Below, in pieces: positions 1 through 32,000 of a stretch of DNA of 32,000 nt (position 1 is the first letter of the stretch; every line of letters begins with the position of its first letter). Both the position numbers and the translations under genes were made by a program. Below the pieces are notes generated by a model. It was not told the origin of the DNA, did no database searches, and saw nothing but the letters and a program-made list of their open reading frames with translations. Source of the DNA: Psychrobacter sp. HD31 (GTDB taxonomy: Bacteria > Pseudomonadota > Gammaproteobacteria > Pseudomonadales > Moraxellaceae); the NCBI RefSeq assembly GCF_051097895.1, contig NZ_CP142525.1:1440001-1472000 (forward strand), read 5' to 3'.

Positions 1-140
1 ACAAATAATAGAACTGGAATTAAAACAAACAAGAGAAGACCAGAAACACGGTGTAGAATCGACGCCATTGCGATAGGCGACTTAGCGTTAACACTTAAAA
101 TCTGACCTACAGATAAATTAATCGGTCGTTTATTTTTCAT
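1..140 (-). CDS. sdhC: Succinate dehydrogenase cytochrome b556 subunit SdhC, N-terminal fragment (runs off window start)
   Basis: Reverse-strand ATG at 138-140 opens a frame that continues to position 1. Translation is MKNKRPINLSVGQILSVNAKSPIAMASILHRVSGLLLFVLIPVLLF. The RPxNL and ASILHRVSG motifs match the SdhC N-terminus. It is divergent from gltA, as in the classical gltA/sdhCDAB layout. Absent from the ORF track because it is truncated. Confidence 0.8.
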   Translation of the reverse strand, partial: MKNKRPINLSVGQILSVNAKSPIAMASILHRVSGLLLFVLIPVLLF

Positions 141-942
141 GGTGGATATCCTTATTTTATTAGGACATTCAGTCATATTCATTGAATCTGTAGCCGTCAA
201 TAATTAAAGGTAATCACAACACACCTAAAGATACTCACGACTAAGCCAAGACTATGGCTAAGAAATTATAGAAAAGTAACCACTTTTGTAGTTATTATTT
301 GAGTTACTGCTTATATAAATAATAAACCACAAAAGCCAAACAAGTAACCAGTTGATTAGCTGGCTTGTGCTATAAATTAAGCAAGTTAAATTAACAAATA
401 GCTAGCTAAAAAAAAATTACGGTAACATTATAGAATGACTATTAATAAAAAACAAATGAAATCCACAAAGAAATAATGAAAATGATGGCTTATAAGTCAC
501 TGTTTAATAGAACAATTCTCATTATCATGTAAAATTTAATTAACGATTATTTTTATCATTAAAAGCAATTTTTTTGTTATTTTCTTAATATAGAAAAATT
601 TTGTTACGATAGTATCACTAATAATCAGCATTAATTTACGTGACAATATAATAACTTTGTATTACATTAATAAGGTTGAAGGACAACCCCTTTAGCCCTT
701 TTTTTATAAAAAGAGCCAAATAAAAGGACCTGCGCAACCCCCTAAATGTGACTGCTTAGACAAAAAAGCAACTTACTTTTTAATTCATTTTTTGCGCTAA
801 TGTTAACACTTGTTAAAGATTATCAAACATAAAACCTTCAAATATTTTGATAGATAAAACAATTGTTTATAAATAAGATAGGTGAGGACTTATCCTATTT
901 TTCACATTCCACCCAATTTTTATAACAGCACGAGAGGACGTT

Positions 943-2220
943 ATGACAGAAAAAAATGCAAAACTATTGGTTGATGGCAAAGAATATGACTTGCCAATTA
1001 TGAACGGCACACTAGGTAACCCTGTTATTGATGTATCAGCAGTTCAGCAAGCAGGTTATTGGACATACGACCCAGGTTTTAAAGTAACCGCTCCTGTTGA
1101 ATCAGCCATCACGTTCATTGATGGTGGTAAAGGTCAATTATTACACCGTGGTTATCCAATCGATCAATTAGCAGACAATGCAGAATACCTAGAAGTTTGC
1201 TATGCCCTTTTATACGGTGACTTACCAAATAAAGCACAAAAAGATGAGTTTTATGCAAAAGTGCAAGCTCACACAGCCGTACATGACCAGTTACGCAAGT
1301 TTTTTGAAGGCTTTAGACGTGATGCCCACCCAATGGCGATTATGATTGGTGTTGTCGGCGCATTATCTGCTTTTTATCATAACGACTTAGATTTAAGTGA
1401 TGAAGAACACCGAGAAGTTACTTCTATCCGCCTAATTGCAAAAATGCCAACAATTGCAGCAATGTGCTACAAATATACCCGAGGCGAACCGTTCATGTAC
1501 CCTCGCAACTCATTTAGCTATGCAGAAAACTTCTTATATATGATGTTTGCGACACCAGCTGATCCTGAGTACAAAGTTAATCCTGTTTTAGTTAAAGCAA
1601 TGGATAAAATCTTTACATTGCATGCTGATCACGAACAAAACGCTTCAACGTCTACCGTTCGTTTAGCTGGTTCTACTGGTGCTAACCCATATGCTTGTAT
1701 TTCTGCTGGTATTGGTGCTCTTTGGGGTCCATCACACGGTGGCGCTAACGAAGCCGTACTAAACATGCTTGATGAAATTGGCACGGTTGAAAACGTTGCT
1801 GAGTTCATGGAAAAAGTTAAACGCCGTGAAGTTAAATTAATGGGCTTTGGTCACCGTGTATACAAAAACTTTGACCCGCGTGCTAAAGTTATGAAAGAAA
1901 CCTGTGATGAAGTACTTGATGCTTTAGGCATTGACGATCCACAGTTAGAACTGGCTATGGAACTAGAAAGAATTGCTCTAGAAGACCCATACTTTGTTGA
2001 GCGTAACCTATACCCTAACGTCGATTTCTATTCAGGCATTATCTTAAAAGCCATCGGCATTCCTACCTCTATGTTTACAGTAATGTTTGCGCTTGCACGT
2101 ACCTCTGGTTGGATTAGCCACTGGTTAGAAATGCACAGCTCACCATTTAAAATTGGTCGCCCTCGTCAGATGTACACAGGCGAAACAGAGCGTACTTTTG
2201 TTAAGTTAGAAGACCGTTAA
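943..2220 (+). CDS. gltA: Type II citrate synthase
   Basis: 425 aa. Full-length resemblance to hexameric Gram-negative citrate synthase, with motifs [20 protein letters not shown] and [21 protein letters not shown] Shine-Dalgarno lies just upstream of the ATG. Confidence 0.97.
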
Positions 2221-2261
2221 TTATTGTTAATAGTTAAATAACTTAATTAAGAGATAATCGT

Positions 2262-2294
2262 AAAAACCGCTTCAATGATTGAAGCGGTTTTTTT
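2262..2294. terminator. Bidirectional rho-independent terminator between convergent gltA and the HExxH ORF
   Basis: Stem ccgcttcaa (2267-2275) pairs with ttgaagcgg (2279-2287). It is flanked by an A-run on the left and a T-run (2288-2294) on the right. Confidence 0.8.
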
Positions 2295-2340
2295 ATTAAA
2301 TTGAGATATTATTTAGCTAATAAGTTAACTTATGAGTAAT

Positions 2341-2835
2341 TTAGGTATCAAACGATTTAGATGTATCACTACCCTCTTCATCATTTGACGTTAATAAAAA
2401 AGGAATCAAAGCCTTTAAGTCGTCACACGACTGCCCATTTTGACTACGTATATAATAGTCTTCTACCATGCGTGCTTGTTGCTCTACGCCATAGCTAAAA
2501 AAAGACTTGCCCTGTTTAATTGCGTATTTATAGCGTCTATCAAATACTGCTTTACGAAAGACTTTAATGCCTTGCTGTATTTGCCATACATGTGTCAGCT
2601 CATGGATAAACCACGCACGTCTACCCAACGGCTGTTTAGAAAAATCTTCAATCCAGTTTTCTGGATGAAAGTACACATTGCCATTGGGGCTAACCGCATA
2701 ATTTTTAAGCACCCACCAAGCAGTTTTAAGCTCAATATCATCCACATCTAATGCCTTACCAAAAACACAAGCCGCCATCATTTTTTCACCCGTGGTGAGC
2801 TTGCGTGATTGATGGTTGTGGAATCTTTTAAGCAT
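2341..2835 (-). CDS. Small HExxH zinc-metallopeptidase-like protein (DUF4157-like, often annotated 'Vgr-related protein'); function unknown
   Basis: 164 aa with the motif FIHELTHVWQIQQG (HExxH followed by Q), and no signal peptide. Family assignment is from memory of the HELTHVxQ signature and has not been searched. Confidence 0.55.
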   Translation of the reverse strand: MLKRFHNHQSRKLTTGEKMMAACVFGKALDVDDIELKTAWWVLKNYAVSPNGNVYFHPENWIEDFSKQPLGRRAWFIHELTHVWQIQQGIKVFRKAVFDRRYKYAIKQGKSFFSYGVEQQARMVEDYYIRSQNGQSCDDLKALIPFLLTSNDEEGSDTSKSFDT

Positions 2836-2937
2836 AAGTAGAGATAAAAATTGTGTTATGGTTTTAAAAAAACTATCATATCAAACTAACATGATATAGT
2901 GTTATTGCATAAAATAAAGTCATTAAGGTTATTAACC

Positions 2938-3471
2938 ATGCAATCTTTCTATGAGTATGCACAACTCATACAAGCCAAACAGCAGCTTGCCAAACTCAAG
3001 AATGATAGAAACAATAATAAAAACGCTGGAAAAATCGATTTAAAGATGTTTTACCAACAAAAAAAGGGTTTAGAAGCTAAAATAAAAGCGTATCAAAATG
3101 CTCAGAAACCAAATCTAAATATTCATCAGGAATACAATTTACAACACATACTTGCCTTCACCTTTGCAGAATTACAAATTGATGAATTGTGTGATAGCCC
3201 TATTAATGACTTACGTCTATTTACAAAAAAATATACAAACTCACCACAAGCAAATACAATCATTATTTTAGATTGCTACGATGATGATAATGAAGAGGGC
3301 TATACAGAGTATGTATTAAAAAATAAGTTAGAACTACTCTATAACGGAGAATTATTTGTCGATGTCGTTTCTTCTTATTTAAGTTATACCACTGACTTTG
3401 ACGTAAACTTATTAATACAAGCACTTAAATACTATTCTGAATATGATTGTTTTATGGAAATCACGTCATGA
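2938..3471 (+). CDS. Hypothetical protein (predicted coiled-coil N-terminus, acidic middle), translationally coupled to rarA
   Basis: Open frame 2899-3471 (GTG at 2899). I prefer the ATG at 2938, which is preceded by AAGG. The stop TGA (3469-3471) overlaps the rarA ATG (3468-3470) as ATGA. No family recognised. Confidence 0.55.
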   Translation: MQSFYEYAQLIQAKQQLAKLKNDRNNNKNAGKIDLKMFYQQKKGLEAKIKAYQNAQKPNLNIHQEYNLQHILAFTFAELQIDELCDSPINDLRLFTKKYTNSPQANTIIILDCYDDDNEEGYTEYVLKNKLELLYNGELFVDVVSSYLSYTTDFDVNLLIQALKYYSEYDCFMEITS

Positions 3472-4790
3472 CAAACACCCCACTCGCCCAACGCATCCGT
3501 CCAAAAAGCTTAAACGAAGTCATTGGACAAACCCACTTGCTCGCTCCTAATGCCACATTAAGCCGTATGCTGAGTCAAAATCACTTGCCTTCGCTCATTT
3601 TACATGGCGAGGCAGGCATTGGTAAAACCACCATCGCCACGTTACTTGCCGATACAGTTAATCGCCCATTTCACCCTTTATCTGCCATTAATTCTGGGGT
3701 CAAACAATTGCGTGAAGTGCTTGATATGGCAAAGCAAAATAAACAAACCCTAAGTGACGGTTTAGATTTTGGTGATAACCAAACTAACAACCAAATACCT
3801 GTTGTTTTTATTGATGAAATACACCGATTTAACAAAGCTCAGCAAGATGCCCTACTGGGTGCAGTAGAAGCAGGTGACATCACACTGATTGGTGCCACAA
3901 CCGAGAACCCCTCATTTAGTGTTAACAATGCATTACTGTCTCGTTGTCAAGTTTATCGCCTTAACCCATTATCAGCAGAGCAAATACAACAAGTATTAAA
4001 TAGAGCCATTAATGAAGATGTGCTGTTTAAAACAATCAACATTGATTTGCAAGCAGGTCAAACCATTGCCAAACTGGCACATGGTGATGCACGTAAATCG
4101 TTGAATATTTTAGAGCTGGCAGTACAAACCGCAACTTTGGTAAATGACAGACTAACCATTGATGACACCCTGATTGCTCAAGTTGCACAAGCCGCACTAA
4201 CTCGATATGACCGAGATGGCGAGCAACACTATGACATGGTTTCTGCAATGATTAAGTCCATTAGAGGATCTGACCCGGATGCCGCTTTATACTGGATGGC
4301 ACGCATGCTAACAGGCGGAGAACCACCAGACTTTATTGCTCGTCGATTAGTGATTTCTGCAAGTGAGGATATTGGGCTTGCCAACCCCAATGCGCTACTC
4401 ATTGCCGATGCCGCATTACGCAGTGTACAGGCGATTGGCATGCCAGAAGCACGCATTATTTTAGGACAAGCGGTAATTTACTTGGCAACCAGTGCCAAAT
4501 CTAACAGTGCTTATAATGCCATTAATCAAGCAATGCAAATGGCTAAAAATGACGACTCCCCCGTACCATTGCACTTGCGAAACGGGGTTACTGGATTAAT
4601 GAAAGAACAAGGCTATGGCAAAGGCTACATTTATCCACACGATTACCCCAATCATTACTACCCACAACAATATTTACCTGACGCCTTAACTGATACGGTT
4701 TTTTATCAGCACGCCGATAACCAAAGAGAACAACATAACAAACAGTTTTTAGAATGGCTCAAAAACCAATCTGCCAAAAATGATTTTTAA
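3468..4790 (+). CDS. rarA: Replication-associated recombination protein A (AAA+ ATPase RarA/MgsA)
   Basis: Walker A GEAGIGKTT, Walker B/sensor VVFIDEIHRFNKAQQDALL, GATTENPSF, and a MgsA C-terminal domain (YDMVSAMIKSIRGSDPDAALYW). The start is taken at MTNTPLAQRIRPKSL rather than the ORF-track 3447, because homologues begin there and because of the ATGA coupling. Confidence 0.93.
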   Translation: MTNTPLAQRIRPKSLNEVIGQTHLLAPNATLSRMLSQNHLPSLILHGEAGIGKTTIATLLADTVNRPFHPLSAINSGVKQLREVLDMAKQNKQTLSDGLDFGDNQTNNQIPVVFIDEIHRFNKAQQDALLGAVEAGDITLIGATTENPSFSVNNALLSRCQVYRLNPLSAEQIQQVLNRAINEDVLFKTINIDLQAGQTIAKLAHGDARKSLNILELAVQTATLVNDRLTIDDTLIAQVAQAALTRYDRDGEQHYDMVSAMIKSIRGSDPDAALYWMARMLTGGEPPDFIARRLVISASEDIGLANPNALLIADAALRSVQAIGMPEARIILGQAVIYLATSAKSNSAYNAINQAMQMAKNDDSPVPLHLRNGVTGLMKEQGYGKGYIYPHDYPNHYYPQQYLPDALTDTVFYQHADNQREQHNKQFLEWLKNQSAKNDF

Positions 4791-4963
4791 AAAACTTCAA
4801 TTGCGAGCAATATAAAAGTCTACATAATAATCGCCTACATACAAAAAAGTTAATTAAATTTTGGGTTGTAGGTTTTATTCTAGGTTGGAAACCCTTACTA
4901 TATACAAATACAAAGTTTCTTATCTATCAATCATTAATCCAAACGTAAACAACAGGCAACGCT

Positions 4964-6073
4964 ATGGCATTAAACACAATACCTGAAATTTTAGACGACA
5001 TCCGTGCAGGTAAAATGGTCATCTTAATGGATGATGAAGACCGAGAAAATGAGGGCGACCTTATTATGGCGGCAACTCATGTCCGCCCTGATGACATTAA
5101 TTTTATGATTACAAATGCCCGTGGCTTGGTGTGTTTAACCTTAACCCAAGAGCGTTGTAAACAGCTAGATTTGCCATTGATGTCTGATAATAATGGTGCA
5201 AAGTTCAGCACCAACTTTACCATGTCTATTGAGGCAGCTGAAGGTGTAACGACAGGCATCTCAGCAGCAGATAGAGCACGCACCGTGCATGCAGCGGTTT
5301 CATCTGCGGCAAAACCAGAAGACATTGTTCAACCTGGGCACATCTTCCCGATTATGGCTCAAAAAGGTGGCGTTTTGCACCGTGCCGGACATACAGAAGC
5401 TGGCTGTGACTTAGCTCGCCTAGCAGGTTTAGAGCCTGCAGCCGTGATTGTAGAGATTATTAAACCAGATGGCGAAATGGCACGCCGTGATGATTTAGAA
5501 GTTTTTGCGAAAGAACACGACCTAAAAATTGGTACCATTGCTGATTTAATCAACTACCGAATTGCAAATGAGCAAACCGTTGACTTGGTTGATACTCGAC
5601 CATTTTTAACAGAGTTTGGCGAATTTACCCTTTATCAATTTAAAGAAATTTTTTCTGAGCAATCTCACATTGCTTTGGTAAAAGGTGACCCAAGCCAAAA
5701 TGACTGCACTGTGCGCGTACATGGATTTCATCCGCTACGAGACTTATTTGCTGCAAGCACCTCAAACTCAAGCCGGAGTGGCTGGAGTATACAAACGGCA
5801 CTAAAAGAGATAAGCGAACAACAAAACGGCGTGTTAGTGTGGATTGGCAGCGACAAAAAAATTGACATGGCAAGTGAGCTTGATAAGTTTGAAGACTTAC
5901 AAGAACACACCAAACAAGAAACCCCACCATATATAGACATTGGTGTCGGCGCTCAGATTTTACGTCATTTAGGTGTTAAAAATATGCGTTTGTTATCAAG
6001 CCCAATGCGTTTCCATGCTTTATCTGGCTTTGAGTTGAATGTTACCGATTTTGTTGGCTCACCAACTCAATAA
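4964..6073 (+). CDS. ribB: 3,4-dihydroxy-2-butanone-4-phosphate synthase fused to a degenerate GTP cyclohydrolase II-like domain (RibBA/RibBX type)
   Basis: The N-terminal half carries DHBP synthase motifs (DDEDRENEGDLIMAA, HTEAGCDLARLAG). The C-terminal half aligns to GCH-II (VRVH...) but lacks the Cys zinc ligands. Confidence 0.9.
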   Translation: MALNTIPEILDDIRAGKMVILMDDEDRENEGDLIMAATHVRPDDINFMITNARGLVCLTLTQERCKQLDLPLMSDNNGAKFSTNFTMSIEAAEGVTTGISAADRARTVHAAVSSAAKPEDIVQPGHIFPIMAQKGGVLHRAGHTEAGCDLARLAGLEPAAVIVEIIKPDGEMARRDDLEVFAKEHDLKIGTIADLINYRIANEQTVDLVDTRPFLTEFGEFTLYQFKEIFSEQSHIALVKGDPSQNDCTVRVHGFHPLRDLFAASTSNSSRSGWSIQTALKEISEQQNGVLVWIGSDKKIDMASELDKFEDLQEHTKQETPPYIDIGVGAQILRHLGVKNMRLLSSPMRFHALSGFELNVTDFVGSPTQ

Positions 6074-6091
6074 TCACTTTTAACATCCAAC

Positions 6092-6126
6092 AAAAAAACG
6101 GCTTAATTGCCGTTTTTTGTTTTTTA
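6092..6126 (+). terminator. Rho-independent terminator after ribB
   Basis: aaaaaaacggc-ttaatt-gccgtttttt: a short GC stem extended by A/T pairs and followed by a long T-run. Confidence 0.7.
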
Positions 6127-6203
6127 TAACCGATAAACTAGGGTAATTCGTACTGATCTTAAGTTTTACAAAGGGTAAAACACAATCGTAACACCCTAAA
6201 AAA

Positions 6204-6650
6204 TCAATGTTCTGGCATATAATCAACGCTTTGCTCTAAGGCGAGTACGTCTTTGCGTTGCTGGGCTGACCAAGGCTTACTTTTGTTGGTTTTGTGGTCT
6301 AAATTCACCACAACGCCCTCTCCAGTTGCAACAGTTTGTTGTTGACTTTCGCTATAAAAAAGATAGTCAAACACAATACTGGTTTTGCCGAGTTTTTTGG
6401 TGCGCACGCCTATTTGTAGCGTATCAGGATAAACAACGGGCAATATATATCTACAACTGGCCTGTGCCAACACTAAAAAGCTTTGTTCATCAAACATCCC
6501 TAAGTTTTCTAAATAGTGGATGCGAGCCGTTTCCGCATAGCGGTAATAAACCACATTATTTAGGTGACCGAGTGCATCCATTTCTCCCCATACTACCTTT
6601 TGCTCACAAACACAGGCGTAATGCTCCAATTCAGTTGGCTTTGTATTCAC
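6204..6650 (-). CDS. Acyl-CoA thioesterase, hotdog fold (YbgC/4HBT family)
   Basis: 148 aa. The VVWGEMDALGHLNNVVYYRY motif is typical of 4HBT thioesterases. GTG start at 6650 is preceded by AAGGA. Confidence 0.8.
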   Translation of the reverse strand: MNTKPTELEHYACVCEQKVVWGEMDALGHLNNVVYYRYAETARIHYLENLGMFDEQSFLVLAQASCRYILPVVYPDTLQIGVRTKKLGKTSIVFDYLFYSESQQQTVATGEGVVVNLDHKTNKSKPWSAQQRKDVLALEQSVDYMPEH

Positions 6651-6681
6651 GATGATATCCTTATTTGTATTAACTTTAAAT

Positions 6682-7482
6682 TTAAAACTTATTGCCTGCT
6701 AGTTGGTTGATAATGTGAGCAGGATTAAGGCTTTCAATTTGTTTAAATAGTAATTTTTTTTGCTGAACAATATTTGCAAGACGACTGCCTAACACCAAAT
6801 AAATAAAGTCATTTAATTGATAGTGGCGATTACAAGCCACTACCAGATGCCAGTTATTAAACGCTTCATTACTGCTGATGAGTACTATGGGGCTATCCTC
6901 TACAGCCCGTTTTTTGGCTGCCCAATTTTTATAAGCTAAAAAGGTTTGTTCTGGTAATTGGCGTTTGTATAACTCAATCACATCAACAAGCACGCCTCTC
7001 TCTTGTAGCGAGTCAATCAGCAGTCTTCTACCACCTTGACCACGCCAAACCATAACCCGACTACCTGACGATAATTGTTGAATACAGGGTAATTTAAGCA
7101 TGCCCTCATTATTATTAAGATTATTAAGCCCAGTAACGGGATGATGAGTTGAAGACAAACTTTGTGGCGTAATTGCCTCAACACCATTGGCCGCCAAAGC
7201 CTGCGCCGTTGCATCACCGACAGCAACCACTGTTTGAGACGACAAAACTTGATTGCTTTTTATTGAGCGCATCCCTAAGTTGGCAGCGGTTGGGCTAACA
7301 ACAACCAAAACATCATAGGTTGACTGAGCAATTGCTTGCAGCTTTTGTTTATCATCTTTATTGGGTTCTATCGCTATCATCTCTAACAGCGGTAAGTCAA
7401 CTACCGTTAACCCTGCATTAGTTAACGCATCGCTTAATGGCAATGCGCGCTGTTGTGGGCGAGTATTAATAAAAGTTGGCAT
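6682..7482 (-). CDS. hemD: Uroporphyrinogen-III synthase
   Basis: 266 aa, immediately downstream of hemC on the same strand (42-bp gap). The N-terminus (TRPQQRA...L) and overall length are consistent with HemD. The family is weakly conserved, so context carries much of the call. Confidence 0.8.
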   Translation of the reverse strand: MPTFINTRPQQRALPLSDALTNAGLTVVDLPLLEMIAIEPNKDDKQKLQAIAQSTYDVLVVVSPTAANLGMRSIKSNQVLSSQTVVAVGDATAQALAANGVEAITPQSLSSTHHPVTGLNNLNNNEGMLKLPCIQQLSSGSRVMVWRGQGGRRLLIDSLQERGVLVDVIELYKRQLPEQTFLAYKNWAAKKRAVEDSPIVLISSNEAFNNWHLVVACNRHYQLNDFIYLVLGSRLANIVQQKKLLFKQIESLNPAHIINQLAGNKF

Positions 7483-7524
7483 TTGTGCGTTTAGTTAATT
7501 TAAAAAAGAGATAAAAAAAGTACG

Positions 7525-8490
7525 CTACTGATAAATCGCTTTCAAAATATCACCTGCCCCTTGCTTTAGCAAAAGTTCAGCAACCTGAACACCAAGCTTC
7601 TCTGCATTTTGTTCATTGTCTGTTTGTGTCTCTTCAAGTTTTATGCGTTGTTCAGCTTTCAATAACTCAGTACCATCTACCGTACCTACTCGACCACGCA
7701 GCCACAACTCATTATTTTCAATGACTGCAAAAGCAGCAATGGGTACTTGGCAGCCACCTTCAAGATGACGATTTAAAGCACGCTCTGCAAGCAAACAAAG
7801 TTTGTCTTGATTATCATTTAACGGAGCAAGCAAGGCAAGCACCTCGTCATCATTTGCTCGGCATTCAATCGCTAATGCACCTTGCCCAACTGCGGGCAAA
7901 CTCACATTGGTGTCTAACTCTTCACGGATTCTATCATCCAACCCAATACGCTTAAGCCCACTGGTTGCTAATATGATGGCATCATACTCGCCTGCATCAA
8001 GCTTACTTAAACGCGTACCTACATTGCCACGCAAAGATTTAATGGTTAAATCTGGGCGATATTGTTTTAGCTGACATTGGCGACGCAAGCTAGATGTACC
8101 AACAACCGAGCCTATTGGTAAGTCATCAATACCATCATAATTGTTAGAAACAAACGCATCGGTTGGTACTTCTCGCTTGCAATATACCCCAAGCATTAGC
8201 CCCTCTGGCAAAACCATGGGGACATCTTTTAAAGAGTGTACCGCAATGTCTGCTTTTTTATCATAAATGGCTTGTTCTAACTCTTTTACAAACAACCCTT
8301 TGCCACCAATTTTGGCAAGTGGTGTATCCAAAATTTTATCGCCTTTTGTGGTTATTTTAAGCAGCTCTATGTGGAGACTAGGATACAGTTTTGTTAACCG
8401 CTCTTTAATATGTTCTGCTTGCCACAAGGCTAAAGGGCTTTGTCTGGTAGCGATGGTTAACGTTGTAAGCTGTGTTTTCATTTTTGTCAT
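7525..8490 (-). CDS. hemC: Hydroxymethylbilane synthase (porphobilinogen deaminase)
   Basis: 321 aa with [38 protein letters not shown] and [11 protein letters not shown] motifs. An alternative ATG lies 9 nt downstream. Confidence 0.95.
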
Positions 8491-8750
8491 CCAAACTCTT
8501 TTAAAGGCTAAATATCGTGGTTAATAAGACTCCCCTATTTAACCATAAACAAGGCAGTTGTTCATCAAAAATATCTGCCTTATTATCGCAACATGCAGCA
8601 TCGCTACCGCTTAAAATATTTTATGAATTCTAGCAGTTGTTTACAGTTTATAGAGACAATTTTTCAAATTTGTGTTTGGCATTTGCTATACTAACCAACA
8701 TATTAAATTAAGAGTAATTAACAGTTAACCGTAACCTATAGGTGCTTTTT

Positions 8751-10166
8751 ATGTCAGATCATTCTCAATCTTCAGTCGGTCAACAAATGTGGGGTGGACG
8801 TTTTAGCGAAGCCACAGATAGTTTTGTTGCCGAGTTTACCGCATCCGTTAATTTTGATCAGCGTTTTGCAAAACACGATATCGCTGGTTCTATTGCCCAT
8901 GCGACGATGCTTGGTGAATGCCATATTATTACCAAAGAAGAGTCCAACACCATTATTGAAGGGCTAAAACAAGTGCAAGCAGAAATTGATGCTGGCAACT
9001 TCAATTGGTCAGTCGTGTTAGAAGACGTTCATATGAATGTGGAGTCTCGTTTAACTGATTTGATTGGCACAGTCGGTAAAAAGCTACATACGGGGCGTAG
9101 CCGAAATGACCAAGTAGCAACGGACATTCGCTTATGGTTGCGTGAAGAAACCGATAATATTGTTGAGTTGCTCATAAAACTACAAAGCGGTTTGCTAGCG
9201 TTAGCCAGCAAGCATACGCACACCATCATGCCTGGCTTTACTCATTTACAAACGGCACAGCCCGTGAGTTTTGGGCATCACGTTATGGCTTGGTTTGAGA
9301 TGCTAAACCGTGATACGCAAAGGTTTATTGACGCCAGAAGCCGTATCAACCAAATGCCACTTGGGAGTGCTGCTTTAGCAGGGACTACCTTTGCAATTGA
9401 CCGCACCATTACTCAAAAACTGCTTGGATTTGAAGGCATTTGCGAAAACTCACTTGATGCCGTTTCTGACCGTGATTTTGCTATCGAGTTTACCTCAGCC
9501 GCCTCAATTTTGATGATGCATTTATCTCGTATGAGTGAAGAGATTATTCTGTGGATGTCAGCACAATTTGGGTTTGTGCAAATTCCAGACCGTTTCTGTA
9601 CAGGTTCTTCCATCATGCCACAAAAAAAGAACCCAGATGTGCCAGAATTGGTTCGTGGTAAAGCTGCCCGTGTGTTTGGTCAACTCACAACCTTGCTCAC
9701 ACTCATGAAAAACCAACCGCTAGCCTACAATAAAGATAACCAAGAAGACAAAGAACCTTTGTTTGATTGCGTCGATACATTATCTGGCAGTTTGCTGGCA
9801 TTTGTTGATATGCTACCAAACATCACCCCAAATGCTGATAAAATGCGTGACGCAACGATGAAGGGCTATGCGACTGCAACTGACCTTGCTGATTATTTAG
9901 TACGCAACGGGGTTGCCTTCCGTGACGCACATGAAGTGGTCGGTCATGCCGTTGCACTCGGCATTGAAGAGAATAAAGATTTAAGTGAATTATCGCTTGA
10001 GCAACTGCAAGCATTTAGTAATGAAATCCACGCAGATGTATTTGACTATTTAACTTTAGAAGGCTCTTTAAACGCTCGTGACCACATTGGTGGTACGGCA
10101 CCAAACCAAGTTACACAGGCAATTACGCGTGGTAAAGCCAAATTAGAAAAATTAAAAGCCAAATAA
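8751..10166 (+). CDS. argH: Argininosuccinate lyase
   Basis: WGGRFSE N-terminal motif and the fumarate-lyase signature [12 protein letters not shown]. The ATG at 8751 is preferred over the GTG at 8742 because AGGTG lies 7 nt upstream. Confidence 0.95.
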
Positions 10167-10185
10167 CCTAACATGGAGCACCAAA

Positions 10186-10479
10186 ATGACAGCAACATTT
10201 AACCCAAATGACAACTTGGTCATGTGCCGAAAATATAAAGAAAACTTGCCTAAAATGGCTTTTCCACCTTTTCCTAATAAAGCAGGCGAAGAGATTCAAA
10301 ACACTGTTTCTGATAAAGCTTGGAAAGAATGGCTAGAACATCAAACTATGTTAATTAATGAAAACCACTTAAGCATGATTGATCCAGCCGCCAAAACTTT
10401 TTTAGCCGAACAACGTGATTTGTTTTTAGATAATGCAGATTATGAACGCCCGCAAGGTTGGAAACCAGAAGAAAAATAG
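10186..10479 (+). CDS. yggX: Fe(2+)-trafficking / oxidative-damage protection protein YggX
   Basis: 97 aa. The motif [20 protein letters not shown] matches YggX (E. coli [20 protein letters not shown]). GGAG lies upstream. Confidence 0.85.
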
Positions 10480-10493
10480 TAAATTTTAAACCA

Positions 10494-10522
10494 TAAAAAA
10501 CGCACTTAAAGTGCGTTTTTTA
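10494..10522. terminator. Bidirectional rho-independent terminator between convergent yggX and phoU
   Basis: aaaaaa-cgcact-taa-agtgcg-tttttt: a perfect 6-bp GC-containing stem flanked by A- and T-runs. Confidence 0.75.
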
Positions 10523-10542
10523 TTTTAATCAAAATACATTAT

Positions 10543-11388
10543 TTATTCTTGAGGATCATCATCGTTTGGTTCACTCTTTTGATCAGCTGCCTTTTGGTTG
10601 GCATCTTGTACCGCTTTTTCTACTTCATCATAGTCAGTATGCTTAACATCTTGACCACTGCTGGTATAAATAACCAATTCAGAAATGTTTTTGGCATGGT
10701 CACCAATACGCTCTAACGCTCGTAATACCCAAAGGATATTAATAACTTTGCTCACATGCTGGCTATCTTCCATAATATAAGTCAACAAGGCACGGCTAGC
10801 TGACTGATATTCTCGGTTAATCACATTATCGCTACGCATTACCTCAAACGCTTGCTCAGCATCAAAGTTGCGGAAGGCATCAAGTGCATTATGTACCATT
10901 AAACGCACTTGGTTGCTTAAGTGTTGAACTTCAGAATAACCCAGAGGTGCTTCACCCTGTTTAGTTAACTCTTGTGCCATTTTCGCAATTTTTACAGCTT
11001 CATCACCAATACGCTCAAGGTCAACTACGCCTTTACTCATTGCCATCACAAAACGGAAGTCATTTGCTGTTGGCTGACGTTTGATAACAATTTGCATGAT
11101 GCGCTCATCAAGTTCACGCTCCATTTTATTAATTTCTTCATCACGCACAATCACTTTTTGCGCCAGTGCTGAGTCAACATCAATCAGCGCATGCACAGCA
11201 TTTGCTACCTGGTTTGTTGCCATTTCACCAATACGTAAAAAGAGGCTACTGCTGTCTGATAGGGCTTGATCAAAACTACTTGACGTGTGTTTATTTAGCA
11301 TAATTCTTGTTCTCTCTAGTTTGGTAACACCCATACTTTTGTGTACCTGATTAATGATGGCTGCTACTTTATCATCCATTTCTGACAT
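10543..11388 (-). CDS. phoU: Phosphate signalling complex protein PhoU (with N- and C-terminal extensions)
   Basis: Two PhoU repeats (ERIGDEAVKIA and ERIGDHAKNIS). LNKHTSSSF aligns to E. coli LNKHISGQF at residue about 30. The upstream ATG at 11388 has a strong AGGAGG 5 nt away. Last gene of the pst operon. Confidence 0.9.
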   Translation of the reverse strand: MSEMDDKVAAIINQVHKSMGVTKLERTRIMLNKHTSSSFDQALSDSSSLFLRIGEMATNQVANAVHALIDVDSALAQKVIVRDEEINKMERELDERIMQIVIKRQPTANDFRFVMAMSKGVVDLERIGDEAVKIAKMAQELTKQGEAPLGYSEVQHLSNQVRLMVHNALDAFRNFDAEQAFEVMRSDNVINREYQSASRALLTYIMEDSQHVSKVINILWVLRALERIGDHAKNISELVIYTSSGQDVKHTDYDEVEKAVQDANQKAADQKSEPNDDDPQE

Positions 11389-11494
11389 AACAGCCTCCTA
11401 ATATTCCTTTTTTATTGGCTTAGTTGCATTACTTATTTGAGTATCAACCCTGAATACTCTATCACACTATTACACTTAATAATCAAAAAGCGAC

Positions 11495-12340
11495 TTAACC
11501 GTAACGACCCGTAATATAGTCTTCCGTTGCTTTTTGTTGTGGGTTTGCAAATACTTGCTCTGTTTCACCCATTTCTACCATATCACCAAGATACATGTAA
11601 ACTGTGTAGTCCGAGCAACGTGCCGCTTGCTGCATGTTGTGAGTCACAATGGCAATAGTGTAGTCATGTTTTAAGTCGTCAATCAACTCTTCAATTGCCC
11701 CAGTTGAAATTGGGTCGAGTGCTGAAGTTGGCTCATCTAGCAATAAAACTTCTGGCTTAGTTGCCACACCACGAGCAATACATAAACGCTGCTGCTGACC
11801 ACCAGATAATGATAAACCAGACTCTTTTAGCTTATCTTTTACTTCTGGCCATAAAGCAGACTTTTTAAGTGCCCATTCAACACGATCATTTAGTTCAGAT
11901 TTGCTCAGTTTTTCATACAAGCGCACACCAAATGCAACGTTATCATAAATAGACATTGGGAATGGTGTTGGTTTTTGGAAAACCATACCAACACGCGCAC
12001 GCAATAAGTTTAAGTCCACATCTTTATCTAAGATATTTTTACCATCTAACTCAATAGAGCCTTCGGCATGCATGCCTGGGTATAAATCATACATGCGGTT
12101 AAATGTACGCAATAATGTAGACTTACCACAACCAGAAGGACCAATAAATGCCGTTACTTTTTTATCAGGGATAACCAGGTTAATATTTTTAAGTGCTTTA
12201 AAATCACCATAGTAAAAATCTAAGTTTTTTACTTCCATTTTTGCAGGTGGCATATTTTCTGGTAATTTAGATTGTGTGGCTACCGTACCCGCTGCTGGCA
12301 TTGCCGTGGTGGTTTCTTTTCTTTCTAAAACGTCTGACAT
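11495..12340 (-). CDS. pstB: Phosphate ABC transporter ATP-binding protein
   Basis: Walker [10 protein letters not shown], signature LSGGQQQRL, Walker [12 protein letters not shown] and the PstB-specific C-terminus. Confidence 0.96.
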
Positions 12341-12412
12341 AACAGTTACCTTTGTTTCAATAGGTTAATTTTAAATTTTTTGCGTTAAATATGTTATTAA
12401 ATAAGCTAAAGT

Positions 12413-13315
12413 TTATTTCTTATCTCGGCTGATAAATCGGGCAATCACGTTAAGTGCCAATACCGAGAAAGTAATGATCAGGGCACCTGCCCATGCAACG
12501 GTATTTTGCTGTTTAAGAGGTGATGCAGCAAATTGATAGATAGTCATTGGTAAGTTGGCCATTTCACTACTCATATCCAAGCTAAAGTATAAACGGTTCA
12601 TCGCTGTAAATAAAAGCGGTGCTGTTTCACCTGTAATACGGGCAAAACCAAGTAACACACCTGTGGTTAAACCTGCCTTTGCAGCTTTCATTGTAACTGT
12701 TGTTACCACCTTCCACTTAGGTGCACCCAATGCATAAGAGGCTTCTCGCAACTGGTTTGGTACCAAGTTAAGCATGGTTTCAGTACTACGTACAACCACG
12801 GGGATAATAATAAGAGACAAAGCAACCGCACCTGCCCAACCAGAAAATCCATGCCCTTTTAAAAGGCCTGAATCACCATAGCCTTTAACAATGAGTGCAT
12901 AAATGAAAAGACCAATAACAATAGATGGCGCTGATAGCAAAATGTCATTCATAAACCGAGTTGCCTGTGCCAACCATGAATTACGTCCAAACTCAGCCAA
13001 ATACACCCCAGCAAGCAAACCAACTGGCGCACCAATTAATAAGCCTAACGAGGCAATCATTGCCGAACCAACCATTGCATTTCGTAACCCATTTACTGCA
13101 GAATCTGCGGTAAAAATTGGCATGGTTAGCATGGCTTCCATCCCTTTTAAAATAAGGTCTTTTAAAATCCAACCCAACCAGATTAAGCCAAAGGCCATCG
13201 CACCAACTGCAAAAATTAAGCCAAGTATATTAAAAAATTTACGTTTAGCATATAACCCTTTGTTCATACGCTGTTCAAAGTTTCCTACCGCATTTGTATC
13301 TGTTGTCATAGTCAT
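12413..13315 (-). CDS. pstA: Phosphate ABC transporter permease PstA
   Basis: 300-aa polytopic membrane protein with the EAA-type loop (REASYALGAPKWKV), in operon position after pstC. Confidence 0.92.
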   Translation of the reverse strand: MTMTTDTNAVGNFEQRMNKGLYAKRKFFNILGLIFAVGAMAFGLIWLGWILKDLILKGMEAMLTMPIFTADSAVNGLRNAMVGSAMIASLGLLIGAPVGLLAGVYLAEFGRNSWLAQATRFMNDILLSAPSIVIGLFIYALIVKGYGDSGLLKGHGFSGWAGAVALSLIIIPVVVRSTETMLNLVPNQLREASYALGAPKWKVVTTVTMKAAKAGLTTGVLLGFARITGETAPLLFTAMNRLYFSLDMSSEMANLPMTIYQFAASPLKQQNTVAWAGALIITFSVLALNVIARFISRDKK

Positions 13316-13326
13316 ATCCTCACTTT

Positions 13327-14280
13327 TTAGCGATTGCCAGCAGCTTTGTCCATACGTGCCAGCATCAGCTTAGACAATGTTAGAACAAACAAGGTAATAA
13401 TAAATAGGATCAAGCCTAAATGTAACAATGATGCGACATGTAAGTCGCTAGATGCTTCAGCAAACTCATTCGCAATTGCCGATGTAATGGTCACACCCGA
13501 ACCAAACAAGTTTGAATTAATGTTATAAGTATTACCAATCAAGAAGGTTACCGCCATGGTCTCGCCTAATGCTCGACCCAGCCCTAAAATAACACCGCCA
13601 ACAACGCCAACTTTTGTATAAGGTAAGATAATTTTATACATCACTTCCCAAGTTGTTGCACCAACACCATAGGCTGATTCTTTTAGTAAGTCCGGCACGA
13701 CCGAAAATACGTCTCGCATCGTTGCAGCAATAAATGGGATTACCATAATGGCAAGAATCAGTGAGGCAGTAAACACCCCTATCCCCAATGGCGGACCGCC
13801 AAACAGGCTACCAATCATAGGGATTGGTCCAAACACTTTAATCACAAATGGCTGTACATATTTAGCAAATAATGGTGCCAATACAAACAAGCCCCACATG
13901 CCATAAATAATAGACGGGATACCTGCAAGTAGCTCAATTGCCATACCCAATGGCTTGCGAAGTGCAGGAGGGCAAAGCTCCGTCAAAAATATTGCAATAC
14001 CAAAACTCACGGGTACAGCAATCAAAATTGCAATCAATGAAGTTACCAAAGTGCCATAAATTGGCGCAAGCGCACCATATTGGTCATTTACTGTGCTCCA
14101 AGCACTACTGGTATAAAAACCAAAACCATATTCTTTAATACTTGGCCAAGCGCCGATAATCAAAGAAAGCATAATACCGCCAAGCGATATTAAAACCAAA
14201 AATGCAAAAAAACGTGTTAGGCCAACAAACAACGCATCATAACGTTTTTGTTTGGCCAGTTGAGCGTGTAAATCAGACAT
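13327..14280 (-). CDS. pstC: Phosphate ABC transporter permease PstC
   Basis: 317-aa polytopic membrane protein with the loop [14 protein letters not shown], in operon position after pstS. Confidence 0.92.
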
Positions 14281-14422
14281 GATAACCCCAACGAGTATAT
14301 TATTTGTTTATGTATAAGACCTTCTTCATACTCAACTGTTCATGTTTTAAGATAGTTTGAGTAGGAAGCAAATCCTATTTGTTATATATTTATTTTTTCG
14401 GATATATACCATAGCTAATGGA

Positions 14423-14460
14423 TAAAAGGGCAAGCACGTGAAATCTTCACTTGCTTGCCC
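14423..14460 (-). terminator. Intra-operon hairpin (partial terminator/attenuator) between pstS and pstC
   Basis: gggcaagcacgtgaa (14428-14442) pairs with ttcacttgcttgccc (14446-14460). This gives a 15-bp stem with one mismatch and a 3-nt loop. On the transcribed (minus) strand it is followed by UUUUA. Confidence 0.6.
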
Positions 14461-14501
14461 TATCAGAGTCAATCAATTACTTGATTAACTCGATATACTA
14501 A

Positions 14502-15683
14502 TTACTTAGCTGTATACACAGGCTTACCTTCGGCATTAACAACTTGCTTCCAAGAATCTTTAAACAAAGCAACTGCTTCATCTGGGAATGGAACATAGTC
14601 TAAGTCAAGTGCCGCTTGGTCACCTTGATCATATGCCCAGTTGTAGAAGTTAAGTGCACCAGCAACTTGCTCTGGATTTTCTGGGTTTGTGTGAACCAAA
14701 ATAAATGTTGCTGCTGCGATTGGCCATGCTTTGTCAGTATCTGAGTTAGCGATAACTTTATAGAAACCATCAGCTTTAGACCAGTCAACGTTACCTGCCG
14801 CACCAAATGTTTCAGCAGATGGCATAACCGTATTACCTGCCGCATTAACCATAGCCGCATATGCCATATCGTTTTGCTTAGCATACGCATACTCAACATA
14901 ACCAATTGTGTTTGGCGTTTGTCCTACTTGGCTAGCAACACCTTCATTACCTTTACCACCAAAACCTGTATTCATTTTGTCTGTTGGCCATTCTACAGAT
15001 TTATCAACACCAACTGCTGCCCAGTCGCTTGATACTTCATTTAGGTAGTAAGTAAAGTTAAATGTTGTACCAGAACCGTCAGAACGGTGAACTGTAATAA
15101 TATCTGTATCTGGTAGCTCAAGACCTTCATTTAATGCAACAATTGCTGGGTCATTCCATTTTTTAACTTTACCAAGATAAATATCAGCAAGCACTTCACC
15201 GCTTAACACAAGCTTACCTGGCTCAACGCCTTCAATGTTAACAACTGGTACAACACCACCAATAACTGTTGGGAACTGAATTAAACCGGCTTCTTTTAGA
15301 TCAGCTGGTTTAAGAGGCTTATCAGACGCACCAAAGTCAACCGTTTTCGCTTTAATTTGCTTAATACCACCAGAAGAACCAATCGAGTTATAGTTTACTT
15401 GACCACCAGTAGCCGCATTAAAGTCTGCAGACCATTTTTGATAGATAGGCGCTGGGAAAGATGCACCAGCACCACTGATGTTCATTGCTACGCCTTCAAT
15501 ATCTTTATAAGCATCCGCTCCACCAGTTACTGCTTCTGCAGCACCAGCAGCAACTTCTGCAGTTTTTTCTACAGCACCTTCTGCAGCGCCAGCAGCAGCT
15601 TCAGTTGTTTCTTTAGCTTGGTTACAAGCCGTTAAAGTTAATGCACTTGCTGCAACACAAGCAGCTAATAGAGAGTAACGCAT
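14502..15683 (-). CDS. pstS: Phosphate-binding protein PstS, predicted lipoprotein with Ala/Glu/Gly-rich linker
   Basis: 393 aa. The signal peptide ends in the lipobox LTAC. Residues about 21-60 are a low-complexity A/E/G/T/V tract, followed by a canonical PstS domain (GAGASFPAPIY, HRSDGSGTTFNFT). AGGAGA lies upstream. Confidence 0.93.
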   Translation of the reverse strand: MRYSLLAACVAASALTLTACNQAKETTEAAAGAAEGAVEKTAEVAAGAAEAVTGGADAYKDIEGVAMNISGAGASFPAPIYQKWSADFNAATGGQVNYNSIGSSGGIKQIKAKTVDFGASDKPLKPADLKEAGLIQFPTVIGGVVPVVNIEGVEPGKLVLSGEVLADIYLGKVKKWNDPAIVALNEGLELPDTDIITVHRSDGSGTTFNFTYYLNEVSSDWAAVGVDKSVEWPTDKMNTGFGGKGNEGVASQVGQTPNTIGYVEYAYAKQNDMAYAAMVNAAGNTVMPSAETFGAAGNVDWSKADGFYKVIANSDTDKAWPIAAATFILVHTNPENPEQVAGALNFYNWAYDQGDQAALDLDYVPFPDEAVALFKDSWKQVVNAEGKPVYTAK

Positions 15684-15865
15684 ATTCGTCTCCTGAGAGT
15701 TACTTTGATTATTCTAAATCAGCTTTAGTTGACTGTTATTTAGAATGGGTTATTTTAAGTCAGTCTAGTACCAATTTTTGCCTATCAAAATCAACGTGCT
15801 AAATGCTTATTTTTTTGAGTCGGTAAGTTAAATTGTGGTATTGATGCGTAGTTTGCCTATCAAAT

Positions 15866-15883
15866 ATGACAGTTTTATGAAAT
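15866..15883 (-). promoter_or_regulatory. Candidate Pho box (PhoB binding site) upstream of pstS
   Basis: The minus strand reads ATTTCAT-AAAA-CTGTCAT, compared with the consensus CTGTCAT-A(A/T)A(T/A)-CTGTCA(C/T). It lies about 185 nt upstream of the pstS ATG. Confidence 0.5.
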
Positions 15884-15993
15884 TAAGCAGATTTGTTAAG
15901 CAATTGTAAATATTTTAATAGTTAGCCCTTATTTTTGGCGATTTAACAACTATTAAGACTAGATTACTATGGCTGATTAATTGGCTCAAAATT

Positions 15994-17280
15994 ATGCAAA
16001 CTACGTCAACTTTGTTAAGATTAAAACTAGTTTATGACAACAACATGAAGCGTAACCATAAAATGAAGCCACCCTCTTTATCGCCTTTTCAGTTAGCCAC
16101 ACTTTGCTTATGGCAACAAGTTAATGCCTCTTTATCTGCTTACTATAAGTTAATACAAAACTTTGACTCTGTAGATGCGGCAATCAAGGCGACTTCTAGC
16201 CAATGGAAAGAGCTAGGTATTCATGACAAACACATTGATAGACATAAAGATAAGAATGCGACAGATATTTTTATTGAGCAGGTAAAGCATGATATTAGTG
16301 CCGGTCACTATCAGATTCTTTTTTTAGAAGATACAACCTACCCAACACAATTAAAGCAGCTGTTTGATCCACCGCCATTGTTGTTTGTAAAAGGCAATAC
16401 AGCACAGCTACACAATGCACAAATTGCGATGGTGGGCAGTCGAAAACCCAGCCCACATGCGCAAAAAATTACCTTTGATATGGCACAATATCTTGCTCAG
16501 TCTGGTTATGTTGTAACAAGTGGACTTGCACAAGGTGTCGATGGCTATGCCCATCAAGGTGCACTCAGCCAAACCGATGAAACGGCAAAAGGTCGAACCA
16601 TTGGCGTTTTAGGCACAGGGATTGATGTCGTCTACCCTCGCCATCATGCACAATTATTTCAACAAATCATCGCAGATGGTGGTTGTTTGGTTAGCGAGCT
16701 GTTACCCGGCACACCAGCTAGCAAACATACCTTCCCACGGCGTAATCGTTTGGTTGCTGGACTTAGCCTTGGTACAATCGTAACAGAAGCCGCACTTAAT
16801 AGCGGTTCATTGATTACTGCCCGCCTAACTTCTGAACAGGGCAAACAGGTTTTTGCTGTACCAAGCCACATTGACAACGCCAATGCTGAGGGCTGTCATC
16901 ATTTAATTCGTGAAGGTGCGACACTTATTTACCATCCCATGCAGGTACTTGACGACTTACAGTACCAACGTCAATCACCGCACATCGTGGTAGATGACAA
17001 ACCTAAATCATTGAACAATGCGCCATCTTTAACAACGAAAAAAACCGAGTCAAACGCCACCAAAAAACCCACAACCAGTCCAACCATTCAAGTTGATAAA
17101 ACGGCTAATCTCCCTGCTCATTTATTGCCTGTGTATGAGTTATTGGATTGGTCTGGGGTAGATTTGGATACGTTAGTTGCAAAACGGAAACTAGATACGC
17201 AAACTCTGCTAGGGCAGCTAATGGAGTTAGAATTGATGGGGCTGATTATGCAGCAGGGCGGACGTTACTTTAAAACCTAG
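15994..17280 (+). CDS. dprA: DNA-processing protein DprA (Smf)
   Basis: Rossmann-like DprA core (VGSRKPS, SGLAQGVDGYAHQGAL, FPRRNRLVAGLS, VTEAALNSGSLITA) plus a C-terminal winged-helix region. The start is uncertain, with in-frame ATGs also at 16045 and 16063. Confidence 0.9.
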   Translation: MQTTSTLLRLKLVYDNNMKRNHKMKPPSLSPFQLATLCLWQQVNASLSAYYKLIQNFDSVDAAIKATSSQWKELGIHDKHIDRHKDKNATDIFIEQVKHDISAGHYQILFLEDTTYPTQLKQLFDPPPLLFVKGNTAQLHNAQIAMVGSRKPSPHAQKITFDMAQYLAQSGYVVTSGLAQGVDGYAHQGALSQTDETAKGRTIGVLGTGIDVVYPRHHAQLFQQIIADGGCLVSELLPGTPASKHTFPRRNRLVAGLSLGTIVTEAALNSGSLITARLTSEQGKQVFAVPSHIDNANAEGCHHLIREGATLIYHPMQVLDDLQYQRQSPHIVVDDKPKSLNNAPSLTTKKTESNATKKPTTSPTIQVDKTANLPAHLLPVYELLDWSGVDLDTLVAKRKLDTQTLLGQLMELELMGLIMQQGGRYFKT

Positions 17281-17318
17281 ATAATTTAAAACCCAGATAA
17301 TTTAAAACCCAGATAACC
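17269..17318. repeat. 16-bp tandem repeat (about 3 copies) spanning the dprA stop codon
   Basis: tttaaaacctag | ataatttaaaacccag | ataatttaaaacccag | ataacc. There are two perfect units at 17281-17296 and 17297-17312, flanked by partial or degenerate copies. Confidence 0.9.
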
Positions 17319-17348
17319 TGTTATAAATAAGTTTAATATAAATATATC

Positions 17349-17969
17349 ATGCTCAATATGGATACCTTAAAAACATCAGACCCAACCGCTGCCAGCCAAT
17401 GGATGCAAGATGGCAAACTACTCGCCTACCCAACCGAAAGTGTTTGGGGTATTGGTTGTGATGCCTTTAATCAACAAGCCGTAAAAAAGATTTTAGCGAT
17501 AAAAAACCGCCCAATAGACAAAGGCATGATTGTTGTAACAGACAGCATAAAACGTTTAACTCCGCTATTGGATGGACTCACACAAGCGCAAAAGCAAACC
17601 TTAGCCAGTAGTTGGGAGTCTGTAAATAACTCTACAATAAACCAACAACAAGCCACTACATGGGTATTGCCCCTACCAAAAGAGGTTTCAATCCCAAATT
17701 GGATAACCGGCAAGCACAATAGTGTGGCGGTTCGGGTCATTGCCCACCCACTTATCAAACAAGTTTGTACCAACATGGTATCGGTCGATAATCCATTTGG
17801 TTTTATCATCTCAACCAGTTGCAACCCTAGCGACCAACAACCTGCTAAAAACTTTGTTGAGGCAAATGCTTACTTTGGTAACAACATTGGCTACTTGCAA
17901 GGTTCTACTTTAGGCTATACCAAACCAAGCCAAATTAAAGATATTAACAACAGCAAAGTCTTAAGATAA
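17349..17969 (+). CDS. tsaC: L-threonylcarbamoyladenylate synthase (TsaC/YrdC/Sua5 family)
   Basis: 206 aa with the motif LLAYPTESVWGIGCDAF characteristic of YrdC/TsaC. Confidence 0.85.
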   Translation: MLNMDTLKTSDPTAASQWMQDGKLLAYPTESVWGIGCDAFNQQAVKKILAIKNRPIDKGMIVVTDSIKRLTPLLDGLTQAQKQTLASSWESVNNSTINQQQATTWVLPLPKEVSIPNWITGKHNSVAVRVIAHPLIKQVCTNMVSVDNPFGFIISTSCNPSDQQPAKNFVEANAYFGNNIGYLQGSTLGYTKPSQIKDINNSKVLR

Positions 17970-18004
17970 CTTGCATGGTTGTATAACCATTTATTAAAAT
18001 ATAT

Positions 18005-18028
18005 TTATTTCTGTATTGACAGAAATAA
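18005..18028. promoter_or_regulatory. Palindromic operator candidate upstream of the GbsR-family regulator gene
   Basis: ttatttctgt-attg-acagaaataa: perfect 10-bp inverted arms with a 4-nt spacer, 45 nt upstream of the regulator ATG. A near-identical site is at 18618-18643. Confidence 0.6.
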
Positions 18029-18072
18029 AAGAAAGTGACACACTAAGCCTAAATGAATACAGTATTTAAGAT

Positions 18073-18591
18073 ATGAAACTTAATCCAACAACCGAACAAT
18101 TTATTCTCCATTGGGGAGAAATGGGCAACAAATGGGGCGTTAACCGCACCGTTGCACAAATACACGCATTGTTATATTTGGTTAGCAAACCTATGAATGC
18201 AGAAGAAATTTGCGAAACTTTAGGCGTCGCTCGCTCTAACGTTAGTAACAGCATTAAAGAGTTACAAAGCCTTAACTTGGTACAAACCACACATATAATG
18301 GGCGACCGAAGAGACTATTTTACAACTGGCTCAGATGTTTGGGAGCTTGCAAAAGTCATTGTAGAAGAACGCTACGAAAGAGAGCTTGCTCCAACCGTCA
18401 CTTTTTTAGAGCAATTAATGGACTCTCCTGAGTTTAAGCAAGAAAACAAAGATGTTCAAAAAAGGATTAAAGACACCCACCAGTTTGTGGAGACGCTCAC
18501 CGGTTGGGCTACCGAAATGCTCAAACTATCCTCTGGTACATTAAGTAAAATATTAAAACTTGGCTCAAGCGTTCAAAGATTTTTAAAATAA
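18073..18591 (+). CDS. GbsR/MarR-family winged-helix transcriptional regulator
   Basis: 172 aa. The N-terminus HWGEMGNKWGVNRTVAQIHALLYLVSKPMNAEEICETLGVARSNVSNSIKELQ is typical of GbsR-type regulators. Confidence 0.8.
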   Translation: MKLNPTTEQFILHWGEMGNKWGVNRTVAQIHALLYLVSKPMNAEEICETLGVARSNVSNSIKELQSLNLVQTTHIMGDRRDYFTTGSDVWELAKVIVEERYERELAPTVTFLEQLMDSPEFKQENKDVQKRIKDTHQFVETLTGWATEMLKLSSGTLSKILKLGSSVQRFLK

Positions 18592-18617
18592 GTTAAGAAA
18601 CAAAAAAAATTTAACTT

Positions 18618-18643
18618 GTTATTTCTGTTCTGACAGAAATAAC
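18618..18643. promoter_or_regulatory. Second copy of the palindromic operator, upstream of the desaturase gene
   Basis: gttatttctgt-tctg-acagaaataac: perfect 11-bp arms with a 4-nt spacer, 28 nt upstream of the desaturase ATG. It is not followed directly by a T-run, so an operator is more likely than a terminator. Confidence 0.55.
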
Positions 18644-18670
18644 AGAAAACTTATTATTTTAAGGTCATGT

Positions 18671-19525
18671 ATGAAAACCACTAAACAACAAATCATTTGG
18701 AAAGACTTACGCAAGTTAAACCACTTGCAAATAGGATTTAACTTAGTATCGCCCTATCCTTTTTTAATTTTGTCATTATGGTTTGCTCATATGTCACACT
18801 TTTTATTTGCTATACCATGCACATTTTTGTTTTTTACAGCAGGTTTTAGGCAAGCACATGATGGGTTTCATAACACGCTTGGTATTGGTAAAAAAAGTAC
18901 AGAACTATTACTTTTTTTACTAAGCGCGGTCATGCTAACCAGTACGCACGCTATCAAACAAACCCATTTACAACACCACCGCACACCACTTGCCAAGCAC
19001 GATATTGAAGCAAGTTTTGCCCATCTAGCCTGGTATCAAGCAATTTTTGGCGGTTTTAAACACTGGTATGATGTACAAAAAGCAGGTTATCTATTAGCCA
19101 GATCAAAAAATAACAAAACGCTTATAACAGTGGTTTTAGACTATGGGCTGATTTCAATTTTTTTAATAACCGCTTTAATTTACATACCACAGGCATTTTT
19201 TTACCACACATTGGTAATGGTTTTAGGCAATGCAATGGTAGGATTTATTGCTGGGTGGTGCGTACACCATGATTGCGATGAAGAGATAATTGCCCGTACT
19301 GAACGCAATCCATTAGTTAACCTGTTAACATTTAACTTGCTTTACCACATGGAACACCATTTATACCCTTCTGTACCAACCAATAACTTGCCAAAATTAG
19401 CAATGCGGTTGGATAGAGTGTGCAACAAATATGCAAATAAACCCGTTGTACCAAAGCTGAAACTCGCGCAAAAGTTAAAGCCCAACCCCATTAAAAAAAC
19501 CATGGTTGAACATTTAAGGAGATAG
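18671..19525 (+). CDS. Membrane fatty-acid desaturase family protein (three His boxes)
   Basis: 284 aa with His boxes HDGFH, HLQHH and HMEHH and several hydrophobic segments. HLYPSVP is typical of the family. Confidence 0.85.
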   Translation: MKTTKQQIIWKDLRKLNHLQIGFNLVSPYPFLILSLWFAHMSHFLFAIPCTFLFFTAGFRQAHDGFHNTLGIGKKSTELLLFLLSAVMLTSTHAIKQTHLQHHRTPLAKHDIEASFAHLAWYQAIFGGFKHWYDVQKAGYLLARSKNNKTLITVVLDYGLISIFLITALIYIPQAFFYHTLVMVLGNAMVGFIAGWCVHHDCDEEIIARTERNPLVNLLTFNLLYHMEHHLYPSVPTNNLPKLAMRLDRVCNKYANKPVVPKLKLAQKLKPNPIKKTMVEHLRR

Positions 19526-19529
19526 TGCG

Positions 19530-20000
19530 ATGCAAAAGAATTACCCTACAGCCAAAATAATGCTAATGTACACTTTTTTGGGTAGTTATATTGGGGGGAT
19601 GATAGTTTGTTTTTACATATTTATAGAAAGTTTTATACAACAAGGCATAAATGAGCAAAACATAGATATTTTAGGTGGTCTTTTTTTAGTTGGATTTTTA
19701 GGTATCCTTTTTGGTTTTATGCCAGCATTATTAACAGCCTTATGGATTGTTTACAAACGGTATTATCGCAATACATTTCAAGTTTATCTAAAAATATTTA
19801 GTATTGGTTTTATTGTTTCACTCATTTTTTACATCTTGGCAGTTTTGCTCTTTATTATTATCTCATCAGATGAAAACGGTTATGATATGGCAGCTCTCTT
19901 TGATTTAAACTACGGGAAATTATCATTAATTGGCGGTTTAAGTTCTGTTGTTGTGGGGCGTTTGTGTTTGCCAACACGATATGATAGTAATAGTATATAA
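19530..20000 (+). CDS. Hypothetical integral membrane protein (about 4 TM segments)
   Basis: 156 aa and strongly hydrophobic. AGGAGA lies 8 nt upstream, and the gene starts 4 nt after the desaturase stop, so the two are probably co-translated. No family recognised. Confidence 0.6.
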   Translation: MQKNYPTAKIMLMYTFLGSYIGGMIVCFYIFIESFIQQGINEQNIDILGGLFLVGFLGILFGFMPALLTALWIVYKRYYRNTFQVYLKIFSIGFIVSLIFYILAVLLFIIISSDENGYDMAALFDLNYGKLSLIGGLSSVVVGRLCLPTRYDSNSI

Positions 20001-20024
20001 ATAAGCACAACAAGGACAAACAGC

Positions 20025-20954
20025 ATGCACATACTTATAACAGGCGGTTCAGGTTTTTTGGGGCAAGCGTTAACAAAAGAAGCTTGCAAACAAGATGATG
20101 TAACCATTACGTGGGTTTCTCGCAATACCAACACACCAAAATCTGAGGGCATTAGTGGCTTAAATATCATTGATTATGACGAGCTAAAAACCTGCCAAAC
20201 CCACTTTGATGTCATCATAAACCTTGCTGGTGCAGGCATTGCTGATAAACGTTGGTCTACGGCTCGTAAAAAGGTTTTATTTGACAGTCGGCTAAACCCT
20301 ACTCAAGCCATCTTAGATTATATTGCTCAAGCACATACCAAACCCAAACTATTTATCAGTGGTTCTGCCATTGGCTGGTATGGTGCTCAAATTGGTGATG
20401 AGATATTAACCGAACAAAGCCCTGCCCAAACTAATGACTTTGCTCATAGCCTATGCCAACAATGGGAAGATTTGGCAATCACTGCAAATCAATATAACGT
20501 GCCTGTTGCTATTATCCGTACTGGGGTGGTTATTAGCCCAACGGGTGGTATGATAACAAAACTTAAAACACCATTTAGCCTGGGTGTGGGTGGTAATTTG
20601 GGCAATGGCAAACAAATAATGAGCTGGATAAGTGTAAATGACTGGGTACGTGCCGTTTTGTTTATTATTAAGCAAAACGCTGCGCTTAATAAGCAAAGTA
20701 CCCAACTTACGCCTAAGCAAATATACAACCTCACTGCCCCAACTGCCGTTAACAATCGCGAGTTTACCAAAGCGGTTGGTAGTTGGCTTAACCGCCCAAC
20801 GGTACTCCATCAACCAGCCTTTGTGGTCAAGCAATTATTTGGCGAGATGGCAACCTTGCTAATTGATGGGCAAAATGTCTACCCACAAAACTTGTTGGAT
20901 ATGGGGTTTAAGTTTGAGCATGGCTCTGTTGGTGAGGCGTTAAACTCAGAATAG
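20025..20954 (+). CDS. TIGR01777/YfcH-family NAD-dependent epimerase/dehydratase-like protein (SDR39U1 type)
   Basis: 309 aa with an N-terminal Rossmann motif ILITGGSGFLGQAL and the C-terminal DUF1731-like region typical of YfcH. Confidence 0.8.
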   Translation: MHILITGGSGFLGQALTKEACKQDDVTITWVSRNTNTPKSEGISGLNIIDYDELKTCQTHFDVIINLAGAGIADKRWSTARKKVLFDSRLNPTQAILDYIAQAHTKPKLFISGSAIGWYGAQIGDEILTEQSPAQTNDFAHSLCQQWEDLAITANQYNVPVAIIRTGVVISPTGGMITKLKTPFSLGVGGNLGNGKQIMSWISVNDWVRAVLFIIKQNAALNKQSTQLTPKQIYNLTAPTAVNNREFTKAVGSWLNRPTVLHQPAFVVKQLFGEMATLLIDGQNVYPQNLLDMGFKFEHGSVGEALNSE

Positions 20955-21085
20955 ATAAACAGATTGATAATTGATTTTTAGTTAAAAAATTAGTATCTTG
21001 TTGAAAAATAATATAAAAATTATTCCGATAAATGACTTTATTATGTTTATCGAAACGGTGACATTAATTAGGGCAAAAAAAATAT

Positions 21086-21838
21086 ATGAGGATATTTAAA
21101 AGGCTGTTCGGAGGAAAGTCACAAGCAGAAAAAAAAGAAGCGAAATCGGAAAGTAATACTGTATTTAAAACAACAACAATATCCGATTCTGCTTTAACAG
21201 GTCTGCAAGTTGGAGATACAATAAGCTTTGGAACTTCGAAAGAGGAAGAAATAATATATGAACCTAAATGGATTAAACCCAAAGAAAATCCATTTAAAAT
21301 TGCGATATTTGACTGTAGAGAATATGCTTTAAAGATGACTTCAACAACTCAGGACCCAAAAATTGCAACTAATTTCCTGAATTTAAGGGAAAGTGATGGA
21401 AAGGAGTACATTGGAAAATTTCCAGAGAATGCTACAAAGTGTGAAGTCGATTTTGATTTTGATACGAATGGAAAACAAATTCAAGATGGTGTGGTTTACC
21501 AAGCATCTAAAATGGAAGAAAAATGGGATATATACAAGTATGCAAATTTTCTTTTTTTTGTGCGAAGCTGGACAGGAGATTTAGTTTATTTTTCTAACTA
21601 TATTCCTACAGAAAAAGGCTTTAAAGTCAATCTTGTTGTTTTAAATGATAGTAAAATTGACCCAACAGACCCTTTCTTTGAATTTAAAGTAGTTGATTTT
21701 TTAATCCATAGTCATATTTTAGGTTATAACGTTCCACATCCTATTCCAAGAAGTCTTGATAAAAACAATCACGAAAATATTTTAGCGTATTCATTTTCTA
21801 TGTTTGGAAATAAGGGACAATATGCGACATATGAATAA
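21086..21838 (+). CDS. Hypothetical protein, compositionally atypical orphan
   Basis: 250-aa ORF with clean flanks. It is visibly more AT-rich than its neighbours and uses AGA/AGG Arg and GGA Gly codons, which are rare elsewhere in the window. No family recognised. Confidence 0.6.
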   Translation: MRIFKRLFGGKSQAEKKEAKSESNTVFKTTTISDSALTGLQVGDTISFGTSKEEEIIYEPKWIKPKENPFKIAIFDCREYALKMTSTTQDPKIATNFLNLRESDGKEYIGKFPENATKCEVDFDFDTNGKQIQDGVVYQASKMEEKWDIYKYANFLFFVRSWTGDLVYFSNYIPTEKGFKVNLVVLNDSKIDPTDPFFEFKVVDFLIHSHILGYNVPHPIPRSLDKNNHENILAYSFSMFGNKGQYATYE

Positions 21839-21970
21839 TAACTTCTGCCAACAATATCGTAATGAAAAAGCTGTCACTATAAGCGACATAACGAAAAAAA
21901 TAAGCAAAATTTCAGCTCTTAGAATCGTTATTGCTTAACACACAAACCGCTAAACCACAACAAACATTAA

Positions 21971-22684
21971 TCAATACCGATAATGCCCGGTAATGTTAAA
22001 GCGGAACAACACATCGTTTTCTTGCGTGCCTGCACCAATATTATGAATGATTAGTGGTGTCCCATTTTTAGTACGGTTAGATACAATGCCAATATGCGGT
22101 CTGCCAGACACATCCCACGTTACCAAATTGCCCGCTTTATAATCTGCTGGATTATTGGTTACTGGCAAGCTTTTGCCGTGGCGGGTAAAAAATACCCGTA
22201 AATTTGGCACACGTCTATGGTCAATATTTTTATCCGTACTTTTTAACCCCCAAATTTTAGGGTACTGTGCCCACGCCTTTTTCATATCGGCATTTACCAA
22301 AGCTTGCAAATCCCTACCTTGCTGGCGGTAAGCACGCACCACAACATCGGTACACACACCTCTGTCTTTTGGCACATCCCCCATCGGGAATTTTAACGCA
22401 ACATAAGCAGGGTCATATTTGGTAGTCACCCCTATTTGCTTGCGAGCCGACGTCACCAATGGCGGTGCTGGGTCAGTTTCTTGTATGCCAATATTAGCAA
22501 TCGCTGTTGGCATGGCTTTATCTATTGCATGGCTTAATAGCCTTGTGGCTTGCTCCGTTTTTTGGGCTAGTTGATTTGTTTGTAGTTCAGATTGGGCATT
22601 GGATTGCATATTAGATTGAGCAAAAGCGACATACCAAAATGCCGTACTAGCAATAGCAATTAAAAAAATGGATTTAAGCTTCAT
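21971..22684 (-). CDS. DUF1287 domain-containing secreted protein
   Basis: Motifs GVCTDVVVRAYRQQG, NIDHRRVPNL, HIGIVS, IHNIG and GHYRY match DUF1287. The start is taken at MKLKSIFLIAIAS... (signal peptide) rather than the ORF-track 22729. Confidence 0.8.
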   Translation of the reverse strand: MKLKSIFLIAIASTAFWYVAFAQSNMQSNAQSELQTNQLAQKTEQATRLLSHAIDKAMPTAIANIGIQETDPAPPLVTSARKQIGVTTKYDPAYVALKFPMGDVPKDRGVCTDVVVRAYRQQGRDLQALVNADMKKAWAQYPKIWGLKSTDKNIDHRRVPNLRVFFTRHGKSLPVTNNPADYKAGNLVTWDVSGRPHIGIVSNRTKNGTPLIIHNIGAGTQENDVLFRFNITGHYRY

Positions 22685-22775
22685 GATAGTTACCAAGTTA
22701 ATATCTTTGATAACTATCAGTTTACGCATTTGGCAGAATAGAATTATGAAAAGTTTATGGATTAGATTTAATACG

Positions 22776-23591
22776 TTAAGCAGTGTTGTCTTCTAACGCA
22801 AGTAAAAACCGCTTACGCCATAAGCCACCACCATATCCGCCTAAATCGCCACTTTTGCGGATAACACGGTGGCAAGGGATAATAATAGATATTTTGTTTT
22901 TACCATTGGCATTGGCAACCGCACGCATGGCTGTGGGCTTGCCCATTTTTTCCGCCTCATCTTGGTAACTAATGGTTTTGCCATAATCAATGGTTTGCAA
23001 AGTTTGCCAAACGGCTTGCTGAAACGGCGTACCAACGGCTTCCAATGGTATGTCAAATTCGACTCGCTTGCCTGCAAAATACTCATCCAACTGGTTTTGT
23101 AAAGTTTGAGCGGATAGATTTGAACTTGTATTGATAAACTCAAACTGGCATTTTTTATCTTTAATAATTTGATTTAACTCGGTTTCTAACATTTTACGCT
23201 CTAAAAACTCCAATAAACACAGCTTACCTTGTGCAAAAATGGCAAGCATATTACCAATTGGGGTATAAACGTATGAAAACTGGCAAATGTTTTGATATTG
23301 GTTTTTTGAGTTAAGGATAAAGTATGCACGTTTGATACGAACATAGGCACCAAGCGACATGCACGTGGTTTTCTCAAACGTTTTTTTAAATTGATTTAAT
23401 TGTTGCTCTGAGTCAATTGGATGCTCACGATAAGACTTTGGTGGATTTTCTTCTTTATCCAACCATTGAAGGTACGCCTGTAAGTCTGCATCTGTATTTT
23501 TTACAAAAAAATCAGCAAAAAAAGAGCTGACTGCGGTAAGTTGATTATCTACAGAAATCGGTAAAGCTGGTCTCACATCCGTGTTTATCAT
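22776..23591 (-). CDS. Methylated-DNA-[protein]-cysteine S-methyltransferase (Ogt/Ada C-domain) with a non-canonical N-terminal extension
   Basis: The C-terminal half carries the active-site IIIPCHRVI and TPFQQAVWQTL motifs. The N-terminal ~100 aa contain only a fragment resembling one AraC-type helix (FKKTFEKTTCMSLGAYVRIKRA) and no Cys4 zinc site. Confidence 0.85.
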   Translation of the reverse strand: MINTDVRPALPISVDNQLTAVSSFFADFFVKNTDADLQAYLQWLDKEENPPKSYREHPIDSEQQLNQFKKTFEKTTCMSLGAYVRIKRAYFILNSKNQYQNICQFSYVYTPIGNMLAIFAQGKLCLLEFLERKMLETELNQIIKDKKCQFEFINTSSNLSAQTLQNQLDEYFAGKRVEFDIPLEAVGTPFQQAVWQTLQTIDYGKTISYQDEAEKMGKPTAMRAVANANGKNKISIIIPCHRVIRKSGDLGGYGGGLWRKRFLLALEDNTA

Positions 23592-23638
23592 CTCTTACCC
23601 TCTTTATTTAATCGGTTATGGTTGAGTCCGTTGTATGG

Positions 23639-24142
23639 TTAGCCTTTCTCTCGTACAATCTTACGCAATAGCAGCAAATGCACTAAAATTAAAAAAATGC
23701 TTAACAAAAAGGTTTGCATTGGGATGCTCATGCCAAGTAGTGTCCATTCAATGGTAGCGCATTCGCCAGAACCACGAAACACCTCTTTAACCACATCAAA
23801 CATGGGCATGGTATCTACCCAATAATCAAGCCCTGGTCCACACGCCGGTGTTTGATCTGGTGGTAGATTTTGTATCCAGGTATGGCGTGCTGCAACAACC
23901 GCTGTCCACACAACGCCTGATAAACTACCAAGCCATAAAAATAGCCGAAACCCTTTATTTTTTGGGTTAAATAAGACAGCAAAAAAAGCAAACACACCCA
24001 TCACCATTATTCCAATACGCTGGAAGATGCATAATGGGCAAGGAAACAAGCCTAGCTCACGCTGTAAGTAAAAGAATGCAAAACTAATAGCAACGACTGC
24101 TGTTAGTAATAAAAATACGTTGATTAGTCGATAATTATTCAT
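23639..24142 (-). CDS. dsbB: Disulfide bond formation protein B
   Basis: 167 aa with 4 TM segments, CPLCIFQR (the first CxxC pair) and a second periplasmic loop containing Cys residues. Confidence 0.9.
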   Translation of the reverse strand: MNNYRLINVFLLLTAVVAISFAFFYLQRELGLFPCPLCIFQRIGIMVMGVFAFFAVLFNPKNKGFRLFLWLGSLSGVVWTAVVAARHTWIQNLPPDQTPACGPGLDYWVDTMPMFDVVKEVFRGSGECATIEWTLLGMSIPMQTFLLSIFLILVHLLLLRKIVREKG

Positions 24143-24305
24143 GTTTTGCTCTACTTTTGCATTAAAAACCTTGCGCTGTTTTTAAGCATTAGCCTTACTT
24201 TAATGAGTGTGATTTAACATCAAGTCAAATAAGATTTGTTGGCTTTAATAAATGCACAGGCTGGCTGCACATTGGCCATATCCTATTTATCTCGACTCTT
24301 AATTT

Positions 24306-25889
24306 TTACCTAAACTGCTTTACATACTCTTTAAAATCTTGGGTTTGCTCTGCTTCTAAATCTGCCTGTTGTAGGGCTGATTTTTCTGCCAACACCTCGT
24401 ATCTTGCTTGAGTATTTGGGCTAAGGGCATATTTTAATAAATGATCTTTGTGCTGATTGGCAAGCGTTTTTCCCAACTGTGCTGTGCTACCTAGGCGTTT
24501 GCTGTCGGCAATAATTTGCGCTGATAAGGTCAAATTAGGGTTACTAACCTTACCTTGCATAAGTGCCACGGCGGTTCGATAGTCATTACCGCCATGTTTT
24601 TCGTCAAACATTTCTGCCAATGGTAACATTTTTGCTAAGTGCTTTTGCATCCATGCTTGTAGGTTTTGCTCTTTCCCATTTACCAAAATATTGGTATTGG
24701 TGTCGCGCCCACCGTTAACAACTCGCTCAAGGTTTATGGCAAGCTCTTTATCTTCATCTGGCATTAACTCTGGCGAGTCATTGAGCAGGCAATACAACGC
24801 CAATATCTCTAAAAAGCAAGCACTCGATAAACGGATACCTACATCGCTATACGGATCAAGGTCAATTGCTCTAAACTCAACATAAGCAATCCCTCTATCT
24901 TCTAAAGCTTGTGTTGGTGTTTCACCACCTTTTGCAATTTGTTTTGGGCGGATTGGGCTGTAATATTCATTTTCAATCTGCAAAATATGGTCATTAATTT
25001 GTACCGGATTGCCCTCGCTGTCATCCACACCAATATCGGTAAAATCTTTAAACGGGGTATGAATGGCTTTACGCAAGCCTGCAATATATTCTGGCAAATT
25101 GTTATAGCGGATATCTAACCCATCTTGCACACTATTTGTGTAACCCAGTTTGCCCATACGCAATGAGGTAGAGTTTGGTTGGTAATAAGTATGCTGATTC
25201 AACTTTTTTAGGTTGTGTTCACGCCCTACCAAAAAACAAGGGCAAACACTAGGGCTCGCACCATAAAGGTATAATACCAAGCTGGTTAGGCGGTTAAAGT
25301 TACGGATTAGCCCTAAATATTTTTCATTTTTAAACTCAGCCAAACTGCGGTTTTCATTTTGCTGTTTGTGCCACTCACCAAACAAATCATCACCAAATGA
25401 CAAGTTGTAGTGCAAGCCCGCAATGGTTTGCATGCGCCTGCCATAACGTACGCCCAGCCCACTACGGTATAAGGTTTTAAGTTTACCAATGTTAGATGTG
25501 CCATAGTCTGCCAACGGTATGTCTTCATCTTCGCTAGATAACATACAAGGCATGGATAGTGGCCAAAGTAGCTCTTGATTTGACTTGCTATTTTCATCAT
25601 TGTCATCACTGATAGAGTGTTGAACCAGCACATGCAGCTCTCTTAACATGGCAAGTGCTTGTTTTGGCGACTCTTTTGGATCAGTAATTAGTTCAAGTAA
25701 ACTTTCTGAGTAGTCAGTGGTAATGTAAGGATGCGTTAATTTAGAGCCCAGTTTTTCTGGGTGCGGTGTTTGGGCAAGGTAGCCATCTTTTTGCATACGC
25801 AAGCCTTCTTTTTCTATGCCCCTAAGCATGCCTGTTAAATGCTGGCTGGTTAGCCAATTTGGCAAAGTAAACCCTGTTGTACTGTTCAT
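24306..25889 (-). CDS. gshA: Glutamate-cysteine ligase
   Basis: Full-length resemblance to proteobacterial GshA (GIEKEGLRM, ELITDP, YVEFRAIDLDP). The start is taken at MNSTTGF (25889), giving about 527 aa, rather than the ORF-track 25940. Confidence 0.92.
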   Translation of the reverse strand: MNSTTGFTLPNWLTSQHLTGMLRGIEKEGLRMQKDGYLAQTPHPEKLGSKLTHPYITTDYSESLLELITDPKESPKQALAMLRELHVLVQHSISDDNDENSKSNQELLWPLSMPCMLSSEDEDIPLADYGTSNIGKLKTLYRSGLGVRYGRRMQTIAGLHYNLSFGDDLFGEWHKQQNENRSLAEFKNEKYLGLIRNFNRLTSLVLYLYGASPSVCPCFLVGREHNLKKLNQHTYYQPNSTSLRMGKLGYTNSVQDGLDIRYNNLPEYIAGLRKAIHTPFKDFTDIGVDDSEGNPVQINDHILQIENEYYSPIRPKQIAKGGETPTQALEDRGIAYVEFRAIDLDPYSDVGIRLSSACFLEILALYCLLNDSPELMPDEDKELAINLERVVNGGRDTNTNILVNGKEQNLQAWMQKHLAKMLPLAEMFDEKHGGNDYRTAVALMQGKVSNPNLTLSAQIIADSKRLGSTAQLGKTLANQHKDHLLKYALSPNTQARYEVLAEKSALQQADLEAEQTQDFKEYVKQFR

Positions 25890-26083
25890 GTCTTTCTCTA
25901 TATTTTTATCAATAAATATTTTGCATAACTTTGCAAACACACTATAAATTGTATCCTATCAAACAATAAAATAACATGGAATATATAGACTATGCTTTTT
26001 TATTGCTTTTTGATTAATCACTTATCCTTTTTTATACTTATCATCTTTTTATATAGTCATTCAAATTATATAATCCCTTAAAA

Positions 26084-26108
26084 TAAAAAACCCACCAAAC
26101 GGCGGGTT
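26084..26108 (-). terminator. Rho-independent terminator after erpA
   Basis: The minus strand reads cccgcc-guuu-gguggg (one G-U pair), followed by UUUUUUAUUUU. Confidence 0.7.
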
Positions 26109-26124
26109 AATAAAACACGATGAT

Positions 26125-26457
26125 CTAAATAGAAAAAGAAGAACCACACCCACAGGTTGTCGTAGCGTTTGGGTTTTTAACCACAAAACGTGAGCCTTCT
26201 AGCCCTTCTACATAGTCGACTGTCGAACCTTGTAAATATTGATAACTTAACGAGTCTACCACCATGTTCACATCTTGGTTTTTAAAGGTGGCATCGTCTT
26301 CATTAACCTCATTTGCAAAGTCAAAACCATAAGAAAAACCAGAACAGCCACCACCTGTTACATAAACTCGTAACATTAAACTGGCATCGCCTTCATCTTC
26401 TCGTAAAACACGCAGTTTATTTGCTGCATTATCAGTTAAGGTCATGGTTGGTTGCAT
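26125..26457 (-). CDS. erpA: Iron-sulfur cluster insertion protein ErpA (A-type carrier)
   Basis: 110 aa with the GGGCSGFSY motif and the C-terminal CGCGSSFSI. Confidence 0.9.
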
Positions 26458-26654
26458 AGTTATTATCCTAATGGGTTGGTATTTTATGCATTATATATAA
26501 GATTGCTCTCATTATATCACAAGCAAAAACCAATATTTTTTAGCTAGATGATTAAATTTATTGATTAAGACTAATCAACCTAATGGACTCAAGCCCCCTT
26601 TTCATAGGGTATGACACCTTAAAAATAAAACTTTTAAAAAAAATTAAAAAAAAG

Positions 26655-26681
26655 TGTAAGAAATCACCCCCTAGCTCCGAC
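26655..26681 (+). promoter_or_regulatory. Candidate ECF-sigma-type promoter upstream of the peptide/MNIO locus
   Basis: TGTAAG-N17-CGAC sits in a GC-rich island within an otherwise A/T-run-rich spacer, about 95 nt upstream of the first precursor ATG. The architecture resembles ECF promoters of the xGTAAC-N17-CGAC type. This is pattern recognition only. Confidence 0.3.
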
Positions 26682-26775
26682 TAAGTTATAACAGCAAGAA
26701 AAACCTAAACATTTTTTCTGGTTGTTATGTTTTTAACCATCTATTTTTATTTATATATCAAACAAGGACTTAATC

Positions 26776-27015
26776 ATGAAAACCAAACACATCGTAAGTG
26801 GTCTTGCTATTTCTTCAATCATGGCAATTAGTGCATCAGCAAGTGCGGGTACGACCAACCCATTTTCTGCAAAATGTATGAGCAATGGTCAAGCAACCTC
26901 AACAGCTTGCAAAAAGGCTGATGCCAAATGTGGTGAAGGCAAATGTGGCGCAACCACCCACTCTAAAAAAGCTGACGGTAAATGTGGTGAAGGCAAGTGT
27001 GGTGGTGCTAAATAA
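26776..27015 (+). CDS. Secreted Cys-Gly-repeat RiPP precursor 1 (EGKCG-repeat, HvfA/bufferin-like; Sec signal peptide)
   Basis: 79 aa. The signal peptide ends in ASA|G. The mature part is GTTNPFSAKCMSNGQATSTAC-KKADAKCGEGKCG-ATTHS-KKADGKCGEGKCG-GAK. It has six Cys, four of them in KCGEGKCG modules. AAGGA lies upstream. Confidence 0.85.
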   Translation: MKTKHIVSGLAISSIMAISASASAGTTNPFSAKCMSNGQATSTACKKADAKCGEGKCGATTHSKKADGKCGEGKCGGAK

Positions 27016-27134
27016 CTTTTAATGCATTTTTTACAACCTCAACCTGACTATTAGCCTTGTGATTAATACGCTTGTACAGCATGGTTTTATAACACAAGGT
27101 TAATAGTAAGTTTTAATTTAATAGGGAATTTATT

Positions 27135-27413
27135 ATGAAATCAAATACGATTGTAAAAACTTTGGCCGTATCTTCTTTAATTACTTTAGGCGTTACAGCC
27201 TGTACGGGTAACCCATTTCAGGCAGATAGCATGGACAAAGGCTATGAAATGAAAAAAGCCGAGCACAAATGCGGTGAAGCAAAATGTGGCGCTGATAAAA
27301 AAGCGGATGGCAATTGTGGTGGCGACAAAAAAGCAGATCATAGCTGTGGTGCCGATAAAAAAGCCGACGGTAAATGTGGCGAAGGCAAATGCGGTGCTGA
27401 TAAAAAGAAATAA
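27135..27413 (+). CDS. Cys-Gly-repeat RiPP precursor 2 (paralogue, lipoprotein signal peptide)
   Basis: 92 aa with the lipobox VTAC (Cys23). The mature part begins CTGNPF. The core is HKCGEAKCG-ADKKADGNCG-GDKKADHSCG-ADKKADGKCGEGKCG-ADKKK. All six core Cys are followed by Gly. GGGAA lies upstream. Confidence 0.85.
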   Translation: MKSNTIVKTLAVSSLITLGVTACTGNPFQADSMDKGYEMKKAEHKCGEAKCGADKKADGNCGGDKKADHSCGADKKADGKCGEGKCGADKKK

Positions 27414-27460
27414 GTTTATACATTAACACGCATGTGATACCCATTAGATAAGGATAACTC

Positions 27461-28387
27461 ATGAATAATACAATTAGCGGTGCTGGTTTAGGGTTTCGTC
27501 GTGATTTGCTACAACCAATGCAATCTGCCGATTTATCTGCCATTGATTTTTTTGAAATCTCGCCAGAAAACTGGATAAACAGTGAAGGCAAACTTGGCGG
27601 TAATTACGAAGCAAGCTTAAAAGCCTACACCGAGCGTTTTGATTTTATTTGCCACGGCTTATCTTTATCTATTGGTAGTACCCGTTATTTAGATTTTGAC
27701 TTATTAAAACAAGTTAAAAACTTTATGCACACACACAATATTGGTATGTATACCGAGCACCTATCTTGGTGCAGTGATGAAAAGGGACACTTGTATGACT
27801 TATTGCCCATCCCTTGCACGGAGGAAGCCGTGCATTGGACAGCAAACCGTATTAAACAAGCTCAAGACTTTATGGGGCAACAAATCGGCTTTGAAAACGC
27901 CTCATACTATTATCAGCCCAAAATAAGCACCATGAGCGATGCTGCTTTTATATCCGACGTTTGTCACGAGGCAGACTGTTTGCTACATCTGGATATCAAC
28001 AACATTTATGTTAATAGCCAAAACTTTGGATTTAATCCACACACGTATTTACGTCAATTGCCACTAGAACGATCCTGCTATATACATGTTGCGGGGCATT
28101 TTATAGAAGAGGATGGGCTTATTGTCGATACCCATGGCAATGCCGTAATCGATAAAGTTTGGGATTTGTTAGTGGATGCCTACCAGCTAATTTACAAAAA
28201 AACTGGAAAATTACCTGCCCAAATACCAACCTGTTTAGAACGTGATTTTAATTTCCCAGAGTTACAAGAACTCATAGGCGAGGTTAACCACATTCACCAA
28301 CTACAGGCAGATGTTGGCAACCAATTAAACCAGCCACAAGATATCAAGCCACACAATACAAAGGGGAGATATGCAAATGCTAGCTAA
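27461..28387 (+). CDS. Multinuclear non-heme iron oxidase (MNIO, DUF692/UPF0276; MbnB/BufB/HvfB-like peptide maturase)
   Basis: 308 aa with the DUF692 landmark string GLGFRR, FFEISPENW, CHGLSLSIGS, YTEHLSW, GFENASYY, LHLDINNIYVNSQNFG and IHVAGH, which carries the TIM-barrel metal-ligand positions. Confidence 0.9.
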   Translation: MNNTISGAGLGFRRDLLQPMQSADLSAIDFFEISPENWINSEGKLGGNYEASLKAYTERFDFICHGLSLSIGSTRYLDFDLLKQVKNFMHTHNIGMYTEHLSWCSDEKGHLYDLLPIPCTEEAVHWTANRIKQAQDFMGQQIGFENASYYYQPKISTMSDAAFISDVCHEADCLLHLDINNIYVNSQNFGFNPHTYLRQLPLERSCYIHVAGHFIEEDGLIVDTHGNAVIDKVWDLLVDAYQLIYKKTGKLPAQIPTCLERDFNFPELQELIGEVNHIHQLQADVGNQLNQPQDIKPHNTKGRYANAS

Positions 28388-29201
28388 CAAAGCAACCCCA
28401 AAAATAACGGCAGACATCAAAATGCCAAGCCAGTTGCAGGCATTTCAGGCTGATTTTGGTGACTATTTGCGTAGCCAAATGCACGAGGATGGCAACAGCA
28501 TCCCCAAACGGGTGGGGCAACTTTATCAGGAGTTAATTTTTAACAACCTAAAAGGGTTTATTAATCAATGCTTCCCTGTTTGCCAAACCATAATGACAGC
28601 AAAGCAATGGCAAGCATTGTCTTTATACTTTTTTCAAAATGCAGACTTACATAGCCCCTACTTTACCGAGGTAAACAAACACTTTGTAGACTTTATGTAC
28701 ACATTGTCTGATACACAAAAACAAGTCTTATCTGTGCCTGACTACATGGCAGATTTAGCGCATTATGAATGGGTGGAGCTAAATTTAGATATACAACCCA
28801 ACAACCCTAAAAACACCGCATTGTTTGCAAACTATGCGCTTAACCAAAATATGCAAAACTTGCATTACCTGTGGGCAGTTCATCAAATTGATAATACTAA
28901 CCCACCCACAGAACCGACAGACACTTTTTTGTTGGTGTATCGCACACCAACGCATTCGGTTGAGTTTATGGAAACAAATGCACTCACCCACTTGCTGATT
29001 GAGTATATGACACAAACAGCCAGTCAGGCTGAAAACACAAACCATGCCAACAGCAATAACGAGCCACTATTTAATGATGGGCGTGCTTTGTTAACCGCTT
29101 TTTTTAACTCTATAGAAACCGAGGTTGAACCACACATATTAGATTTTGGTGAAGCGTTATTGGCACAACTTATCAGCGAACACCTTATTATTGAATGTTG
29201 A
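28371..29201 (+). CDS. DUF2063-family partner protein of the MNIO (MbnC/BufC/HvfC-like substrate-recruiting subunit)
   Basis: 276 aa. The N-terminal region (LQAFQADFGDYLRS...VGQLYQELIFNNLKGFINQCFPV...W) is typical of DUF2063. It overlaps the MNIO stop by 17 nt. The second ATG at 28377 has better GGGGAG spacing and may be the true start. Confidence 0.8.
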   Translation: MQMLANKATPKITADIKMPSQLQAFQADFGDYLRSQMHEDGNSIPKRVGQLYQELIFNNLKGFINQCFPVCQTIMTAKQWQALSLYFFQNADLHSPYFTEVNKHFVDFMYTLSDTQKQVLSVPDYMADLAHYEWVELNLDIQPNNPKNTALFANYALNQNMQNLHYLWAVHQIDNTNPPTEPTDTFLLVYRTPTHSVEFMETNALTHLLIEYMTQTASQAENTNHANSNNEPLFNDGRALLTAFFNSIETEVEPHILDFGEALLAQLISEHLIIEC

Positions 29202-29289
29202 GCAATTTAAGCAAATAACATAACGGCTAGCACTTTTTAGATTCATCCATATAAACTCATCCATTTTTTATTATTTTTAGGAGATTGTT

Positions 29290-29937
29290 ATGAGCATCAT
29301 CACATCAGTCGCAACACTCTACAATACGGTTATAGACAAGCTGAAGTCATTAGATTTTTTAGTATTAGTGGCTTTAAGGCTATATCTTGCGCCTATATTC
29401 ATTATTGCTGGGTTAAACAAGCTTATGCATTTTGAAGACATGGTGGCATGGTTTGGTAATCCAGACTGGGGGCTAGGATTGCCAGTCCCTGCTGTTATGG
29501 TCAGCTTAACCATCATTGCCGAGCTCATTGGTGGTGTTGCCTTACTGGCTGGTTGGTTTACACGCATATTTGCGTTTATGCTATCTATCACCATGTTGGT
29601 TGCTGCCAAAACCGTACATTGGCAAAATGGCTGGTTTGCTATCACCCCAACTGACCCAACCACCAGCATTGCCAGCTTATTTGCAAAACTTGGTTTTGGC
29701 TCTGCACATGACAGCATACAAAACTCAATTGAAACTGGCGCACGCTTAGACAAGGCACGTGAACTGTTACAAACCCATGGTAACTATGACTGGCTAACCG
29801 AAACAGGCAATTTTGTTGTGCTAAACAATGGGGTTGAGTTTGCCATTACTTATCTTATAATGTTGTTAGTACTGGTTGTTTATGGTGCAGGCAAATGGTT
29901 GAGTCTTGATTTTTGGTTCTCTCCAAAACATAAGTAA
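29290..29937 (+). CDS. DoxX-family integral membrane protein with an inserted soluble segment (BufD/HvfX-like)
   Basis: 215 aa with DoxX-like TM helices (LRLYLAPIFIIAGLNKL, IAELIGGVALLAGWFTR) and a ~70-aa non-hydrophobic insertion before the last TM. GGAGA lies upstream. Confidence 0.8.
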   Translation: MSIITSVATLYNTVIDKLKSLDFLVLVALRLYLAPIFIIAGLNKLMHFEDMVAWFGNPDWGLGLPVPAVMVSLTIIAELIGGVALLAGWFTRIFAFMLSITMLVAAKTVHWQNGWFAITPTDPTTSIASLFAKLGFGSAHDSIQNSIETGARLDKARELLQTHGNYDWLTETGNFVVLNNGVEFAITYLIMLLVLVVYGAGKWLSLDFWFSPKHK

Positions 29938-29965
29938 TGCAAAACTAAAAAGGTTAAACAACGCT

Positions 29966-30577
29966 ATGTCGGCAACTTCTGATACAAAAGCTAAAATTGA
30001 TGATAAATTTATTGCAGATGTATATGAGCAGATGTTGGCTTTTGCAATATCTCAATTTAAAGATGAACATCAAGCTCAAGATGCTGTTCAAGAGGCATTG
30101 ACCGCTGCATTAAATCATTCAGACAAGTTTAATGGCAAAGCAACATTTAAGACTTGGGTGTTCTCCATTTTAAAAAATAAGATTATTGATGAAATAAGAA
30201 GCAATAACCGCTACGTCAATATATCGAGTATGCAATCAGATGATGGAAATACATCTGATGAAGAGTTTATCAGCTTGCTGTTTGATGATGCAGGATTTTG
30301 GTACAAAAACGGTAAACCATCTGCTTTTGATAACAGCTGGTGTGAGCCCGAAACTCAAGCACACGGTGAGGAGTTTTGGCAGGTGTTGGAGTTTTGTTTA
30401 AATAAATTACCTGCGGAGCAATCTCGAGTATTTATCATGCGAGAATACATAGAGTTAGAAACAAATGAAATTTGTGCAGAGGTTGGTATCAATAGCAATA
30501 AATTTTATGTACTCATGCACCGAGCAAGGTTAAGATTACAACAATGTTTGTCTATTCGCTGGTTTGCTGAACAATAA
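29966..30577 (+). CDS. ECF (group IV) sigma-70 family RNA polymerase sigma factor
   Basis: Region 2 is DAVQEALTAALNHSDKFNGKATFKTWVFSILKNKIIDEIR and region 4 is LPAEQSRVFIMREYIELETNEICAEVGINSNKFYVLMHRARLRLQ. The start is taken at MSATSD (29966), because the ORF-track start at 29906 would overlap the DoxX gene. Confidence 0.88.
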   Translation: MSATSDTKAKIDDKFIADVYEQMLAFAISQFKDEHQAQDAVQEALTAALNHSDKFNGKATFKTWVFSILKNKIIDEIRSNNRYVNISSMQSDDGNTSDEEFISLLFDDAGFWYKNGKPSAFDNSWCEPETQAHGEEFWQVLEFCLNKLPAEQSRVFIMREYIELETNEICAEVGINSNKFYVLMHRARLRLQQCLSIRWFAEQ

Positions 30578-30631
30578 GCAAATACCGTTTTAATTTATAT
30601 CATCAAACCACAAAGATCAGGTAGAAAAACC

Positions 30632-30877
30632 ATGGAAACTCAAACACCACGCAACCACTCATCAAGCAATCCAATGCACAAAATGATGCTAAGTTGCTAT
30701 AAGGCAACTGAACTGGTTAGCTTATCTTATGAACGCAAACTGTCAAGAGGTGAGCAGTTTAAACTTTACACGCATACAATGATGTGTAAGGGGTGTCGTC
30801 AGTTTTTAAAAAACACTGAAATACTTGATAATATGTTACAAGCGCATAAAGAATATGAAAAGAACGCCAAAAAATAA
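30632..30877 (+). CDS. Short zf-HC2 (ZAS-type) anti-sigma factor, no transmembrane segment
   Basis: 81 aa, immediately after the ECF sigma gene. It contains HTMMCKGC (HxxxCxxC) plus an upstream Cys (LSCYKA) and has no hydrophobic helix. The true start may be one of the internal Met codons (30674-30686). Confidence 0.7.
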   Translation: METQTPRNHSSSNPMHKMMLSCYKATELVSLSYERKLSRGEQFKLYTHTMMCKGCRQFLKNTEILDNMLQAHKEYEKNAKK

Positions 30878-30906
30878 TAACCTTATTTTATGTTGCTGTT
30901 AATATT

Positions 30907-30932
30907 AAGGTCTGTTGATTTCAACAGACCTT
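30907..30932 (+). terminator. Rho-independent terminator closing the RiPP/sigma operon
   Basis: aaggtctgttga (30907-30918) pairs perfectly with tcaacagacctt (30921-30932). It is followed by tttaattta, a weak T-tract. Confidence 0.7.
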
Positions 30933-31060
30933 TAATTTATTTGAGGAACCAATAACAGCTGAATGACATTGCCTTCGCAGTACTAATCTTGTAAATGGTT
31001 TATTTTAGTTATGATAAACTACCACCTTATTAAAAAACATGACAATTTAGCTCAAACACC

Positions 31061-32000
31061 ATGATTCAATTTCAAAACATATCCGTCCGCCGAGATGGTC
31101 GCGTATTATTCCAAGATGCCAGTTTTCAGTTGCATCCTAAACAAAAAATCGGCTTAACAGGAAACAACGGCACGGGTAAATCCAGCTTATTTGCCGTTTT
31201 ACTTGGCTCACTTGCTGTTGATACGGGTGAAGTGTCGATACCGTCTAATTGGAAAATGGCACACATGGCTCAAGAAGTTGAAAGTGTGGATATGACGGCT
31301 ATTGACTATGTACTGGCAGGTGATGACGAATGGTATGCACTGAATGCCAAACTTACTGACCAATCGAGTTTGGCAGAATCTGAAATCGCCCATTTACATC
31401 AAAGATTTGATGAAATTGATGGCTACCGTACCCCAACCAAAGCGGCACAAATCATGGCAGGTTTAGGGTTTGCAACGCCTCAACATTCGCTAAAAGTTGG
31501 TGAGTTTTCGGGCGGCTGGCGAATGCGGTTGAACCTTGCACGCACCTTGATGTGTCGAGCAGATGTCATGCTACTTGATGAACCGACCAACCACTTGGAC
31601 TTAGATGCGATTTTATGGCTAGAAGACTGGATATCTGCGTTTGATGGCATGGTACTGCTCATCTCGCATGACCAAAGTTTTTTAGATGCTTGCGTTAGCC
31701 ATATTCTACATATCGAGCATCAAGGCATTACCCTATATACAGGAAACTACAGCCAATTTGTACGTATCCGTAGTGAACGCCTTGCTCAGCAACAACAAGC
31801 TTATGAAAAACAACAAGAAACAAAAGCCCATCTTGAAGACTATATTCGTCGTTTCCGTGCCAAAGCCACCAAAGCCAAACAAGCACAAAGTCGCATCAAA
31901 CAACTGGAACGCATGACCGAACTGTCTGCCGTGGTCGCAGACAATCCGTTTTCGTTTAAATTTTATCCGCCCAGTCATATGGCTTCACCACTGGTTGTGA
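31061..32000 (+). CDS. ABC-F family ATPase (YheS/Uup-like), N-terminal part, continues beyond window
   Basis: My own translation from the ATG at 31061 stays open to the window end. It reads MIQFQNISVRRDG...GNNGTGKSS (Walker A)...FSGGWRMRLNLA (signature)...MLLDEPTNHLD (Walker B)...HDQSFLD, then the charged ABC-F linker (RFRAKATKAKQAQSRIKQLE). Missing from the ORF track because there is no stop codon. Confidence 0.9.
   Translation, partial: MIQFQNISVRRDGRVLFQDASFQLHPKQKIGLTGNNGTGKSSLFAVLLGSLAVDTGEVSIPSNWKMAHMAQEVESVDMTAIDYVLAGDDEWYALNAKLTDQSSLAESEIAHLHQRFDEIDGYRTPTKAAQIMAGLGFATPQHSLKVGEFSGGWRMRLNLARTLMCRADVMLLDEPTNHLDLDAILWLEDWISAFDGMVLLISHDQSFLDACVSHILHIEHQGITLYTGNYSQFVRIRSERLAQQQQAYEKQQETKAHLEDYIRRFRAKATKAKQAQSRIKQLERMTELSAVVADNPFSFKFYPPSHMASPLVV

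Follow-up and report, generated by a model that had tools for sequence, protein, structure and literature searches.

A probable sigmaE-autoregulated hvf-type (oxazolin/'captophorin') operon in a Moraxellaceae bacterium

Copper-binding peptide systems built around a multinuclear non-heme iron oxidase (MNIO) and a PME1 partner are already well described: more than 24,000 MNIO-PME1 loci have been catalogued, and three members of the EGKCG class, oxazolin, fontiphorin and gonophorin, have been characterised. The enzyme pairs HvfBC, FonBC and NgoBC turn the cysteines of EGKCG motifs into 5-thiooxazoles, giving products that bind Cu(I) (PMC11252979, PMC13097082, bioRxiv 10.64898/2026.07.17.739211). 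The homologous operon of Neisseria meningitidis, NMB2140-2145, encodes DoxX, three hypothetical proteins, rpoE and the ZAS anti-sigma factor MseR; it is polycistronic and autoregulated by sigmaE, a basal sigma/anti-sigma transcript is present without induction, and oxidants do not induce sigmaE in meningococci (PMC2893595). In Haemophilus influenzae the doxX/hvf operon is induced by HOCl along with msrAB, and this induction requires RpoE2 (PMC7907618).

We analysed a stretch of 32,000 nucleotides from Psychrobacter sp. HD31 (the window) and established by computation which genes make up a locus that joins this known family, the protein families they belong to, their ligand motifs and synteny, and a conserved promoter motif (Table 1). 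Family calls were made with curated NCBIfam models at their own cut-offs (release 20) and with Pfam. The initial annotation had described seven tightly packed same-strand genes closed by a terminator, and an ORF check recovered all seven on the + strand at the expected places, spanning 26776-30877, with the terminator behind them. As had also been noted, the interval 26776-30877 is free of peptidase, transporter and additional tailoring genes, and the three longest antisense ORFs of the locus had no Pfam match. All ten Moraxellaceae loci that we retrieved (L001-L010) share this gene set and its order (precursor-hvfB-hvfC-hvfX-sigma-anti-sigma), so the arrangement is not due to chance. Local variations are the pair of precursors, one of Sec type and one a lipoprotein, and the position of DoxX after HvfC.

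Table 1 Features of the Psychrobacter hvf-type locus (positions in the window)
Feature	Position	Strand	Details
Candidate sigmaE-type (ECF) operon promoter	26656-26685	+	-35 GTAAGAAAT (26656-26664), 13-nt spacer, -10 CGACTAAG (26678-26685)
hvfA-family precursor 1	26776-27015	+	79 aa
Imperfect inverted repeat/hairpin	27041-27113	+	15-bp stem; lies in the gap from precursor 1 to precursor 2
hvfA-family precursor 2	27135-27413	+	92 aa
hvfB, MNIO	27461-28387	+	308 aa
hvfC, DUF2063 protein	28371-29201	+	276 aa
hvfX, DoxX	29290-29937	+	215 aa
Sigma-70-like promoter	29834-29861	+	TTGAGT-16-TATAAT, within the hvfX 3' end
ECF sigma factor	29966-30577	+	ORF open from TTG 29906
Anti-sigma factor	30632-30877	+	81 aa
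Intrinsic terminator	30907-30932	+	11-bp stem with 5 G-C pairs, 4-nt loop, T-rich tail

The proposed DUF692/MNIO enzyme matched the NCBIfam HvfB model (NF003818; 375.8 bits, cut-off 360) and Pfam MbnB_TglH_ChrH (PF05114; E 7e-89), and aligned to PDB 3BWW (E 6e-66). Its metal-ligand motifs are complete (H65, H100, E145, D178/N181, H209/H213, D223/H225 and E260), and the site-3 ligands match N175, D242 and H244 of HvfB. We thus assign hvfB as a multinuclear non-heme iron oxidase with predicted activity on CG cysteines. Identity as BufB (228 bits, cut-off 310) or MbnB (33.7 bits, cut-off 325) was rejected, and the models for ChrH and ApyH failed for the locus as well. The next protein, placed in DUF2063 from the outset, passed the HvfC model (NF050145; 185.7 bits, cut-off 142), carries the Pfam domains DUF2063 and NGO1945_C, and matched PDB 3DEE (NGO1945; E 4e-8); on these models it is an RRE-containing partner protein of the PME1 type. 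The 17-nt overlap of its gene with hvfB, previously reported, holds for ATG 28371 and shortens to 11 nt for ATG 28377; GGAG stands just 5' of the hvfC start, and the overlap is not conserved among relatives. HvfX scored 212.7 bits (NF050144; cut-off 80) and E 1.5e-20 to Pfam DoxX, which types it as a DoxX-family membrane protein, and it is 57-66% identical across L001-L010.

Both precursors passed the domain model KCGExKCG_twice (NF050137; cut-off 19.5) with 38.8 and 35.6 bits, respectively, and both fall far under the HvfA equivalog cut-off, at about 36 versus 95 bits (35.9 for precursor 1). With HvfB, HvfC, HvfX and HvfA-family domain models all above their cut-offs, the early view that this is an EGKCG-class metallophore locus with MNIO, DUF2063 and DoxX was supported, and by these models the locus is a well-conserved, ordinary member of the characterised Hvf/oxazolin ('captophorin') family. 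The expectation that automated annotation would call every gene hypothetical or DUF failed, because NCBIfam release 20 names HvfA-family, HvfB, HvfC and HvfX proteins.

Precursor 1 starts with a signal peptide of Sec/SPase I type (ASASA|G) and contains six cysteines. Four of these (C52, C57, C70 and C75) are CG cysteines within two KKADxKCGEGKCG repeats; the N-terminal C34 and C45 are not followed by Gly. A count of six core cysteines for each precursor had been given, which is right as a count, but only four of those in precursor 1 sit in a modifiable motif. In precursor 2 the signal peptide is of lipoprotein type (lipobox V-T-A-C23), and the seven cysteines are the lipobox Cys23 and the CG cysteines C46, C51, C61, C71, C81 and C86, in the relaxed motifs HKCG, AKCG, GNCG, HSCG, GKCG and GKCG. 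Sec-type homologues occupy the position equivalent to precursor 1 in the Psychrobacter loci L001 and L004, where the lipobox of the second precursor is also kept (LSGC and LGGC, respectively), and Moraxella operons have a single precursor with a lipobox (LTAC, LIAC or TVAC). Behind the signal peptide stands a conserved NPFxAxxMxxGYxN motif, present in precursor 2 too. It had been suggested that the signal peptide also serves as the RiPP leader, which is probably not the case: HvfA without its signal peptide is still completely modified, and the stretch past the signal peptide is important for its recognition (PMC11252979).

The initial annotation listed the sigma/anti-sigma pair and drew no inference from it. 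The sigma factor matched TIGR02943 (215 bits, cut-off 162) and contains the Pfam domains Sigma70_r2 and Sigma70_r4_2; its gene keeps its place in L001-L010, with 45-58% identity. Its start is likely to be ATG 29966, because in the relatives the sigma frame opens only a few codons ahead of the matching start. The assignment of the anti-sigma factor to zf-HC2 stood in part: the zf-HC2 match (17.5 bits) lies under the Pfam cut-off of 22.2, but the NCBIfam antisigmaE model was passed (NF052368; 58.1 bits, cut-off 50). The protein has the zinc motif C22-x25-H48-x3-C52-x2-C55, in which the cysteines and the histidine are spaced as in MseR (C4/H30/C34/C37) and RsrA (C11/H37/C41/C44), and no hydrophobic segment. 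Translation could also begin at 30683 or 30686, and relatives start 3-7 residues before the first cysteine. Models and motif spacing together type the pair as sigmaE/MseR (RpoE2/HrsE) with a cytoplasmic ZAS anti-sigma factor. Among 80 related loci, a homologous sigma gene was adjacent in 30 and a homologous anti-sigma gene in 21. As in Neisseria, the Psychrobacter peptide operon is joined to its own sigma/anti-sigma switch.

The candidate operon promoter matches the Neisseria sigmaE consensus (-35 GTMAGBWTT, spacer 12-13 nt, -10 CGTCTAAH; PMC2893595) imperfectly, at 7 of 9 positions in the -35 box and 6 of 8 in the -10 box with the right spacing. An A/T-rich UP-like tract (~26620-26653) lies upstream, and transcription is predicted to begin near A26690/26691. 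The window contains a single GTAAG-N15-19-CGNCTAA, where 0.05 would be expected. With a looser motif, each of the loci L001-L010 has one + strand match, just 5' of its first precursor; the invariant alignment columns cluster in TGTAAGA and CG-CTAA, and the spacer varies. The presence of this promoter type in all ten relatives suggests that the operon is probably autoregulated and responsive to oxidative or thiol stress. Since a pair of the same type drives the homologous Neisseria and Haemophilus operons, induction by such stress, not by metal alone, would be expected; the signal is uncertain because oxidants did not induce meningococcal sigmaE. Neither msrAB nor another predicted regulon member was found within the window.

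Taken together, the locus is likely to be a sigmaE-autoregulated hvf-type operon, with chemistry, copper binding, export and inducing signal that we infer from homologues. The sigma factor would be silenced by the ZAS anti-sigma factor and set free once the Zn-Cys site of the latter is disrupted by oxidative or thiol-reactive stress, or possibly by metal stress. Transcripts begun at the sigmaE-type promoter would run on into both regulator genes, sigma and anti-sigma, and close a positive feedback loop. Of the two ribosomal precursors, one would be made with a Sec/SPase I and the other with a lipoprotein signal peptide. A cytoplasmic HvfB-HvfC complex, with a mixed-valent diiron cofactor in HvfB, would recognise them, probably via the NPFxAxxMxxGYxN stretch and not the signal peptide itself, and convert the cysteines of C-terminal x-C-G motifs to 5-thiooxazoles at four sites in precursor 1 and six in precursor 2 (including the relaxed GNCG and HSCG, as predicted sites). 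Sec would then export the modified peptides, one as a soluble periplasmic peptide and one with a lipid anchor, and both would bind Cu(I). HvfX is a co-conserved membrane protein.

Modification to oxazolone/thioamide pairs, as in methanobactin, was the first assignment for HvfA (PMC11252979), and the wording is still in NCBIfam model descriptions; the original authors and an independent group have reassigned HvfA to 5-thiooxazole, all characterised MNIO-PME1 systems make 5-thiooxazoles, and the Psychrobacter HvfB is far nearer to BufB than to MbnB, which makes this alternative very unlikely. It is also unlikely that one of the small ORFs, most plausibly the lipoprotein, is a non-substrate of HvfBC and serves as an unmodified Cys-rich, metallothionein-like envelope lipoprotein. 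Unmodified HvfA does bind several Cu(I) ions, precursor 2 has non-canonical motifs, and neither precursor reaches the HvfA equivalog cut-off. Against this, precursor 2 has the conserved NPFxAxxMxxGYxN motif and four canonical KCG sites, and the lipoprotein form is the sole precursor in the Moraxella operon.

The sigma/anti-sigma genes could form an independent neighbouring unit, with the hvf genes driven by a housekeeping or metal-responsive promoter. Fifty of the 80 retrieved EGKCG loci are without a sigma gene within reach, the MNIO landscape paper omits sigma genes from oxazolin gene clusters, and the sigma-70-like promoter lies just 5' of the sigma gene; we nevertheless consider this very unlikely given the unbroken synteny of the ten Moraxellaceae loci (gene order differs in Rugosibacter and Bacteroidota), the conserved ECF-type promoter 5' of the first precursor, the demonstrated co-transcription and autoregulation in Neisseria, and the lack of a + strand terminator between hvfX and the sigma gene. 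More serious, if still a minority possibility, is that the same machinery serves oxidant defence (HOCl, H2O2) or envelope thiol/redox balance and not copper sequestration, with thiooxazole-rich peptides and DoxX acting sacrificially or as a redox buffer, controlled by sigmaE. The redox-type ZAS regulator, the HOCl response of the H. influenzae operon, the ties of DoxX homologues to thiol and oxidative stress, and literature linking MNIO-PME1 clusters to both metals and oxidative stress argue for it. However, every characterised product binds Cu(I), bufferins give copper protection, and antioxidant activity of a 5-thiooxazole peptide is so far only hypothetical; copper itself provokes oxidative stress, so the two roles are compatible.

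Two further elements accompany the copper-binding operon that we favour. The hairpin between the precursor genes (21-nt arms, 86% complementary; fold -26.5 kcal/mol, z = -2.6) has no conserved equivalent in L001 or L004 and may perhaps act in mRNA stability or attenuation. The sigma-70-like promoter in hvfX matches 10 of 12 consensus positions, in a region with fewer such matches than shuffled sequence, and we note it only as a lead, to a site from which the sigma/anti-sigma pair might be transcribed at a basal level.

All seven forward-strand open reading frames described in the initial annotation were recovered between 26776 and 30877 (table). The 17-nt overlap that it gave for hvfB and hvfC applies if hvfC begins at ATG 28371, and shrinks to 11 nt with ATG 28377; the sequence GGAG lies immediately 5' of the hvfC start. 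We found no further plausible genes inside the locus, and the three longest antisense open reading frames (27193-27591, 28785-29045 and 29319-29753), for which Pfam returned no match, were rejected as genes. Rfam, searched over 25900-31200 with a permissive threshold, yielded just two sub-threshold chance matches, and we therefore conclude that the locus holds no known riboswitch or sRNA. The flanking genes are housekeeping genes. Those upstream (ogt, dsbB, gshA and erpA) relate to thiol, redox and Fe-S functions; this is probably coincidental synteny, and the flanks differ in relatives.

Features of the hvf locus and its flanks, in window coordinates
Feature	Position	Strand	Remark
Precursor 1, Cys-Gly-rich peptide	26776-27015	+	
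Precursor 2, Cys-Gly-rich peptide	27135-27413	+	
DUF692/MNIO protein (hvfB)	27461-28387	+	
DUF2063 protein (hvfC)	28371-29201	+	
DoxX protein (hvfX)	29290-29937	+	
ECF sigma	open from TTG 29906, end 30577	+	
81-aa protein with H-x3-C-x2-C (anti-sigma)	30632-30877	+	
Terminator	30907-30932		11-bp stem, 3' of anti-sigma
ogt, dsbB, gshA (glutamate-cysteine ligase), erpA	22776-26457	-	upstream flank
ABC-F ATPase	from 31062		downstream flank

Profile searches against Pfam placed the protein encoded at 27461-28387 in the DUF692/MNIO family of multinuclear non-heme iron oxidases (MbnB_TglH_ChrH, E = 7e-89), its partner encoded at 28371-29201 in DUF2063 with an NGO1945_C domain, and the hvfX product in DoxX. 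For these proteins the NCBIfam models are more specific. The MNIO passed the HvfB equivalog NF003818 (375.8 bits; cut-off 360) and failed the models for BufB (228 bits; cut-off 310), ApyH (68 bits; cut-off 400), ChrH (56 bits; cut-off 600) and MbnB (TIGR04159; 33.7 bits; cut-off 325). The adjacent partner passed NF050145 HvfC (185.7 bits; cut-off 142), and the DoxX protein of the cluster passed NF050144 HvfX (212.7 bits; cut-off 80). HvfB aligns with the di-iron structure 3BWW (E = 6e-66) and keeps all of the metal-ligand residues (H65, H100, E145, D178/N181, H209/H213, D223/H225 and E260) within the motifs CH65GLS, EH100LSW, FE145NAS, LD178INN181, H209VAGH213, D223TH225 and LE260RDF. The site-3 ligands N175, D242 and H244 are essential in characterised HvfB, and their counterparts here fall within conserved NNIY and DTHG motifs. 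The initial annotation had read the region as an EGKCG-class MNIO locus and made this reading depend on profile searches placing both proteins in these families; as they did, its core interpretation stands. The finding is real and that interpretation essentially right.

Both precursors carry repeated (E)GKCG motifs and pass the HvfA-family domain model NF050137 KCGExKCG_twice (38.8 bits for precursor 1 and 35.6 bits for precursor 2; cut-off 19.5), and both fall short of the HvfA equivalog NF050188 (35.9 and 35.3 bits; cut-off 95). Judged by these scores, they are members of the HvfA family and not orthologues of HvfA. Neither has a match in Pfam, and they are therefore not DUF2282 proteins. 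On inspection, each begins with a Sec-type signal peptide in place of a classical RiPP leader, a feature kept in relatives: in precursor 1 MKTKH is followed by a hydrophobic stretch and ASASA|G, and the lipobox V-T-A-C23 of precursor 2 satisfies the PROSITE-type rule. The same pairing of a first precursor with a signal of the SPase I type and a second with a lipobox is common to the window and two other Psychrobacter loci (L001 and L004), with LSGC and LGGC in the relatives at the position of VTAC, and Moraxella has the lipoprotein form only. The motif NPFxAxxMxxGYxN follows just after the signal peptide in all precursors and is partly degenerate in Moraxella. We infer that HvfC probably recognises this motif rather than the signal peptide, because Haemophilus influenzae HvfA is still fully modified without its signal peptide, and its optimal processing needs the N-terminal region (PMC11252979). 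The lipoprotein precursor has relaxed N-C-G and S-C-G sites. Precursor 1 has two additional N-terminal cysteines, C34 and C45 (26875-26910), that are absent in its Psychrobacter homologues and resemble the disulfide-forming C38 and C43 of H. influenzae HvfA. In the gap that separates the precursor genes we observed a hairpin (27041-27113; 15-bp stem, 21-nt arms 86% complementary, folding z = -2.6). Given a z score of modest significance and no conserved equivalent in the Psychrobacter loci L001 and L004, we do not count it among the functional elements; it may shift the expression of one precursor relative to the other or be a product of chance.

Among the closest characterised counterparts is hvfXABC of nontypeable H. 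influenzae (oxazolin; NTHI1440-1444), whose four families are the same as those found here and all pass curated models, the precursors by way of the HvfA-family domain. HvfA has three AEGKCGEGKCG repeats, whose six cysteines are all modified by HvfB and HvfC; the peptide binds Cu(I) and is exported via a Sec signal peptide (PMC11252979). The modification was first named oxazolone/thioamide and was reassigned to 5-thiooxazole by the same laboratory and others. Both organisms pair an RpoE2-type ECF sigma factor with a small zinc-binding anti-sigma (ZAS) protein, and here this pair would presumably control the locus. In Haemophilus the DoxX gene comes first, whereas here it follows hvfC; there a single precursor carries the three repeats, whereas the two precursors here have either two repeats or scattered CG sites, one of the pair being a lipoprotein. 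Unlike H. influenzae HvfA, both precursors here also score below the HvfA equivalog cut-off. Finally, rpoE2-hrsE is unlinked to hvf and adjoins msrAB in Haemophilus, whereas the sigma and anti-sigma genes are part of the locus here; no msrAB gene was found within the window.

Two other copper-related systems share the enzyme superfamily, and neither accounts for the locus. Bufferins (BufA1/DUF2282 and BufA2 with BufB, BufC and DoxX, in gig operons) have the same type of partner protein, and the locus may resemble them in thiooxazole chemistry, Sec-dependent export and a role in copper stress. Tandem precursor genes are noted in bufferin (Buf1/Buf2) clusters, 16% of Buf2 bufferins have lipoprotein signal peptides, and some bufferin operons carry ECF sigma genes (PMC12452194). 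The anti-sigma associated with Buf1, however, is the membrane protein NrsF, whereas here it is a cytoplasmic ZAS protein, and we rejected a Buf1/Buf2 identity on the lack of DUF2282 in the precursors and the failed BufB model. Methanobactin synthesis (MbnA, MbnB and MbnC) likewise employs an MNIO and a partner that turn cysteines of a ribosomal peptide into copper ligands, the product being an oxazolone/thioamide. The locus differs in being without MbnA, MbnC, a leader peptide and an exporter; given the low MbnB score and the absence of any MbnA- or MbnC-like open reading frame in 26000-31000, identity with MbnABC was rejected too.

The initial annotation had correctly listed a sigma/anti-sigma pair and missed its meaning as a pair of the sigmaE/MseR kind. 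The sigma factor has Sigma70_r2 and r4_2 domains (Pfam) and passes TIGR02943 (215 bits; cut-off 162); its matches in the PDB are generic ECF sigma structures only. The anti-sigma passes the NCBIfam model NF052368 antisigmaE (58.1 bits; cut-off 50) and is under the cut-off for Pfam zf-HC2 (17.5 bits; cut-off 22.2). It is small and soluble, no hydrophobic segment being found in it, and has an H-x3-C-x2-C motif with a cysteine 26 residues before the histidine; this spacing (C22-x25-H48-x3-C52-x2-C55) is that of RsrA and of MseR, the small cytoplasmic ZAS anti-sigma of Neisseria meningitidis (C4, H30, C34 and C37; PMC2893595). Its true start may be 30683 or 30686, since the anti-sigma proteins of relatives start 3-7 residues before the first cysteine, although the Shine-Dalgarno sequence of 30632 is the better one. 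Family model, motif spacing and promoter together suggest that the pair is orthologous to that of Neisseria. A sigma-70-like site (TTGAGT-16-TATAAT, 29834-29861), agreeing with the consensus at 10/12 positions, falls within the 3'-terminal part of hvfX, ~105 nt 5' of the ATG of the sigma gene, and could, as a lead only, supply basal expression of the pair as in Neisseria. The gap between hvfX and the sigma gene is often much longer in relatives, reaching ~330 nt in the Moraxellaceae loci L008 and L010.

The Neisseria sigmaE consensus consists of a -35 box GTMAGBWTT, a spacer of 12-13 nt and a -10 box CGTCTAAH, preceded by an A/T-rich UP element (PMC2893595). A candidate promoter of this type, GTAAGAAAT-N13-CGACTAAG, lies ahead of the operon at 26656-26685, 91 nt before the ATG of precursor 1 and directly 3' of a long A/T tract, and its boxes match the consensus at 7/9 and 6/8 positions. 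The pattern GTAAG-N15-19-CGNCTAA occurs once in the 32 kb on both strands (0.05 expected). A looser form of the motif is found once on the forward strand of each of ten Moraxellaceae loci (L001-L010), in every case a short distance 5' of the first precursor gene; in the alignment the TGTAAGA and CG-CTAA columns are invariant and the spacer sequence is free. The single occurrence of so rare a motif and its conservation in all ten loci are good comparative evidence that 26656-26685 is a sigmaE-type promoter of the operon, which would hence be autoregulated as in Neisseria. Such a promoter also explains why the initial annotation began the locus at 26655. One further match in the loose search, at 20266-20295, was rejected as a second promoter copy: it lies inside the coding open reading frame 20025-20954 and fails the stricter pattern.

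Among species-representative genomes the best match to HvfB came from Psychrobacter pygoscelis (73%), followed by Moraxella species (65-70%). The order precursor-hvfB-hvfC-hvfX-sigma-anti-sigma was kept in 10/10 Moraxellaceae loci; in Rugosibacter and several Bacteroidota the sigma and anti-sigma genes are instead located upstream. Of 80 loci, at least 30 had a homologous sigma factor within reach and at least 21 a homologous anti-sigma; with many of the contigs being short, these counts are lower bounds. The same combination of DoxX, precursor, MNIO, DUF2063, sigmaE and downstream ZAS anti-sigma in one same-strand cluster is found in the rpoE operon of N. meningitidis and N. gonorrhoeae (NMB2140-NMB2145 = NGO1948-NGO1943, the 'gonophorin' ngo cluster). 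In N. meningitidis these genes (DoxX, three hypothetical proteins, rpoE and MseR) form a single operon autoregulated by sigmaE (PMC2893595) from a promoter before the first gene, the consensus of which is matched here, and the NgoABC product is a Cu-binding 5-thiooxazole peptide (PMC13097082). The DoxX gene, however, is first in Neisseria and fifth here, and the Neisseria operon has six genes with one precursor rather than seven with two. Identity is modest: HvfC matches NGO1945 (3DEE) at just E = 4e-8, in the N-terminal domain.

By analogy with the characterised homologues, HvfB and HvfC would convert x-C-G cysteines to 5-thiooxazoles in the cytoplasm, and both modified peptides would then be exported by Sec, one remaining soluble in the periplasm and the other becoming lipidated. 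Both would be expected to bind Cu(I); conversion to 5-thiooxazole and Cu(I) binding have been demonstrated for the Hvf, Fon and Ngo systems only (PMC11252979, PMC13097082). Transcription would be driven by sigmaE once oxidative, thiol or metal stress frees it from its ZAS anti-sigma. The main rival to a copper role is that the locus serves oxidant defence rather than copper sequestration. In H. influenzae HOCl induces the doxX (hvf) operon solely through RpoE2, an ECF sigma factor held by the 67-aa ZAS anti-sigma HrsE (PMC7907618). A further reading takes the soluble periplasmic and lipid-anchored thiooxazole peptides, the latter with Thr at +2 and hence probably sorted to the outer membrane, as a conserved division of labour in the Psychrobacter-like clade, a two-compartment buffer or relay for Cu(I), with the relaxed N-C-G and S-C-G sites of the lipoprotein extending the substrate range of HvfB-type enzymes; taken as a whole we consider it improbable. 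To our knowledge, the literature consulted describes no characterised lipidated captophorins of the EGKCG type and no characterised dual-precursor operons of this kind.

The locus is one more member of the known Hvf/oxazolin family, now routinely annotatable, and leaves the current understanding of that family unchanged. A 2026 study, in which fontiphorin, oxazolin and gonophorin were characterised and the name captophorins was given to the products, found more than 24,000 loci with an MNIO and a DUF2063/RRE partner (PME1), in about half of the reference genomes of Pseudomonadota (PMC13097082); the Buf_EGKCG/oxazolin profile collects ~2,000 precursors (PMC12452194). DoxX after hvfC, the Sec-plus-lipoprotein pair, the relaxed sites and the downstream sigma/anti-sigma genes are all within the known range of the family. 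The practical value lies in annotation and regulon prediction. The locus provides a Moraxellaceae example in which hvf genes, a sigmaE-type factor and a ZAS anti-sigma are fused into one operon, and the clearly conserved promoter motif TGTAAGA-N16-17-CG(A/T)CTAA could serve to predict sigmaE regulons in Moraxella and Psychrobacter, among them those of the pathogens M. bovis and M. bovoculi. With its relaxed x-C-G sites, the conserved Sec-type and lipoprotein pair lends itself to testing how tolerant HvfBC is of different substrates and what effect localisation has.

Several smaller features were seen along the way. In Moraxella loci (4020-5759 in L002, 4004-5755 in L006 and likewise L007-L010) the lipoprotein precursor and hvfB are separated by two extra genes, which lie 3' of the same sigmaE-type promoter and have no counterpart in the window or in Psychrobacter. 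They encode a 438-aa pyridine-nucleotide-disulfide oxidoreductase (Pyr_redox_2 and Pyr_redox_dim) and a 129-aa lipoprotein with a rhodanese domain, which suggests a sulfur- or thiol-handling accessory module of that clade. A GGGTATGACA block lies upstream of the A/T tract at 26607-26616 (TATGAC at -46 relative to the -35 box) and recurs at -36 in most loci of the M. lacunata group (~3262-3273 in L006). With differing distances to the -35 box and no counterpart in Psychrobacter, it was set aside as a functional element, and its sharing with the M. lacunata group may be due to chance. The first 1,000 nt of the window (1-1000) have an unusually low G+C content of 0.29, compared with ~0.39 over the remainder. 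The intergenic region between the divergent erpA and hvf genes contains a perfect palindrome, TTGATTA-AGAC-TAATCAA (26561-26578), ~80 nt 5' of the -35 box, which could be a transcription-factor site for erpA or hvf.
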